Assembly: GCA_025936735.1 (NCBI GenBank) | Contig: JAICSU010000001.1 | Coordinates: 4,352 to 68,351 of the forward strand | Source: Amnibacterium sp. | Lineage (GTDB): Bacteria; Actinomycetota; Actinomycetes; Actinomycetales; Microbacteriaceae | Direction: 5' to 3' | DNA length: 64,000 bases | In this document: piece after piece, positions 1 through 64,000 of the stretch | How the letters are laid out: each line of letters begins with the position of its first letter | Position numbering within the stretch: position 1 is the stretch's first letter | Made by a program: the position numbers and the translations under genes | The notes under the pieces: model-generated | Seen by the model: only the letters and a program-made list of their open reading frames with translations | Told to the model about the DNA's origin: nothing | Database searches by the model: none

Positions 1-1
1 C

Positions 2-214
2 GTCACGGAGACCGCCGGGTTCCTCCGCACCTCGGGCTTCATCGACGACACCCGCGCCTTCCTCTCGATCCCCGCGCGCCACGACGCGGCACGACGCGCC
101 GACGCCGCATTCCTCGCGCGGTATGTGCGCGAGGGCCGCATCGGCATGGCGGCCGCCGAGCGGATCGCGCACGATCTCGTCGACGCCGTACCCAGAGCGG
201 CGTTCAAGCTGTGA
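2..214 (+). CDS. uxaC: Glucuronate isomerase, C-terminal fragment (5' end outside window)
   Basis: Frame 2 reads VTETAGFLRTSGFIDDTRAFLSIPARHDAARR...AFKL*; GFxDDTRAFxSIPARHD is the UxaC C-terminal signature; TGA overlaps the next GTG. Confidence 0.9.
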   Translation, partial: VTETAGFLRTSGFIDDTRAFLSIPARHDAARRADAAFLARYVREGRIGMAAAERIAHDLVDAVPRAAFKL

Positions 215-1617
215 GCGATTCCGAGGCGGCTCCGCCGCGGCTCTCCCGCACGGCGTTCCCCGCTCCGAGTGCGCCCATCCGCATCGTGCACCTCGGCCTC
301 GGGGCGTTCCATCGCGCGCATCAGGCCTGGTACACGGCGCACGCGCATGACGCGGACGGGTGGGGCATCGCCGCCTTCACGGGCCGCCGTCCCGACGCCG
401 CCGAGGTCCTCGCCGAGCAGGGCGGCCTGTACACGCTCATCGAGCGAGGGCCGGACGGCGACCGCGACGAGGTGGTCACGAGCCTCGTCGAGGCGGTCGA
501 CGGGGCGGACACGGCTCGGCTCGTCGAGCTGTTCCGCGTCCCGGAGCTCGCGGTCGTCACCCTCACCGTGACGGAGGCGGGCTACCGGCTGGACGACGCC
601 GGGCGCCCCGATCTCGCCGACGCGGAGCTCTCCTCCGATCTCGCGGCCCTGCGGGCAGCGATCCGGAGGGGCGATCCGCTCGAGGCGACGACGCCGGCGA
701 CGACGCTCGGCCGGCTCCTCACCGGCCTCGAGAGCCGTCGACGGGCCGGGGGCGGGCCGCTCGCGGTCGTGCCCTGCGACAACCTGCCCCGCAACGGGCC
801 GTTCGTGGGTCGAGGGCTGACGGAGGCCGCCCGGGAGGTCGACGACGGCCTCGCCCGGTTCGTCTCGGGCTCCGTCGCCTTCGTCAGCACGTCGGTCGAC
901 CGCATCACCCCCCGTGTCACGGAGGCGGACGTGGACGCGTTCAACGCCCGCGCCGAACGGCTCGATCGGTCGCCCGTCATCACCGAGCCCTTCGCCGACT
1001 GGGTGCTGAGCGGGCACTTCCCGGCGGGCCGCCCCGCCTGGGAGGACGCAGGCGCCCGGTTCGTGGACGACATCGAACCGTGGGAGCGCCGCAAGCTCTG
1101 GTTGCTCAACGGGGCCCACACCCTGCTGGCGCTCGCCGGGCCGGCCCGCGGCCACGAGACGGTCGCCGAAGCGATCGGTGATCCGGTGCTCCGCGGCGCC
1201 GTCGCGGCGTTCTGGGGCGAGGCGGTCCGCCACCTGCCGGCCGAGCTCGAGACCGCCGCCTACCGCGACGCGCTGCTCGCTCGGTTCGACAACGCCCGCA
1301 TCGAGCACCGGCTGGCCCAGATCGCCCAGGACAGCGACCGCAAGGTGGCCCTCCGGATCGTGCCGGTGGCCGAGGCGGAGCTCCGCGCAGGGCGCACGGC
1401 GTCCGGTTGCGCGTTCGCCCTCGCCGCATGGCTCGACTCGTCGAGATCGGACGCCGCCGGTGACCCTCGCGCACGGATCGGCCGGCTGTCGCCGCTTCTC
1501 GCCGGGAACGCCGGCTTCATGCGGACCGTCATGACGGCGCCGAAGGCCGGCGACCCGTCCCTCAGCACCGCCGCCCTCCGCATGGAGGACGGCACCCCCG
1601 TCGCCCGGCTGCAGTAG
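211..1617 (+). CDS. Mannitol dehydrogenase family protein (likely fructuronate reductase, UxuB-like)
   Basis: [37 protein letters not shown] motifs; lies between uxaC and manD. Confidence 0.9.
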
Positions 1618-1640
1618 CCCTCGCGGACAAGGAGAACCCC

Positions 1641-2879
1641 ATGCAGATCGACAAGGCCGAGGTCGTCGTCACGAGCCCGGACCGCAACTTCGTCACTCTC
1701 AAGCTGACCACCGACGACGGGCTCACCGGCCTCGGCGACGCGACCCTGAACGGTCGCGAGCTCGCCGTGGTGTCCTACCTGCGCGACCACGTCGTGCCCC
1801 TGCTGATCGGCCGCGACGCCGCCCGGATCGAGGACACCTGGCAGTTCCTCTACCGCAGCGCCTACTGGCGCCGTGGACCCGTCACCATGGCCGCGATCGC
1901 CGCCGTCGACACGGCGCTGTGGGACATCAAGGGCAAGGCCGCCGGCATGCCCGTGTACCAGCTGCTCGGTGGCGCCTCCCGGACGGGCCTGCTCGCCTAC
2001 GGGCACGCCTCCGGCAAGACGACCGAGGAGCTCTTCGACAGCGTCCGCGAGCATCAGGCGAAGGGCTACCGGGCGATCCGGATCCAGACCGGCGTGCCGG
2101 GACTGAAGTCGATCTACGGCATCGCGTCGAACGCGACCTTCGAGGCGAACACGGGAGTGCGGTACGACCACGAGCCCGCTCAGCGCGGCGCCCTGCCGAA
2201 CGAGGAGGACTGGGACACCCGCTCCTACCTGCGGCACCTGCCCACCGTCTTCGAGGCGGTCCGCAACGAGTTCGGACCCGAGCTGCCCCTGCTGCACGAC
2301 GCCCACCACCGGCTCACGCCCATCCAGGCCGCGAAGCTCGGCAAGTCCCTCGAGCCCTACGACCTCTTCTGGCTCGAGGACGTCACACCCGCCGAGAACC
2401 AGGAGGCGCTGCGCCTCGTGCGGCAGCACACCACCACGCCGCTCGCCATCGGCGAGATCTTCAACTCGGTCTGGGACTACCAGCTGATCATCCGCGAGCA
2501 GCTGATCGACTACGTGCGCAGCGCGGTCACCCATACCGGCGGCATCACCCACCTGAAGAAGGTGCTCGACTACGCGTCGCAGTACCAGATCAAGTCGGGG
2601 ATGCACGGGCCCACCGACGTCTCGCCCGTCGGGATGGCGGCCGCGATGCACCTCGGCCTCGCCATCCACAACTTCGGCATCCAGGAGTACATGCAGCACG
2701 GAGCGAAGACCGACGCGGTCTTCGAGCAGAGCTTCACCTGGCGGGACGGATTCCTGCACCCGGGCGACAAGCCGGGGCTCGGCGTCGACCTGGACGTCGA
2801 CGAGGCGGGCAGGTACCCGTACGTCCAGGCCTACCTGCCCTACAACCGGCTCGCCGACGGCACGGTGCACGACTGGTGA
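1641..2879 (+). CDS. manD: D-mannonate dehydratase (enolase superfamily, ManD/RspA)
   Basis: [33 protein letters not shown]-terminal [10 protein letters not shown]; AAGGAG RBS. Confidence 0.93.
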
Positions 2880-2910
2880 GCGGCACGACCCGATCCAGAG
2901 GAGGAACGGC

Positions 2911-3765
2911 ATGACCAGGATCGGCGTCCAGGCGATGATGCTGAAGGACGAGTTCGCGGAGCACGGACCCTTCGAGACCCTCCGGCGGGTGCGGGACATC
3001 GGCTACCGCGCCGTCGAGGTCTCGCAGATCCCGATGACCGCGGCGAACGTCGCCGGGCTTCGCCGGGCGGTCGACGAGCTCGGCATCGACATCGCCGCGC
3101 TGTCCGCGTCGCTCACCGCCCGACCCGGCGGCGAATCGCTCACCGACGACTTCGACAAGATCGTCGCCGACGCGAGGCGCCTCGGCGCCACGATGATCCG
3201 GATCGGCATGCTGCCCGTCGAGGCGATGGCATCGCTCGACGCCCTGCTCGACTTCTGCGACCGGAGCAACGAGGCCGCCCGACGGCTCGCCGACCACGGG
3301 ATCCGCCTCTACTACCACAACCATCACGTCGAGTTCGCGAAGCACGACGGCCGCTACCTGCTCGACGTGATCGCCGACCACGCGCCCGACGTGGGCCTCG
3401 AGATCGACGTGCACTGGGTGCAGCGCGGGGGCCTCGACCCCGTCACCACCCTCCGCAGGTACGGCGACCGCGTCGCGATGGTCCACCTCAAGGACTACCG
3501 GATCGGCTCCCTGCCCTCCGAGGCGGTCGCCGCTCTCGCCGCGGGCGACTCCGCAGCCTTCATGGCCGCGTTCACCGGCGTGGTGCAGTTCGCGGAGGTG
3601 GGGGAGGGCAACCTGGACTTCGCCGCCATCGTGCCGACGAGCGTCGAGATCGGCGCGGAGTACCTGCTCGTCGAGCAGGACGAGCGCTACGGCCGCTCGC
3701 CCCTCGACTGCCTCACCACCTCGCACGACAACCTCGTCGCCCTCGGCTTCGGGGACCTCTTCTGA
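2911..3765 (+). CDS. Sugar phosphate isomerase/epimerase (xylose-isomerase-like TIM barrel)
   Basis: YHNHHVEF, EIDVHW, VHLKD, VEQD motifs; GAGGAGG RBS. Confidence 0.85.
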   Translation: MTRIGVQAMMLKDEFAEHGPFETLRRVRDIGYRAVEVSQIPMTAANVAGLRRAVDELGIDIAALSASLTARPGGESLTDDFDKIVADARRLGATMIRIGMLPVEAMASLDALLDFCDRSNEAARRLADHGIRLYYHNHHVEFAKHDGRYLLDVIADHAPDVGLEIDVHWVQRGGLDPVTTLRRYGDRVAMVHLKDYRIGSLPSEAVAALAAGDSAAFMAAFTGVVQFAEVGEGNLDFAAIVPTSVEIGAEYLLVEQDERYGRSPLDCLTTSHDNLVALGFGDLF

Positions 3766-3776
3766 AGGACGGACGC

Positions 3777-4625
3777 ATGAGCGAGAGATCCTCCGCCGTC
3801 TGGACGCTGTCGGGCTTCGGCGACGAGATCGACGCCGAACCGCGGGTCCAGGTCGCGGTGCTGCAGGCCCTCGGGGCCCGGCACATCGAGGTGCGCAGCG
3901 CGTGGGGCGTCAACGTCGTCGACCTCGACGACGAGCAGCTCGAGCGCCTGCGCGCCGTGCTCCGTGAGCAGGGCATGGCCGTGTCCGCGGTCGCCTCGCC
4001 CATCGGCAAGGTCGACGTCTCCCTCGACCCGGCGGCCGAGGTCGAGCGCCTCCGCCGGGTGATCCGGGTCGCTCACGCGCTCGAGACGCCGTCCATCCGT
4101 GTCTTCTCCTTCTACCCGGGCGCCGGAAGGCGGGCGGTGGACGTCCGTGACGAGGTCCTTCGCCGCATGCGCCTGCTCGCCGACGAGGCGGAGCGCGAGG
4201 GGGTCGTGCTGCTCCACGAGAACGAGAAGGGCATCTACGGGGACGTGCCCGAGCGGGTGCTCGACCTCGTCGAGTCCGTCGGCTCCCCCGCGCTGCGGCT
4301 CGCGTGGGACAACGCCAACTTCGTGCAGGTCGGGGTGCGGCCCTTCACCGACGGCTACGCGGCTCTGCGCCCCTACCTCGACTACCTGCAGGTGAAGGAC
4401 GCGCTCGCCGCTACCGGCGTCGTCGTACCGGCCGGCGCCGGGGACGGGGAGCTGCGTGAGACGCTGACGGCGCTCCGCGACGACGGGTACGCCGGGTTCG
4501 CCTCGCTCGAGCCTCACCTCGGCGACGCGTTCGAGCTCGGCGGCTTCTCGGGCCCGGCCTCGTTCGGGGTCGCCGCTCGCGCGTTCGCGAGCCTGCTGGC
4601 CGACCTGGGGGTGACGACCCGATGA
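3777..4625 (+). CDS. Sugar phosphate isomerase/epimerase (TIM barrel)
   Basis: SGFGDEI, HENEKGIYGD, WDNANF, LQVKD, SLEPHL motifs. Confidence 0.85.
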   Translation: MSERSSAVWTLSGFGDEIDAEPRVQVAVLQALGARHIEVRSAWGVNVVDLDDEQLERLRAVLREQGMAVSAVASPIGKVDVSLDPAAEVERLRRVIRVAHALETPSIRVFSFYPGAGRRAVDVRDEVLRRMRLLADEAEREGVVLLHENEKGIYGDVPERVLDLVESVGSPALRLAWDNANFVQVGVRPFTDGYAALRPYLDYLQVKDALAATGVVVPAGAGDGELRETLTALRDDGYAGFASLEPHLGDAFELGGFSGPASFGVAARAFASLLADLGVTTR

Positions 4626-5653
4626 GCGGATCCGTGCGCAGAGCCGCCGTCATCGGCTGCGGTGACATCTCCACGGTGCACCTCGCCGCCGTCGCCGCCC
4701 TGCCGGACGTCGAGCTCGTCGCCGTGTGCGACCCGGACGACGGGCGGCGGGCCGCCGCCGAGGCGGCCTGGCGGGTGCCCGGCTTCGCCGACCACACGGC
4801 CCTTCTCGAGGTCGCCCGGCCGGATGTCGTGCACATCTGCACGCCGCACGCCACGCATGCGGCGATCGCGATCGACGCGCTCGACGCGGGCGTGCACGTG
4901 GTGCTCGAGAAGCCGCTCGCCCACAGCCGCGACGAGGGCCGCCGCCTGGTGGAGGCCGCCGACCGGTCGGCTGCGCGCATCGCGATCTGCTTCCAGAACC
5001 GCTACAACGCGCCCGTCCAGGCCGCGTACGAGCTCCTGCGATCCGGCTCCCTCGGCGCGGTTCTCGGGGCGTCGGCCACGGTCTTCTGGCACCGGGACGC
5101 CGCCTACTACCGCGACCGGCCGTGGCGCGGCCGGTGGGCGACCGCCGGCGGCGGTCTGCTGATGAACCAGGCGATCCACACCGTCGACCTGCTGCAGTGG
5201 CTGCTCGGGGACGTCGACCAGGTGATCGGCGGCGCGGCGACGCGCCTGCTCGGCCACGTGATCGAGGTCGAGGACACCGCCGATCTGGTTCTGCGGCACG
5301 CCAGTGGTGCGACGAGCACCCTCTTCGCGACGCTCTCCAACGCCGTCAACGCTCCCGTGACCATCGATGTGGTCACCGAGCGGGCGACCCTCGCGCTGCG
5401 CGGCGACCTCACGGTGACGTACGACGACGGAACCACCGAGGTCGTCCCGGAGCGGGCGCTCGCCGGTGGCGACCGTGCCTACTGGGGCGTCTCCCACGAG
5501 CTGCTGATCCGCGACTTCTACGACGGCCTCGATTCGGGACGTCCGTTCTGGATCGACCCGCGGGCGGCGCAGAGGTCCCTCGACATCGTCCAGGACGTGT
5601 ATGACCAGGCCTTCCCCGAGCGGGCCGTCGGAGACGGAGCAGGACGCGCATGA
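4622..5653 (+). CDS. Gfo/Idh/MocA family oxidoreductase
   Basis: VIGCGDIS, LEKPLA, GGGLLMNQAIHTVD; ATGA overlap with upstream gene. Confidence 0.9.
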   Translation: MSGSVRRAAVIGCGDISTVHLAAVAALPDVELVAVCDPDDGRRAAAEAAWRVPGFADHTALLEVARPDVVHICTPHATHAAIAIDALDAGVHVVLEKPLAHSRDEGRRLVEAADRSAARIAICFQNRYNAPVQAAYELLRSGSLGAVLGASATVFWHRDAAYYRDRPWRGRWATAGGGLLMNQAIHTVDLLQWLLGDVDQVIGGAATRLLGHVIEVEDTADLVLRHASGATSTLFATLSNAVNAPVTIDVVTERATLALRGDLTVTYDDGTTEVVPERALAGGDRAYWGVSHELLIRDFYDGLDSGRPFWIDPRAAQRSLDIVQDVYDQAFPERAVGDGAGRA

Positions 5654-6816
5654 CCGGTGCGGTACGACTCGGGATCGTCGGATTCGGCGCTCAGGGGGCG
5701 ATGTACGCGGGGCTGATCGCCGACGGCCGGGTGCCGGGGATGGTGCTCGGCGCCGTCGCGGACACCGACCCCGCGAAGGGGGCGGTGGTGGCCGAGCGCC
5801 ACCCCGGCGTGGAGTTCTTCGACGACGCGCTCGCGCTGCTCGACAGCGGCGCGGTCGACGCGATCGTCACGACCGTGCCGCACTACCTCCACCCCGAGCT
5901 CGCGATGGCGGCGCTCGACCGCGACGTGCACGTGCTCGTCGAGAAGCCGGCCGGGGTCTACACGAAGCAGGTCGCCGCGCTGAACGCGTTCGCGGCGAGC
6001 AAGCCGGAGCTGACCTTCGCGATCATGTTCAACCAGCGGACGAACCCGCTGTACCGGCGGCTGAAGGAGATCCTGGACGCCGGGGAGATCGGGGCGCTCC
6101 GTCGCTCCAACTGGATCATCACCACCTGGTGGCGCCCCCAGGGCTACTACGACCAGAGCGCATGGCGGGCGACCTGGGGTGGCGAGGGCGGGGGCGTGCT
6201 CGTCAACCAGGCACCCCACCAGCTCGACCTGTGGCAGTGGCTCTGCGGGGTGCCGGAGCGGGTGTTCGCGAAGGTCGCCTACGGGTTCCGCCGGGACATC
6301 GCGGTCGAGGACGAGGTGACGGTGGTCGCGGACTACGGCGACGGGGTGACCGGCGTCTTCGTCACGGCCACCCACGATCTGGTCGGCACGGACCGCCTGG
6401 AGATCCTCGGGGACGCGGGCAAGATCGTCGTCGAGGGGAGCCGGACGGCGACCGTCACGCGCCTCGTGCAGCCGGAGCAGGAGCTGAGCGCGGGCATGGG
6501 GATGGACGAGGTTCGTCGGCTCTTCACCGGCGAGCTCGACACGGATCGGCTGTTCAGCACGGAGGTCGTCGAGTTCGAGTCGGCATGGGGCGCTCAGCAC
6601 GCGGCGGTCCTCGAGAACTTCGCGGCGCACATCCTGCATGGCGTGCCGCTGCTCGCTCCCGGTGCGGACGGCATCATCGGGGTTCGGCTCGCGAACGCGA
6701 TCCACCTCTCCAGCTGGCTCGGCCGGGAGGTGCCGCTCGATTTCGACGAGGACGAGTTCGTCGCCCTGCTGAACGACCGGATCCGGAGGGAGGGGTCCTT
6801 CCCCGAACGGAGGTGA
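5650..6816 (+). CDS. Gfo/Idh/MocA family oxidoreductase
   Basis: GIVGFGAQG, VEKPAG, GGGVLVNQAPHQLD; ATGA overlap. Confidence 0.9.
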   Translation: MTGAVRLGIVGFGAQGAMYAGLIADGRVPGMVLGAVADTDPAKGAVVAERHPGVEFFDDALALLDSGAVDAIVTTVPHYLHPELAMAALDRDVHVLVEKPAGVYTKQVAALNAFAASKPELTFAIMFNQRTNPLYRRLKEILDAGEIGALRRSNWIITTWWRPQGYYDQSAWRATWGGEGGGVLVNQAPHQLDLWQWLCGVPERVFAKVAYGFRRDIAVEDEVTVVADYGDGVTGVFVTATHDLVGTDRLEILGDAGKIVVEGSRTATVTRLVQPEQELSAGMGMDEVRRLFTGELDTDRLFSTEVVEFESAWGAQHAAVLENFAAHILHGVPLLAPGADGIIGVRLANAIHLSSWLGREVPLDFDEDEFVALLNDRIRREGSFPERR

Positions 6817-6844
6817 CGACGGGCTGCTCCAGGGGACCGGCGCC

Positions 6845-8113
6845 CTACGCGCTCGGGGCGAGGTAGGACAGGGCGGCCACGACGAGTGCTTCGGTCCCGG
6901 TGGACAGCGTCGGCTCGATGACCGGCGCGAAGAAGGGGGAGTGGTTCACCGGGATGTCCTCGGCTACGCGCCCCGCCGCCGCGGCCGCCCGGTACCTGTC
7001 CGGATCGATCCCGCCGATCCCCCAGTAGGTGTAGGGGACGCCGAGCGCCGTCGGGATGTCGCTGAAGTCCTCGCTGGCGCTCTGCAGGGGCAGCTCGATG
7101 GCCCGCTCGCCGAAGTGGTCGCGGAACGCTGCCGCGACCTTGGCGGTGGTGGCGGCGTCGTTCGTGGTGGTCGGGAACCGGTCGAACATCTCGAACTCGG
7201 GGGCGGTCGGCGCGGCGGAGGCCTCGCACTCCGCTGTGACCACCCGGCGGATCGCGGCCAGGACGCCCGCGCGGGTCTGCTCGTCGTAGGTGCGGATGTT
7301 CAGCTCGAGCACGGCGCGGTCGCCGATGACGTTGCTCTTCGTACCGGCATGGATGCTGCCGACGGTGAGGACCGCCGGCTCGGTCGGGGCGACCTCCCGG
7401 GAGATCACCGTCTGAAGTCGGACGACGATCATCGAGGCGAGGACGACGGGATCGACGGCGGCCTGGGGCATGGAGCCGTGGGCCCCGCGGCCGTGCACCG
7501 TGATGCGCATGCTGTCCGCTGCCGAGAGCACGGCACCGGTCCGGGTGCCGACGATCCCGGCGGGCAGGGGCAGGACGTGCTGCGCGAACGCGACGTCGAC
7601 CGTGCCGACCGCCTCCGCGAGTCCGTCCTCGACCATGCCGCGTGCCCCGTCGCCCACCTCCTCCGCGGGCTGGAACAGGACGACGAGCCCGCCGCGCCAC
7701 TGCTCGCGCGACGCGGCCAGCAGCCCGGCCGCGCAGAGGAGGGTGGCGACGTGGACGTCGTGCCCGCAGGCGTGCATCACCGGAACCGCGGTGCCCTCGC
7801 CGTCGGTGGCGGTGACCGTGCTGGCGTAGGGGAGGCCGGTCTCCTCCCGCACCGGGAGGGCGTCCATGTCCGCGCGGAGCAGGACCGTGGGCCCGTCCCC
7901 GTTGCGGAGCACCCCGACGACGCCCGTCCCGCCGACGGCCGTGGTCACCTCGTAGCCGTCGCTCCGTAATCGCTCCGCGACCGTCGCGGCCGTGGTCGTC
8001 TCCTGGTGCGAGAGCTCGGGATGCTGGTGGAGGTGCCGGTAGAGATCCTCCATGTCCTCTCGGGTGCGGCCGAGACCGGACAGGACCGCTGCGGCGGCCG
8101 AACGAACGTCCAT
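6845..8113 (-). CDS. M20 family amidohydrolase (hippurate-hydrolase-like)
   Basis: HQHPELS, LRADMDALP, MHACGHD, FQPAEE, SEDF, NHSP; GAGGAGGAG RBS. Confidence 0.92.
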   Translation of the reverse strand: MDVRSAAAAVLSGLGRTREDMEDLYRHLHQHPELSHQETTTAATVAERLRSDGYEVTTAVGGTGVVGVLRNGDGPTVLLRADMDALPVREETGLPYASTVTATDGEGTAVPVMHACGHDVHVATLLCAAGLLAASREQWRGGLVVLFQPAEEVGDGARGMVEDGLAEAVGTVDVAFAQHVLPLPAGIVGTRTGAVLSAADSMRITVHGRGAHGSMPQAAVDPVVLASMIVVRLQTVISREVAPTEPAVLTVGSIHAGTKSNVIGDRAVLELNIRTYDEQTRAGVLAAIRRVVTAECEASAAPTAPEFEMFDRFPTTTNDAATTAKVAAAFRDHFGERAIELPLQSASEDFSDIPTALGVPYTYWGIGGIDPDRYRAAAAAGRVAEDIPVNHSPFFAPVIEPTLSTGTEALVVAALSYLAPSA

Positions 8114-8304
8114 CGCTCCTCCTCGATCCCACGAGCATGCCTCCGCGGGGTACCCCTGACTGGGGAGGGACAGGGGACACGGATCCGCCTAGCGTCGGTG
8201 GTACAGGAACTCCCCAGATCGCGCGGGATCGGTCGACTTCGACCCCCGCCGGACGCGCACCCTCGCGACCGCTGCGATCGCCACCCGGAAACGCGCTCTC
8301 ACCC

Positions 8305-9450
8305 ATGTCGATCGACCCACGCCGCTGCGCCTCGCTGGTGGCGACCGTCACCCTGGTGGCCGGCCTCGCGGTGAACGCGGCGCTCGGCTCGGGTGCCGAT
8401 GCCCTGACGGGCCCCGTCGGAGCATCCGCTGCGCAGCCCTCGAGCACCGCGCCCACCCCGCTGCCGGCTGCGGATACCATCCGCACCGCCACGCCCAGCG
8501 CCACGCCCACGCCGACCCCGACTCCTACTCCGTTGCCGGAGCCGGTCGCGACCTCGCTCAGCCGCACGAGCGGCGGTACGGCGGCCCGGCTCACGGTGTC
8601 GATGCGCGGCAGCTCGATGGCCAACGTGGCGCGCGTGGTCGTCGGCGACCAGGATGCGGAGCAGCTGACGCTGCTGTCCCCCACCCAGATCCGCTTCGTG
8701 GTGCCGGAGTCGGACGGCTTCGCTCCGGGTAGCGTCCGGATCTCCCTCGTCTCGGCCACCGACGGCGCATGGATCACCACGCCCTACCGGTGGACCTACG
8801 CCGTGCGGAGCGCGGTCGACCGGGAGATGGCCTACGCCGCCGCGAACTGGGACCGCCACGCGTCCGCCCGATTCGGCTACATCCCGAAGAACGACTGCGT
8901 GAACTTCACCAGCCAGCTGCTCGAGGCCCGCGGCTGGCACGAGTCGGGGGCCTGGTGGAACGACGGTCCCGTGAGCCGTACCGTCCGGGTCAAGAAGACG
9001 GTCATGGTGCCGGTCAAGGTGACCGTCAAGTCGACGGCGAAGGTGCACGGCAAGGCCGTGACGACGGCCGCCGTGAAGACGGTCCGCAAGAAGGTCGTGA
9101 AGACCGTGAAGAAGGTCGTGACCACAGTCGACGCGAGCGCCGCCTGGATCTCCTCGACCGCCATGAGCGACTGGCTCGCCTCACGCCGGGACCTCGCGAC
9201 GCGCCTGACGTACGGCCAGCGGGCCGCCGTGCAGGTCGGCGACATCGTCCAGTTCAACTGGAGCGGGGTCGGCTCGTCGTGGGACCACACGGCGGTCGTG
9301 TCGAAGATCGTGATCGAGCCGAACGGCAGGCAGGACATCTGGTACGCCGAGCACACGAACCACCAGCTCTACGGCGGGTCGATCGGCGCGCTGACCAAGT
9401 TGTCCGGCTACGAGCACATGCGCGTGCAGTTCTGGCGGTTGACTCACTGA
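8305..9450 (+). CDS. Secreted Amidase_6-type (NlpC/P60-like) domain protein with Ig-like domain and Lys/Val-rich insertion
   Basis: Signal peptide, PT linker, NDCVNFTSQ catalytic Cys, GDIVQF, DHTAVV, AEHTN; start set at ATG 8305 (ORF track starts at 8137). Confidence 0.8.
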   Translation: MSIDPRRCASLVATVTLVAGLAVNAALGSGADALTGPVGASAAQPSSTAPTPLPAADTIRTATPSATPTPTPTPTPLPEPVATSLSRTSGGTAARLTVSMRGSSMANVARVVVGDQDAEQLTLLSPTQIRFVVPESDGFAPGSVRISLVSATDGAWITTPYRWTYAVRSAVDREMAYAAANWDRHASARFGYIPKNDCVNFTSQLLEARGWHESGAWWNDGPVSRTVRVKKTVMVPVKVTVKSTAKVHGKAVTTAAVKTVRKKVVKTVKKVVTTVDASAAWISSTAMSDWLASRRDLATRLTYGQRAAVQVGDIVQFNWSGVGSSWDHTAVVSKIVIEPNGRQDIWYAEHTNHQLYGGSIGALTKLSGYEHMRVQFWRLTH

Positions 9451-9474
9451 ATCCCGCCCCGGCGCCGAGGGACG

Positions 9475-9867
9475 CTACGCCTCGCGGAGCAGCCGGAAGT
9501 CCCTCCGCCGCAGCAGCGTGAGAACGAGCCGCGCGGGGAACCCGAAGGCGCGGCGCCCTTCCACGGCTCCGATCGTCTCGATCGCGACGATCCGATGCGC
9601 GGTGCCGCGGACGACCACGTCGCAGCCGCCCGCAGCGACCACGTTCCGGTACCAGTCCACGTGGGGCCCGTAGGTCAGCTCGGCGACGAAACCGCCGGCC
9701 ACCGGCGCCACGATGATCGGTGTCTCGTACGGAGCGCCGGTCCTGCGGCCGACGTGCCGCACGATCGAGATCGGTCCTCGTCCGGTCCGGGCGAGCCGGA
9801 GGGTCGCGTGGTTCAGGGTGCGCTTGATCAGCCACAACCAGCCGTCTCGGACTCGTCCCACGGCCAC
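9475..9867 (-). CDS. Deazaflavin(F420)-dependent nitroreductase-like protein
   Basis: HVGRRTGAPYETP, LTYGPHVDWYRNV motifs; GTG 9867 preceded by GAGGGG. Confidence 0.8.
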   Translation of the reverse strand: MAVGRVRDGWLWLIKRTLNHATLRLARTGRGPISIVRHVGRRTGAPYETPIIVAPVAGGFVAELTYGPHVDWYRNVVAAGGCDVVVRGTAHRIVAIETIGAVEGRRAFGFPARLVLTLLRRRDFRLLREA

Positions 9868-10000
9868 CCCCTCGTGCTGCCCAGGATGAAGCCCGCGGCC
9901 CGTCCTCGCAAGAAGCCGCTCGAGCCGAGCGCGCCGGCCCCGGGGAGAGGAACCATTGCCTGGCACGATCCCACGTGCTCCGGCGAGCGCTGCCCTCCCA

Positions 10001-10016
10001 GGGCAATATGCTGCAC
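10001..10016 (+). promoter_or_regulatory. Putative XRE operator overlapping -10 (TATGCT 10007-10012) of a leaderless promoter
   Basis: GGGCAATATGCTGCAC is an imperfect palindrome; ATG lies 7 nt after the -10. Confidence 0.5.
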
Positions 10017-10019
10017 TGC

Positions 10020-10619
10020 ATGACTGCAGAGGCGCATCCGCTCGCGGCCGCGATCGGCGCCCGCGTCCGGAAGGAGCGGCAGGCCCGCCAGTGGACGCTC
10101 GACGGGCTCGCCGAGGCGGCCGGGGTGAGCAGGCGGTCGGTCGTCAACGTGGAGCAGGGCGAGGCGAACCCGAGCATCGCCACGCTGCTCCGGATCAGCG
10201 ACGCGCTGGGCGTGGGGCTTCCCGCATTGGTCGAGCCGCCTGTGCTGCACGCCCTCAAGGTGGTGCGACGCGCCGATCGGCCCGTACTGTGGCGCGGCGA
10301 CGCGGGGGGCTCCGCCGCGCTGGTCGCGGCCACGGCGCCGCCGGACGTCGTCGAGCTGTGGGACTGGGAGCTCTACCCGGGGGATCGGCACGCGAGCGAG
10401 GCGCACGCGCCGGGCACCAAGGAGCTGCTGCAGGTGCAGGAGGGTGCGGTCACCGTCGAGGTCGGCTCGGAGCCGGTCGCGCTGGAGACCGGAGACGCGA
10501 TCAGCTTCTCGGGGGACGTGCCCCATGCGTACGTCAACGTCGGCTCCCGCGTCGCCCGGTTCTCCCTGGCCGTCTTCGAGCCCGCGGTCGGCCGGACCAC
10601 CGGGCCGGCCCATGTCTGA
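10020..10619 (+). CDS. XRE-family HTH regulator with cupin sensor domain
   Basis: WTLDGLAEAAGVSRRSVVNVEQGEANPS HTH; C-terminal cupin (EAHAPGTKE, GDVPHAY). Confidence 0.9.
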   Translation: MTAEAHPLAAAIGARVRKERQARQWTLDGLAEAAGVSRRSVVNVEQGEANPSIATLLRISDALGVGLPALVEPPVLHALKVVRRADRPVLWRGDAGGSAALVAATAPPDVVELWDWELYPGDRHASEAHAPGTKELLQVQEGAVTVEVGSEPVALETGDAISFSGDVPHAYVNVGSRVARFSLAVFEPAVGRTTGPAHV

Positions 10620-11346
10620 GTCCCCTGGGCTGCGGTCCTTCCTCCACGGGGCCCGGGTCGATGGCGCCGTCTTCGGGCTGCGGCCGGACTATCGCGCGCT
10701 GCTCGTCGCGATCGACGGGTTCGTCCCCTCGCCGCCGGGCGGCGCCGCCGAGGAGCTGGTGGCCCGCGCCGACGCCTTCGCGCGGAAGCTGCTGGCGCAG
10801 CAGGCGGTCGACCTCGTTCCGCACGTCGCGGCATGGCGCGCTGCGTACCGGGCGTTCGGCGTGAAGCCGCAGCGGATGCGGAACAGCCTCGAGGCGTTGC
10901 TGCGCCGGGCCGCGGTCGAGGGGCTGCCTCGCATGAACGCCCTCACGGACGTGTACAACGCCGTGTCGGTGCTGCACCTCGTGCCGGTGGGCGGCGAGGA
11001 CCTCCCCTCCTACGCCGGACATCCGCGGCTCATCCGGGCGAGCGGCGCCGAGGCGTTCGACACCGTGGTCGGGGGCGCGGCGGTGATCGAGCATCCCGAG
11101 ATCGGCGAGGTCGTCTGGTGCGACGAGGTGGGGGTGACCTGCCGGCGGTGGAACTGGCGGCAGGGACACCGGACCCGGCTCCGGGACGACACGACGTCGG
11201 CGCTCTTCATCTTCGATGCGCTCGATCCCATGACGGATGAGGCCGTGCGCGCCGCCGCGCAGGACCTGGCCGACCACCTTTCCGCGTCGGTCCCCGGGCT
11301 CGTCGTCGCCAGCCGGTTGATCCGTCCCGGCACGGGAACCGACTGA
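10612..11346 (+). CDS. Stand-alone B3/4 (PheRS-beta editing-like) domain protein
   Basis: AWRAAYRAFGVKP, SLEALLRR, NALTDVYNAVS, VTCRRWNWRQ; ATG 10612 overlaps XRE stop. Confidence 0.88.
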   Translation: MSESPGLRSFLHGARVDGAVFGLRPDYRALLVAIDGFVPSPPGGAAEELVARADAFARKLLAQQAVDLVPHVAAWRAAYRAFGVKPQRMRNSLEALLRRAAVEGLPRMNALTDVYNAVSVLHLVPVGGEDLPSYAGHPRLIRASGAEAFDTVVGGAAVIEHPEIGEVVWCDEVGVTCRRWNWRQGHRTRLRDDTTSALFIFDALDPMTDEAVRAAAQDLADHLSASVPGLVVASRLIRPGTGTD

Positions 11347-11354
11347 GGAGACCC

Positions 11355-12017
11355 ATGCTCATCCATCCCTGGGACAGCGCCGTGAGCCGTGAGGAGTGGC
11401 AGCAGTGGCTCCGGACGACGGACCGGTTCGGTCTGCTCGCCGTCAACAACCGCGATCCCCTGCAGGCCCCGCTCGTCCTGCCCACGCATTTCACCCTCGC
11501 GGACGGCGAGGTGCTGATGCACCTCGCCCGGCCGAACCCGGTCTGGCCGCACCTCGAAGCCTCGGCCGAGGTGCGGCTGACGGTCGTCGGCGACTACGCC
11601 TACGTCCCCACCTACTGGCGGGCGAAGCCCACGGATCCCGAGGAGGTGGGAGTGCCGACGAGCTACTACGCCGCCGTCCAGTTCGTCTGCCGTCCCGCGA
11701 TCGTCGACGACCCGAGCGAGAAGTCCGCGATCCTCGCCGCGCAGCTCGCCGACATGCAGCCGGAGGGCCGCTACTCCGAGGTCGCCCCCGACGCCCCGCC
11801 CTACGGCCGTCAGCTGTCCGGCATCCGCGGTCTCCGGCTCGCGGTGCTCCGCGTGGAGGCGAAGTTCAAGTACGACGACCAGAAGCCGGTCGAGCATCGC
11901 GAGCGCGTCATCGACCGGCTCGAGGACCGCGGCCACGGGCTGGACGCCGGAGCGGCGCGCCAGCAGCGCCGACGGCTGAGCGAGATCGGCGAGTGGCGAA
12001 GCGCCGAGAACGGATGA
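11355..12017 (+). CDS. PaiB-family (FMN-binding split barrel) protein
   Basis: HLARPNPVW, AYVPTYW, VPTSYYAAV; GAGGAG RBS. Confidence 0.85.
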   Translation: MLIHPWDSAVSREEWQQWLRTTDRFGLLAVNNRDPLQAPLVLPTHFTLADGEVLMHLARPNPVWPHLEASAEVRLTVVGDYAYVPTYWRAKPTDPEEVGVPTSYYAAVQFVCRPAIVDDPSEKSAILAAQLADMQPEGRYSEVAPDAPPYGRQLSGIRGLRLAVLRVEAKFKYDDQKPVEHRERVIDRLEDRGHGLDAGAARQQRRRLSEIGEWRSAENG

Positions 12018-12047
12018 GCCCTGCGGCTTCCTTGCTCCGCGAGCCGC

Positions 12048-12872
12048 CTACCGGGGCGGCTCCACCTCGGTGACTCGTCGCGACAGGCTCTGGACCTGCC
12101 TCTCGTGCACGTCGGCCACCCACTCGAACGCGGCGGAGGGGCCGATGCGGGGGTCGTGCGGACTGCGGCCGTCGCGCAGGGCGCGCACGTACGCCCGGTC
12201 CTGATCGATCCGCTCCTGCACACCGCCGCCTTCGGCGATGGAGCCGTGGCCGGGGATCAGGACGTCGACGTCCTCGGCCGCCGCCTGGAGGAGGTCCAGG
12301 GCGGCCAGGTAGTCGCCGATGGGGTCGGCGGCGCTCGTGTCGAGCATCGGGACCAGGACGTCGGAGAGCATGTCGCCGGCGACCAGCACTCGGCGCTCCT
12401 CGACCACCAGCGCCGCGTGGCCCGGGGCGTGCGCCTGGTGCTCGACGATCCGGGCCCAAGGGCCGTCCCAGGGGATCCGGGATGAGCCGGCCGGCAGCCC
12501 GGTGATGTCGCGGATCAGGTCCAGCGGCACCCGGTCCGCGATGTCGGGCGGGATCAGCCCGGCGACGCGCGCCTTCCAGTCCGGGGCGGACAACCGGGTC
12601 CGGACGGCCTCCTCGCATCGGGCCGTTCCATGGCGCGGCGCGGCACCGAGTCCCGGATGCCAGAGCAGGTGATCCCAGTGCGGATGGCTGGAGAAGCCCA
12701 CCACCACGGTGCGGTCGGTGCCACGGAGGTCGTCCGCGAGGCACCGCATCTCGCCCTCGAGGATCCCGGGATCGATGAGCAGCACGCCGGCCGCGCCGTC
12801 GACGACGACGGTGTTGCTCCGGCAGAACTCGCTCTCGTGGACCAGCACTCCCTCGGCGACCTGCGTGAGCAC
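12048..12872 (-). CDS. MBL-fold metallo-hydrolase
   Basis: HPHWDH, AHAPGH, AGDMLSD, IPGHG metal-binding motifs. Confidence 0.88.
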   Translation of the reverse strand: MLTQVAEGVLVHESEFCRSNTVVVDGAAGVLLIDPGILEGEMRCLADDLRGTDRTVVVGFSSHPHWDHLLWHPGLGAAPRHGTARCEEAVRTRLSAPDWKARVAGLIPPDIADRVPLDLIRDITGLPAGSSRIPWDGPWARIVEHQAHAPGHAALVVEERRVLVAGDMLSDVLVPMLDTSAADPIGDYLAALDLLQAAAEDVDVLIPGHGSIAEGGGVQERIDQDRAYVRALRDGRSPHDPRIGPSAAFEWVADVHERQVQSLSRRVTEVEPPR

Positions 12873-13057
12873 GGTGCTTCCCTTCCCTCGGCGGTCTCAA
12901 AGCGATTGTGGGCATGCGCGCCGACAGGGGCATCACCGCCTCCCGAGGCCGTTTCAGGATCGAGGCGGTAGAAGAAGCCGGTGACCCATCAGCTCGTGCG
13001 CCGTTCATGTTCCCGTTCGCCGCACCGCCCTAGGCGATCCGGCGACCCGTCCAGCGC

Positions 13058-13771
13058 ATGGCGATAGCACTTCCGGCGGTGGCGGCCGCCGATGAGTCGG
13101 CATTGAGCGTGGCAGGCAACGCCGTTCTCATCGCGCTCGTGGTGCTGGCGTTCGTTGCCCTGTTCCCCGCGCTCGGCCTTCTCCTCGGACGAGCGATCGC
13201 GGCCCGGGAGGCACGAGACGGCAGCCCGGCGCGCGGTCGTGCGCTCCGTCTCCATGCCGTACGAACTCAGCTGTTCCTGCCGTGCGCCATCGGCGTGATC
13301 ATCCTGGTCGTCACCGCCGTGCATCTGGCCGGTCGGCAGCCGGTCAGTGCGGGAACCTGGGCACTGATCGTGGACGGGGCCCTTCTCGGACCCGGTTGCG
13401 CGGCGGCGATCCTTCTTCTGGGTAGGCGCATCCGTGATCTTCGCAGGGACTTCGCGTCGAGCGAGGTTCCGTCACCACCGTCGGCGCGCAGCAGGCTGCT
13501 CACCTGGGTGCTCGTCGTCATCGCCCTCGCCGCGACGGTCTCGACGGAGTTCCTGCCGGCAGGTCACCGGGCGCACACCCCCATCACCCAGGGAATCGCG
13601 CTCGCACTCGCGGTCGCGCTGCCGGTGCTCCTGGTCGGCGGGTTCGTCGCGCTCGTCGTATGGCGACTGCGCGGCGGCAGGATCGAACGGCACCGCCCCG
13701 CGGTCTTCGTCGGCATCTGCGCGTTCTGCGTGTTGGCCAGCGCGGCGACGTGGTTGCTGCGCCTCGCCTGA
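13058..13771 (+). CDS. Hypothetical multi-pass membrane protein
   Basis: 237-aa ORF with about 6 hydrophobic segments filling an otherwise empty interval; no family recognised. Confidence 0.55.
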   Translation: MAIALPAVAAADESALSVAGNAVLIALVVLAFVALFPALGLLLGRAIAAREARDGSPARGRALRLHAVRTQLFLPCAIGVIILVVTAVHLAGRQPVSAGTWALIVDGALLGPGCAAAILLLGRRIRDLRRDFASSEVPSPPSARSRLLTWVLVVIALAATVSTEFLPAGHRAHTPITQGIALALAVALPVLLVGGFVALVVWRLRGGRIERHRPAVFVGICAFCVLASAATWLLRLA

Positions 13772-13991
13772 AGGTGGTCGTGGACTCGGACGGCAGCCGG
13801 TCGCCGTGTGCTCTTACGGCCTGACCGCCCGATCGGGCGGCGATGCGCCGCCCCGCGTTCGATGACCGCGATTGGAGCGGGACGAGGGAGCCGGTCGGCG
13901 GCGGCGCCGCCCTCCGCGGGCGGTTTCTCGCGCCCGTGCTCGGGGCGGCAGGCTGGCAGTCGTAGAGCGTCTACGCCCGAACCGTCGGCCA

Positions 13992-14028
13992 TTGCTTCCG
14001 GCGTCAAACCTGTAGTACCCTCAGGTTT
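13992..14028 (+). promoter_or_regulatory. Promoter (TTGCTT-18-TACCCT) with 23-bp operator AAACCTGTAGTACCCTCAGGTTT
   Basis: Perfect 7-bp inverted arms at 14006-14028; related sites at 18558 and 25533. Confidence 0.7.
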
Positions 14029-14087
14029 CGCGCTCCGGATATTGGAGACGATCAAAATTTCGCTCGGGCTGCAATGAAGGAGTCGAC

Positions 14088-15377
14088 GTGAGGAAGCAAT
14101 CAGCGCTCGGGGCACTGGGCTTGGCCGTTCTGGCCGCTGTCGCACTGGCCGGGTGCACCGGGAGCGGGCCGGCTTCCACCGCTGCCGGTGCGACGAGCGG
14201 CGGGGGTGGGGCGATCAAGTACCTCATCGCTCAGCCGGACACGCCGGCCCAGTTGAAGGCCATGAAGGCCGACATCAAGAACTTCGAGCAGATGTCCGGC
14301 GTCACGGTCAACCTGGACGTCGTACCGGGTGCGAACATCCGCACCCTGCTTCAAGCGCAGCTGCGGTCGGGCAACGGCCCCGACGTGTTCGCGTACGGAC
14401 CTGGCCCCGGCATGGCCGGTGCGCTGGCGAAGGCCGGGCTGCTGTACGACCTCACCGGGGCGTACGCCAAGTACAAGTGGCCCATCTACGACTGGGCCCG
14501 CCCAGGGGTGACCTACAACGGCAAGCTGATCGGTGTGCCGGATCAGATCGAGGAGGTCGGGCTCTTCTACAACAAGGACCTCTTCACCAAGCTCGGCCTC
14601 AGCGCGCCGACCGATCTGGCGTCCCTGCAGACGGACGCCGCCAAGATCAAGAAGTCGGGGATCATCCCGTTCGCCGCCGGTGACAAGGAGGCCTGGGAGG
14701 GCGGCCACTTCCTCAGCATGGCCCTGGCCAATGAGGTCGGGCCGAAGGCCGACGCGGATCTGATCGCGAACAAGACCAGCTGGAACACCCCCGGCGTGAT
14801 CAAGGCGCTGAACACCTGGTACCAGTTCTCCAAGGACGGGTACCTGCCTCCGTCGCCGAGCGCCATCTCGTACGACAACAGCAACGCGTTGTTCTACTCC
14901 GGGAAGGCCGCGATGGACCCGACGGGAAGCTGGCTCATCTCCGACTTCAACTCCGCCAACCTCAAGTTCCAGGTGGGGTTCGTTCCGTTCCCCGCCGAGA
15001 GCGGCCCGGGCATCTTCTCGACCGACGTCGGCGGGGGCAACTTCGTGTCGGCGGCCACCAAGAACCCGAGCGGTGCCGTCAAGTTCCTCAACTACCTGAC
15101 CACCCCCGGGCACGGCAAGTGGGAGGTGGACCAGTACACGATCCCGGCGTTCCCGCTCGATGCGAGCGCTGAGAAGGTGTCTCCGCTCTTCCGGGACGTC
15201 ATCACCGGGACGTCCAAGTACGTCAAGGGCAGCAGCGACGTCGGTTACAACATCGACGTGAACGAGACGGATCTCTTCAACAAGGCGATGTACGACGGAG
15301 TGCAGGGCCTCCTCAGCAGGCAGAGCACGCCGGCCCAGGTGGCACAGCAGTTGCAGGCGGCGGCCGCCAAGGGCTGA
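14088..15377 (+). CDS. Carbohydrate ABC transporter substrate-binding lipoprotein
   Basis: Lipobox LAGC, GNGPDVF, GLFYNKDLF, FYSGKAAM; AAGGAG RBS. Confidence 0.9.
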   Translation: MRKQSALGALGLAVLAAVALAGCTGSGPASTAAGATSGGGGAIKYLIAQPDTPAQLKAMKADIKNFEQMSGVTVNLDVVPGANIRTLLQAQLRSGNGPDVFAYGPGPGMAGALAKAGLLYDLTGAYAKYKWPIYDWARPGVTYNGKLIGVPDQIEEVGLFYNKDLFTKLGLSAPTDLASLQTDAAKIKKSGIIPFAAGDKEAWEGGHFLSMALANEVGPKADADLIANKTSWNTPGVIKALNTWYQFSKDGYLPPSPSAISYDNSNALFYSGKAAMDPTGSWLISDFNSANLKFQVGFVPFPAESGPGIFSTDVGGGNFVSAATKNPSGAVKFLNYLTTPGHGKWEVDQYTIPAFPLDASAEKVSPLFRDVITGTSKYVKGSSDVGYNIDVNETDLFNKAMYDGVQGLLSRQSTPAQVAQQLQAAAAKG

Positions 15378-15384
15378 GGTCCCC

Positions 15385-16431
15385 GTGGGGTCGGCGATGC
15401 CGGGGCGTCATGAGCCCCTGATCATCGGACATCGGGGTGCTCCGGGCTACCGCCCGGAGCACACCCGTGCCTCCTACGAGCTCGCCCTCGCCCAGGGAGC
15501 GGATGCGGTGGAGCCCGACCTCGTCCCGTCTCGGGACGGGGTCCTGCTGATCCGGCATGAGAACGAGATCTCGGGCACGACCGACGTCGCTTCTCGCCCG
15601 GAGTTCGCCCACCTCCGGACGACGAAGGAGGTCGACGGGCGTGAGCTGACCGGCTGGTTCACCGAGGACTTCACCTGGGCCGAGCTGTCCACCCTGCGTG
15701 CGGTCGAGCGCCTGCCCGGACTGCGGCCGAGCAGCGCCGCGTTCGACGGACGCTTCCCGATCATGCGCTTCACGGAGCTCCTCTCGCTGCTGGCGGGAGA
15801 GGAACGGAGGACTGCCGGACTGGTCGCGGAGCTCAAGCACGCGAGCCACTTCGCCGCGATCGGGCTCCCCTTGGACGAGCTGCTCGAGATCGAGCTCTCC
15901 GAGAGCCCCATCGGGCGTCCGTCCTCCGACAGGCTCGTCATCGAGAGCTTCGAGAAGTCCGTGCTGGCCCGCCTCCAGCGACGCGGGGTCGAAGCGAAGT
16001 ACGTCTACCTCCTCGACGCGGAGGGCAGCGCGTTCGATCTCCGTGCACGCGATGGCCCTCGGGCTCCGACCTACGCCGAGGAGCTCGCGGACGATCGGCT
16101 CGCGGCGCTCAGGCGGCCTGGACCCTCGCACCCCGACGACCCGGCGGGACTGGACGGCATCAGCGTGAACAAGTCCGTGATCCTCGAGCCATCGGCGAAG
16201 GGGCATGCCGACGTGGTGCGACGGGCGCACACCGCGGGCCTCGAGGTGTACTGCTGGACGTTCCGTCCGGAGAACGCGTTCCTCACCTCCAGGTTCCGGA
16301 GCGGTCCACCCGGGTCCTTCGGCCGGTGGCGGGACGAGCTCGAGGAGCTGCTCGAGGCGGGCGTCGACGCGGTGTTCGTCGACCACCCCGACCTCGCCCG
16401 CGCCGGCCGACCGGACGAGCCCCGCGGATGA
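15385..16431 (+). CDS. Glycerophosphodiester phosphodiesterase family protein (cytoplasmic)
   Basis: IIGHRGAPGYRPEHT, EPDLV, RHENE, ELKH, WTFRPEN, FVDHP; start may be ATG 15397. Confidence 0.9.
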   Translation: MGSAMPGRHEPLIIGHRGAPGYRPEHTRASYELALAQGADAVEPDLVPSRDGVLLIRHENEISGTTDVASRPEFAHLRTTKEVDGRELTGWFTEDFTWAELSTLRAVERLPGLRPSSAAFDGRFPIMRFTELLSLLAGEERRTAGLVAELKHASHFAAIGLPLDELLEIELSESPIGRPSSDRLVIESFEKSVLARLQRRGVEAKYVYLLDAEGSAFDLRARDGPRAPTYAEELADDRLAALRRPGPSHPDDPAGLDGISVNKSVILEPSAKGHADVVRRAHTAGLEVYCWTFRPENAFLTSRFRSGPPGSFGRWRDELEELLEAGVDAVFVDHPDLARAGRPDEPRG

Positions 16432-16450
16432 CCTGTCGAGCGCCCTGACT

Positions 16451-17815
16451 TCAGCGCCGGGGGAGGCGATCCTGAAGGCGCACCGTCCGGTCCGCCAGGT
16501 CGGAGATCCTCGAGTGGTCGAACCCGAAGAGCGCCGACCGCGTCCGATCCTGCAACGGAGCGACGAAGCGTTCGGGGAGGCCCTCGCGGCCGGCCAGGAT
16601 CCCAGCGACGGAACCGACCGTGGCGCCGTTGGAGTCGGTGTCCCAGCCGCTCATGACGGTCCGGCCGACCGCGACGGCGTAGTCGCCCTCGCCCCACAGC
16701 AGCCCCGCCGCGACGACGGCGGCGTTGTTCACGGTATGCACCCAGCTGTAGTGCCCGTAGCGGGCCCTGATGGAGTCGAGGGCGGCCTCCCAGGTCATGT
16801 CGCGCTGGAACATCCCGAGGACGTCTGAGACCGCCGCGTGAAGGCGGGATCGTGGCGGCACCACCTGCAGGGCCGTGACGATCGCCTCGTGGGCGTTCGC
16901 GGCGGTGAACGCCGCGGCGTTCAGCGCGGCACTCCACATCTCGCCGTAGATGCCGTTCCCGACGTGCGAGAGTGCGGCGTCCTGATAGGCGAGCTCCGCG
17001 GCCGCCCAGGGGTCTCCCGCGAAGACGTACCCGAAGACGTCCCCGCGGATCTGCGCCCCGATCCACTCCCGATAGGGATTGCGGCGCCGAGCCGACGCGG
17101 GTGGTGCGTACCCGGCCGCGAGGTTGATGTACGCGGCGCGCTCGGCCGTGTACAACTGCCGGAGCGGGAAGAACAGCGTCCAGGCCGCGCCCACGTCCGA
17201 CGGCCGAAGCGCGGTCCCGTGGGTCTCGAGCAGGTGGACGGCGAGGATCGAGTAGTCGATGTCGTCGTCCCGGGCGGAGCCCGCGATGTTGCCCCGGGTG
17301 GTCTCCGGCCAGTTGTCCCGCAGGACGAACCCCTCGGGAACGGGATCCAGGAGCGGGATGTAGTCGTCCAGCGGATAGGCGCCGGCGGCCTCCAGGTACT
17401 CCCGGATCCGCTCCACGGTCCAGTGCAGGCCGTTCTCCACCGGCTTGCCCAGGTTGCAGCCTGCGACCCGGCCGAGCCACGCCGCGTGGACCCGCTCGGC
17501 GGCCCGGTTCCGGTCCGGGCGCAGAGCGGGCGGCAGCACGGGGATCGCCGATCTGATGTCGTCGAGGTCGTCGGGTTCCTCGAACCGCCAGCCGCTTCCG
17601 CGGACGCTCTCGGCGGCGCGGTCGACGAGCTCGAGGACCCGCGCGTCGTCAAAGGGATCGATCGCGTTGGCCTCGGCGATCAGCCCGCTGATCTCGAAGC
17701 CGCTCTCCTGGCGTTGCCGCACCTCATCGGCGAGCAGGTCCCTGGGGTTCAGCGGGTCGTATCCGTCGCCTGCATACGCGTCGTTCAGCCGGGGTCCTGC
17801 CGAGGTCGACCCCAT
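16451..17815 (-). CDS. ADP-ribosylglycohydrolase family protein
   Basis: GRVAGCNLGKPVE, RDDDIDY, WIGAQIRGD, GWDTDSNGATVG; ATG 17815 overlaps the TetR stop. Confidence 0.88.
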   Translation of the reverse strand: MGSTSAGPRLNDAYAGDGYDPLNPRDLLADEVRQRQESGFEISGLIAEANAIDPFDDARVLELVDRAAESVRGSGWRFEEPDDLDDIRSAIPVLPPALRPDRNRAAERVHAAWLGRVAGCNLGKPVENGLHWTVERIREYLEAAGAYPLDDYIPLLDPVPEGFVLRDNWPETTRGNIAGSARDDDIDYSILAVHLLETHGTALRPSDVGAAWTLFFPLRQLYTAERAAYINLAAGYAPPASARRRNPYREWIGAQIRGDVFGYVFAGDPWAAAELAYQDAALSHVGNGIYGEMWSAALNAAAFTAANAHEAIVTALQVVPPRSRLHAAVSDVLGMFQRDMTWEAALDSIRARYGHYSWVHTVNNAAVVAAGLLWGEGDYAVAVGRTVMSGWDTDSNGATVGSVAGILAGREGLPERFVAPLQDRTRSALFGFDHSRISDLADRTVRLQDRLPRR

Positions 17816-18471
17816 CAGGCGCCCTTCTGCAGGTCGGAGGTGGCCGAGCCGGGAGTCTCGGGGCGGTCGAGGACGCCCAGCTGCCCGGTCTGCAGCTCCG
17901 GCGTGGTGATGCCGAGCATCTCCAGCGTGTAGAGGAACTCGTCGACGAGGTTGAAGTTCGGCTCGTGCAGCCAACGGATCTGCAGACCCTCGATGGTCGC
18001 GAGGATGATCCGGGCGATCCGGTCGGGGTCGAGGTCCGCCCGGAGCGTGCCCGCCGTCTGCTGCCGCTGGACCTCTGCCACGATGCCGGGGGAGAGCTTG
18101 TGGTACCGCTGCGTGTAGAACTCCCGGTGCGGATGATCCGGGTCGGTGGCCTCGACGACACACGTCATGTAGAGGTGGATGACGCCCGGGATGTGCATGT
18201 TGTGCTCGATCGCCCGGACGAAGTGCGCGAAGTGGGTGAGCCCCTCGCCGCGCACGGCGTTCTCCCGGTCCCACTCGGTGATCACCGCCTGCAGCAGATC
18301 CTCCCGTGACGCGAAGTAGTACTGCAGGAGCGCCGGGCTGATGCCGACCTTGCGGGCGATCGCCGTCATCGACGCGCCACGGGACCCCAGTTCCGAGAAC
18401 ACCTCGAGCGTGCTCTCCAGGATCGCCTCGCGACGCTTCCGCCCCTTCGCGTACGGTCCTCGGTCAGCCAT
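17815..18471 (-). CDS. TetR-family transcriptional regulator
   Basis: YAKGRKRREAIL...SMTAIARKVGISPALLQYYF HTH; leaderless (TAGCAT + 6 nt + ATG). Confidence 0.9.
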   Translation of the reverse strand: MADRGPYAKGRKRREAILESTLEVFSELGSRGASMTAIARKVGISPALLQYYFASREDLLQAVITEWDRENAVRGEGLTHFAHFVRAIEHNMHIPGVIHLYMTCVVEATDPDHPHREFYTQRYHKLSPGIVAEVQRQQTAGTLRADLDPDRIARIILATIEGLQIRWLHEPNFNLVDEFLYTLEMLGITTPELQTGQLGVLDRPETPGSATSDLQKGA

Positions 18472-18532
18472 GGCCGAATGCTAGCCCGGGGTGCCCGAAG
18501 TCCGCAGCCCGTTCAAGGTTCCGGCCCACCCC

Positions 18533-18580
18533 AAACCTGGTCCTTGACCAACTTTCCAACCTTGTACTACCTTCAGGGTT
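18533..18580 (+). promoter_or_regulatory. Promoter (TTGACC-18-TACCTT) with operator AACCTTGTACTACCTTCAGGGTT and a weaker upstream copy
   Basis: 18558-18580 matches the 14006 site at 18/23; AAACCTGGTCCTTGACCAACTTT at 18533-18555. Confidence 0.7.
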
Positions 18581-18620
18581 CGCGGGGCGCCTGCCGCGTA
18601 GCAGCGACGAGGGAGTCGAA

Positions 18621-19898
18621 GTGAAGAGGTCCTCACTCTGGGTCGGTCTCGCCGCTGCCGGCGCACTCGCGCTCACGCTGTCGGGCTGCACGGGTGGGGC
18701 TCCGGCCAGGAGCGGATCGGGCGACGGGAAGACCGTGAGCTACATGATCGGCCAGCCCGACACGCCCGCCCAGCTCAAGGCTCTGAGGTCCGAGCTGGCG
18801 TACTTCACCAAGCAGAGCGGGGTGAAGGTCGACCTGCAGGTCCTGCCGTCGAACGACAACCTACGAACGCTGGTGCAGACCCGGCTGCGGTCCGGCAACG
18901 GCCCCGACCTCTTCGCCTACGACACGGGCCCCGGATTCGCCGGGGTGCTGGCCAAGGCCGGCCTGCTGTACGACCTGACCTCACACGCGAACGCCGCGAA
19001 GTGGCCCCTGTTCGCGTGGACGAAGCCGAGTGTGACGTTCGGCGGGAAGTTCTACGGGATCCCCGACCAGATCGAGGAGGTCGGCCTCTACTACAACAAG
19101 GACCTGTTCACCCGGCTGAAGCTGCCCGCGCCGACCACGATGGCGGACCTCGAGGCCGCTGCGGCGGGACTCAAGAAGGCGGGCAAGATCGCCTTCGCCT
19201 CCGGGGACAAGGAAGCCTGGGAGGGTGGCCACCTGCTCAGCATGGCGGTCGCCGGCGAGGTGGGACCGCAGCCGATGTCCGACCTGATCCAGGGGAGGGG
19301 CGATTGGGATTCCGCGGGGGTGAAGAACGCCCTTCGGACCTGGGCCACCTTCCAGCGGGAAGGGTATCTGCCCCCCTCTCCGAACGGCATCAGCTACGAC
19401 AACAGCAACGCGCTGTTCTACTCGGGGAAGGCAGGCATGGACCCGACCGGCACCTGGCTCGCGCAGGACTTGAAGGACTCGGCCACGTTCGACGTCGGCT
19501 TCGTGCCGTTCCCCGCCCCCAGCGGGCCGGCCGTCCCGACCACGGGCCTCGGCAGCGGGACCTTCATGAACTCGGGCTCGAAGCACGTCACGGCGGCGCT
19601 CAAGCTGCTGGACTTCCTGGTGAGCGAGCACCACGGGGAGTGGGAGCTCAGCCAGTTCTCCATCCCGGCCTTCCCCGTCGACCTCAGCAAGGTGAGCCTC
19701 ACCCCGCTGTTCCAGCAGGTGGTGACGGACACGGCGGCGTACGCCAAGAGCGGCAGCGGAACGGGACAGAACATCGACGTGGCGGAGACCGACGTGTTCA
19801 ACAAGGCGATGTGGGACGGCATGCAGGGCGTCCTGGGAGGCCAGAGGACGCCCGACGAGGTCGCGCAGAGCCTTCAGGCCGCGGCGGAGAAGCACTGA
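18621..19898 (+). CDS. Carbohydrate ABC transporter substrate-binding lipoprotein (paralogue of 14088)
   Basis: Lipobox LSGC; shares QPDTPAQLKA, PDQIEEVGL, GDKEAWEGGH, ISYDNSNALFYSGKA with 14088. Confidence 0.92.
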   Translation: MKRSSLWVGLAAAGALALTLSGCTGGAPARSGSGDGKTVSYMIGQPDTPAQLKALRSELAYFTKQSGVKVDLQVLPSNDNLRTLVQTRLRSGNGPDLFAYDTGPGFAGVLAKAGLLYDLTSHANAAKWPLFAWTKPSVTFGGKFYGIPDQIEEVGLYYNKDLFTRLKLPAPTTMADLEAAAAGLKKAGKIAFASGDKEAWEGGHLLSMAVAGEVGPQPMSDLIQGRGDWDSAGVKNALRTWATFQREGYLPPSPNGISYDNSNALFYSGKAGMDPTGTWLAQDLKDSATFDVGFVPFPAPSGPAVPTTGLGSGTFMNSGSKHVTAALKLLDFLVSEHHGEWELSQFSIPAFPVDLSKVSLTPLFQQVVTDTAAYAKSGSGTGQNIDVAETDVFNKAMWDGMQGVLGGQRTPDEVAQSLQAAAEKH

Positions 19899-19899
19899 C

Positions 19900-20817
19900 G
19901 TGGCCACGCTGCGTTCGACGAGCCCGCGGGTGACCCGCCGGGCGCAAGCCCGCCTGGGCGTTCTGCTCGTGGCCCCGCTGATGGTCCTCACGATCATCTT
20001 CTTCGTCTTCCCCCTGCTGTCCTCCCTCTACTACTCGGTCATCTCGTACGACGGCGTGAGCGCCGACCCGCCGTTCGTCGGGCTGGCGAACTTCGTCCAG
20101 CTCTTCACGGACGCCGAGGTGTGGCACGCCCTGGGCAACAACCTGATCTGGATCGTGATCGGGACGATCTCGCCGCTCGTGATCGGCCTCGTGTTCGCCC
20201 TGCTGCTCTGGACCGTGAAGCGGGGAAGCCGGTACTACAGGCTCGCCCTGTTCTTCCCCTACGTCATGCCCGGCATCGCGATCGGCATCGTCTGGGGCTG
20301 GATCTACGACCCCATCAACGGCTGGCTCAACGTCGCGCTGCGCGCCGTCGGGCTGGGCGCGCTCACCACCGGATGGCTCGGGAACCCCAGCACGGCTCTC
20401 TTCGCCGTCCTCGCGACAGCGATCTGGGCCACCTGCGGATTCGTCATGCTGATCTTCCTGTCCGCGCTGCAGAACGTGGACATGGAGCTGATCGACGCCG
20501 CGCGCCTGGATCGGGCGAACGCCGTGCAGCGGGTCCAGCACGTGATCCTGCCGCAGATCATGCCCGTGTTCCTCATGGTGACGACCGTGACACTGGTCGG
20601 GGGATTCAGCGTCTTCGACATCGTCTTCATCATGACCGGCGGCGGTCCGGCCAATGCGAGCGATGTGCTCGGGACCTACGCCTTCACCAATGCCTTCCAG
20701 CTGAACCAGATCAGCTACGGCACGGTGATCGCGCTGCTCATCACCGCGCTGTCCATCCCCTGCGCGGTGGCGCTGAACCGACTGCAGCGCCGGCTCTCAC
20801 TCGAAGGGATGGGTTGA
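19900..20817 (+). CDS. Sugar ABC transporter permease
   Basis: FVGLANF, EAA-loop (ELIDAARLDRAN), FDIVFIMTGGGP. Confidence 0.92.
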   Translation: MATLRSTSPRVTRRAQARLGVLLVAPLMVLTIIFFVFPLLSSLYYSVISYDGVSADPPFVGLANFVQLFTDAEVWHALGNNLIWIVIGTISPLVIGLVFALLLWTVKRGSRYYRLALFFPYVMPGIAIGIVWGWIYDPINGWLNVALRAVGLGALTTGWLGNPSTALFAVLATAIWATCGFVMLIFLSALQNVDMELIDAARLDRANAVQRVQHVILPQIMPVFLMVTTVTLVGGFSVFDIVFIMTGGGPANASDVLGTYAFTNAFQLNQISYGTVIALLITALSIPCAVALNRLQRRLSLEGMG

Positions 20818-21734
20818 TGACGAGGCTCGAGGATCCGGCACTCCCGGCGCTGGACGACGCGGCGGTCGGCGTGAGCGCGGCGGTCACGAAGGTGGGGCGG
20901 CCCGGTCGGGGCAGGCGGCGGCTGAACACGGCCGGACAGCACGTCCTGCTGGCCGCGCTCTCCCTGCTCTGGCTGGCACCGATCATCCTGATCGTGTCGA
21001 CCGCGCTGAAGACGAGGGCCGACGTGCAGTCCAACCCCTTCGGGCTGTTCAGCTCCTTCTCCTTCGAGAACCTCGTCGCGGCCTGGACCGGCGGGCAGTT
21101 CAGCGACTACCTGCTGAACAGCATCCTCCTGTCGATCCCGAGCACCTTGCTGATCCTGCTCCTGTCGACGATGGGCGGCTATGCGTTCGCGCGCCTCCCG
21201 TTCCCGGGACGAACGGCGGCGTTCTACACGGTGATCCTCGGGCTGCTCGTGCCCTTCTTCGCCTTCATGATCCCGCTGTACTTCCAGCTGAGGAGCATGG
21301 GTCTGCTCGACACCCTCGTCGGCGTCGATCTGGTGCTGACCGTGACGGGTCTGCCGTTCGGGACCTTCTTCATGCGGGCGTTCTTCCTCGACCTCCCCGC
21401 GGAGCTCGAGCAGTCGGCCAGGGTCGACGGTGCCGGCGAGTGGCAGATCTTCTGGCGGATCATGCTCCCGCTCGTGCGATCCGGCATCACCGGCCTCGGA
21501 GTCTTCACGTTCATCCAGACCTGGAACAACTTCCTGGTACCGCTGCTCTATCTGCCTGGCGGCGGGTTCCGACCCTTGACCACCGGCCTGCTGCAGTTCA
21601 CGAGCGGTCGGCAGATCGACATCGGGCCCCTCGCGGCGGCGACTCTCATCACGATCCTGCCCGTGGTGATCGTGTTCCTGGTCATGCAGCGGCAGGTGGC
21701 ACAGGGCTTCATCTCCGGCGCGGTCAAGGGCTGA
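20817..21734 (+). CDS. Sugar ABC transporter permease
   Basis: LPAELEQSARVDGA, WNNFLVP, GAVKG C-terminus; TGATG coupling. Confidence 0.92.
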   Translation: MTRLEDPALPALDDAAVGVSAAVTKVGRPGRGRRRLNTAGQHVLLAALSLLWLAPIILIVSTALKTRADVQSNPFGLFSSFSFENLVAAWTGGQFSDYLLNSILLSIPSTLLILLLSTMGGYAFARLPFPGRTAAFYTVILGLLVPFFAFMIPLYFQLRSMGLLDTLVGVDLVLTVTGLPFGTFFMRAFFLDLPAELEQSARVDGAGEWQIFWRIMLPLVRSGITGLGVFTFIQTWNNFLVPLLYLPGGGFRPLTTGLLQFTSGRQIDIGPLAAATLITILPVVIVFLVMQRQVAQGFISGAVKG

Positions 21735-21744
21735 TCGGCGCGGA

Positions 21745-21770
21745 TCGGGGGGCCGCGAGCGGCCTCCCGA
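21745..21770 (+). other. Intra-operonic GC-rich stem-loop
   Basis: TCGGGGGGCCGC-GA-GCGGCCTCCCGA just after the permease stop. Confidence 0.45.
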
Positions 21771-21813
21771 GCGGCGTTCCTCGCGAGCACTACGGACAGA
21801 AAAGGAATCACGC

Positions 21814-22863
21814 ATGGCAACGATGGTCAGCTTCACCGGACCTCGCACGGCTCAGGTCGTCGAGGAGGCGACGAGGCCGCTCGGCGACGCCGAGGTGCGC
21901 ATCCGCACCCTGTACTCGGGCATCTCGGCGGGAACGGAGCTGACCGCCTACCGCGGCAGCAACCCCTACCTCACGAAACGGTGGGATGAGGCCGGCCGAC
22001 TCTTCGTGGACGACGCGACGAGCATCGACTACCCGGTCGACGGATGGGGCTACGAGGAGGTCGGCGAAGTCACGGAGGTGGGACCCGCGGTCACCGCCGT
22101 CCACGTCGGGGACCGCATCTGGGGCACGTGGGGCCATCGGTCCGAGACCGTCCAGGGCGAGGCCCAGGCGGCCGCGCGGATCCTGCCGCTCGGCACGGAC
22201 CCGAGGATCGGCATCTTCAGCCAGATCGGCGCCATCGCGCTCAACGTCATCCTCGATGCCGACATCCACGTCGGAGAGACGGTCGCCGTGTTCGGGCTCG
22301 GTGTCCCCGGGCAGCTCGTCGCGCAGCTCGCCCGGCTCAACGGCGCCCGGGTCATCGCGGTGGACGGCATCGCAAGCCGCCGCGACCTGGCCAAGAGCCT
22401 CGGCGCCCACCATGTCCTGGACGCCCGCGAGGGGTCCGTGGGAGAACGGATCCGCGAACTGACCGACGGCCGGGGCGCAGACGTCTGCCTCGAGGTCACC
22501 GGCAACTACGCGGCGCTGCACGAGGCCATCCGGTCGGTCGCCTACAGCTCCCGTGTGGTCGCCGCCGGGTTCATGCAGGGCGAGGGCTCGGGGCTCCGGC
22601 TCGGCGAGGAGTTCCATCACAACCGTGTCGCGGTGATCGCCTCGCAGATCTCGGGCGTGGCTCCGGCCCTCCAGCACCGCTGGGATCGCTACCGGCTCGC
22701 GTCGACCGCCATCAGGCTGGCCGTCGAGGGGCGCCTCGACGTCACCTCCCTGATCTCGCACTCGTTGCCGGTCTCGCGGGCCGGCGACGCCTTCCAGATG
22801 CTGGACGAGCGTCCGCAGGACGCCCTTCAGGTCGTCCTGTCCTTCGGAGAGGCGGGGGAGTGA
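21814..22863 (+). CDS. Zinc-binding MDR dehydrogenase (YcjQ-like)
   Basis: YSGISAGTEL, GYEEVGEV, VFGLGVPG, LGEEFHHN; AAAGGA RBS. Confidence 0.85.
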   Translation: MATMVSFTGPRTAQVVEEATRPLGDAEVRIRTLYSGISAGTELTAYRGSNPYLTKRWDEAGRLFVDDATSIDYPVDGWGYEEVGEVTEVGPAVTAVHVGDRIWGTWGHRSETVQGEAQAAARILPLGTDPRIGIFSQIGAIALNVILDADIHVGETVAVFGLGVPGQLVAQLARLNGARVIAVDGIASRRDLAKSLGAHHVLDAREGSVGERIRELTDGRGADVCLEVTGNYAALHEAIRSVAYSSRVVAAGFMQGEGSGLRLGEEFHHNRVAVIASQISGVAPALQHRWDRYRLASTAIRLAVEGRLDVTSLISHSLPVSRAGDAFQMLDERPQDALQVVLSFGEAGE

Positions 22864-23654
22864 GCTTCCGACTGGCCGCGCAGGAGTCCATGCTCGACGG
22901 GGAGACCCTGGAGGAGAAGTTCGCCTTCGCCCAGGCGCACGGCTTCGACGGGATCGAGCTGTCGGGGGCAGGCGGCGGCGTGTTCGCGGGCCGTCGCGAC
23001 GAGCTCGCCCGGGCCCGGGCCGCCGGTGTGGTGATGCCCTCCGCGGTCGTGGCCATGCCGCACTTCGTCGGGGACTTCGATGAGGCCGATCGGCGAGCGG
23101 CCATCGAGGACGTGAAAGCGATGCTGGGCGTCCTCCCCGAGGCCGGTGCTGCGGGCATCGTGATGCCCAACGGCTTCGCCGTCTTCTCCAAGCGCCTCCC
23201 GCCGTTCGATCCGCCCCGCTCGGACGAGCGCTCCCGGGCGGAGCTGGTCGACGCGCTCCGCGAGCTCGGGCGGCACGGCGAGGAGGTGGGGGCGAAGGTG
23301 TTCCTGGAACCGTTGAACCGGTACGAGGACTACCTGGTGAACACGCTCGCCGACGCGGTCTCGATCGTGGACGAGGTCGGTTCGAGCGCGGTCTCGGTGA
23401 TCGCCGACACCTTCCACATGTCGATCGAGGAGGCGGACATCGGCGCTGCGATCCGCGCTGCCGGAGGGCACATCGAGCATGTCCAGCTCGGTGACAGTGA
23501 TCGCCTGGAGCCGGGGCACGGCCATTACGACTGGCCGGAGACCCTCGAGGCCCTGGCGGCGATCGGCTACGACGGATGGCTGGCGATGGAGTGCCGGCTC
23601 TCGGGGCCGCCGGCCCAGGTGCTCCCGCGGGTCGCGGAGCTCCTCGGACGCTGA
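22860..23654 (+). CDS. 3-keto-glycoside epimerase-like TIM barrel (YcjR-like)
   Basis: EEKF..GFDGIE, FSKRLPPFDPPRS, LEPLNRYEDYLVNTLADA, DTFHMSIEE resemble E. coli YcjR as recalled; GTGA overlap. Confidence 0.85.
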   Translation: MSFRLAAQESMLDGETLEEKFAFAQAHGFDGIELSGAGGGVFAGRRDELARARAAGVVMPSAVVAMPHFVGDFDEADRRAAIEDVKAMLGVLPEAGAAGIVMPNGFAVFSKRLPPFDPPRSDERSRAELVDALRELGRHGEEVGAKVFLEPLNRYEDYLVNTLADAVSIVDEVGSSAVSVIADTFHMSIEEADIGAAIRAAGGHIEHVQLGDSDRLEPGHGHYDWPETLEALAAIGYDGWLAMECRLSGPPAQVLPRVAELLGR

Positions 23655-23676
23655 CCAGTGCGGAGCTGGGTCCTTC

Positions 23677-24747
23677 CTACGGTGAGAGGATCGCGCTGAG
23701 GTCGGGATAGATCTCGTCCAGCTCGTTGGGGCGCCGGTGATCCAGCACGTCATCGAAGCGGGGAAGGCTGAAGTAGACGTTGCGCAGCTCGGTGCGCGCG
23801 GCCGCGAACTCGCCGCCGACGTCCACCCGCACCAGCCGCTTCGGCCCGGAGGTCCCGGGGAACGTGCGAGAACGAGCGACCCAGGCGCCCTCCGTCGGAC
23901 GGTTCCTGGTCCTCCCCAGAGGGCGGGATTCGGCGAGGTCGTCGCCCACGGGCCCCGCGCTCTCGCCCGGCGACTCATGCGCGCCCGGGGGATCGCAGAC
24001 CTCGTAGTACACGTGCACCGGCTGGGGATAGGAGCACGCCGGGAGGTACGCGACGAACCCGGCCCACTGCTCCCTCCCCGCCGGCCAGGCGATCGCGGCG
24101 GTGCGGGGATCCGAGAACCGGACCCCACCCTCCCGGAGGAGGGCGCGCGCCCCGTGATACGCCGGCTGGATCGGCGATCGCTGGACGAGTGAGAGGTTCT
24201 TCGCGAAGTCCGCTTCGCTCGACAGCGCCACGATCTGGTTCCGCAGCGCCAGCGTCGGATTGGTCGAACGGACGGCGACCGCGACGCGGCGTATCGCCAC
24301 CTCGGCCTCCGGGTCGTCGAAGCAGATGCGGAGGAGAACGCCCTCGCCACGACCGACCCGGCCTCGCACGAGATAAGGCACGCGGAACTCTCTGAAGTGG
24401 CTCGCGAGCGCGCCGGGCGCGAGAACCTGGGAGGCGCCGAGGTCGTCCACCTCCCCGCCCGTGATCGCCAGGAACTCCACCCTCAGCGTGTCCACGCCGC
24501 CCCGGATCAGCATCGCCTCGAACTCCACGAGCACGTCGTCTCCGGGACGGATGCCGAAGAAGGCCGACTCGATGCTCGGTCCGCTCGCCCCCGACTTCAG
24601 CCTGAAGGAGGACTCCATGGGGTGCGTGCAGAGGATCGATCCCGTTCGGGACCGGTCATGTGCGGAGCGATCGAACGTGACGGTCGGCGACCTCTGCGCC
24701 CCGAGCCCGGAGTTGAGCGGGACGATCAGCACCTGGTGCTCGATCAC
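23677..24747 (-). CDS. Hypothetical beta-rich cytoplasmic protein
   Basis: 356-aa ORF with GTGA coupling to the upstream GDPD; no family recognised. Confidence 0.65.
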   Translation of the reverse strand: MIEHQVLIVPLNSGLGAQRSPTVTFDRSAHDRSRTGSILCTHPMESSFRLKSGASGPSIESAFFGIRPGDDVLVEFEAMLIRGGVDTLRVEFLAITGGEVDDLGASQVLAPGALASHFREFRVPYLVRGRVGRGEGVLLRICFDDPEAEVAIRRVAVAVRSTNPTLALRNQIVALSSEADFAKNLSLVQRSPIQPAYHGARALLREGGVRFSDPRTAAIAWPAGREQWAGFVAYLPACSYPQPVHVYYEVCDPPGAHESPGESAGPVGDDLAESRPLGRTRNRPTEGAWVARSRTFPGTSGPKRLVRVDVGGEFAAARTELRNVYFSLPRFDDVLDHRRPNELDEIYPDLSAILSP

Positions 24748-25469
24748 CGGCGCCGCCCTCCCGGGAGCTCGCAATCCGTCTCGACGTACGCCACACCGGC
24801 TCGCGCCCATCGATCGGCATCGCGGAACGTGTCTGCCGCCCAGGCGTAGACGGGGATGCCGGCGGCGTTGCAGGCGCGGATCGCCTCCTCGGTGAGCGTC
24901 GACGAGCGGTAGGCGAGGATCGGGTGGCGGTGCCGCTCCCTCGCCACCGCGATGTCCTCGTGGACGGAGCCGACGTCGGTCGCCCAGATCACCGGGAGCT
25001 CCGGGACGACTCGAGCGAAGGTGACCCGGTCCTCCGCCGAGGGCAGCGAGATCGCCGACCGGTCCGCGATGCCGGCCGTGCGCAGCATCTCCCAGAGCTC
25101 CTCAGCGAGCGCGTCGCTCCACGGGAACTTGCCGCCGTCGACGTTCAGGCCCATTCCCCAGGAGCCGGCTTCGACCGCTGCCGACATGAAGCGGGGAGGG
25201 TGCAGCACCTCGTCGGGGTCCATCAGCGCCGGTTCGCTCACGATCCGGAGTCGATCCACCTCAGCGGCGTGGAGGGACGACAGGGGCCCCCTGCCATCCG
25301 TGGTCCGGTCGACCGTCTGATCGTGCATGAGGAACCAGACCCCGTCCGAGGAGATGGCCGGATCGACCTCGCACATGACGAAGCCGTGCCGGCCCGCTTC
25401 GGCGATCGCCTTGAGCGTGTTCTCGGGTCCCGCGGCCTGCAGGCCGCGGTGGCCGACGAAACCCATCAT
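24744..25469 (-). CDS. Glycerophosphodiester phosphodiesterase family protein
   Basis: FVGHRGL..PENT, CEVD, LMHDQTVDRTTDG, VETD; AAGGAG RBS. Confidence 0.85.
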   Translation of the reverse strand: MMGFVGHRGLQAAGPENTLKAIAEAGRHGFVMCEVDPAISSDGVWFLMHDQTVDRTTDGRGPLSSLHAAEVDRLRIVSEPALMDPDEVLHPPRFMSAAVEAGSWGMGLNVDGGKFPWSDALAEELWEMLRTAGIADRSAISLPSAEDRVTFARVVPELPVIWATDVGSVHEDIAVARERHRHPILAYRSSTLTEEAIRACNAAGIPVYAWAADTFRDADRWARAGVAYVETDCELPGGRRR

Positions 25470-25532
25470 CAAGCGGCTCCTTCATCGGACGGCATCTCCA
25501 TCACGGGTGCCCCCGGGAAGCCACCCCGCTCA

Positions 25533-25569
25533 GAAACTGAAGGTACGACAAATTTCGACGGGAGCGCAA
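25533..25569 (-). promoter_or_regulatory. Promoter (TTGCGC-18-TACCTT) with operator AAATTTGTCGTACCTTCAGTTTC
   Basis: Minus-strand 25555-25533 matches the 14006 site at 17/23 with the same promoter geometry. Confidence 0.6.
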
Positions 25570-25628
25570 TTCCACTGCTCCTCCCTGACCGGCACGCCGC
25601 GCCGCGGAGCAGGCGCGCTCGCCGCGGA

Positions 25629-26354
25629 TCAGGGCCGTCGGATCGGACGAGACCGCAGCAGCGCGACGACGGCGAGCGCGGCGGCGATGACCGCGAGCAC
25701 GAGCCCCGCGGCGGCGAGCACCGTCGCCACCGTCACGTCGCCCGCGCCGGCGGCGGGCTGCGCGCTCAAGCCGACCGTTCCCGTGGTGAGACGTTCGGTC
25801 GCGGGCGGGGCGTCGTCGACGTACAACACCGGGGCGGGCCGGTCGGGCTCCTCGCCGCTCGCTGGCGTTGCTTCGCCCCACGTCACGACCTTGCCGTCCG
25901 AGTAGGTCTGCGTCGTGGGGAAGGCGATCCGGCCCGTGTCGGGCATCGGGCCGACGCTCAGGACGAAGTCCTGGAACTGCCCGCCCGCGAGCTTGGTGCC
26001 GGGATCCGCCGTCCAGACGACGCGGAGGGGTGCCTCGGTGACCGTGGTGCCGTCCACCTTCGCCGGGCGCGGGAGCTTCCCGTCGACCACGGTCGCGGTC
26101 CATCCGGTCACCGGCTGGTAGGACACGTCGCCGAAGGGGGTCGCCGTCGGCAGGTCGATCACCACGCGGGTCGTGGTGGCGGCGCCCGACTCCGTCGGGA
26201 CCGAGAAGGTCAGCAGGGTGTCGTCGGCGCCGGCGACGGCCTGCTTCGGATAGACGCGGACGTGCGCGCTGGCCGACAGCGGCGCGGCGAGCACGAGGGC
26301 GACGGCCGCGAGCGCGGCGACACCGCCCCGGGACAGGAGCTTGGGTGATGACAT
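25629..26354 (-). CDS. ycnI: YcnI/DUF1775-family copper-binding membrane-anchored protein
   Basis: Signal peptide ending ASA|H, FSVPTE, QTYSDG.V.W, PAP, C-terminal TM; GAGGA RBS. Confidence 0.88.
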   Translation of the reverse strand: MSSPKLLSRGGVAALAAVALVLAAPLSASAHVRVYPKQAVAGADDTLLTFSVPTESGAATTTRVVIDLPTATPFGDVSYQPVTGWTATVVDGKLPRPAKVDGTTVTEAPLRVVWTADPGTKLAGGQFQDFVLSVGPMPDTGRIAFPTTQTYSDGKVVTWGEATPASGEEPDRPAPVLYVDDAPPATERLTTGTVGLSAQPAAGAGDVTVATVLAAAGLVLAVIAAALAVVALLRSRPIRRP

Positions 26355-26486
26355 GGGTTCCTCACACGACGGGGCCGCGCGGCGGCGGCCCGGTTCTGCA
26401 GTGGCGGCGCGCGGTCGCGCGCCCGTTGCCCCGGACTCACCGGGGAGGGATCAGTGCTGCGGAACCGGTACGGGAGGACCCCGTCT
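26355..26486 (-). promoter_or_regulatory. Putative translational attenuator pairing the RGPP/stop region with the ycnI initiation region
   Basis: 26477-26485 complementary to 26368-26376 (9 bp, one G-U); 26457-26468 to 26390-26401 (11/12); two internal hairpins. Confidence 0.55.
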
Positions 26487-27083
26487 GGCGCTCACCTCCA
26501 GCACGCGGGCGAGGTGGAACGACGGCACCGCCTCGATCCGGAGGAGCTGGAGGGACCGCCGTGGGGACGTGCCGCTGCGGATGCGCGCGGGGACGACCGC
26601 TCTGCGCAGCCGCGCGGCGAGGCCCGCGAGCGCCCAGAACGCCGCCTCGCCACGGTTCCACGCCAGGACAGTCAGCAGCGCCGCGGCGGCGTGCGCCAGC
26701 CACATGCCGGGCGCCGGCATGGGCATCGCCGGCATGGCCACGACGGGCCCGGTCCCCATCCCCGGCATCGCGGCCATCGGTGCGGGCGGAACCGGCATCG
26801 TGCTCCCCGGCGGGGTGGCCGCGAGCGTGAAGAGCGCGTGGAGCGCGCACTCCGAGAGGCCGATGACGAGCGCCTGCCGGAGAAGGGACAGCCGCCGGCC
26901 GATGAGCAGCACGGCGGGGAGCCACGAGAGCACGCAGACCGTCGCCACCAGCAGGACGGGCGGCATCGCTCCCCCTCCGGCGAGGTGGGAGGCGAGGGCG
27001 ACCAGCGTGGCGAAGGACGACCCTCCGACCGCGCGCGTGGCCCGCACCCGGCGGTGCGCGAGGTCGGCCGGGCCACCCGTCAC
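26451..27083 (-). CDS. Membrane protein with His-containing TMs, Met-rich loop and C-terminal RGPP motif (putative arrest leader)
   Basis: ASHLAGG, ALHALF, MWLAH; 8 Met in a Pro/Met loop; ends RRGPPVPVPQH*; TACGCT + 7 nt + GTG leaderless start. Confidence 0.75.
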   Translation of the reverse strand: MTGGPADLAHRRVRATRAVGGSSFATLVALASHLAGGGAMPPVLLVATVCVLSWLPAVLLIGRRLSLLRQALVIGLSECALHALFTLAATPPGSTMPVPPAPMAAMPGMGTGPVVAMPAMPMPAPGMWLAHAAAALLTVLAWNRGEAAFWALAGLAARLRRAVVPARIRSGTSPRRSLQLLRIEAVPSFHLARVLEVSARRGPPVPVPQH

Positions 27084-27213
27084 GGCGTCCAGCGTAGGGC
27101 GGCCGGTCCGCGGGCCTGCCGAGGTGCTCTCGGCGGCCACATCGTCGGTGATCCGCTCGGACCGTTCAGGCAACGGCCCGCCCCCGCCCAGGTCGCCCCG
27201 GCACCATGACGGG

Positions 27214-27333
27214 ATGAGCGACCCCCACGAGACCGAGCAGGCCGATGGCGAGGACCCCGAGGAGCTGCCCGACGGCTCCGGGCCCGTCTCCCACCCGGAC
27301 CCGGACGGCGACCCGGACCAGTTCCAGGGCTGA
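27214..27333 (+). CDS. Small acidic 39-aa hypothetical protein
   Basis: MSDPHETEQADGEDPEELPDGSGPVSHPDPDGDPDQFQG*; high GC3; CACCAT + 6 nt + ATG. Confidence 0.5.
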   Translation: MSDPHETEQADGEDPEELPDGSGPVSHPDPDGDPDQFQG

Positions 27334-27342
27334 GCCCGGACG

Positions 27343-27792
27343 TCACGCCTGCCGCGCGGTGAACCGGTAGACGTTCGTGTTCCGCAGCTCGAAGCCGAGC
27401 CGCTGGTAGAGGCGGTTCGCAGCCTCCCTGCTCGGACGCGACGTGAGATCGACCGTGCGGGCCCCTGCCTCGAACGCGAGGTCCAGCGCGCGGCGCACGA
27501 GCAGCGCACCGACGCCGCCGCCCCGCACCCCCTCGTCCACGACGACGTCCTCGATCCAGGCGCGCACGCCCGTCGGGATGGCGAACACCGCGAGGGTGAG
27601 CATGCCCACCGCCCGGCCCTCCGCGGACTCGGCGACGAGGAGGTGCGTCGCCTCGGCGGACGCGATCGCCTGCCACTGGGCCCGGGTCGGCGCGGGACTG
27701 GAGCTCGACAGCTGCGGCACGAGGGCTGCGAGGGCGCTCGCGAGCTCCTCCGAGACGTCGTCGACCACGGTCACTCGGTAGGGCGCGTCCAT
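27343..27792 (-). CDS. GNAT-family N-acetyltransferase
   Basis: IEDVVVDEGVRGGGVG, VDLTSRPSREAANRLYQRLGF; leaderless TACCGT. Confidence 0.9.
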   Translation of the reverse strand: MDAPYRVTVVDDVSEELASALAALVPQLSSSSPAPTRAQWQAIASAEATHLLVAESAEGRAVGMLTLAVFAIPTGVRAWIEDVVVDEGVRGGGVGALLVRRALDLAFEAGARTVDLTSRPSREAANRLYQRLGFELRNTNVYRFTARQA

Positions 27793-27907
27793 CCGGCACA
27801 CGGTAGCGGCGGCCGTCCCGGAGCCGCCTGTGGGCCCGCTCGACGGGATCGCGCACGGCCGCGTCCGGCGGTGCACCATGGGACCGCAGCGAGACCGGGA
27901 GGAGCCC

Positions 27908-29416
27908 ATGGAGCGCGACGAGCCGGAGCATCTCCACGTGCTCATCGTGGGCGCCGGGATCTCCGGCATCGGAGCGGCTCACGCGCTGTCGACGCGACTC
28001 CCCGCCAAGCGGTTCGTCGTGCTCGAGGCCCGCGACTCGATCGGCGGGACGTGGGACCTCTTCCGATACCCGGGCATCCGCTCCGACTCCGACCTGACCA
28101 CGTTCGGCTTCGAGTTCAAGCCGTGGACCGATCGGAAGGTCATCGCGGACGGCGAGCGGATCCTCGCCTACCTGCGCGACGTCGTGTCCGAGTACCGGCT
28201 CGAGCGCTTCTTCCGGTTCCGCGAGCGCGTCGTGGAAGCCGCCTGGGATGCCGGGGCGGCCAGGTGGACGGTGGTCTCCGAGGACACGGGAACGGGGAAG
28301 CGCACGACGCGCACCTGCGACTGGCTCTTCGCGGCGGGCGGCTACTACCGGTACGACCGCGGCTACACGCCGGAGATCGAGGGGCTCGACCGCTTCGCCG
28401 GCCCCGTGGTCCACCCCCAGCAGTGGCCGGAGCATCTCGACACCCGCGACAAGGAGGTCGTGGTGATCGGCAGCGGCGCGACGGCCGTGACGATCGTGCC
28501 CGCCCTCGCGCGGGAGGGCGCCAGGGTCACGATGCTGCAGCGCACCCCCACCTACGTCCTCTCGCTCCCCTCGGAGGACGGCTTCGCCGTCCGCCTCCGG
28601 CGCCTGGTCGGCGACCGGAGGGCGCACGCCCTGCTCAGGCGACGCAGCATCGCGATCCAGCGGACCCTCTGGGTGCTCGCGAAGCGCCGACCGAGACTGG
28701 TGCGGCGGTTCATCCGCTTCCTCGCCGTGCGGCAGCTGCCCGACGGCTACCCGGTGGACGTGCACTTCAACCCGCCGTACGGACCCTGGGACCAGCGACT
28801 CTGCTTCGTGCCGGACGGCGACCTGTTCCGCGCGATCAGCGACGGGAGCGCCGAGGTGGTCACCGCGCGGATCCGCCGGGTGACCCAGCACGGGATCGAG
28901 CTGGAGGACGGCCGCACGCTTCCGGCGGACGTGATCGTCACCGCCACCGGCCTCGAGGTGCAGCCCTTCGGCGGCTTCCCGATGATCGTCGACGGCTCCC
29001 CCGTGCAGCTGTCCGAGACCGTCGCCTACAAGGGCCTGATGCTCTCGGGCGTGCCGAACTTCGCGTTCTCCATCGGCTACACGAACGCCTCGTGGACGCT
29101 CAAGGTGGGCCTCGTCTGCGAGTACCTCGTGCGGCTGCTCGAGCACATGGGTCGGCACGGCTACGCCGTGGTCGAGCCGCGGCTGCCGGAAGGCGGGATG
29201 GCGACCCGTCCCCTGCTCGACTTCGGCGCCGGGTACGTCCGGCGTGCCCTCGACCGGTTGCCCAAGCAGGGCCCGCGGGTGCCGTGGGTGACCTCGACCG
29301 CCTACGGGGACGACGTGCGCCTGCTGCGCCGCGGGCCCGTCGCGGATCGGCACCTCGTGTTCACGGCACGAGCGCCGCGGGCACCGGTCGCCGCGGAGGC
29401 GGCGGCCGGCCGCTGA
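27908..29416 (+). CDS. Flavin-containing Baeyer-Villiger monooxygenase (EthA-like)
   Basis: GAGISG, GGTWDLFRYPGIRSDSD, FAGPVVHPQQWP, GSGATA, ATG motifs. Confidence 0.92.
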   Translation: MERDEPEHLHVLIVGAGISGIGAAHALSTRLPAKRFVVLEARDSIGGTWDLFRYPGIRSDSDLTTFGFEFKPWTDRKVIADGERILAYLRDVVSEYRLERFFRFRERVVEAAWDAGAARWTVVSEDTGTGKRTTRTCDWLFAAGGYYRYDRGYTPEIEGLDRFAGPVVHPQQWPEHLDTRDKEVVVIGSGATAVTIVPALAREGARVTMLQRTPTYVLSLPSEDGFAVRLRRLVGDRRAHALLRRRSIAIQRTLWVLAKRRPRLVRRFIRFLAVRQLPDGYPVDVHFNPPYGPWDQRLCFVPDGDLFRAISDGSAEVVTARIRRVTQHGIELEDGRTLPADVIVTATGLEVQPFGGFPMIVDGSPVQLSETVAYKGLMLSGVPNFAFSIGYTNASWTLKVGLVCEYLVRLLEHMGRHGYAVVEPRLPEGGMATRPLLDFGAGYVRRALDRLPKQGPRVPWVTSTAYGDDVRLLRRGPVADRHLVFTARAPRAPVAAEAAAGR

Positions 29417-29439
29417 GGAGGTGCCCGAGCCGCCGGCTT

Positions 29440-29463
29440 CTCGGCGGGTTGGAGCCCGCCGAG
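29440..29463 (+). terminator. Putative intrinsic terminator hairpin
   Basis: CTCGGCGGGTT-GG-AGCCCGCCGAG followed by TCTT, just after the BVMO stop. Confidence 0.45.
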
Positions 29464-29537
29464 TCTTGGTGGAGTGTCCGCTCCGAAGTCGCTGGGGTGC
29501 TGCTGGGTCCTGGGCGCTCCGTCGCTACCGTTCGGCC

Positions 29538-30167
29538 ATGACCGAGCCCACGGACCGCAGCGACGAGCCCGTCGGAACCGCCCGGCTCGACTCGCCGCGT
29601 GCCGACCCGACCCTCGACCGTGAGCGCGTGCTCCGGCGCGAGAGGGAGCAGTTCGCCGGGATGCACTTCTGGCTGGCCTTCTTCGGGTGGCTCACCGCGA
29701 CGGGGATGACGGTCGTCCTGCTCGCGCTCATCGCCGCCATCGGCGCCCTGTTCCACGCGCAGAACCTGCTCGGGTCGCAGAACGCCCAGGCGGCGGGCAT
29801 CGGCGGCGTGATCGCGCTGCTCGTCGTGCTGCTCATCGCCTACTTCTGCGGCGGCTACGTCGCCGGGCGGATGGCGCGGTTCAGCGGGCTGAAGCAGGGT
29901 CTGGCCGTCTGGCTGTGGGCCCTCATCGTCGCGATCCTGCTGGGGATCGCCGGAGCCGTCGCGGGGTCCCAGGCGGGTGTCGGGAACCAGCTCGGCAGCG
30001 TCGCGCACCTACCGCTCTCCCCGTCGACCCTCACGGCCGCGGGCATCGTGTCCGCGGTCGCGGTGCTCATCGTGACACTGGTCGGTGCCCTGCTCGGCGG
30101 TCTCGCCGGCATGCGCTACCACCGGCGCGTCGACCGGGCGGGCACCGAGGCGGCCATCGGGCGCTGA
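29538..30167 (+). CDS. Hypothetical 4-TM membrane protein
   Basis: AFFGWL, YFCGGYVAGRMARFSG, GMRYHRRVD; leaderless TACCGT. Confidence 0.75.
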   Translation: MTEPTDRSDEPVGTARLDSPRADPTLDRERVLRREREQFAGMHFWLAFFGWLTATGMTVVLLALIAAIGALFHAQNLLGSQNAQAAGIGGVIALLVVLLIAYFCGGYVAGRMARFSGLKQGLAVWLWALIVAILLGIAGAVAGSQAGVGNQLGSVAHLPLSPSTLTAAGIVSAVAVLIVTLVGALLGGLAGMRYHRRVDRAGTEAAIGR

Positions 30168-30170
30168 GGC

Positions 30171-32105
30171 TCAGCCGCCGGTCACGACCGCGGCGCCATG
30201 GGCGTCCAGTCGGTGGCCCGCCGCCTCGACCGGCCGATCGGTGTGGTTCAGCAGGAACAGGCGATCCCCGCGCCGAACGGCCTCCACCCCGTCGACGGGA
30301 TGCGGAAGCGCCGCCTCCACCCCCGTCCCCTCGAGCACGGCATCGACCACCGTGCGGAGGTCGTCCGGAGCGGTGGCCACGTACCAGGCGGTGCCGTCGC
30401 CGGCCCGGTTCCGGGTGATCGCGGGCAGCCCGTCGAGCATCCCACCCGAGAACGTGGCGAGCGCCTCGGCGGTGTCGGTCCGCACGATCTCGCCCCACTC
30501 GGAGGCTCTGCCTGCCGCGAGGCCCTCGATGGCGAGCGCGGGCACCGGTCCCCCGCTCATCGACGGCTCGGCGGGGGGCGTGAACTCCTCGATCCGGATG
30601 CCGAACGTCTCCCGCAGCGCGCCGAGGTAGCCGCCGAGCAGCACGTGCAACCGCTCGTCGAGCACCCCGGTCTGGTAGCTCGCGACGAGGTGGCCGCCGT
30701 TCCGGACGAAGCCGGCGAGGTTCTCCTGCGCGCCCGCGGACAGCACCTGCGTCGCCGGAGCGATCACGACGGCGTAGCCGGAGAGGTCGCCGTCCGGCCG
30801 GGAGAAGTCGACGAGCACGTGGCGACGCCACAGCTCGCGGTACCAGCGGAGCACGATCGCCAGGTAGGACAGTTGCGCCGGCGTCGCCGGCTGCTCGAGC
30901 GCCCACCAGCTGTCCCAGTCGAACAGGACGGCGACCTTCGCGGTGAGGCGGGTGCCGACCAGGTCGGCGAGGGTCGCCAGCTCCTCCCCGAGCGCCGCCG
31001 TCTCCCGGAAGATGCGGCTGTCCTCGCCGGCGTGCGGCAGCATCGCCGAGTGGAACTTCTCCGCCCCCGCGGCGGACTGGCGCCACTGGAACTGCATGAC
31101 GCCGTCCGCGCCCCTGGCGACCGCCTGCAGGCTCAGCACGCGGTGCATCCCGGGCGGCTTCGCGGCGTTGCGTGGCCGCCAGTTCACGGCGCTCGTGGAC
31201 TGCTCCATGAGGATCCACGGCCGGCCGCTCCCGAGGGACCGCATGAGGTCGCGGGTCATCGCCGCGAAGACCGCGGCGGCCGGGTCGGCGGGATCGACGT
31301 AGTGGTCGTCGGACACGAAGTCGAGCTCCGGCGCATGGGACCAGTAGTCGATGGGCTTGAAGAAGCCCATGAAGTTCGTGGTGACCGGCACGTCGGGGGT
31401 GAGCTCCCGGAGGATCCGCGCCTCCGCGCGGTAGACCTCGAGCCACGCGTCCGAGGAGAAGCGGTCGAAGTCGAGCAGCTGCGTCGGGTTCCGGAACGTC
31501 GGCGCCGCTCGCGGCGGCATCACCTCGTCGAACGACCCGTACGCCTGGGACCAGAACGCGGTGCCCCAGGCCTCGTTCAGCGCCTCGACGCCGCCGTAGC
31601 GCGCCTCGAGCCAGCGGCGGAACGCGGCGGCCGACTCGTCGGAGTAGTCGCGGTGGACGTGGCAGCCGAGCTCGTTGTTCACGTGCCAGGCCTCGAGCGC
31701 CGGATGCTCCCCGTACCGCTCGGCGATCGCGCGGACGAGCCGATCCGCGTACCGGCGGTAGGTCGCCGAGCTCGGGTTGTAGTGCTGGCGGCTGCCGACC
31801 GAGAGCCGCACGCCGTCCTCGGTGACGGGGAGGACGTCCGGATGCGCCAGCACGAGCCAGGGAGGCGGTGAGGCGGTCGCGGTGGCGAGGTCGACGCGGA
31901 TGCCGCCGGCGTGCAGCCGGTCGAGCACGTCGTCGAGCCAGTCGAACTCGAACCGCCCGTCGGCGGGCTCGAGCTTCGCCCAGGAGAAGACGCCGACCGT
32001 CGCGACCGTCACACCGGCGCGCTGCATGAGGCGGACGTCCTCGTCCCAGACCGGGCTCGGCCACTGCTCCGGGTTGTAGTCGCCGCCGTACCAGAGCCGG
32101 TCCAT
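30171..32105 (-). CDS. Beta-galactosidase, GH42
   Basis: YGGDYNPEQW, WHVNNE, WILMEQ, FQWRQS..GAEKFH; GAGGAGG RBS. Confidence 0.93.
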   Translation of the reverse strand: MDRLWYGGDYNPEQWPSPVWDEDVRLMQRAGVTVATVGVFSWAKLEPADGRFEFDWLDDVLDRLHAGGIRVDLATATASPPPWLVLAHPDVLPVTEDGVRLSVGSRQHYNPSSATYRRYADRLVRAIAERYGEHPALEAWHVNNELGCHVHRDYSDESAAAFRRWLEARYGGVEALNEAWGTAFWSQAYGSFDEVMPPRAAPTFRNPTQLLDFDRFSSDAWLEVYRAEARILRELTPDVPVTTNFMGFFKPIDYWSHAPELDFVSDDHYVDPADPAAAVFAAMTRDLMRSLGSGRPWILMEQSTSAVNWRPRNAAKPPGMHRVLSLQAVARGADGVMQFQWRQSAAGAEKFHSAMLPHAGEDSRIFRETAALGEELATLADLVGTRLTAKVAVLFDWDSWWALEQPATPAQLSYLAIVLRWYRELWRRHVLVDFSRPDGDLSGYAVVIAPATQVLSAGAQENLAGFVRNGGHLVASYQTGVLDERLHVLLGGYLGALRETFGIRIEEFTPPAEPSMSGGPVPALAIEGLAAGRASEWGEIVRTDTAEALATFSGGMLDGLPAITRNRAGDGTAWYVATAPDDLRTVVDAVLEGTGVEAALPHPVDGVEAVRRGDRLFLLNHTDRPVEAAGHRLDAHGAAVVTGG

Positions 32106-32216
32106 CACGTCCTCCTCGTCCGCGCCCCCCAGCGCCACCAGCATTCAAGGCCATCGAGCGCGTCGGATGCTGACGGCGCCCGACGGCTCCCCAGCGGGAG
32201 GCGGTTCGCTGGGCCG

Positions 32217-32876
32217 ATGACGACGGGCGGGGCGGCGCGGGCGACGGTCGTGAGCGGCGGGGGAAGGTTCGCCGACCCGTGGCATCCGTTCCCGGAGACT
32301 TCCGCGCGGCTCGGGGCGCTCGCGGGGGAGGCGGGGTTCACCGTGGAGGTGATCGACGACGTCGCCGCGGCGGTCGCGACTCCCGCGCAGCTGCTGATCC
32401 TCAACGTCGGGCGGCCGGAGCGCCCGGACGCCCGGGAGGACCAGCGGATCCGAGCCGCGCTGCTCGACGTCCTCGGGCGCGGCGGGGGAGTCCTCAGCAT
32501 GCATTCGACGGCGATGTCCTTCCCGGCGGTCCCCGAGTGGGAGGACATCACGGGCGGGGTGTGGGTCGACGGCGTGAGCATGCATCCGCCGTACGGGCCG
32601 GCGCAGGTGCGCATCCTCGACGACACCCATCCGCTCACCGCGGGGCTCGGCGGCTTCACCCTCGACGACGAGCGCTACACCCGCCTGCGGATCGATCCCG
32701 CGGTCCGCGTGCTCGCCGAGCACGATCACGACGGGCGTGCGTGGCGGCTGATCTGGACGCCGCCCCGTGGACGCGTCGTGGTGGACCTGCTCGGGCACGA
32801 TCCGGCGTCGTACGACTCCGAGCCGCATCGCACGATCCTCATCCGCGCGATGCGTCGGCTCGGCGGGCTCGGGTGA
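32217..32876 (+). CDS. ThuA-domain (class I GATase-like) protein
   Basis: DPWHPF, GGGVLSMH, HPLT..DERY, LLGHD. Confidence 0.8.
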   Translation: MTTGGAARATVVSGGGRFADPWHPFPETSARLGALAGEAGFTVEVIDDVAAAVATPAQLLILNVGRPERPDAREDQRIRAALLDVLGRGGGVLSMHSTAMSFPAVPEWEDITGGVWVDGVSMHPPYGPAQVRILDDTHPLTAGLGGFTLDDERYTRLRIDPAVRVLAEHDHDGRAWRLIWTPPRGRVVVDLLGHDPASYDSEPHRTILIRAMRRLGGLG

Positions 32877-32925
32877 CGCGGGGGTCGGCGGGCGGGCGGT
32901 CGGTGCCGGCCGCGAGGATGTGGTC

Positions 32926-33537
32926 ATGCAGGAACCCGAGCTCTTCGTCCTCGCCGACCGCCGCCTGAACGAGGTGGTGCAACAGGTCGGGGACGACCAG
33001 TGGTCGCTCGCCATCCCGGACTGGATCCGGCTCGCCTCGACGACCGACCGGTCGACGCTCACGCTGCGCACGTTGATCGACTACCACGCGTACGACGACG
33101 TCTGGGTGCCCGACATCGTCGCGGGGCGCACGATGGCCGAGGTGGGGACCGACCGCTGGAAGGCGGAGGACCTCCTCGGGGACGACCCCAAGGCGGCCTT
33201 CGCCCGGATCGTGGAGCGGTCCGTCGCGGCGGCCGAGGCGCTCACGGACGCCGACCTCGATCGCACTGCGCACCTCTCGTTCGGCGACTTCACCGTGCGG
33301 GAGTACTTCTGGCAGATCACGCAGTTCCGCACGTTCCGCGCGTACGAGCTCGCGGTGCTGATCGGCGAGGATCCGACCCTCCCCGTCGAGCTCGTACGCG
33401 GCGTGCGGGCCCAGCTCGAGCCGCACATCGACGCGTGGCGCGCCATCGGCGTCTTCGCCCCCGAGGTGCCCGTGCCGGCGGACGCGTCCGAGCAGGACCG
33501 GCTGCTCGGGCTGTCGGGCAGGCAGCCCCGCGCCTGA
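32926..33537 (+). CDS. DinB/MDMPI-like (TIGR03086-type) protein
   Basis: TLRTLIDYH, HLSFGD, DRLLGLSGRQP C-terminus. Confidence 0.7.
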   Translation: MQEPELFVLADRRLNEVVQQVGDDQWSLAIPDWIRLASTTDRSTLTLRTLIDYHAYDDVWVPDIVAGRTMAEVGTDRWKAEDLLGDDPKAAFARIVERSVAAAEALTDADLDRTAHLSFGDFTVREYFWQITQFRTFRAYELAVLIGEDPTLPVELVRGVRAQLEPHIDAWRAIGVFAPEVPVPADASEQDRLLGLSGRQPRA

Positions 33538-33566
33538 CGTCCCCGCCCCCGTCCCGCCGCGGTGCG

Positions 33567-33656
33567 CCTGCACGAACGACGGAGAATCCGGCCCTCGCCG
33601 GTGCCGGCATGCGGTATCCGGGCGGTTCTGCGCGGGAACTCCGTCGTTCGTGCAGG
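33567..33656. repeat. 90-bp element with perfect 18-bp terminal inverted repeats (REP/REPIN-like)
   Basis: CCTGCACGAACGACGGAG ... CTCCGTCGTTCGTGCAGG between convergent genes. Confidence 0.75.
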
Positions 33657-33663
33657 GACGGGG

Positions 33664-34533
33664 TCAGGAGCGGTAGCGGTAGAAGCCCTCTCCGGACTCG
33701 CGGCCGAGCTTCCCCTTGTCGAGGTACTCGGTCCGCAGGTACTCGGCGAAGGCGCCGGCGCGCCGGTCACCCTTCGCCGCGCTCGCGCTCGCGATCGCGT
33801 ACGGGGTGCGCAGCCCGATGACGTCGTAGATCTGGAACGGTCCGCTCGGCGCCCCGGTGGCGATCCGCCAGGTGGTGTCGATCGTCTCGACGTCCGCGAC
33901 GCCCCGCACGAGCAGGTCCGCCGCCGCGTTGAGGAACGGCACGAGCAGCGAGTTGAGCACGTAGCCCGGTTGCTCCTTGTGCAAGCGGACGGGGACCATC
34001 CCGATCTCCTCGGCGAAGGCGACCACCCGATCGACGACGGCGGGGTCGGTGCGGGGCGTGCCCATCACCTCGGCCGTGTTCTGCGCCCAGATGTGGTTGG
34101 CGAAATGCAGGGCGAGGAACCGATCCGGGCGCCCGGTCGCGTCGGCCAGGTCGCTCGGGAGCAGCGTCGACGAGTTCGTCGCGAACACCGTGCGCTCCGG
34201 TGCGGCGTCCGCGACGGCCGAGTAGACCGATCGCTTCAGCTCGAGGTCCTCCGGCACGGCCTCGATCACCAGGTCCGCGTCGCCGACCGCGTCGGCGAGG
34301 TCGGTGGAGAGGGTGATGCCGTCGGCCGCGCGTCGAGCGGCGCCGCCCTCGTCCCCGAGCTCGCGCGAGTACTGCGCGACGATCGCGTCGAACCGGCCCC
34401 GCGCGCGAGCGATCGCCTCGTCGTCCACGTCGTAGACGGTGACCCGGAACCCGTGGTTGGCGGCTTGGAAGGCGATCTGGGCACCGAGCACGCCCGCGCC
34501 CAGCACGGTGACGGTACGGAAGGACGAGGGCAT
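33664..34533 (-). CDS. 3-hydroxyacyl-CoA dehydrogenase
   Basis: VLGAGVLG, VIEAVPEDLELK, ATNSS, LHFAN, GKLG..SGEGFY. Confidence 0.92.
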   Translation of the reverse strand: MPSSFRTVTVLGAGVLGAQIAFQAANHGFRVTVYDVDDEAIARARGRFDAIVAQYSRELGDEGGAARRAADGITLSTDLADAVGDADLVIEAVPEDLELKRSVYSAVADAAPERTVFATNSSTLLPSDLADATGRPDRFLALHFANHIWAQNTAEVMGTPRTDPAVVDRVVAFAEEIGMVPVRLHKEQPGYVLNSLLVPFLNAAADLLVRGVADVETIDTTWRIATGAPSGPFQIYDVIGLRTPYAIASASAAKGDRRAGAFAEYLRTEYLDKGKLGRESGEGFYRYRS

Positions 34534-34658
34534 GCTGTCTCCTGACGGTGGACGGGGCTCCCGTTCTACCGTCTCCCGCTGCGACGCGAGCCCGGGCTCC
34601 CGCCGGATGCGCGGTGGCCGCGGAGCGGGCGCTCGGGATCGTTGCATAGCGTCAAGGG

Positions 34659-35021
34659 GTGATGTTCCAGGACTGGGTGGATCTCGCCGGACGGGTGATC
34701 GACGGCGCGGGAGTGGTCGCCGTCGTGGTGGGTGTCGCGGTGGCGAGCATCTTCGCCGTGGTGCGGCTCGTGCGCCGGGAGACGCCCGTGTACCGCCCCT
34801 ACCGGCGCTTCCTCGGCCGTTCCATCCTGCTCGGGCTCGAGCTGCTCGTGGCCGCGGACATCATCCGCACCGTCGCCGTCACCCCGACCCTCGAGAGCGT
34901 CGCCGTGCTCGCCGCGATCGTGCTCATCCGCACGTTCCTCAGCTTCTCGCTGGAGCTCGAGATCACCGGCCGGTGGCCCTGGCAGAAGGCGCCGGCCGAG
35001 GGGGAGTTGTCGGAGGGCTGA
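34659..35021 (+). CDS. DUF1622 membrane protein
   Basis: LGRSILLGLELLVAADIIRTV, IRTFLS..LELEI.GRWPW. Confidence 0.9.
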   Translation: MMFQDWVDLAGRVIDGAGVVAVVVGVAVASIFAVVRLVRRETPVYRPYRRFLGRSILLGLELLVAADIIRTVAVTPTLESVAVLAAIVLIRTFLSFSLELEITGRWPWQKAPAEGELSEG

Positions 35022-35022
35022 C

Positions 35023-35655
35023 TCAGGCCGTCTGCCGTCGGGCGCCCTCGCCCGCGGGGGGCATGGTACGGGTCACGACCGCGCAGATCGCGAGGACGCC
35101 CTCCCAGAGCCGGTCCGCGAGCGGGCGCAGACCCGACTGGTCCTCCTCGAGGTTCTCGATGAGCGAGGCCATCACGAGGGTGACGGCACGCCGGGCGTCC
35201 TCCGGAGGCAGGCGCAGCTCCGCGACGTCCATGAACTCGCGGCGGATGCCACCCATCCAGTGGAACAGCTCGGGCTTCAGCTCGGGGCGGCGGTGCAGCA
35301 GGTCGTGCACGGAGTCGCGGTCGGCGAGGCCGCCCGAGCCGTCCAGGCCGTCGGCGACGAGGCGGCAGAGATCCCGGACGACGGACTCGCTCGGCTCGTC
35401 GAGGAAGCGGGCCCGCTGCTCGTCGCCGATGGAGAACTCGGGCACGCCGAGCGCCGCGGCGGACTTCGACGGGAAGTAGTTGAAGAACGTGCGGGGTGAG
35501 ACACCCGCGGCCGAGCAGATCGCCTCGACGGTCACGGCGCCGAGGCCGTGCTCGAGCACGAGGCGCCGGGCCTCGGCGTGGAGGCTGTCGCGGGTGATGC
35601 GCTTCTTCTGCTCACGCCACGGCAGCTCCTCGACGAGGTTCGCGCGATCAGGCAC
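35023..35655 (-). CDS. TetR-family transcriptional regulator
   Basis: REQKKRITR..VTVEAICSAAGVSPRTFFNYFPSK; GTG 35655 after GAAAGG. Confidence 0.88.
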   Translation of the reverse strand: MPDRANLVEELPWREQKKRITRDSLHAEARRLVLEHGLGAVTVEAICSAAGVSPRTFFNYFPSKSAAALGVPEFSIGDEQRARFLDEPSESVVRDLCRLVADGLDGSGGLADRDSVHDLLHRRPELKPELFHWMGGIRREFMDVAELRLPPEDARRAVTLVMASLIENLEEDQSGLRPLADRLWEGVLAICAVVTRTMPPAGEGARRQTA

Positions 35656-35694
35656 ATCGGGCCTTTCGAAGGATGGAGCGGGAGGTCGGATGGT

Positions 35695-35728
35695 GGCCGT
35701 GGGTCCGGTGCGACCCGGACCCACGGCC
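35695..35728 (-). terminator. Perfect 14-bp hairpin after the MFS stop
   Basis: GGCCGTGGGTCCGG-TGCGAC-CCGGACCCACGGCC. Confidence 0.6.
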
Positions 35729-35734
35729 TGCGGG

Positions 35735-37849
35735 TCAGGAGCGGGAGCCGACCGGCGCGCCCGTGGGCGCATCGAGCGCCCCCGCTTCGGCAGCGGCGCT
35801 GCCGGCGGAGACCGTCAGCGCGTCCTGGGCCGCGGCATGGTCCGCCTGCTCCTGCAGGGCCGACCGCTGACGCAGCGGCGGCACCTTGAAGAACAGGCTG
35901 ATCACGAACGCGATCAGGATCACGATGAGGCCGACCCAGTAGATCTGCACCGCGGACACGTTGAACCCCGCGAGGAACGGCCGCGAGAGGCGCGGGTCCG
36001 CGTTGTTGAGGAACGAGGTGTCGCTCGTGGTGCTGGTGGACGCCTTCGACGTGGTCGAGTCGGCCTTGTTCATCTGCTTCTCGATCGTGGGGACGATCTT
36101 GTCGACGTAGTAGCGCCGCTCGGACGCGTTCGACCAGTCGACCTTCAGCCTGCCGTTCGTCACCGTCGCGTGCGCCTTGGCCGCCGCGGCGGCGAGCGCC
36201 TTGCTCGTCGCGCCCGGGAGGGCGGCCGAGACCTGCGACTGGATCAGCGCGGGGGCGGCGGAGGCGGGCAGGGTGCCGGCCTGGACCTGGGCCTGGACCG
36301 CGGCCGTGACCTGCTGCGTCACGGCCTTCTTCACGCCGGCCTCCACCTGGGCGGTCGCGGCGTCCAGGCCGGACTGCACCTTGCTCTTCACCGGGTTCGC
36401 GATCTTGTTCCAGAGCTGGTCCATGATCGGCTTGTTCGCCGGGTCGGCCGCGACGGACGGCGTGAGCGCCGCATCGAGGGCCGGGGTGAGGTTCGCCCTC
36501 TCCCCGGTCGCCGTGAGGATGTTGCCCGGCATCGTCGAGAACAGCACCGAGAGCAGGATCGCGGTGCCGAGCGTGCCGCCGATCTGGCGGAAGAACGTCG
36601 ACGCGCTGGTCGCGACTCCCATGTCCCGCAGGCCCACCGAGTTCTGGGTGGCGAGGGTGAGGGTCTGCATCAGCTGACCGAGCCCGAGGCCGATCAGGAA
36701 CATCCCGATCATCATGTACCAGAGGGGCTTGTCGATCGTCATCGTCGTCAGCCAGAGGAAGCCGAGACCCGTGAAGCCGGTTCCCGTGACCGGGAAGATC
36801 CGGTAGTGGCCGGTCCGGCCGATGATCTGGCCGGAGGCGATCGAGGCGATCATCAGGCCGAGGATCATGGGCAGGGTCGCGAAGCCGGACTGGGTCGGGG
36901 TGAGGCCCTCGACGATCTGCATGTAGAGCGGGATGGTGAGCATCGCGCCGAACATCCCGAAGCCCACCAGCACGCCGAGCACCGTGGCCGTCGAGAACAC
37001 GCGGGAGCGGAAGAGCTTCAGCGGGATGATCGCGTCGTCCTTCATCACCGTCTCGATGAGGACGAACGCGACGAGGCCGACGACGCCGGTCGCGTAGCAG
37101 GCGAGGGAGCCGACGGAGGCCCACCCCCAGTCGCGGCCCTGCTCGGCCACCAGGAGCAGCGGGACGAGCGTGACGATGACGGCGGCGGCGCCGAACCAGT
37201 CGATCCGGACCCTGCGGGTGCCGAACTTCGGCAGGTGCAGGAAGGCGAGCACCATGCCGAGCGCGATGATCCCGACCGGCACGTTGACGAGGAACACCCA
37301 GCGCCAGCCGGAGATGAACAGGATCTGCGGCGTGCCGGCGAACAGGCCGCCGACCAGCGGGCCGAGCACGGAGGACACCCCGAAGACCGCGAGGAAGTAC
37401 CCCTGGTACTTCGCCCGCTCGCGCGGCGCGAGCACGTCGCCCATGATCGCGAGCGGCAGGGACATGAGGCCGCCGGCGCCGATGCCCTGGAACGCGCGGA
37501 AGCCGGCGAGCATGAACATCGACGTCGAGAACGACGACATCAGGCTGCCGATGATGAAGACCGTGATCGCGAAGATGTAGAGCGGGCGGCGGCCGAAGAC
37601 GTCGGAGAGCTTCCCGTAGATCGGGGTCGCGATCGTCGAGGTGATGAGGTAGGCCGTGGTGACCCAGGCCTGCTCGTTCAGCCCGTGCAGGTCGTCGCCG
37701 ATCGTGCGGATCGCGGTACCCACGACCGTCTGGTCGAGCGATGAGAGGAACATGCCGGCCATCAGGCCGTAGATGACGAGCAGGATCTGGCGGTGCGACA
37801 TCACCGCGCCGTTCGCGCGCTCGGGCGCGGCGGTGGAGACAGCTGACAA
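35735..37849 (-). CDS. DHA2/MDR-family MFS transporter with a large loop insertion
   Basis: SSLDQTVV, YGKLSDVFGRR, FQGIGAGG, WRWVFLVNVP; about 14 TMs. Confidence 0.92.
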   Translation of the reverse strand: MSAVSTAAPERANGAVMSHRQILLVIYGLMAGMFLSSLDQTVVGTAIRTIGDDLHGLNEQAWVTTAYLITSTIATPIYGKLSDVFGRRPLYIFAITVFIIGSLMSSFSTSMFMLAGFRAFQGIGAGGLMSLPLAIMGDVLAPRERAKYQGYFLAVFGVSSVLGPLVGGLFAGTPQILFISGWRWVFLVNVPVGIIALGMVLAFLHLPKFGTRRVRIDWFGAAAVIVTLVPLLLVAEQGRDWGWASVGSLACYATGVVGLVAFVLIETVMKDDAIIPLKLFRSRVFSTATVLGVLVGFGMFGAMLTIPLYMQIVEGLTPTQSGFATLPMILGLMIASIASGQIIGRTGHYRIFPVTGTGFTGLGFLWLTTMTIDKPLWYMMIGMFLIGLGLGQLMQTLTLATQNSVGLRDMGVATSASTFFRQIGGTLGTAILLSVLFSTMPGNILTATGERANLTPALDAALTPSVAADPANKPIMDQLWNKIANPVKSKVQSGLDAATAQVEAGVKKAVTQQVTAAVQAQVQAGTLPASAAPALIQSQVSAALPGATSKALAAAAAKAHATVTNGRLKVDWSNASERRYYVDKIVPTIEKQMNKADSTTSKASTSTTSDTSFLNNADPRLSRPFLAGFNVSAVQIYWVGLIVILIAFVISLFFKVPPLRQRSALQEQADHAAAQDALTVSAGSAAAEAGALDAPTGAPVGSRS

Positions 37850-37914
37850 GGAAGGTCCTAACGAGAGCGGAAGAGCGAGGTGCGTTTCGCGGCGGCCGCG
37901 ACGGGCCGAGCATG

Positions 37915-37948
37915 AGTTGCAGTGCGTGCAACTTTACATGGTCTGCAA
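37915..37948. promoter_or_regulatory. Tandem TTRCA-N5-TGCAA palindromes (putative TetR operator)
   Basis: AGTTGCA-GTGCG-TGCAACT and TTACA-TGGTC-TGCAA, 17 bp apart, next to minus-strand -10 TACATT. Confidence 0.6.
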
Positions 37949-38014
37949 TGTATTCCCGAATCGAACCGGAGATCCGCGACGAGCGTCGACCCGGAGGCTG
38001 GAAGGATCGGGGCG

Positions 38015-39337
38015 ATGCCCTCCCAGTCCCCTTCCGAGACGGTGACCGTCACCTCCGCGGGCCGGTTCGTCGGGCTCCGGGAGCAGGGCGTCACCCGGTT
38101 CCGCGGCATCCGCTACGGCACGGCGGACCGATTCTCACGCCCGCGTCCGGCCGAGCCCGAGGAGGGCGAGGTCCGCGCGACGGAGGCGTCCCCCGCGTGC
38201 CCACAGCCCCGTTCCCGGGGTGACCGGATGCTGGGCGATCCCTACCGGGGCATCCGCTTCGACGAGGACTGCCTCCGCCTGTCCGTCACGGCGCCGGACG
38301 ATGCGGGACCGGACGCCCGCCTGCCGGTGCTCGTCTGGATCCACGGCGGCTCGTACGTGGCCGGCGGCGGAGACCTGCCGATCTTCGATCCGGCCGTGCT
38401 CGCCGCCGAGCAGCGCGTCGTGGTCGTGACCGTCACCTACCGGCTCGGCGTGCTCGGCTTCCTCGGTGACGGCCGCGCCGTGCCGCCGAACCTCGGCCTC
38501 CTCGACCTCCTCGAGGCCCTGCGCTGGGTGCGACGGCACATCGCCGACTTCGGCGGCGACCCCGGCGCCGTGACGCTCGCCGGGCAGTCCGCGGGCGGCG
38601 ACGCGGTCGCCCACCTGCTCGTGGCGGGCGAGGGCCTGTTCCGGCGGGCGATCATCCAGAGCGCTCCGTTCGGCATCCGCCGCCACCGCGGAACCATGAC
38701 CCGGCGGATGCTCGAGGCCGTCGGGCGGCTCGATCCGGCGGCGACGGAGGACCTGCTGTTCGCCGCCCACGACCGGGCCTACGCGGCCGCCCGGCGGTAC
38801 GGGCTCCGGTCCGGCATGCCGTTCGGCCCGCAGTACGGTTCCGATCCGCTGCCTCCCGAGGACTCGATGGACCGCGCCTGGCGGGCGGTCGCCGACCGGG
38901 TCGACGTGCTCGTCGGCTGGACGAGGGACGAGACCGCGTTCTTCGCCGCGCTGAGCCCCGCGCTGTCGCGCCTCTTCGCGCTGCCGGGCCTCGGCGCACT
39001 CCTGCGGTCGTCCGTCGTCCGGTTGACCACGGACGCCGTGTACCGGCGGGGTGGCCGCGCGTTCGCGGCGCTGCTCCGCTCGGCCGGCGGCCGGGTCAGG
39101 GAGTACGAGCTGGACTGGCGGCCGGACGGCGGCCCGGCGCTCGCCGGGCACACCGTCGATCTGCCGCTGCTGTTCCCGAACCCCGACGGCTGGCGCGACG
39201 CGCGGGTGCTCGGGCGGACCGATCCCCGCGACCTCGTGGCGCTCGGCGCCGGGCTGCGCGCGGTGTGGGGCGCGTTCGCGCGGGGCGAGACGCTGCCGCC
39301 GACGTCGGACGGCCCCGTTCGCCTGACGGTGCGCTGA
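38015..39337 (+). CDS. Carboxylesterase type B
   Basis: EDCLRL, WIHGGSY, GQSAGG nucleophile elbow, HTVDLPLLF. Confidence 0.9.
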   Translation: MPSQSPSETVTVTSAGRFVGLREQGVTRFRGIRYGTADRFSRPRPAEPEEGEVRATEASPACPQPRSRGDRMLGDPYRGIRFDEDCLRLSVTAPDDAGPDARLPVLVWIHGGSYVAGGGDLPIFDPAVLAAEQRVVVVTVTYRLGVLGFLGDGRAVPPNLGLLDLLEALRWVRRHIADFGGDPGAVTLAGQSAGGDAVAHLLVAGEGLFRRAIIQSAPFGIRRHRGTMTRRMLEAVGRLDPAATEDLLFAAHDRAYAAARRYGLRSGMPFGPQYGSDPLPPEDSMDRAWRAVADRVDVLVGWTRDETAFFAALSPALSRLFALPGLGALLRSSVVRLTTDAVYRRGGRAFAALLRSAGGRVREYELDWRPDGGPALAGHTVDLPLLFPNPDGWRDARVLGRTDPRDLVALGAGLRAVWGAFARGETLPPTSDGPVRLTVR

Positions 39338-39439
39338 TCCGGCCGGTCGGCGAACCCCGGGCAACTCTCGACCTCGCTTCAGCGCGTTCCCCGGCTCCCG
39401 CGGGAGCCTCCAGAGGTTTGTATCGGGGAAAGGGCGGCC

Positions 39440-41923
39440 ATGGTCGATCGGATCGCGAACATCTGGGGCGAGCGCACGGCGTTCTCACGCGGGGAGCGCT
39501 GGCCGGTGCGGGTGGACATGCGCCTCGCCGACGGTCTCTCGGAGCAGGACGTCGACGACTGGGTGACGTCCGCCTGCCTGCTCTGCAGCAACGGGTGCGG
39601 GCTCGAGATCGCGGTCAAGGACGGCGAGATGGTCGGCGTGCGGGGGCGCGCGACCGATCTCGTCAACCACGGCCGGCTGGGCCCGAAGGGACTCTTCGCG
39701 AGCTGGCAGGGCGTGCGCAACGCGGACCGCCTGACGCGGCCCCTCGTGCGGATGGGTGGCGAGCTCGTCGAGACCGACTGGGACACCGCGATGGGACGGA
39801 TCGTCGAGCGCAGCAAGCAGCTGCTGGCCGAGAAGGGGCCGCTCAGCCACGGCATCTACACGAGCGGGCAGCTCTTCCTCGAGGAGTACTACGCGCAGGC
39901 GATCATCGGGAAGGCGGGCCTCGGCACCCCGCACATGGACGGCAACACCCGCCTGTGCACGGCCACCGCCGCGGCCTCGATGAAGGAGAGCTTCGGCTCC
40001 GACGGCCAGCCGGGCAGCTACAGCGACATCGACGAGTGCGACGCGATGTTCCTGTACGGCCACAACATGGCCGAGACGCAGACGGTGCTGTGGATGCGCG
40101 TCCTCGACCGCCTCGCCGGCCCGAACCCGCCCCGGGTCGTCTGCGTCGATCCTCGCGAGACCGAGGTCGCGCGCAAGGCCGAGGTGCACCTCGCGGTGCG
40201 CCCCGGCACGAATCTCGCGCTGATGAACGGCCTCATCCGGGAGGTGATCGCCCAGGGCTGGATCGACGAGGACTACATCGCCCTGCACACAATCGGGTTC
40301 AAGGAGCTCGGCGAGACCGTGCAGCCGTGGACGCTCGAGCGGGTCGCCGAGACGTGCGACGTCGACGCGGAGGACGTCCGGCGGGCCGCGGAGATCTTCG
40401 GCACGAGCGACCGCGTGCTCTCGACCGTGCTGCAGGGCTTCTACCAGTCGTCGCAGGCGACCGCGTCGAGCTGCCAGGTGAACAACCTGCACCTGCTGCG
40501 CGGCAAGATCGGCACCCCCGGCAACGGGATCTTGCAGATGAACGGCCAGCCGACGGCGCAGAACAATCGGGAGGCCGGCGCGGACGGGGACCTCTCCGGC
40601 TTCCGCAACTGGGAGAACCCGAAGCACATCGAGCAGCTCGCCCGGCTGTGGGGCGTCCACACCGACAAGATCCCGCACTGGGCGGCGCCGACCCACGCGA
40701 TGCAGATCTTCCGGTACTGCGAGCAGGGCTCCATCGAGTTCCTCTGGATCACCGCGACGAACCCCGCCGTCTCCATGCCGCAGCTGCCGCGCATCCGCAA
40801 GATCCTCGGGCAGGAGAGCCTGTTCCTCGTCGTGCAGGACCTGTACCTGACCGAGACGGCCCGGTACGCCGACGTCGTGCTGCCGGCGGCGGGATGGGGG
40901 GAGAAGCAGGGCACGTTCACGAACGTGAACCGGACGGTGCACCTGTCGGACAAGGCCGTCGAGCCGCCCGGGGAGGCCCGCAGCGACCTCGACATCTTCC
41001 TCGACTACTCCCGGCGGATGGACTTCCGGCGCGACGACGGGCGCCCGCTGCTCGACTGGACCTGCCCCGAGGACGCGTTCAAGGCCTGGCAGGAGTGCAC
41101 GCGCGGCCGCCTCGTCGACTACACCGGCCTCTCGTACGAGAAGCTCCGCGGCGGGACGGGCATCCCCTGGCCCTGCAACGAGGAGCATCCGGACGGGACG
41201 AACCGGCTCTACGGCGACGGGATCTTCCCCACCGAGTTCGACCGGGCGGAGTCCTTCGGCCACGACCTGCTCACCGGGGCGACGGTCGGGCCGCTGAAGT
41301 TCCGCGCCCTGCAGGCGAACGGCCGCGCGATCCTCAAGGCTGCGCCGTACCACCCCGGCACGGAGGCGCCGGACGAGGAGTACCCGTTCCTGTACTCGAC
41401 GGGCCGCACCGTCTTCCACTTCCACACGCGGACCAAGACGGCCAGGTCGCGCCAGCTGAACCGGGCGGCTCCGTCGGCCTGGGTGGAGGTGTCCGTGCCC
41501 GACGCCGAGCGCCTCGGCATCGGTGAGGGCGACCTCGTGCGCGTCGCGTCGCGTCGCGGTGAGATCGTGGTGCCCGTGCGCGTCGGCGACGTGCGAGAAG
41601 GCACCGTGTTCGCCCCCTTCCACTACGGCTACTGGGAGCGGGACCGGTCGGGGCCCGGGGACGGTCGCCCCACCACCGCGAACGAGCTGACGGAGACGGA
41701 ATGGGATCCGGTGTCCAAGCAGCCGATCCTGAAGGTCGCCGCGGTGCGGATCGAGAAGGTCGCGGACGCCGTCGGACCCGCACCCGCCCCCACGAACACG
41801 GCCTCGCGGCCGGCCGACCCGGCGGCCGTGCCGCCGACCGTCGGCGGACCGGATGCCGAAGTGGAGGAGCGGCCCCGCGTGACCGAGCCGCCGGTCGCGC
41901 CCGACGAGGGGGGCGACCGATGA
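39440..41923 (+). CDS. Molybdopterin oxidoreductase, NapA/NasA-like
   Basis: CLLCSNGC, DGNTRLC, QMNGQPTAQN, DVVLPAA..EK.GT, TGR..HFHTRTKT, DPVSKQP. Confidence 0.88.
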   Translation: MVDRIANIWGERTAFSRGERWPVRVDMRLADGLSEQDVDDWVTSACLLCSNGCGLEIAVKDGEMVGVRGRATDLVNHGRLGPKGLFASWQGVRNADRLTRPLVRMGGELVETDWDTAMGRIVERSKQLLAEKGPLSHGIYTSGQLFLEEYYAQAIIGKAGLGTPHMDGNTRLCTATAAASMKESFGSDGQPGSYSDIDECDAMFLYGHNMAETQTVLWMRVLDRLAGPNPPRVVCVDPRETEVARKAEVHLAVRPGTNLALMNGLIREVIAQGWIDEDYIALHTIGFKELGETVQPWTLERVAETCDVDAEDVRRAAEIFGTSDRVLSTVLQGFYQSSQATASSCQVNNLHLLRGKIGTPGNGILQMNGQPTAQNNREAGADGDLSGFRNWENPKHIEQLARLWGVHTDKIPHWAAPTHAMQIFRYCEQGSIEFLWITATNPAVSMPQLPRIRKILGQESLFLVVQDLYLTETARYADVVLPAAGWGEKQGTFTNVNRTVHLSDKAVEPPGEARSDLDIFLDYSRRMDFRRDDGRPLLDWTCPEDAFKAWQECTRGRLVDYTGLSYEKLRGGTGIPWPCNEEHPDGTNRLYGDGIFPTEFDRAESFGHDLLTGATVGPLKFRALQANGRAILKAAPYHPGTEAPDEEYPFLYSTGRTVFHFHTRTKTARSRQLNRAAPSAWVEVSVPDAERLGIGEGDLVRVASRRGEIVVPVRVGDVREGTVFAPFHYGYWERDRSGPGDGRPTTANELTETEWDPVSKQPILKVAAVRIEKVADAVGPAPAPTNTASRPADPAAVPPTVGGPDAEVEERPRVTEPPVAPDEGGDR

Positions 41924-42378
41924 AGCTGCCGGTCTACCTGGGGATGCTCCAGCGGGCCGAGGGCGAGCTCGCGAGCTCGTTCCGGACCGTCGCGGACGCG
42001 CACGGCGACGAGCCGGACGTGCGGGCGACGTGCACCATGCTCGCCGAGGAATGCGATGCGCACGTCGACGCGCTCGGTCCGATCGTCGACCGATACGGGT
42101 CGCAGCCGGACGACGAGCCGGAGCGGTTGCACGCCGTCGCGCTGCCCGAACCGCGCTCCGGGCCGCTCGCCCTGCTGCGCGACCTGCAGGACGTGCACCT
42201 GCTCGCGTCCTTCGTCGACATGACGTGGACGCTCGTCGGGCAGGCCGCCGCGGCGCTCCGCGACGAGGACCTGCAGCAGGTCATCGCTGCGCGGGAGGCC
42301 GAGACGCAGGTGCAGGTGGCCTGGTTGACGACCCGGATGAAGCAGGCGGCACCCCAGGCGCTGATCGTCGCCGGCTGA
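41920..42378 (+). CDS. Hypothetical helical (ferritin-like) protein coupled to the Mo-oxidoreductase
   Basis: ATGA overlap; LLRDLQDVHLLAS, QAAAALRD, MKQAAPQAL. Confidence 0.75.
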   Translation: MKLPVYLGMLQRAEGELASSFRTVADAHGDEPDVRATCTMLAEECDAHVDALGPIVDRYGSQPDDEPERLHAVALPEPRSGPLALLRDLQDVHLLASFVDMTWTLVGQAAAALRDEDLQQVIAAREAETQVQVAWLTTRMKQAAPQALIVAG

Positions 42379-42384
42379 GCCCGC

Positions 42385-42472
42385 TGAGCACCTCAGCAGG
42401 CCAGGAGCGCTTCGGCAGGTCCCTCGTCGACCAGGGGCCTGCCGAGGCGCCAGCAGCTTGCTGAGGTGCTCA
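42385..42472. repeat. Nested palindromic CAGCAGGAC-family repeat, copy 1
   Basis: TGAGCACCTCAGCAGG...TTCGGCAGG...CCTGCCGAG...CTTGCTGAGGTGCTCA. Confidence 0.75.
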
Positions 42473-42586
42473 CCCCGGCGGGCCCGACACGCGGGTCCTC
42501 AGGACCTGCCATGCGGATCCCCCGGAACTTCCAGGCATCGTGCCTACATTTGCATCCGGCCAAAGAGGCGGATGCGAGGAGGCATC

Positions 42587-43909
42587 GTGGCGAACCACCC
42601 CGAGCGCGTCGAGCATGTGGGACGCGCGCGCTGGACCCGGCTGATCCCGGTCGCGATCATCGTCTACATCATCTCGTTCATGGACCGGACCAACATCGGG
42701 TTCGCCCTGAACGGCATGCACAAGGACCTCGGCATCGACGCGGCGCAGCAGGGCCTCGCCGCCGGGATCTTCTTCATCGGCTACCTGGTCCTCCAGATCC
42801 CCGGTGGCCATCTCGCCGAGCACTGGAGCGCCAAGAAGTTCGTCGGCATCATGCTCTTCATCTGGGGCATCGTCGCCATCGCCACCGGCTTCGTGCAGAA
42901 CCTGTGGGAGCTGCTCATCGCGCGCTTCCTCCTCGGCGTGGCCGAGGCCGGGATCTGGCCCGCGATCCTCGTGCTCATCAGCCACTGGTTCCCCGCAGCC
43001 GAACGGGCGAGGGCGTACGCCTTCTGGATGATGAACATCGCCATCTCATCGATCATCACGGCGCCGCTGTCCGGCTGGATCATCTCCTTCTCCGACTGGC
43101 GCTGGCTGTTCGTGATCGAGGGCGCGTTCCCGTTCATCATCGCCGCGCCGCTGTGGTGGGGGCTCATCGCCGACCGCCCGAGCGAGGCGAAGTGGGCGTC
43201 GCCGGAGGAGACCGCCTACATCGAGAAGGGCCTCGCCGCCGACCGGGCCCGCCAGGGCGACCAGCCGCAGCTCTCGCTGAAGCACGTCGTCACGAACTCC
43301 GTCGTGCTGCGCCTGACCCTCGTCTACTTCCTCATCCAGATCGGCTTCTACGGGATCAACATCTGGCTGCCGAAGGTGATCGGCACGATCACGGGCGGCG
43401 CCTCCATCGTCGTCGGCTTCGTCACCGCGATCCCCTACGTGCTCGCGATCATCGCGCTCTGGTTCAACGCCCGGTTCGCGGATCGCAGCGGTCGCTACTC
43501 GACCCACGTCGCGCTGTCGATGGGGATCGGCGCCGTGGCGCTCGTGATCTCGGTCGCGACCGGGAACGCGGCGCCGGTGGTCGCGATCGTGTTCATCAGC
43601 ATCGCCGTCGCCGGCGCCCTGGCGTACGACGGACCCTTCTGGGCCGCCGGCTCCCAGGCGATGCCTGCTGCGGTGGCCGGTGCCGCGATGGGCTTCATCA
43701 ACGCCGTCGGCAACCTCGGCGGGTTCGTCGGGCCGTACGTCGCGGGGATCGCGCAGGACGCGACGGGCGGCCGGTTCCTCGGCGCGTCCATCTTCCTCGC
43801 CGTCTGCCTCGTGGCCGCGGGCGTCGTCATGCTCACCCTCCGCCGCAAGGGGGACCGGCCCACCGTGCGCGGGGCCGAGAGGGAGGTCGTGGCAGGACAG
43901 GTCGGATGA
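42587..43909 (+). CDS. MFS transporter (anion:cation symporter family)
   Basis: FMDRTNIG, FFIGYLVLQIPG, WFPAAERARA, GFINAVGNLGGFVGP; GAGGAGG RBS. Confidence 0.9.
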   Translation: MANHPERVEHVGRARWTRLIPVAIIVYIISFMDRTNIGFALNGMHKDLGIDAAQQGLAAGIFFIGYLVLQIPGGHLAEHWSAKKFVGIMLFIWGIVAIATGFVQNLWELLIARFLLGVAEAGIWPAILVLISHWFPAAERARAYAFWMMNIAISSIITAPLSGWIISFSDWRWLFVIEGAFPFIIAAPLWWGLIADRPSEAKWASPEETAYIEKGLAADRARQGDQPQLSLKHVVTNSVVLRLTLVYFLIQIGFYGINIWLPKVIGTITGGASIVVGFVTAIPYVLAIIALWFNARFADRSGRYSTHVALSMGIGAVALVISVATGNAAPVVAIVFISIAVAGALAYDGPFWAAGSQAMPAAVAGAAMGFINAVGNLGGFVGPYVAGIAQDATGGRFLGASIFLAVCLVAAGVVMLTLRRKGDRPTVRGAEREVVAGQVG

Positions 43910-45315
43910 CGGACGGCGACCCGCCCGCAGCGGTCGCGCTCCCCGTCCGCCAGGTCCCCGCCGACGCCGTGCGCGAACGGCTGGGCGGCGCGAGCCGCCT
44001 CGTCGTGCTCGACGACGACCCGACGGGGACCCAGACCGTCGCCGACGTGCCCGTGCTGAGCGCCTGGTCGCGGGAGGACCTCGCCTGGGCGCTCGAGCAG
44101 GGCGGGCCCGGCTTCTTCGTGCTCACCAACACCCGCAGCCTGACGCCCGAGGACGCCGCGACCCGGAACCGGGAGGTCGCCGAGGCGGCGCTCGCCGCGG
44201 CGGAGGCGCAGGGGCTGGAGGTGGCCTTCGCGAGCCGCAGCGACTCCACGCTGCGCGGGCACTTCCCCCTCGAGACCGACGTGCTGGCCTCCGTGGCGGC
44301 CGAGCGGGGCCGGCCGGTCGACGCGGTGCTGCTCGTGCCCGCCTACGTCGACGCCGGCCGGGTGACGGTGGACGGCGTGCACTGGGTCGTTGACGCGGGC
44401 CGCTGGACGCCCGTCGGTGAGAGCGAGTTCGCGGGCGACGCGACCTTCGGGTTCCGCAGCTCCCGGCTCGCGGACTGGGTCGCCGAGAAGTCGGGGCGCT
44501 CCGTCCCGGTGACCGAGGTGCCGCTCGCGACCGTGCGCGACGGGGACGGGGCGCTCGCCGCGGCGCTCTCGGCCGGTTCCGTGATCGTCCCCGACGTGGT
44601 CACCGACGACGACCTGCGCGCGGTGGCGGTCGCCGAGCTCGACGTGGAGCGCGAGGGCCGGCGGATCCTGCTGCGCACCGGTCCCTCCTACGTGCGCGCC
44701 CGCCTCGGCCAGGAGGCGTCGCCGCCCCTGGGCGACGAACGACTCGCGGCGCTCGTCCGTCCCGGCAGCGCCGGTCTCGTGGTCGTCGGCTCCCACGTGG
44801 GGCGCACGACCCGGCAGCTCGAGCGGCTGCGCGAGGCGGTCCCCGCGACCGAGGTCGTGCTCGAGGTCGGCCGGGTGCTCGAGGATCCGTCCGCAGCCGT
44901 CGCGGACCTGCGCGATCGGGTGCTCGCCGCCGAGGACGGTGAGCTGGTCGTGCTGAGCACGAGCCGTGCCCGTGTCGCCGGCGAGGGCGAGGCCGCGAGT
45001 CTCGCGATCGCGCGGCGCGTGAGCGCGGCGATGAGCGAGATCGTCGCCGAGGTGGTGCGCCGCAGGCCGCCCGCGTTCGTGGTCGCCAAGGGCGGCATCA
45101 CCTCGTCGGACACCGCCACGGTGGCGCTGGGGATCCGGCGCGCGTGGGTGCGCGGCACCCTGCTGCCCGGCATCGTCTCGCTCTGGGAGCCCGTGGACGG
45201 TCCGGCGGCGGGCTTGCCCTACGTCGTGTTCGCGGGCAACGTCGGGGACGATGATGCGCTGGCGTCGGTGGTCGAACGGCTCGTCGCGGCGAGCGGTCGG
45301 AGGGGAGAGGGATGA
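43906..45315 (+). CDS. Four-carbon acid sugar kinase (DUF1537 family)
   Basis: VLDDDPTGTQTV, TNTRSL, RSDSTLRGH, VVVGSHV, AKGGITSSD, FAGNVG. Confidence 0.9.
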   Translation: MTDGDPPAAVALPVRQVPADAVRERLGGASRLVVLDDDPTGTQTVADVPVLSAWSREDLAWALEQGGPGFFVLTNTRSLTPEDAATRNREVAEAALAAAEAQGLEVAFASRSDSTLRGHFPLETDVLASVAAERGRPVDAVLLVPAYVDAGRVTVDGVHWVVDAGRWTPVGESEFAGDATFGFRSSRLADWVAEKSGRSVPVTEVPLATVRDGDGALAAALSAGSVIVPDVVTDDDLRAVAVAELDVEREGRRILLRTGPSYVRARLGQEASPPLGDERLAALVRPGSAGLVVVGSHVGRTTRQLERLREAVPATEVVLEVGRVLEDPSAAVADLRDRVLAAEDGELVVLSTSRARVAGEGEAASLAIARRVSAAMSEIVAEVVRRRPPAFVVAKGGITSSDTATVALGIRRAWVRGTLLPGIVSLWEPVDGPAAGLPYVVFAGNVGDDDALASVVERLVAASGRRGEG

Positions 45316-46286
45316 GAGTCCTCATCACGGGTGGCGCGGGGTTCCTCGGGAGCGTGCTCGCGCGCCGCATCCTGGCGGACGGGTCTCTGCCGGTGGGCGG
45401 CGCTGCACCTGCGCCGGTCGACGAGGTCGTCCTGGTCGATCTCGCCGAGCCGGCCAAGGACCTCGCGGCCGATCCGCGCGTGCGGGTGCTGACGGGCGAG
45501 CTCGCGGAGCGCATGCCGGACGCCCCGGATGCCGACCTGGTGTTCCACCTCGCCGGTGTCGTGAGCGGCGCCGCCGAGGCGGACTTCGACCTCGGCATGC
45601 GGGGCAACCTCGACGGCACGAGGGCGGTCCTCGAGCGCTGCAGGGCGCAGGCCGTGCCGCCCGTCCTCGTCTACTCCAGCTCCCTCGCGGTCTTCGGGCA
45701 GGACCCGGCCCTTGCGCCGCTCGGCGAGGTGCGCGACGACACGTTGCCGCGCCCGCAGACCAGCTACGGCACGCAGAAGTTCATCGGCGAGCTGCTCGTC
45801 GCCGACTACGCCCGCAAGGGGTTCGTCCGCGGGCGCAGCGTCCGGCTGATGACGGTGTCCGTGCGTCCCGGGCGGCCGAACGCCGCCGCATCCGGGTTCC
45901 TCTCCGGCATCGTCCGCGAACCGCTCGCCGGCCTGCGCGCCGTGTGCCCCGTGCCGCCCGACACCGAGGTCGCCCTCTCCTCACCGAGCCGCACAATCGA
46001 GGGGCTGCTCCGTGCCGCCGAGGTGAGCGACGCCGAGTGGGGCAGCCGCTCCGCGCTCACGCTCCCCGCCCTGACCACGACGCCCCGCGCCATGGCGGAG
46101 TCGCTCGATCGCGTGACGGGCACCTCGGCGAGCGACCTCATCGACTGGGAGGAGGACCCGGCGATCACCGCGATGTTCGCCACCTGGCCGGCCCGCTTCC
46201 GCACCGACCGGGCGGCGGCGCTCGGGCTGGAGCCCGAGTCCTCCTACGACGACGTGATCCGCGCCTACCTCGCCGACCTCGGCTGA
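45312..46286 (+). CDS. denD: D-erythronate dehydrogenase-like extended SDR
   Basis: ITGGAGFLG, HLAGVVSGAAEADFDLG, SYGTQK, VRPGRPNAAASGFLSGIVREPL. Confidence 0.8.
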   Translation: MRVLITGGAGFLGSVLARRILADGSLPVGGAAPAPVDEVVLVDLAEPAKDLAADPRVRVLTGELAERMPDAPDADLVFHLAGVVSGAAEADFDLGMRGNLDGTRAVLERCRAQAVPPVLVYSSSLAVFGQDPALAPLGEVRDDTLPRPQTSYGTQKFIGELLVADYARKGFVRGRSVRLMTVSVRPGRPNAAASGFLSGIVREPLAGLRAVCPVPPDTEVALSSPSRTIEGLLRAAEVSDAEWGSRSALTLPALTTTPRAMAESLDRVTGTSASDLIDWEEDPAITAMFATWPARFRTDRAAALGLEPESSYDDVIRAYLADLG

Positions 46287-46330
46287 GCGCCGTCAGCCGC
46301 CGGGGAGGGAGGCCTGAATAGGCTCGTCCC

Positions 46331-47389
46331 ATGGAGTATCGGCAGCTCGGACGGTCGGGCCTTCGGGTCTCGACGATCACCCTCGGCACCATGGGATTCG
46401 GCGGCACCGGCTGGGCCAGCCCGATCGGCCACCTCGACGTGGCGGGCGCCAGGCGGCAGATCGACATCTGCCTCGACGCGGGGGTGAACCTCTTCGACAC
46501 CGCCGACGTCTACTCCAGCGGCCTGTCGGAGCAGATCCTCGGCGAGGCGCTCGGCACCCGCCGCGAGGACGTGCTCATCGCCACGAAGGTCCGCGGCGAC
46601 ATGGGCGAGGGCCCGAACGACGGCGGGCTCTCGAGGCACCACATCATCCGGGCGGCCGAGGCCAGCCTCCGGCGACTCGGGACCGACCACATCGACCTCT
46701 ACCAGGTGCACGAGTGGGACGGCCTGACGCCGCTCGACGAGACCCTCGCGGCGCTCGACGTGCTCGTGGCGAGCGGCAAGGTGCGCTACATCGGCTCGTC
46801 CAACTACACCGCCTGGCAGCTGATGAAGGCCCTCTGGACGTCGGACAGGCACGGCTACGAGTCCTTCGTCTCCGAGCAGATCTACTACTCCCTCCAGGCG
46901 CGCGACGCCGAGAACGAGCTCGTGCCGATCGCGATCGACCAGGGGCTCGGCATCCTCGTGTGGAGCCCCATCGCGGGCGGGCTGCTCTCGGGCAAGTACC
47001 GCCGCGGGCAGGCGGCCCCCGAGGGCACGCGCCGCTTCGAGGGCTGGACCGAGCCGCCCGTCCACGACGAGGACCGGCTCTACGACACCATCGACGAGCT
47101 CGTCGCGATCGGCGAGAGCCACGGCGTCTCGGCCGCGCAGGTCGCCCTCGCCTACACGCTCGCCAAGCCGGCGGTCACCTCGGTGATCGTCGGTGCACGC
47201 ACGGAGGACCAGCTCCGCGACAACCTCGCGGCCGCGGATCTCGCGCTGTCGGCGGAGGAGGTGCGGCGTCTGGACGACGTGAGCGGCGTGCCGCTGCTCT
47301 ACCCGTACTGGCACCAGGCGAACACCGGCAAGGGCCGGCTCGGCCCGGCCGACCTCAGCCTGCTGGAGCGTCACCTGCCGGAGGACTGA
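46331..47389 (+). CDS. Aldo/keto reductase
   Basis: LGRSGLRVS, FDTADVY, IATK, LYQVH, WSPIAGG; leaderless TAGGCT. Confidence 0.92.
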   Translation: MEYRQLGRSGLRVSTITLGTMGFGGTGWASPIGHLDVAGARRQIDICLDAGVNLFDTADVYSSGLSEQILGEALGTRREDVLIATKVRGDMGEGPNDGGLSRHHIIRAAEASLRRLGTDHIDLYQVHEWDGLTPLDETLAALDVLVASGKVRYIGSSNYTAWQLMKALWTSDRHGYESFVSEQIYYSLQARDAENELVPIAIDQGLGILVWSPIAGGLLSGKYRRGQAAPEGTRRFEGWTEPPVHDEDRLYDTIDELVAIGESHGVSAAQVALAYTLAKPAVTSVIVGARTEDQLRDNLAAADLALSAEEVRRLDDVSGVPLLYPYWHQANTGKGRLGPADLSLLERHLPED

Positions 47390-47415
47390 CCCCACCCCCT
47401 GAGCGCCTGGCCTCC

Positions 47416-47497
47416 TGAGCGCCTCGGCAGGACATATCCGCTTCGGCAGGACGAGAGCGCCCGAAATGTCCTGTCGAAGGGAATTCGTCCTGCTGGG
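47416..47497. repeat. Nested palindromic CAGCAGGAC-family repeat, copy 2
   Basis: CCTCGGCAGGAC..TTCGGCAGGACG..GTCCTGTCGAA..CGTCCTGCTGGG. Confidence 0.75.
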
Positions 47498-47570
47498 CCC
47501 ACGTCGGCCGGTTCCGACGCGCGGCGAAGCCGCGTGGCGGCCGAGCCGATGGGGAAGGTGCTCGGGTGGG

Positions 47571-48524
47571 CTACTTCTTCAGGTGCCAGAACTGGATGCG
47601 CAGGGGCGTCGGCCAGTTCTGAGCGAGCCACTGCGTGCTGCCCCCGTACTGCCGATTGTTCGTGTGCGCCGTGTAGTAGAGGTCGTGGTGCCCGTTCGCC
47701 ATCGTCACGACCTTCGAGACGACCGCGGTGTGCTGCCAGACGCCCGGGTACTTCTTGCTGTCCCAGTCGAACTGGACGATGTCGCCGACGACCACCTGAT
47801 CCCGGTCCGTCTGGTTGTACCCGAGATGGGTCGCGAGGTCCGTGCGTTTGTGCAGCCAGTTGCTCATCGCCGTGGACGACACCCACGTCGCGCTCGCCAT
47901 CGGCCGCTTCGATCGGGGATCGGCGCCCTTGTCGAACCACTGCGCCGACTGCTTCCAGCCGCGCGCGAGCAGGGTCTGACTCGTGAAGTCCACGCAGTCG
48001 TTGCCCGGTATGTACCCGAACCTGGCGCTGGAATAGAGGTTCCAGTGGCTGAAGGCGTAGGCCATCTGCTTGTCGACGCCACTGGTCGCGACATACCGGA
48101 AGGTGACCGCCGTCGGGACGACCGTTCCGTCGACCGAGACGAGCGAGATCGCGACCGTCCCCGGCTGGTAGTCGGGCGCGATGTCGAGAAGGAACGAGGC
48201 GGTGGAGTCGTCGAGCACCCGGAGGTCCGCAGCGGGCACGCCGGCGACGAGCACCTGGGCGAGCGCGGTGAAGCCGGATCCCTGGAGGTGGACCCATCGG
48301 TGGGTCGCGGAGTGGCCGGTCGTGTGGTCGAGCGCCGTCGCGGACGGCTCGACGGCCGGGGTGGGCGTGGAGGTCGGGGTCGGTGTGGGGGTCGGCGTCG
48401 GGGACGCGGTCGGGGCGCCCGTGGGGACTCCCCCGCCCGTGTCGGCCATCGCGGGTGCCGCGACGAGCCCGAAGGCGCCGACAGTCAGAGCGGCGGCGGC
48501 GAGGGCGATTCGGAAGGGATGCAT
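47571..48524 (-). CDS. Secreted Amidase_6-type domain protein (paralogue of 8305)
   Basis: Signal peptide, PT linker, Ig-like domain, NDCVDFTSQ, GDIVQFDW, QHTAVV, AHTNN. Confidence 0.82.
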   Translation of the reverse strand: MHPFRIALAAAALTVGAFGLVAAPAMADTGGGVPTGAPTASPTPTPTPTPTSTPTPAVEPSATALDHTTGHSATHRWVHLQGSGFTALAQVLVAGVPAADLRVLDDSTASFLLDIAPDYQPGTVAISLVSVDGTVVPTAVTFRYVATSGVDKQMAYAFSHWNLYSSARFGYIPGNDCVDFTSQTLLARGWKQSAQWFDKGADPRSKRPMASATWVSSTAMSNWLHKRTDLATHLGYNQTDRDQVVVGDIVQFDWDSKKYPGVWQHTAVVSKVVTMANGHHDLYYTAHTNNRQYGGSTQWLAQNWPTPLRIQFWHLKK

Positions 48525-48697
48525 GGTGGCGGTACGTCGATCCGTGTGGTGGAAGAAGGCAGAGGGAGTCCGCAGCGAACCGTGACCGGTTCAGGTGAAA
48601 CGCGCGGATAGGATGCGGTTCCCGGGCCCCCGGTCGAACGTACTTGCGGGTCCGCATGCTGGGGCTCCCCAGTGAGAGGCACGTCCGGACCCGGGAA

Positions 48698-49945
48698 GTG
48701 GGGGCACAGACGGTGGAATCACCGGTGATCCGTCCCCTCGCGCAGCACGGGAGACTTCCGAATCCGAGTCCGATCGCGGCCGTGCTCCGATTCCTCGCGA
48801 TCGCGCTCTGCGTCGTGCTCGTGTCGGCCGTATCGGTCGGCGCGATCGCCTTCGCCCGGGTCGCGGGGGAGCTGAACGCCAACAAGGTCGACATCGGCAC
48901 GGGCGGCGGCTCCGTCCCGACGATCCGCGCCTATTCCGGTGCGGTGAACCTGCTCCTCGTCGGCAGCGATACCCGGAACGGCCAGAAGGGCCATTACGGG
49001 GAGAACCCCGGCAGCACCTTGAACGACGTGAACATCCTGATCCACGTGAGCGACGACCATTCGAAAGCCACCGTGATGAGCTTTCCCCGGGATCTCTACG
49101 TGGACGTGCCGGCGTGCCCCGACCCCAGCCATCCGGGGCAGCGGCTCGCGCCCGAGACGGACGTGAAGATCAACTCGACGCTCGAGTACGGCGGCGTCGG
49201 CTGCGTGCGGGACACGATCGCCGCGCTCACCGGGATCTCGATCCCGTACGCCGCCCTCATCACCTTCGACGGCGTCGTGGAGATGTCGAACGCCGTCGGC
49301 GGCGTGCAGGTCTGCGTGGCCAAGGCCATCAACGACGACTACACCCAGCTGCACCTCTCGGCCGGCATCCACACGTTGCAGGGGCCGACGGCGCTGAAGT
49401 TCCTCCGGACGCGGCACGGGGTCGGGGACGGCAGCGACCTCACGCGGATCAGCTCGCAGCAGGTGTTCCTGTCGGCGCTCGTCCGCAAGATCAAGAGCAA
49501 CTCGACGCTCAGCGACGTCACCAAGCTCTACGGGCTCGCGAAGGCGGCGGCGAACAGCATGGTGCTCTCGTCGACCCTCGCGAACCTCGACACGATGGTG
49601 TCGATCGCCCGGGCCGTCGCGCCGATCTCCCTCGACCGGTTCGTGCTGGTGCAGTACCCGACGGTGGTGTCCGGGGACGGGCTCACGCCGAACACATCCG
49701 CGGCGAAGGCGCTCATCGACGCGGTGAAGGGGGACAAGACCCTGCGGCTCAGCGCCAAGCAGAAGGGCGCGACGGACGGCCAGGGCTCGATCGTGAAGGG
49801 TGGGCCCACGGCTTCGCCGGCCCCGACGCCCAGCCCCTCCGCGACCTCATCCTCGGGGGACACGGTGGACCTGCCGGACACGGTGGTCGGGCAGACGGCG
49901 GCGCAGCAGACCTGCTCCGTCGGCAACGACCTCGGCAGGCGGTAG
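48698..49945 (+). CDS. LytR-CpsA-Psr (LCP) family protein
   Basis: LLVGSDTR, MSFPRD, KINS, FLRTRHGVGDGSDLTRISSQQ; start uncertain (48644-48726). Confidence 0.9.
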   Translation: MGAQTVESPVIRPLAQHGRLPNPSPIAAVLRFLAIALCVVLVSAVSVGAIAFARVAGELNANKVDIGTGGGSVPTIRAYSGAVNLLLVGSDTRNGQKGHYGENPGSTLNDVNILIHVSDDHSKATVMSFPRDLYVDVPACPDPSHPGQRLAPETDVKINSTLEYGGVGCVRDTIAALTGISIPYAALITFDGVVEMSNAVGGVQVCVAKAINDDYTQLHLSAGIHTLQGPTALKFLRTRHGVGDGSDLTRISSQQVFLSALVRKIKSNSTLSDVTKLYGLAKAAANSMVLSSTLANLDTMVSIARAVAPISLDRFVLVQYPTVVSGDGLTPNTSAAKALIDAVKGDKTLRLSAKQKGATDGQGSIVKGGPTASPAPTPSPSATSSSGDTVDLPDTVVGQTAAQQTCSVGNDLGRR

Positions 49946-51559
49946 GTCGACGGCGTCCGGCTCCCCGGCCCCGGCTTCCCCGGGGCGCCTGCCGCCCGGC
50001 CCGAGCGAGAGGGACGCGCCCAGCCCGAGCGCGAGGAACCCGGTGGCCGCGAAGGCGGAGTAGGCGGTGCCGGCGGAGAAGGCCTGCTTCGCGTCCGCCG
50101 CGGCCGAGTGGGTGCGCGGGTCGGCCGACAACCCGGCGATGGCGCCTCCCGAGCTGTTCACCACCGCGTCGACGAGCGGGGCGCTCACGGCGGCGGGCAG
50201 CCCCCGGGCGTCGAGCGCGCCCTGCAGCGTGAGCTGTGCTCCCGTGTACAGCACCGTGCCGAGCAGAGCCACGCCGAGGGCGGAGCCGATCTGACGCGCC
50301 GTGCTCGTGATGCCCGAGCCCTCGCCCGAGAGTCGCACGGGTACGTCCACGAGCACGACCGAGGTGAGCTGGGCGGTCGCGAGACCCACCCCGAAGCCGT
50401 AGACGAAGAGGCAGGGCACGAGCCAGCCCCACCCCGTGTCGGGTTTCACCACGAGCCCGGCGACGCCGACGCCGACGATCTCGGCCGCGAGCCCGATCCG
50501 GACGACGGTGACGGCGCGCAGGCGGGTGCCCACCGTCGCGGCCAGGCCGCTCGCGGCGAAGGAGCCGACCGCGAGTGCGAGCAGCACGAGCCCGGTCTGC
50601 AGCGCCGTGAGGCCCTGCACGTTCTGAAGCCAGATCGGCAGGGACAGGATGATGCCGAACTCGCCGAGGCTCACGACCATCGCGACGAGGTTGCCGTTGC
50701 GGAAGCTGCTGATGCGCAGCAGCCCGAAGTCGACGAGGTTGGGTCGCCCGGTGCGCATCCGCCGGATCCCGCGCGAGACGAACGCGGTGAGCGCGGCCAC
50801 CGCGACGGCGAAGGCCACCGGGATGGGGGAGAGGCCCGTCGGCCACGACCAGGAGCCGACCTCGAGCCGCGTGCCCGTCGTCGTCCACCAGCCGTACTGG
50901 CGGCCCTCGATGAGACCGAACGCGAGGGAGGCGAACCCGACCGCGACGGTGAGGGCGCCGAGCCAGTCGATCCGCCCGGCGCGCTCGGCCCGTGACTCCG
51001 GCACGAAGAGCAGGGCCCCGAGGATGATCGCCGCCCCGATGGGCAGGTTGATGCCGAACGCCCACCGCCAGGAGAACGCGGTGGTCAGCCAGCCGCCGAG
51101 CAGCGGGCCGACGGCGGCCATGCCGCCGATCGTGGAACCCCAGACTGCGAAGGCGATGCCGCGCTCGCGGCCGGTGAACGTCGCGTTGATCAGGGAGAGG
51201 CTCGTCGGCAGGATCATGGCGCCGCCGAGGCCTTGCACCACTCGGGTGAGGATCAGCAGGGGACCGGTGCCGGCGAAGGCCGCGACGACGGAGGCGATCC
51301 CGAAGAGCACGGTGCCGCAGACGAGGAGACGGCGCCGACCGAGCCGGTCGGCGAGGACGCCGAAGACGAGCAGGGTCGCTGCGAAGACCAGGGTGTAGGA
51401 CTCCTGCACCCACTGGACCTCGGTGGAGCCGAGAGCGAGGTCGCGCACGATGTACGGCACCGCGACGTTGACGATGGTCGAGTCCACGACGATCAGAGCG
51501 ACGCCCAAGCTGATCGCCACGAGCCCCAGCCAGCGGCCCCGCTTCAAACGAGAACTCAC
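49847..51559 (-). CDS. DHA2-family MFS efflux transporter
   Basis: VVDSTIVNVA, LADRLGRR, VGPLLGG, WRWAFGINLP. Confidence 0.9.
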   Translation of the reverse strand: MSSRLKRGRWLGLVAISLGVALIVVDSTIVNVAVPYIVRDLALGSTEVQWVQESYTLVFAATLLVFGVLADRLGRRRLLVCGTVLFGIASVVAAFAGTGPLLILTRVVQGLGGAMILPTSLSLINATFTGRERGIAFAVWGSTIGGMAAVGPLLGGWLTTAFSWRWAFGINLPIGAAIILGALLFVPESRAERAGRIDWLGALTVAVGFASLAFGLIEGRQYGWWTTTGTRLEVGSWSWPTGLSPIPVAFAVAVAALTAFVSRGIRRMRTGRPNLVDFGLLRISSFRNGNLVAMVVSLGEFGIILSLPIWLQNVQGLTALQTGLVLLALAVGSFAASGLAATVGTRLRAVTVVRIGLAAEIVGVGVAGLVVKPDTGWGWLVPCLFVYGFGVGLATAQLTSVVLVDVPVRLSGEGSGITSTARQIGSALGVALLGTVLYTGAQLTLQGALDARGLPAAVSAPLVDAVVNSSGGAIAGLSADPRTHSAAADAKQAFSAGTAYSAFAATGFLALGLGASLSLGPGGRRPGEAGAGEPDAVDLPPAEVVADGAGLLRRRLPDHRVRQVHRVPRG

Positions 51560-51580
51560 GACACTCCCTTCGGGCGCCGA

Positions 51581-51601
51581 ACTATTCGTTCACCGAACTG
51601 T
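51581..51601. promoter_or_regulatory. Putative MarR operator
   Basis: ACTATTCG-TTCAC-CGAACTGT imperfect palindrome between divergent MFS and marR. Confidence 0.45.
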
Positions 51602-51622
51602 ACTCCTTCTACACTGGGCACC

Positions 51623-52096
51623 ATGGCCGACGAGCCGTCCCGTTCCGCGCGCCGTTCGAGCGAGCCGGAGACGGCCGCGCTGCGCGAGCTGCAGGTGGCC
51701 ATGGACGAGGCTCAGCTGGCGCTCGGCCGGCGGATGCGCATGAACCCCTCCGACTTGAACGCGATGGGCCATGTCGCCGGCTCGACCGAGCCGCTCGGTC
51801 CCACCGACCTGGCCGGGCGGCTCGGCATGAGCCCCGCCGCGACGACTGAGCTGGTCGATCGGCTGGAGCGGGCGGGCCACCTGGTCCGGGAGCGCGACCT
51901 CGTCGACCGGCGCCGGGTGCGGCTCGTGCCCTCGGTCTCCGCTCGCACGGCGGTGCTCGGGCGGCTCGGTCCCCTGCTCGATGACCTCGACGCGCTCGCG
52001 ACCGACCTCAGCGACGACGAGCGCGACGTCGTGCGGCGCTACCTCGAGCGGGCGACCGCGGCCTACCGCGACTACGCGGCTCGCGACGAGGAGTAG
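51623..52096 (+). CDS. MarR-family regulator
   Basis: GPTDLAGRLGMSPAATTELVDRLERAG, DRRRVRL; leaderless TACACT. Confidence 0.9.
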   Translation: MADEPSRSARRSSEPETAALRELQVAMDEAQLALGRRMRMNPSDLNAMGHVAGSTEPLGPTDLAGRLGMSPAATTELVDRLERAGHLVRERDLVDRRRVRLVPSVSARTAVLGRLGPLLDDLDALATDLSDDERDVVRRYLERATAAYRDYAARDEE

Positions 52097-52116
52097 GGCA
52101 GGACGGCCGCTGGCCC

Positions 52117-53934
52117 TCAGCGGCCTCCGGTGGGCAGGCGCTGGGTCGAGGCCCCGCCCGACTGCTCGGCCTCGCCGATCGCGTCGGCCGTGCGGATGAG
52201 GGCGAGGTGCGACAGCGCCTGCGGGGTGTTGCCCGCCTGCCGCTGCGCCTGGGTGTCGTACTCCTCGCTCAGCAGCCCGAGGTCGGAGGCGGCGTCGAGC
52301 AGCCGGCTCATCAGTCGTTTCGCGTCGTCGAGACGGCCGGACCGGGCGTACTGCTCGGCCAGCCAGAAGCCGCAGGCGAGGAACGGGTTCTCGCCGGGCG
52401 GCAGGCCGTCCGCCGACTCCGCCGTGCGGTAGCGCAGCGGAAGGCCGTCCTGCATCAGGTCGTGCTCGATCGCCGCCACCGTGCCGAGCATCCGTGGGTC
52501 GTCGGGCGCGCAGTACCCCACCTGGGGCAGCAGCAGCAGCGAGGCGTCGGTCTCGTCGGAGCCGAAGTACTGCGTGTAGGTGTTGCGCGCCACGTCGAAG
52601 CCGTGCCGCTCGATGTCGGCGCGCACCTCGTCGCGGATGCGCTCCCACCGGTCGGCCGGCCCGTCGAGCCCGTGGTCGCGCACGCCGCGGACCGCGCTGT
52701 CGAGCGCGGCCCAGATCATCGCGCGCCCCTGCGTGTAGAACTGCGCGGGGCCGCGCGCCTCCCACAGGCCCTGGTCCTTCTTGCCGAGATGGGCCTCGAG
52801 GAAGTTCATGAGCGCGCGCTGCAGGGACCACGACAGCGAGGTGTCCTCGATGCCGGCGGACCTCGCCTCCTCCAGGGCGACCATCACCTCTCCGATGACG
52901 TCCGCCTGGTACTGCAGGGAGGCGGCGTTGCCGACCCGCACCGGGCTCGAGCCCTCGTATCCCGGCAGGCTGTCGAGGACGAACTCGTTCAGCCGCCGCT
53001 CGCCCGCGATCCCGTACATGATCTGCAGGTCCTGCGGGTCGCCCGCGATCGCGCGGAGCAGCCAGTGCCGCCAATGGTCCACGACGTCGCGGTAACCGTG
53101 CCGCACGAGCACCGAGATCGTCAGGGACGCGTCACGCAGCCACACGTACCGGTAGTCCCAGTTGCGTGGGCCCCCGAACTGCTCCGGCAGGGAGGTCGTC
53201 GCGGCCGCGGCGATGCCCCCGGTCTCCGCGTGCGTCAGTGCCCGCAGCACGAGGAGGCTCCGGTGCACCGCCTCCGGATAGGGGCCCTGGTAGGTGTTCC
53301 GATCCGTCCACTCGGTCCACCACTTCCGCGTGCGGCGCATCGTGCGGTCGAAGTCGGGTGGTGGCGGCGTCGGCTTGTGGGAGGGGTACCAGGTCAGGCT
53401 GAGGTCGATGGTCTGGCCGGCCTTCACCGTGAACTCGGCGACGTGCTTCGTGCCCTCGGCGTGCAGCTCCGGACCCCGGATGACCACCGAGTCCGGCCCG
53501 GCGGTGGCGACGATCGTGGGCGGGTTCGCCTTGCGGTCCTTCGTCACCCACGGCACGGCCTGGCCGTACTCGAACCTGAGGCGCAGCTCCTCGCGCATGA
53601 GCGCCGTGCCGCGGATGCCCCGCACGCGCCGGAGGAGGTTCGCCTCGCCGTCGTTGCGTGGCATGAAGTCGATTACCTCGACCTCGGAGTCACCGAGGTC
53701 CCAGCGGGTGATGAGGGAGAAGTCGTTCTCCCCGTAGCGGCGATGCGCCGTCGCGCCGACCGCTTCCGGCGCCAGGATCCAGCGCCCGTCGTCCTCGTCA
53801 CCGAGCAGGGCGCCGAACATCGACTCCGAGTCGTAGCGCGGGAAGCAGAGCCAGTCGACGCTGCCGTCGGGCCCGATGAGGGCACCTGTGAAGCAGTCGC
53901 TGATGAAGGCGTAGTCCTCGATCCGGGCGGGCAT
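52117..53934 (-). CDS. Glycoside hydrolase family 15 (trehalase/glucoamylase-like)
   Basis: IEDYAFISDC, AAATTSLPE..GG.RNWDYRYVWLRD, GLLSEE, GNTPQALSH. Confidence 0.93.
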   Translation of the reverse strand: MPARIEDYAFISDCFTGALIGPDGSVDWLCFPRYDSESMFGALLGDEDDGRWILAPEAVGATAHRRYGENDFSLITRWDLGDSEVEVIDFMPRNDGEANLLRRVRGIRGTALMREELRLRFEYGQAVPWVTKDRKANPPTIVATAGPDSVVIRGPELHAEGTKHVAEFTVKAGQTIDLSLTWYPSHKPTPPPPDFDRTMRRTRKWWTEWTDRNTYQGPYPEAVHRSLLVLRALTHAETGGIAAAATTSLPEQFGGPRNWDYRYVWLRDASLTISVLVRHGYRDVVDHWRHWLLRAIAGDPQDLQIMYGIAGERRLNEFVLDSLPGYEGSSPVRVGNAASLQYQADVIGEVMVALEEARSAGIEDTSLSWSLQRALMNFLEAHLGKKDQGLWEARGPAQFYTQGRAMIWAALDSAVRGVRDHGLDGPADRWERIRDEVRADIERHGFDVARNTYTQYFGSDETDASLLLLPQVGYCAPDDPRMLGTVAAIEHDLMQDGLPLRYRTAESADGLPPGENPFLACGFWLAEQYARSGRLDDAKRLMSRLLDAASDLGLLSEEYDTQAQRQAGNTPQALSHLALIRTADAIGEAEQSGGASTQRLPTGGR

Positions 53935-54107
53935 GTTCGTCAGTCTCTTCCCACGCCACGCGGCGTCCTTGTGTGTTCCATGCGAACGAGGCCCGAGGAA
54001 GCCGGGACGGGCCACCCTGAGCCCGGACTCGTCGTTGAGCCCGGTCACGGGTTGAACGTGCACACTAGCAACAGTTGTATGGAAGCAGACGAAAAGAGGA
54101 GGAACTC

Positions 54108-55109
54108 ATGGGCAAGGGCGTCGCTGTCGTGACCGGGGGGACCGCGGGCCTCGGCCGGGCCATCGTTCGGGAGCTCGCGGCGCGGGACTGGGATGTCGCC
54201 ATCCTGGCCCGCGGCGAGGACGGGCTCGAGGGGGCCGCGGCGGACGTGCGGGCGACCGGCAACCGCGCGCTCGGCGTGCCCACGGACGTGGCCGATCGGG
54301 CCGCTGTGGAGGCAGCCGCCGACCGCGTCGAGGCCGAGCTGGGGCCCATCGACGTCTGGATCAACGACGCCATGGTCGGGGTGTTCGGCGAGTTCACCTC
54401 GACCGAACCCGAGGACTTCGATCGGGCGGTGCACGTGAACTTCTTCGGCTTCGTGAACGGGACCAGAGCGGCACTGCATCGGATGCAGCCCCGGGGGCGC
54501 GGGAACATCGTCCAGGTCGGATCCGCGCTGGCGCACCGGGGCATCCCGCTCCAGTCGGCCTACTGCTCGTCGAAGCACGCGATCAAGGGGTTCACCGACA
54601 GCCTCATCACGGAGCTGCGGCACAACCACTCGCCCATCACCGTGTGCGAGGTCGACATGCCGGCGATGAACACGATCCAGTTCGACTGGGTGAAGTCGCA
54701 GCTGCCGCACCACCCGCAGCCGGTGCCGCCGATCTTCCAGCCGGAGATCTGCGCGAAGGTCGTCGTCGACACCGCCGAGAAGCCGCGGCGCCGGGTCTGG
54801 GTCGGCGGTCCGACGGTGTTCACGATCATCGGGAACCGGCTCTCGTCCCGCTTCGCCGACTGGTACCTCGCGCGCACCGGCTACAAGGGGCAGCAGGCGC
54901 CCGACCTGCACCAGCCGATGATCGGCCCGAACCTCTACGAGGCGGTGCCCGGCGACCACGGCGCCCACGGCGCGTTCGACGACCGCTCCATGACGCTGAC
55001 GCCGCAGACCTGGGCGATCCGGCATCGTCCGATCACCTACACCGCCCTCGCCGCCACGGCGGGAGGCCTGCTGGCCGCCACGGTCGCGGTCGTCCGCAAG
55101 GTCGCCTGA
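54108..55109 (+). CDS. Short-chain dehydrogenase/reductase
   Basis: TGGTAGLG, AYCSSKH YxxxK; GAGGAGG RBS. Confidence 0.9.
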   Translation: MGKGVAVVTGGTAGLGRAIVRELAARDWDVAILARGEDGLEGAAADVRATGNRALGVPTDVADRAAVEAAADRVEAELGPIDVWINDAMVGVFGEFTSTEPEDFDRAVHVNFFGFVNGTRAALHRMQPRGRGNIVQVGSALAHRGIPLQSAYCSSKHAIKGFTDSLITELRHNHSPITVCEVDMPAMNTIQFDWVKSQLPHHPQPVPPIFQPEICAKVVVDTAEKPRRRVWVGGPTVFTIIGNRLSSRFADWYLARTGYKGQQAPDLHQPMIGPNLYEAVPGDHGAHGAFDDRSMTLTPQTWAIRHRPITYTALAATAGGLLAATVAVVRKVA

Positions 55110-55122
55110 CCCGCCCACCCGC

Positions 55123-55207
55123 AGCACCTCAGCAGGACGTTTTCACCCCAGCAGGACGAAACCCGTCGGATCGTCCTGCTGAAGCGAATTCGTCCTGCTG
55201 AGGTGCT
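55123..55207. repeat. Nested palindromic CAGCAGGAC-family repeat, copy 3
   Basis: Perfect 17-bp outer IR AGCACCTCAGCAGGACG/CGTCCTGCTGAGGTGCT plus inner CAGCAGGACGA/TCGTCCTGCTG. Confidence 0.85.
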
Positions 55208-55232
55208 CGCGGGGAGGGGCGTGCTTCCGGGG

Positions 55233-56330
55233 TCAGCCCGTGACGCCGCCGAGCAGCAGGCCGAGCAGGTAGGTGACCGCCGCCGCGCCGTAGCCGATGA
55301 GCAGCTGGCGCAGGCCGCGGCCGAGCGGGGAGGCGCCGGAGAGCAGGCCGACCACGGCCCCCGTCGCGAGCAGCGTGATCCCGACGAGCCCGGCGGACAC
55401 CAGCACGGCCGCGAGGCCCTGCAGACCGACCAGGTAGGGGAGCACCGGGACGGCCGCCCCGGAGGCGAAGAAGCAGAAGCTCGAGACGGCGGCGCCGAGG
55501 CCGGTGCCCACCGCTTCGTGCGCGTCGACGTCCGCTTCGACCCGCGGTCCGCTCGAGACGCTGCGGCGACCCGCGAGCACCTCCACGGCGTGCGCCTCCG
55601 CCTCCTCCGGGCTCATCCCCCTCGACCGGTAGAGCAGGGCGAGCTCGTTCTCGTTCACGTCGAGCTCCGGCACGATCGTGTTCGCCTGAGGGCTCGGAGT
55701 CGACGCCGCGAGCAGCTCGCGCTGCGAGCGCACGGACACGTACTCGCCGGCCCCCATCGACAGCGCGCCGGCGAGCAGACCGGCGAGGCCCGTCAGCAGG
55801 ATCACGTGGGTCGGCACCCCGCTCGCCCCGACGCCGAGGATCAGCGACAGGTTGCTGACGAGGCCGTCGTTGGCTCCGAACACGGCGGCGCGGAAGCTGC
55901 CGGACAGGCGGTTCCGGCCCCGAGTCGCGAGCGATCGGACCACCTCCTCGTGGAGGCGCTCGTCCGCGGCCATGGTCGAGGTGGCGTCCGGATCGTCCGC
56001 GTAGGGGGAGCGACCCTCCGCCCGTTGCGCCAGCGCGAGCACGAAGACCGAGCCGAAGCGGCGGGCGAGCAGGCCGAGCAGCCGGGTCCTCAGGTCCCCG
56101 CGGAGCGGGCGCCCGGCATGGACGCCGAGCAGGGCCAGCCAGTGCGCTTCGTGGCGGCCCTCCGCCTCGGCGAGGCCGAGCAGGATCTCCCGCTCCTCTC
56201 CGCTGCGGCGCCGAGCGAGGTCGCGGTAGACGGACGCCTCCGCCCGCTCGTCGGCGAGGTGCCGCCGCCAGCGCCGGATGTCCGCGGGCGACGCCGCGGC
56301 CCGTTCGTCGGCCTCGGGGGATGAGGGCAT
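55233..56330 (-). CDS. VIT1/CCC1-family Fe/Mn transporter with N-terminal ferritin-like domain
   Basis: FRAAVFGANDGLVSN, ALSMGAGEYVSVRSQ; N-terminal DERAE/EAEGRH/DERLH; GGAGG RBS. Confidence 0.9.
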   Translation of the reverse strand: MPSSPEADERAAASPADIRRWRRHLADERAEASVYRDLARRRSGEEREILLGLAEAEGRHEAHWLALLGVHAGRPLRGDLRTRLLGLLARRFGSVFVLALAQRAEGRSPYADDPDATSTMAADERLHEEVVRSLATRGRNRLSGSFRAAVFGANDGLVSNLSLILGVGASGVPTHVILLTGLAGLLAGALSMGAGEYVSVRSQRELLAASTPSPQANTIVPELDVNENELALLYRSRGMSPEEAEAHAVEVLAGRRSVSSGPRVEADVDAHEAVGTGLGAAVSSFCFFASGAAVPVLPYLVGLQGLAAVLVSAGLVGITLLATGAVVGLLSGASPLGRGLRQLLIGYGAAAVTYLLGLLLGGVTG

Positions 56331-56388
56331 GGTCGAGCCTCCGGTCGAGTCGGTCGCGCATCCGTGAACGGCCGGATGTCGGCGGTCT

Positions 56389-56502
56389 GGCCGAAGGTCT
56401 CGCTCGCCCACGTCGGGTAGCGCGCCGGGCCCACCCGGGCCGGTATGTCGACGCGCCGCCGCGGGACCGAAGACGGCACCGCGGGAGCTACTCCCCTTCG
56501 CC
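56389..56502 (-). ncRNA. yybP-ykoY manganese-sensing riboswitch
   Basis: GGCGAAGGGGAGTAGC ... GTCGACATACCGG..CCGG ... GCGAGACCTTCGGCC match the family consensus as recalled; -10 TACCCT at 56512-56507. Confidence 0.85.
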
Positions 56503-56651
56503 GTCCAGGGTAGCGGCGGCCGTCCGGCCCGTGTGCCCCGTTCTGGGGGGACGTCCTCGCGTACCCCCGGCGCCCGTCCGTTCGATTACGGGTGCAGAGG
56601 CGTGGGGACGCCTTCACCACCACCTATGGACATCCATCAGAGGGGATCCTG

Positions 56652-57359
56652 ATGTCACTCTTCACCACACTCGTCGGCGGCAAGCTGCTGATCGGCGCGC
56701 TGGCGGTCGGCTCCGTCGCCGTCGGCGGCACCGCGGCCGCGGCGGCGACCGGCGAGCTGCCGGCCGCGCTCCAGCAGCAGGCCCACACCGTCTTCGGCGC
56801 CCCGGCGCCGACCGTCGAGGCGTCGACCGACGCCCAGCCGGACGCCACGGAGACGGACGCGCCGGACGCCACGGAGACGGACGCGCCGGAGACGGCCGAG
56901 ACCGACGCGCCGGAAGCGACCGACACCGAGTCGCCGGAGGTCACCGACACGCAGTCGCCCGACGCGACGACCCCGTCGACCGCGACGATTGCCGCGGCCG
57001 TCCCCGCGGCTGCGCACGGCCTCTGCACCGCCTGGTCCAAGGGTGGGCTGGCGACCACCTCCGTCGCCTACACGACGCTGGTGACCGCGGCCGGCGGATC
57101 CGCCACCGACATCAGCGCCTGGTGCCTCCCGCACCTCGTGGCGCCCGGGCACGCGAAGCAGGCGTCCCAGCCGACCGAGGACAGCGCCGACGCCACCGCG
57201 TCGACCGACACGGCCTCCACCGACGGCCAGGAGAGCCACACCGGGCGCGGCCACGACGGCGCCTCCAGCGACGACCAGCAGGGCGACGATTCGACCTCCG
57301 GCCACGGCGGTTCGAGCAGCCACGGCCACGGCGGCGACTCGCACGGTTCGGACCACTGA
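56652..57359 (+). CDS. Secreted/anchored low-complexity protein with 8-aa repeats, Cys pair and His/Asp tail
   Basis: Hydrophobic N-terminus, (PDATETDA)n, HGLCTAW..ISAWC, HGHGGDSHGSDH; AGAGGGG RBS. Confidence 0.75.
   Translation: MSLFTTLVGGKLLIGALAVGSVAVGGTAAAAATGELPAALQQQAHTVFGAPAPTVEASTDAQPDATETDAPDATETDAPETAETDAPEATDTESPEVTDTQSPDATTPSTATIAAAVPAAAHGLCTAWSKGGLATTSVAYTTLVTAAGGSATDISAWCLPHLVAPGHAKQASQPTEDSADATASTDTASTDGQESHTGRGHDGASSDDQQGDDSTSGHGGSSSHGHGGDSHGSDH
56837..56968 (+). repeat. 24-bp coding tandem repeat, about 5.5 units
   Basis: GCCGGACGCCACGGAGACGGACGC twice identical, then degenerating copies. Confidence 0.8.
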
Positions 57360-57459
57360 TCACGGTCGGCCGCTCGCGCGTCGAGCGGCCGACCAGCACG
57401 ATCCCGCGGAGCGTCGCCCGACCAGGCGCACGCTCCGCGGTTATCGTCCCGGCCTGGAG

Positions 57460-57999
57460 GTGGTCGTGCGCGAGGAGAAGGGGCGTCCCGGGCGGGACGC
57501 GCACGCCCTCGTCTTCACCACCGCCTACCGCCGGTTCTCGCCCGCAGTTCTCGGCTACCTCCGAGCGAGGGGTGTCGACGACGCCGAGGCGGTCACCCAG
57601 GACGTGTTCCTGGCGCTCTATCCGCGTCTGGCGGACCTCACAGGAGGGATCGAGGGGATGCGCACCCTGCTGTTCTCGATCGCCCACGCCCGCGCCGTCG
57701 ACCACCACCGCTCCCGGGGGCGTTCGCCGCAGCTCGTCGAGTACGTGCCCGACGAGGACCTGCGGACGACCGCGTCCGCGGAGGACGACCTGCTCGCGTC
57801 CGACCACGGCGTGCTCGCCCATCTCGCCGACCTGAGCGACGAGCACCGCGAGGTGCTCGCCCTCCGCGTCGTCGCGGACCTGTCGCTCGACGCGACCGCG
57901 CGCGTGATGCAGCGATCGCCCGGCGCCGTCAAGCAGCTGCAACGTCGCGCGCTGCTCGCGCTCCGTGAGCGGATCCCGGCCAGGGAGGTACTCGCATGA
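57460..57999 (+). CDS. ECF-type RNA polymerase sigma factor
   Basis: DAEAVTQDVFL, LFSIAHARAVDHHR, LSDEHREVLALRV..GAVKQLQRRAL. Confidence 0.9.
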   Translation: MVVREEKGRPGRDAHALVFTTAYRRFSPAVLGYLRARGVDDAEAVTQDVFLALYPRLADLTGGIEGMRTLLFSIAHARAVDHHRSRGRSPQLVEYVPDEDLRTTASAEDDLLASDHGVLAHLADLSDEHREVLALRVVADLSLDATARVMQRSPGAVKQLQRRALLALRERIPAREVLA

Positions 58000-58673
58000 C
58001 CACGACCGACGCCCTCCTCGCCCTCCTCGAGGAGAGCGAGGTGACCGCCGACGACGAGCTGGGCTCCCTGCTCGCCGACCTGCAGGCGCTCGGCGAGGGG
58101 CCCGTTCCCCCGCCCGGCCCGGAGCTCGCCGCGCTGCTCGTCAGCGAAGGCCGCGGCCGGCGTCGGCTGCACCGCCGCGGCGCCGTCGTCGGTGCCCTCG
58201 TCGTCCTGTCGCTCGGCACGGGTGTGACGGCGGCCGCCGCGAGTCCGGATGTCCGGGACGGCGCCGCCGGCGTCATCGCCGCCGCAGTGCACGTGCTGCG
58301 GCCGCCCGCACCGGCGCCGCACCGCACGCCCGCCCCCAGCCCGTCCGACCTGCCCGTTGGCCGTCCCTCCACGGTCTCCCCGCGAGCGGTCGCGCCGGCC
58401 GCCCCAGCAGCGGCTCATCCGTCCGTGCCCGGCGACGGCCACGGCCGCGCCGAGGACGGCGCGCGCCGGAGCACCGGAGCGAGCGAGGACCACGGGCACG
58501 GGCAGTCGGGCTCCTCCGGCTCGCACGGCGCCAGCGGCTCGGGGTCCGGCTCCTCCTCGGGGTCCGGCTCCTCCTCGGGGTCCGGCCACGGCACCGGCCA
58601 CGGCTCCTCCGGGTCGAGCGGACAGGACGACGGCGGCGCGGGCGGTTCGCACCGCGGCGGGAGTGGCGACTAG
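57996..58673 (+). CDS. Putative anti-sigma factor (single TM, Gly/Ser/His-rich tail)
   Basis: ATGA-coupled to the sigma; acidic N-terminus, one TM, SGSGSS repeats (18-bp units at 58539-58586). Confidence 0.7.
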   Translation: MTTTDALLALLEESEVTADDELGSLLADLQALGEGPVPPPGPELAALLVSEGRGRRRLHRRGAVVGALVVLSLGTGVTAAAASPDVRDGAAGVIAAAVHVLRPPAPAPHRTPAPSPSDLPVGRPSTVSPRAVAPAAPAAAHPSVPGDGHGRAEDGARRSTGASEDHGHGQSGSSGSHGASGSGSGSSSGSGSSSGSGHGTGHGSSGSSGQDDGGAGGSHRGGSGD

Positions 58674-58680
58674 CCGAGCG

Positions 58681-59556
58681 TCACCCGTCCGCGGTCACGC
58701 GGGTGGTCATGGTGAGCCCGACGCCGCCCTTCTGCGGCTCGGTCGCGAACCGCACCCTCGCCTCGCCGAGCTCGGCCAGCGAGGACACGTGGGTGCCGCC
58801 GCAGGGGATGCGCACCTCGCCGTCGGGGAGTGCGCACACCCAGGTGCGCCGGCCCGAGAGGCCCTCGTCGTCCCGCTCGATGCGCACCGGTGCTCCCGAC
58901 GCGATCCACTCGCGAAGGGTGCCGTCGACGGCGGCGGCGAGCCGCTCGGTGTCGTCGAGCGCCGCAGGATCGAAGCCCTGCTTCCGCAACGACTTGCCGA
59001 TCCGGTACTCGTCCTCGGAGCCGTAGCGGCGGATGAGGGACCGCTCGATCGCCAACCGGTCGAACGCGGGCGCGGCGAGACCGTCGGTCGGCACGGGCTT
59101 CGACCACGCCGTGGCCAGGGCTCGGTCGAGCGCCAGCGACGCGAGATGGCACGCCGTGTGGCCCGCCGAGAGCGCCGCGCGCCGGTCCGTGTCGACTGCG
59201 GCCCGCACCGGCGTCCCCTCGTGGAGGTCGGTGTCCGAGGGAACGATGTGCACGACGACGAAGGTCCAGCCCTCCGTGCCGACGCGGACCGGCACGGCCT
59301 CCCCGACAGCGAGTGCGCCGCCGTCGGTCGCCCCGACCAGCACGTCGAGCACCGGCCACTCGTCCTCGCCGGCGACGAGCACGCCGCGGTCCGGGCCCTG
59401 GTCCGGCCAGGCGAGGTCGACCGGATGGAACGGGGTGCGATCGAGCACGACCGCGATCCGTCCATCGGGCAGCGCCTCCGTGTGCAGCACCACGGCGTCG
59501 GCGGCGACGGCGCCGTCGGGGAAGAGGACGATCGTGTCGGAGGCGGGAAGGGTCAC
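58681..59556 (-). CDS. AlaX-like trans-editing protein (AlaRS editing domain)
   Basis: LDRTPFHP, GHTACHL (HxxxH), CGGTH (CxxxH); leaderless TAGCGT. Confidence 0.8.
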   Translation of the reverse strand: MTLPASDTIVLFPDGAVAADAVVLHTEALPDGRIAVVLDRTPFHPVDLAWPDQGPDRGVLVAGEDEWPVLDVLVGATDGGALAVGEAVPVRVGTEGWTFVVVHIVPSDTDLHEGTPVRAAVDTDRRAALSAGHTACHLASLALDRALATAWSKPVPTDGLAAPAFDRLAIERSLIRRYGSEDEYRIGKSLRKQGFDPAALDDTERLAAAVDGTLREWIASGAPVRIERDDEGLSGRRTWVCALPDGEVRIPCGGTHVSSLAELGEARVRFATEPQKGGVGLTMTTRVTADG

Positions 59557-59630
59557 GTCCCCACGCTACTGATCCCCGCCGAGGCGGCCCGGTTCCGGGG
59601 GCACGTCCGGCCGGGCCGCCGTGCCCCTTC

Positions 59631-60338
59631 TCACTCCTCCTCGGAGCGGGGCCGATCGGGTGCTCTTCGGGACCGCCTCGTGCGGCGGCGCAACCGTTCG
59701 CGGTAGCTCGCCGGCACCATCCGGGTGGGTGACCAGGCGTCGGCGCTCGGCAGGATCCAACCCCGCCACCGGGCGAGGAGGCAGAGTCCGGCACCGACGA
59801 CGGTCGACGCCACGAGGCCGACGGTGGGGTAGCCGAGGTGGGACAGGAGCACGAGCACGCCGCTGGCGAGGATCGCGCAGGTCGCGTAGAGGGTGTTGCC
59901 GCCCAGGATGCCCGGCACGCGCCGCAGCACCACGTCACGGACCGCCCCGCCGCCCACGGCGGTCACGGTGCCCAGCAGGATCGCGGCGGGCCACCCCAGG
60001 CCGAGCGCGAGGGTCTTCTGCGCCCCGGCCGCCGCCCAGGTGCCGAGCGCGAGCGCGTCGACCACCGGCCAGACCCGTTCCCAGACCCGGCCGCGCACCC
60101 GCACCGCGTAGCTGATGGCCGCACCGGCGATCGCCGTCAGCAGGTAGGCGTAGTCGGTGAGCGCGATCGGGGGACCGTGCTGGAGCAACACGTCGCGGAT
60201 GAGGCCGCCGCCGAGTCCCGAGAGCACCGCGAGCACGGCGAAGCCGATCGGGTCGAGCTTCTCCTGGCGAGCGATGACCCCACCGAGCACGGCGTTGGTG
60301 AACACGCCGGTGAGGTCGAACACGCGGAAGACCTCCAT
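59631..60338 (-). CDS. UPF0126 / trimeric intracellular cation channel family membrane protein
   Basis: GLGGGLIRDVLL, DALALG, TAVGGGAVRDV, LYAT. Confidence 0.88.
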   Translation of the reverse strand: MEVFRVFDLTGVFTNAVLGGVIARQEKLDPIGFAVLAVLSGLGGGLIRDVLLQHGPPIALTDYAYLLTAIAGAAISYAVRVRGRVWERVWPVVDALALGTWAAAGAQKTLALGLGWPAAILLGTVTAVGGGAVRDVVLRRVPGILGGNTLYATCAILASGVLVLLSHLGYPTVGLVASTVVGAGLCLLARWRGWILPSADAWSPTRMVPASYRERLRRRTRRSRRAPDRPRSEEE

Positions 60339-60467
60339 GACCCCACCGCTCACCGGGCCTCCTCCGCGCTGTCGCTGCACACGGTAGCCCGCGGCGAACC
60401 GCGGCCGGGCTGGGCGAGGATGGGGGGAGGAGTGACGCTCCAGGACGTCCGGAACGGAGACCAGGCC

Positions 60468-61223
60468 ATGACGACCGACCTCCCCGCCGTCGGTATCCCG
60501 GTGCGGCTGCCCACGGACCAAGGCGGAGCCGGCGACGGCCCCCTCGAAGCCATCGACGAGCTGTTCGACGAGATCGTCGAGATGGTCGGGCGGGCCGGGG
60601 CGCGCCCGGTCCCTCTCGCCGCGGACCTGCGAGGCCTCGGCTCCTGCGACGCGTTCGTCGTGCCCGGCGGCGGTGATGTCGACCCGGCCCTCTACGGCGG
60701 CCCTGCCGCGGACCCCAGTCTCTCCGGCGTGAGCGCCGCGCAGGATCGGCTCGACCTCGCGGTGATCCGCTTCGCGCTGCAGCACCGGCGGCCCGTGCTC
60801 GGGATCTGCCGCGGAATGCAGCTGCTAAACGTGGTGCACGGCGGCACGCTGCACGTCGATCTCGCCGAGAGCGCGGTCGTGCATCACCTGCCGCCGGCGG
60901 GGCCCTTCGAGTTCGCCGTGCACGACGTGCGGCTCGTCGAGGGCACGCGGTGCGCCGCCTCCTACGGCTTCCGCCCCGGCATCCCGGTCACCTCGGGGCA
61001 TCACCAGGCGGTCGACCGCGTCGCGCCCGGTCTCCGTGCCGCGGCCACCGCGGCGGACGGGCTGGTGGAAGCGCTCGAGTCGACCGATCCGGAGGCCTGG
61101 GCGGTCGGGGTGCAGTGGCATCCCGAGACGGAGTCGACCGACGCCCACCTGCGCCTGCCGCTCTTCCTCGCGCTCGCGGAGGCGGCTCGATCGCACGGGC
61201 GCGCCCAGGAGCGGTCGGGATAG
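60468..61223 (+). CDS. Peptidase C26 / gamma-glutamyl-gamma-aminobutyrate hydrolase family
   Basis: PGGGDVDP, GICRGMQ, HHQAV, VQWHPE. Confidence 0.88.
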   Translation: MTTDLPAVGIPVRLPTDQGGAGDGPLEAIDELFDEIVEMVGRAGARPVPLAADLRGLGSCDAFVVPGGGDVDPALYGGPAADPSLSGVSAAQDRLDLAVIRFALQHRRPVLGICRGMQLLNVVHGGTLHVDLAESAVVHHLPPAGPFEFAVHDVRLVEGTRCAASYGFRPGIPVTSGHHQAVDRVAPGLRAAATAADGLVEALESTDPEAWAVGVQWHPETESTDAHLRLPLFLALAEAARSHGRAQERSG

Positions 61224-61274
61224 CGGAGGCAGGCCCCGTACGCCGATGCACCGTGGGTGCACTATCCTGCACGG

Positions 61275-62189
61275 ATGGGCGGTGCGGCGACAGCGACCCG
61301 GCGCCGGTCCCCCGGGGCGCCGTGGGTGCTCGCCGTCGCCGCCATGCTGTCGGTGCAGCTCGGCTCGGCGCTGTCGACCGATCTGATCGCGACGGCGGGG
61401 GCCGCGGGCACCGCGTGGCTCCGCCTCTCGGTCGGCGCGGTCGTCTTCCTCGTGATCGCCCGGCCACCGCTGCGGTCGCTGCGGCGGCGGGACCTGCCCA
61501 CGCTGCTCGGGCTCGGCGTCACGACCGGCCTGCAGACGGTCGCGTTCCTCGCCGCGATCGTCCGCATCCCTCTCGGCACCTGTGTCGCGATCGAGTTCCT
61601 CGGCCCCTTGACCGTCGCGGCCGTGCGCAGCCGGAGCGCTCGTTCGCTCGCCTGGCCGGCCCTCGCGCTGATCGGCGTCGTGCTGCTGACCTCCCCCTGG
61701 GCGGGTGCGGTCGACCTGCTCGGCGTGGTCTGGGCGGCGCTCGCCGCCGTCGGGTGGGGCGTCTACATCGTGCTGACGCAACGCGTCGGGGACCGCTTCG
61801 CCGGCATCCGAGGTCTCTCCCTCACCGTTCCGGTCGCCGCGTTGACCGCGGCCGTTGCGGGTGTTCCCGAGGCCGCCGGGCACCTGACGGCCGACGTGCT
61901 CCTCGCCGCCACCGGCCTCGCTCTCCTGCTGCCGGTGCTGCCGTACGCGCTCGAGATGCTCGCGCTGCGCCGCATGGATCCGGCCGCGTTCGGCACCCGG
62001 ATGGCGCTCGAGCCGGCCATCGGACTCGTGCTCGGGCTGCTGGTGCTGCGGCAGGTCCCCACGCTGCTCCAGGTCCTCGGCATCGTGCTCGTCGTGCTCG
62101 CGGGCGCGGGGGCGCAACGTGCGCCGGAGGCGCGGCGGCCGGATCCGGAGCGCCCGGTCGTCCCTCCCGAGCTCGACGCCCTCGGCTGA
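61275..62189 (+). CDS. EamA/RhtA-like amino-acid exporter
   Basis: SVQLGSAL, RIPLG..VAIEFLGPL, LPYALEMLALRR, ALEPA; leaderless TATCCT. Confidence 0.9.
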   Translation: MGGAATATRRRSPGAPWVLAVAAMLSVQLGSALSTDLIATAGAAGTAWLRLSVGAVVFLVIARPPLRSLRRRDLPTLLGLGVTTGLQTVAFLAAIVRIPLGTCVAIEFLGPLTVAAVRSRSARSLAWPALALIGVVLLTSPWAGAVDLLGVVWAALAAVGWGVYIVLTQRVGDRFAGIRGLSLTVPVAALTAAVAGVPEAAGHLTADVLLAATGLALLLPVLPYALEMLALRRMDPAAFGTRMALEPAIGLVLGLLVLRQVPTLLQVLGIVLVVLAGAGAQRAPEARRPDPERPVVPPELDALG

Positions 62190-62204
62190 CCGCGCCCACC
62201 GGCG

Positions 62205-62287
62205 GCACCTCAGCAGGACGAAAGCGGTTCAGCAGGACGAATCAGCCCGAAATGTCCTGCTGAAACGAGAGCGTCCTGCTGTCGTGC
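62205..62287. repeat. Nested palindromic CAGCAGGAC-family repeat, copy 4
   Basis: GCACCTCAGCAGGACG..TTCAGCAGGACG..GTCCTGCTGAA..CGTCCTGCTG. Confidence 0.8.
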
Positions 62288-62328
62288 TCGCGCGGGCGGG
62301 GACGCGGACCGGGCGGCCCGCGGCACCC

Positions 62329-62904
62329 TCAGCGGCGGGTGATCCGCCGCACCGCGTCCACCACGACGTCGCGGCCGTGCGGCTCGATGTCGAGCGCGCG
62401 GTGGATGGTCAGCCCCTCGATGAGGGCGTCCAGCATCCGGGCCGTCGTCGGATCGAAGTGCCGCTCCAGCGCGCGTCGGCTGCGCGCCATCCAGGCGTTG
62501 GTGATGTCGCGGAACCCGGGGTCGCGGGCCGCGAGGGTGTAGAGCTCGTGGGTGATCACGAGGTCGCGCGGAGTGTCGAAGACGTCCTCCGTGATGATCG
62601 CGACGACGGCGTCGGCCGCTGCCGCGGCATCCGTGGCGGCAGCCATCCGACGCTCGAACTGGTCGCTCTCCGCCGTGCCGAAGCGGGTGAACGCCTCGTG
62701 GAGCAGCTCGTTCATGCCCGTGAAGTGATACGTCATGGAGCCGAGCGGCACCCCCGCCGCCTCGGCGACGCGCCGGTGCGAGGTGCCGGCGACGCCCACC
62801 TCGGCGATCACGTCGAGGCAGGCGTCGATGATGCGATCGCGACGGCCCGGGTCGGGGCGTCGTCCGCCTTCCGGGTGCTGCTCCTCGAGCCCCGCCGTGG
62901 TCAC
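62329..62904 (-). CDS. TetR-family transcriptional regulator
   Basis: DPGRRDRII..SHRRVAEAAGVPLGSMTYHF; GTGA overlap with the acetyltransferase. Confidence 0.88.
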   Translation of the reverse strand: MTTAGLEEQHPEGGRRPDPGRRDRIIDACLDVIAEVGVAGTSHRRVAEAAGVPLGSMTYHFTGMNELLHEAFTRFGTAESDQFERRMAAATDAAAAADAVVAIITEDVFDTPRDLVITHELYTLAARDPGFRDITNAWMARSRRALERHFDPTTARMLDALIEGLTIHRALDIEPHGRDVVVDAVRRITRR

Positions 62905-63482
62905 GGGATCGTCCGCAGCACGCGGGCCGGGTTGCCGACGGCCAGCACGTTCGCCGGGATGTCGCGGGTGACGACGGCGCCCGCGCCGATCACGCTGTGG
63001 TCCCCGATCGTCACCCCCGGGCACACGATCACCCCGCCGCCGAGCCAGACGTTGTTCCCGATCGTGATCGGCCTCGCCGCCTCGAGGCGGTCGCGGCGCG
63101 GCTCCGGGTCGATCGGGTGGACCGGCGTCAGCAGCTGCACGTTCGGGCCGATCTGGCAGTCCTCCCCGACGGTGATGGGCGCGACGTCGAGGGCGGTCAG
63201 GTTGACGTTCACGAACGTGCGCGCGCCGATCGAGATGTGCTCGCCGTAGTCGACGTGGAGCGGCGGCTTGATGAAGGCGTCCTCGCCAAGGTGCCCGATG
63301 AGCTCGGCGAGGATCGGGAGGGCGGCCCGCTCGTCCTCGATCGACGCGATGCGGTACCGCTCCGCCAGTCGCACCGCGCGCTGCGCCCGTCGGGCGTTCT
63401 CGGGGTCGTCCGCGATGTACCAGTCCCCGGCGAGCATCCGCTCGCGGTTCGTGCGCCGGTCACCGGCGAAGTGGTCCGTCAT
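62901..63482 (-). CDS. Sugar (maltose/galactoside) O-acetyltransferase
   Basis: RMLAGDWY, DYG, hexapeptide repeats, GNPARV; GGAGG RBS. Confidence 0.92.
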   Translation of the reverse strand: MTDHFAGDRRTNRERMLAGDWYIADDPENARRAQRAVRLAERYRIASIEDERAALPILAELIGHLGEDAFIKPPLHVDYGEHISIGARTFVNVNLTALDVAPITVGEDCQIGPNVQLLTPVHPIDPEPRRDRLEAARPITIGNNVWLGGGVIVCPGVTIGDHSVIGAGAVVTRDIPANVLAVGNPARVLRTIP

Positions 63483-63499
63483 CCGCAGCCTCCGGCATG

Positions 63500-63540
63500 A
63501 GTGTACGAGCGTACGCAGCGCGTGCGTACGACCGTACACT
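63500..63540. promoter_or_regulatory. Double palindromic operator spanning divergent TACACT -10 boxes
   Basis: AGTGTACGAGCGTACGCA-GCGCG-TGCGTACGACCGTACACT; arms 16/18 complementary. Confidence 0.7.
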
Positions 63541-63546
63541 GGGGAG

Positions 63547-64000
63547 GTGGCCGCCGATCTCTCCCCTTCGCTCGCCCCGTCCGTGCCGAAGGCGCTGCCG
63601 TCGCTCACCGCCTGGCGGAACGCGGTCTTCGTCGTGTTCGGGCTGGAGGGCTTCGCGTTCGCGAGCTGGGCGAGCCGCGTGCCGCAGGTGCGGGACATCC
63701 TCCACGCGAGCACGGCCGAGATGGGGCTGGTGCTCGGCGGTCTCGCCGTCGGTGCCGTCGGCGGTCTGCTGGCCTCGAGCCACATCGTCAGCTGGCTCGG
63801 TGCGAGCCACACGATCCGGGTGCTCTACTGCCTCGCCTCGGTCGGGCTGCTCGGCGCCGGAGCGGTCGTCGCGTTCGCCCCGAGCCTGCCGGCGCTCGTC
63901 GTGCTCCTCGCCGTGTTCGGCGCGGGTTCCAGCATCGTCGACGTCGCGATGAACCTGTCGGGTGCGGCGAACGAGCGGGCGATCGGCCGCACGCTCATGC
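63547..64000 (+). CDS. MFS transporter, N-terminal part (runs off window)
   Basis: WRNAVFVVFGLEGFAFASWASRVP..EMGLVL..DVAMN..ERAIGRTLM; leaderless TACACT + 6 nt + GTG. Confidence 0.85.
   Translation, partial: MAADLSPSLAPSVPKALPSLTAWRNAVFVVFGLEGFAFASWASRVPQVRDILHASTAEMGLVLGGLAVGAVGGLLASSHIVSWLGASHTIRVLYCLASVGLLGAGAVVAFAPSLPALVVLLAVFGAGSSIVDVAMNLSGAANERAIGRTLM

What the first reader, a model, noticed from the sequence alone, without database searches (positions are those of the whole stretch)
25629..27096. Candidate copper-sensing ribosome-arrest leader (membrane protein ending RGPP) controlling ycnI
Seen: a leaderless 210-aa membrane ORF (27083-26451) has three His in hydrophobic segments, a loop with 8 Met, about 43 polar residues after the last hydrophobic stretch, and ends RRGPPVPVPQH*. 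Its stop is 96 nt upstream of ycnI. Established: RAPP/RGPP-like C-terminal motifs stall ribosomes (SecM RAGP, ApdA/ApdP), and the copper-responsive leaders CruR and CutF pair a CxxC with a Pro-rich tail; YcnI binds Cu. Inference: a CxxC-free membrane analogue in which Cu binding or membrane folding pulls on the nascent chain and releases the stall, so ycnI is translated when Cu is scarce. The 43-aa spacer fits the exit tunnel. I am not aware of this being characterised in Actinobacteria.
Basis: partly seen in the sequence, partly recalled or inferred. Interest (0 to 1): 0.85.

Follow-up and report, generated by a model that had tools for sequence, protein, structure and literature searches.

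The report
RGPP ribosome-stalling leader before ycnI
The gene ahead of the copper-binding gene ycnI encodes a predicted four-helix membrane protein ending in the strictly conserved motif Arg-Gly-Pro-Pro; it likely stalls its own ribosome and probably lets ycnI be made when copper is scarce, and it is a new member of a kind of leader published in December 2025.

Summary
The 210-aa ORF (27083-26451, minus strand) ends RRGPPVPVPQH, 96 nt before ycnI. In 150 aligned homologues RGPP, His82, Met127 and His131 are invariant and His33 is kept in 149; His131 lies 64-76 residues before the Arg. First downstream genes in 59 loci are YcnI, CopC/CopD or PCuAC in 51. The claim that this is uncharacterised in Actinobacteria is wrong: Fujiwara et al. 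(EMBO J 2025, PMC12992588) described transmembrane RGPP leaders before YcnI genes and showed RGPP-dependent arrest for Streptomyces lividans SLIV_18480 (four helices, three His, one Met). The Streptomyces proteins that match its description align with this family (profile probability 99%). Copper sensing, its direction and control of the downstream gene are untested in the papers I found. Added here, all by inference: the His/Met site faces outward; leaders before SigC-like sigma factors and DsbA-like genes are the same family; the DsbA branch lost two of four ligands and has a Cys pair; the intergenic RNA is C-rich (Rho-like), while an anti-Shine-Dalgarno switch is weakly supported. The scan found this class before on other DNA. 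New member of a known kind.

The parts
27091..27096 (-). Likely -10 promoter box (TACGCT), 7 nt before the start codon: leaderless transcript
   Evidence: Sequence; pattern in 28 of 55 homologous loci vs 1 of 645 control codons. No transcript data.
26451..27083 (-). Leader ORF, 210 aa, four predicted membrane helices, no Pfam or NCBIfam family
   Evidence: model pLDDT 82, helices 5-35, 43-60, 67-89, 125-163; 4872 relatives at the 50% cluster level
26985..26987 (-). His33, outer end of helix 1, predicted metal ligand
   Evidence: 149 of 150
26838..26840 (-). His82, outer end of helix 3, predicted metal ligand
   Evidence: 150 of 150
26706..26819 (-). Met-rich loop (residues 89-126), predicted outside the cell; His- or Met-rich in homologues
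   Evidence: His+Met >=3 in 148 of 150; median K+R 0
26691..26705 (-). Met127-x3-His131 at the outer start of helix 4, predicted metal ligands
   Evidence: Both 150 of 150
26484..26645 (-). Cytoplasmic helix and spacer (residues 147-200): sequence variable, length conserved
   Evidence: Glu146 to Arg201 49-61 residues, sd 1.9, n=144
26472..26483 (-). RGPP codons, the likely stall site; in this locus they are also predicted to pair with the ycnI ribosome-binding site
   Evidence: 150 of 150; fold
26355..26450 (-). 96-nt intergenic region, C42/G35, three predicted G+C hairpins, no U-tract terminator, no sigma-70-like promoter match
26359..26363 (-). Shine-Dalgarno-like GAGGA of ycnI
25629..26354 (-). 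ycnI (DUF1775): signal peptide, His31/Glu55/Trp159 aligned with the same residues of B. subtilis YcnI, C-terminal membrane anchor
   Evidence: Pfam E 4.7e-39; PDB 3esm E 1.2e-24, 7me6 E 7e-08 with alignment; copper binding of B. subtilis YcnI from PMC8424229 passages

Best explanation
The ORF encodes a predicted four-helix membrane protein ending in an invariant RGPP motif; it likely stalls its own ribosome there while tethered in the membrane, and copper bound at a predicted outward-facing His33/His82/Met127/His131 site would release the stall, so that ycnI is probably expressed when copper is scarce and shut off when it is plentiful. Steps: (1) a leaderless transcript covers leader and ycnI (inferred); (2) the four helices insert with both ends inside, and the ribosome pauses at RGPP about 55 residues past helix 4 (arrest shown for Streptomyces relatives, inferred here, about 0.9); (3) without copper the stall lasts and the ribosome covers the last codons of the leader, keeping ycnI expression on; (4) copper binding tightens the bundle and the cytoplasmic helix 147-163, pulls on the chain, and the ribosome finishes six codons later (inferred, about 0.6); (5) the freed RNA shuts ycnI off, by Rho-dependent termination on the C-rich intergenic RNA (about 0.45), by pairing of the RGPP codons with the ycnI ribosome-binding site (about 0.35), or both or another route (about 0.2).
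For: Invariant RGPP, His82, Met127, His131 in 150 of 150 and His33 in 149. His131-to-Arg distance 64-76, sd 1.9, while the loop before it varies from 37 to 83. Positive-inside pattern: median K+R 3, 0, 3, 0, 4 for N-terminus, loop 1, loop 2, loop 3, tail, placing all four ligands outside. First same-strand downstream gene in 30 class-wide loci, own included: YcnI 13, CopC 6, PCuAC 4, PepSY_TM 3, ECF sigma 3, BlaI-like 1; in 29 closer loci: YcnI 17, CopC 9, CopD 1, PCuAC 1, PepSY_TM 1; no efflux ATPase or multicopper oxidase among these 59. All 6 ECF genes scanned score best to the SigC and PRK12535 models (E about 1e-50, below the curated cut-offs), and SigC prevents copper starvation (PMC7924339, listing and passages). 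Internal control: in 20 leaders of the DsbA-linked branch His82 is Asp in 20, the Met127 position is Leu in 20, and two Cys are invariant (8 of 19 downstream genes scanned, all thioredoxin-like). Profile match to 80 Streptomyces leaders of the sco-operon type: probability 99%, E 7e-18. [quoted passage not shown] CruR gives the precedent for stall-on, copper-off (PMC9426467 passages). Intergenic C>G in 52 of 53 loci vs 63% of 241 control gene pairs and 48 of 50 vs 60% after the next gene's stop in the same loci, p 3e-4; a rho gene is present in two pieces at contig ends.
Against: No experiment on this protein; none that I found shows copper binding or downstream control for any member, and the authors' reporter for downstream expression failed in B. 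subtilis (peer-review file). Profiles that contain RGPP favour hits that have it. The single protein does not find the Streptomyces leaders (phmmer 0 of 80) and their profile does not find it with the default composition correction (E 1.4e-5 without), so the link is distant. SLIV_18480 itself was not available as a sequence. Its type has a longer loop with a Cys pair and a His-to-Arg distance of 81-89, not 70. CutF shows the opposite logic, copper-induced stalling (abstracts). The anti-SD effect is weak family-wide and absent in the two closest same-genus loci (L141 -0.6, L147 0.1 kcal/mol). There is no C preference at synonymous sites of the spacer (0.51 vs 0.60 in the downstream gene), and the own intergenic region is only mildly C-rich and hairpin-rich. 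Loci are related, so p-values overstate. In this genome ycnI has no copC/copD beside it; the one copC found lies elsewhere without a leader.
Confidence: 0.58

Rival explanations
1. Same arrest leader and copper site, opposite logic as in CutF: copper holds the ribosome at RGPP, and ycnI is made when copper is high, to bind it outside the cell.
For: CutF precedent for extracytoplasmic sensing with copper-induced stalling and opening of a ribosome-binding site; predicted pairing of the RGPP codons with the ycnI site here.
Against: Downstream genes are uptake and delivery types plus SigC-like sigma factors, with no efflux or oxidase gene in 59 loci; RGPP arrests strongly without copper in the published reporters, which lacked the sensor domain.
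Confidence: 0.12
2. Arrest leader that senses another metal, or general metal or redox status of the cell wall space, rather than copper specifically.
For: His-rich sites bind several metals (general knowledge); 4 of 59 loci lead PepSY_TM genes and 1 a BlaI-like gene; the DsbA branch shows the scaffold can be re-tuned.
Against: 51 of 59 first downstream genes are copper-binding families; a PepSY_TM protein, CrpH, is itself induced by copper starvation (PMC13038864 abstract); an invariant Met suits copper (general knowledge).
Confidence: 0.12
3. A membrane-insertion monitor like MifM or SecM: the pull comes from the Sec/YidC machinery, so the leader matches ycnI synthesis to export capacity and the His residues are structural.
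For: Known RAPP-type peptides monitor protein localisation; most downstream products are exported; spacer length is conserved.
Against: Helix 4 is 55 or more residues from the stall and would already be inserted; no sec or yidC gene among the downstream genes; ligand set changes with the downstream gene class.
Confidence: 0.1
4. The finished protein is a working part of copper uptake (a small carrier or partner of YcnI) and RGPP only limits how much is made, without gating the next gene.
For: Well-folded bundle (pLDDT above 85 over the helices) with a His/Met loop like those of copper carriers; downstream control has not been shown.
Against: Same protein sits before sigma factors, DsbA-like and BlaI-like genes; it is first in the unit, with a 30-250 nt gap and a fixed spacer; RGPP is strongly avoided in proteomes.
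Confidence: 0.08

Closest known systems
SLIV_18480 of Streptomyces lividans and the class 'transmembrane RGPP/RAPP uORFs before YcnI-family genes' (Fujiwara et al. 2025, PMC12992588)
   Same: Four helices, three conserved His plus one Met, C-terminal RGPP, position before a YcnI-type gene. Streptomyces leaders before ycnI-sco-pcuAC-copCD-dyp align His for His; one from a named S. anthocyanicus record (P0195) has Cys40, Cys130, Arg276 against the paper's Cys40, Cys127, Arg273. A Microbacterium-type row in the paper's source table, before copC, shows the family's motifs by eye.
   Different: Shorter (210 vs about 285 aa), no conserved Cys pair, Met-rich loop, spacer 70 vs 81-89 residues, about 25% profile identity; lone ycnI here instead of the full sco operon. 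Arrest not tested for this protein.
CruR of Bordetella pertussis (DUF2946; PMC9426467)
   Same: First gene of a copper-uptake unit, C-terminal R[AG]PP arrest, conserved sensor-to-motif spacing, C-rich RNA before the next gene; likely same logic.
   Different: CxxC sensor, signal peptide, 45-residue spacing, proposed cytoplasmic sensing; no DUF2946 match and no CxxC here.
CutF of Rhodobacter capsulatus (DUF2946-like; bioRxiv 10.1101/2022.11.11.516240, 10.1101/2025.02.05.636593)
   Same: Senses copper outside the cytoplasm through a ribosome-tethered chain; stall coupled to the next gene.
   Different: Exported soluble sensor, proline-run stall, copper induces the stall and a detoxifying oxidase; here a polytopic membrane protein before uptake-type genes.
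ApdA, ApdP, SecM (RAPP/RAGP arrest peptides)
   Same: Core arrest motif near the C-terminus, release thought to need a pull.
   Different: They precede sec genes and monitor protein export; no sequence relation tested beyond the motif.
SLIV_33595, SLIV_33605 (before ECF sigma genes) and SLIV_27375 (before a thioredoxin-domain gene)
   Same: Four helices and RGPP; leaders with the same gene context are hit by this family's profile (DsbA branch probability 96.6%). L040 has Cys87/Cys108 against the paper's Cys88/Cys109.
   Different: Different downstream gene; DsbA branch lacks two of the four ligands.

Membership tests
Transmembrane RGPP/RAPP uORFs before YcnI-family genes (SLIV_18480 type) | Protein under 300 aa with RGPP or RAPP near the C-terminus, conserved | tested here: met
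   210 aa, motif 6 residues from the end; 150 of 150
Transmembrane RGPP/RAPP uORFs before YcnI-family genes (SLIV_18480 type) | Four transmembrane segments | tested here: met
   Four helices in the model, hydropathy and positive-inside pattern; prediction only
Transmembrane RGPP/RAPP uORFs before YcnI-family genes (SLIV_18480 type) | Three conserved His and one Met | tested here: met
   H33 149, H82 150, M127 150, H131 150 of 150; align with those of Streptomyces leaders
Transmembrane RGPP/RAPP uORFs before YcnI-family genes (SLIV_18480 type) | Same-strand YcnI-family or other copper gene directly downstream | tested here: met
   51 of 59 loci
Transmembrane RGPP/RAPP uORFs before YcnI-family genes (SLIV_18480 type) | Sequence homology to SLIV_18480 | tested here: inconclusive
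   Met for stand-ins matching its gene context and residue numbers (P 99% and 97.7%); the SLIV_18480 sequence itself was not obtained; the paper's appendix was too large to read
Transmembrane RGPP/RAPP uORFs before YcnI-family genes (SLIV_18480 type) | Cys40/Cys127 pair (specific to SLIV_18480 and close orthologues) | tested here: not met
   Cys50 and Cys79 here are not conserved. So same family, not the same subfamily
Transmembrane RGPP/RAPP uORFs before YcnI-family genes (SLIV_18480 type) | RGPP-dependent translation arrest | not testable with these tools
   Needs toeprint or reporter; shown for seven S. lividans proteins
CruR / CutF (DUF2946) | DUF2946 domain with CxxC | tested here: not met
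   No Pfam match at E<=1; CxxC in 0 of 150
CruR / CutF (DUF2946) | Conserved spacing from metal motif to arrest motif | tested here: met
   70 residues, sd 1.9, against 45 in CruR: like in kind, not in length
CruR / CutF (DUF2946) | Rho-dependent termination between leader and next gene (CruR) | tested here: inconclusive
   C>G bias in intergenic RNA; rho present; no transcript data
CruR / CutF (DUF2946) | Stem-loop hiding the next gene's ribosome-binding site, opened by the stall (CutF) | tested here: inconclusive
   2.6 kcal/mol here; family median 1.6 vs 0.1 in controls, p 0.026 after dropping 16 of 69 loci; not kept in nearest kin
Sec/YidC monitoring substrates (SecM, MifM, ApdA, ApdP) | Encoded before a sec or yidC gene | tested here: not met
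   0 of 59 loci

The most novel reading that the evidence does not exclude
This is one member of a single, very large actinobacterial family of ribosome-tethered membrane receptors (about 4,900 clusters at 50% identity, no Pfam model) that read the outside of the cell through a four-helix bundle and report through a fixed-length tether to an RGPP stall. The His3Met form is a main copper-scarcity switch of these bacteria: it gates ycnI, copC, pcuAC and the sco operon directly and whole regulons through SigC-like sigma factors that have no anti-sigma; a branch that lost two ligands and carries a Cys pair reads disulfide-forming capacity before DsbA-like genes; output is by Rho on C-rich intergenic RNA.
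Probability: 0.35. Interest if true: 0.65.

Novelty: new member of a known kind. Interest (0 to 1): 0.32.

Why it matters
The locus itself is one more example of a class published in December 2025. What could matter is the open part: the paper asks whether these arrests control the next gene, by what route, and what pulls on the chain. The comparisons here give testable answers: four named ligands on the outer face, a 70-residue ruler, a natural ligand swap in the DsbA branch, SigC-like sigma factors as targets, and C-rich RNA pointing to Rho. If right, many actinobacteria sense copper shortage across the membrane with a nascent protein instead of a transcription factor.

Tried and rejected
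Conserved anti-Shine-Dalgarno switch in the RGPP codons: predicted here, but only 9 of 40 diverse loci use CCT at the first Pro; opening-energy gain over all 69 loci scored has median 0.67 kcal/mol (3 more had no start call), 1.6 over 53 after dropping 13 with evidently wrong start calls and 3 with gaps under 40 nt, vs 0.1 in 110 of 241 control pairs; 17 of 200 synonymous versions of the own locus close the site as much. Not accepted as the family mechanism. Synonymous C bias in the spacer: none. Intrinsic terminator or sigma-70-type promoter in the region: 0 found, but the scan also misses the leader's own likely promoter. Fold searches: no Foldseek match at E<=0.001, best Z 6.8 among unrelated helical proteins: no known fold assigned, none excluded. 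Pfam and NCBIfam: no family. Expression: no RNA holder listed among 24 runs; DNA contigs of four soil runs cover the stretch in pieces and add nothing on function. The SLIV_18480 sequence was not found in the readable supplements. A scan with alignment A1 could not run for lack of a conserved stretch. PMC6177595 (copper-deprivation stimulon of Corynebacterium) is not held. Two other near-terminal RAPP hits in the own genome look like chance. A tree of 41 leaders on the helix core shows downstream classes interleaved, with weak deep support; no order of events is claimed. No complex prediction was run.

Full report
Observation. A 210-codon ORF runs 27083-26451 on the minus strand from a GTG and ends RRGPPVPVPQH. 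The RGPP codons are 26483-26472, the ycnI ATG is at 26354, the gap is 96 nt. The downstream protein is DUF1775 (E 4.7e-39) and aligns with B. subtilis YcnI at the mature N-terminal His, the Glu and the Trp; that YcnI binds Cu(II) is from passages of PMC8424229. The leader has no Pfam or NCBIfam match. TACGCT lies 7 nt before the GTG; 28 of 55 homologous loci scored show TANNNT 5-8 nt before a start codon, against 1 of 645 internal start-like codons, so the leaderless start is well supported though not measured. The best named relatives are from Microbacteriaceae and the DNA occurs in soil metagenomes.

Family. A single-sequence search gave 43 proteins; their profile gave 4872 representatives at E<=0.001 and matches in 57 of 201 genomes of the class and, with the larger profile, 45 of 81 closer genomes. 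In an alignment of 150 (35 from the first search including the query, 115 of the listed best from the second) His82, Phe85, Met127, His131, Thr138 and R-G-P-P are invariant and His33 is kept in 149. R[AG]PP is present in 184 of 185 proteins held, the miss being truncated, in 30 of 30 loci and 30 of 30 (the own locus is in both). Because the profiles contain the motif these counts are somewhat flattered, but it is 4 of 205 positions. The His131-to-Arg201 distance is 64-76 (sd 1.9) although the sequence between is not conserved, while the His82-to-His131 loop varies from 37 to 83. No member of the 150 has CxxC.

Anatomy. The model (mean pLDDT 82) has helices at 5-35, 43-60, 67-89 and 125-163. 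Median Lys+Arg counts of 3, 0, 3, 0, 4 for the N-terminus, loops 1-3 and the tail imply both ends inside, which puts His33, His82, Met127, His131 and the Met-rich loop on the outer face (inference from the positive-inside rule). The loop holds three or more His+Met in 148 of 150. At the stall, helix 4 is 55 residues from the catalytic centre, more than the 30-40 residues a tunnel holds (general knowledge), so the bundle would be inserted and able to meet outside copper while still tied to the ribosome. Fold searches gave nothing clear.

Neighbours. First same-strand downstream genes: YcnI 13, CopC 6, PCuAC 4, PepSY_TM 3, ECF sigma 3, BlaI-like 1 in 30 class-wide loci, own included; YcnI 17, CopC 9, CopD 1, PCuAC 1, PepSY_TM 1 in 29 closer loci. 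These were the best-scoring match per genome, not all matches. Ten further loci that I chose from Streptomyces-family genomes lead ycnI (5; one traced through sco, pcuAC, copCD, dyp), ECF sigma genes (3) or thioredoxin-like genes (2). All six ECF proteins scanned score best to the SigC and PRK12535 models, E about 1e-50, below the curated cut-offs but far above the next models. SigC of M. tuberculosis prevents copper starvation and has no known anti-sigma (PMC7924339, listing and passages; PMC8999054 passages). Leaders before these sigma genes keep all four ligands (6 of 6). In the branch before DsbA-like genes, His82 is Asp and the Met position is Leu in 20 of 20, with two invariant Cys. That the ligand set changes with the downstream gene is the best indirect sign that it is the sensor.

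What is already known. Fujiwara et al. 2025 (PMC12992588; I read the abstract, sections 13, 14, 15, passages of the peer-review file, rows of the Figure 4 source table and the Figure 5 source data) report that small RGPP/RAPP proteins are enriched before YcnI-family, PCu(A)C and PepSY genes, that those before YcnI are mostly membrane proteins, and that seven S. lividans proteins arrest in an RGPP/RAPP-dependent way. SLIV_18480 has four predicted helices and a predicted copper site of three His and one Met; its reporter rises from 1.78 to 19.13 units on R273A. They propose metal sensing and leave downstream control open; their downstream reporters failed in B. subtilis. The appendix and three archives were too large to read and may already hold part of what I add. 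I could not obtain SLIV_18480, so I used stand-ins: 80 leaders from named Streptomyces-type records, 79 with RGPP and most with a Cys at or near position 40, matching the S. coelicolor order 3968 membrane protein, 3967, sco (PMC3603459 passages). Their profile aligns with ours at 99% probability, E 7e-18, His to His and RGPP to RGPP. P0195, named S. anthocyanicus (that S. lividans is filed under this species in GTDB is recalled), has Cys40, Cys130, Arg276, a three-residue shift from the paper's Cys40, Cys127, Arg273, and matches our profile at 97.7%. Against this, the single protein finds none of the 80, and their profile finds it only without composition correction. So: same family, different subfamily. 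By context and numbering the other three four-helix S. lividans peptides look like members too; the sections I read treat them separately. Searches turned up no paper testing copper response of these leaders.

How the stall could reach ycnI. In this locus the RGPP codons pair with the ycnI ribosome-binding site in the predicted fold, and masking by a stalled ribosome raises its mean unpaired probability from 0.19 to 0.65, a gain of 2.6 kcal/mol. But the gain is -0.6 and 0.1 in the two closest same-genus loci, the family median is 0.67 over 69 loci or 1.6 over 53 curated ones against 0.1 in 110 controls (p 0.026), and 17 of 200 synonymous versions close the site as well. The intergenic RNA is C-rich in 52 of 53 loci against 63% of 241 control pairs from the own genome and in 48 of 50 against 60% for the stretch after the next gene in the same loci, as in CruR, where a released ribosome lets Rho terminate (PMC9426467 passages). 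A rho gene is present in two pieces. Against this: no synonymous C bias in the spacer, a modest skew of 0.12 and three hairpins in the own gap, related loci, and the chance that untranslated leaders are C-rich for other reasons. The route is undecided.

Direction. Downstream genes are uptake and delivery types and none is an efflux pump or oxidase, which favours stall-on under copper shortage as in CruR. CutF does the opposite (abstracts), so this remains an inference.

Earlier notes of this scan describe the same class in other genomes and name the same paper, which I had found; one also found the anti-SD switch unsupported.

Verdict. Real, conserved and very likely an arrest leader (about 0.9); copper-released with ycnI on under shortage about 0.58. 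New member of a known kind; interest 0.32.

Noticed in passing
L024, L026, L027, L031, L034, L038: Homologous leaders with all four ligands sit before SigC-like ECF sigma genes; a possible way for sigma factors without anti-sigma to respond to copper shortage.
   Followed up: partly
L040, L161-L179: Branch before DsbA-like thioredoxin genes: His82 to Asp, Met127 to Leu, invariant Cys pair in the outer loop, RGPP in 19 of 19 new loci.
   Followed up: partly
L013:796-1425 (-): A leader of this family 27 nt before a BlaI/CopY-like repressor gene; its nearest relatives in the tree lead PepSY_TM genes.
   Followed up: no
L028; also G003:C11 and G699:C7: Two leaders of the family back to back on opposite strands, each pointing to its own downstream gene.
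   Followed up: no
L159:1402-2001 (G000 contig C200): The one copC found in this genome lies apart from ycnI, overlapping the stop of a beta-lactamase-family gene, with no leader.
   Followed up: partly
same-genus genomes: The leader was found in only 5 of 17 other genomes of the genus, against 25 of 31 in other genera of the family: patchy within the genus.
   Followed up: no
window 24744-25472 (-), 27343-27780 (-), 27830-29416 (+): Flanking genes: glycerophosphodiester phosphodiesterase, GNAT acetyltransferase, flavin monooxygenase-like; no copper link seen.
   Followed up: partly
window 23677-24810 (-): 377-aa ORF without a Pfam match.
   Followed up: no
G000 contigs C153 and C31: rho is split over two contig ends, probably an assembly break.
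   Followed up: no
L169 (G678:C77:89327-89974): One TAG inside the match to the DsbA-branch leader; position not examined.
   Followed up: no
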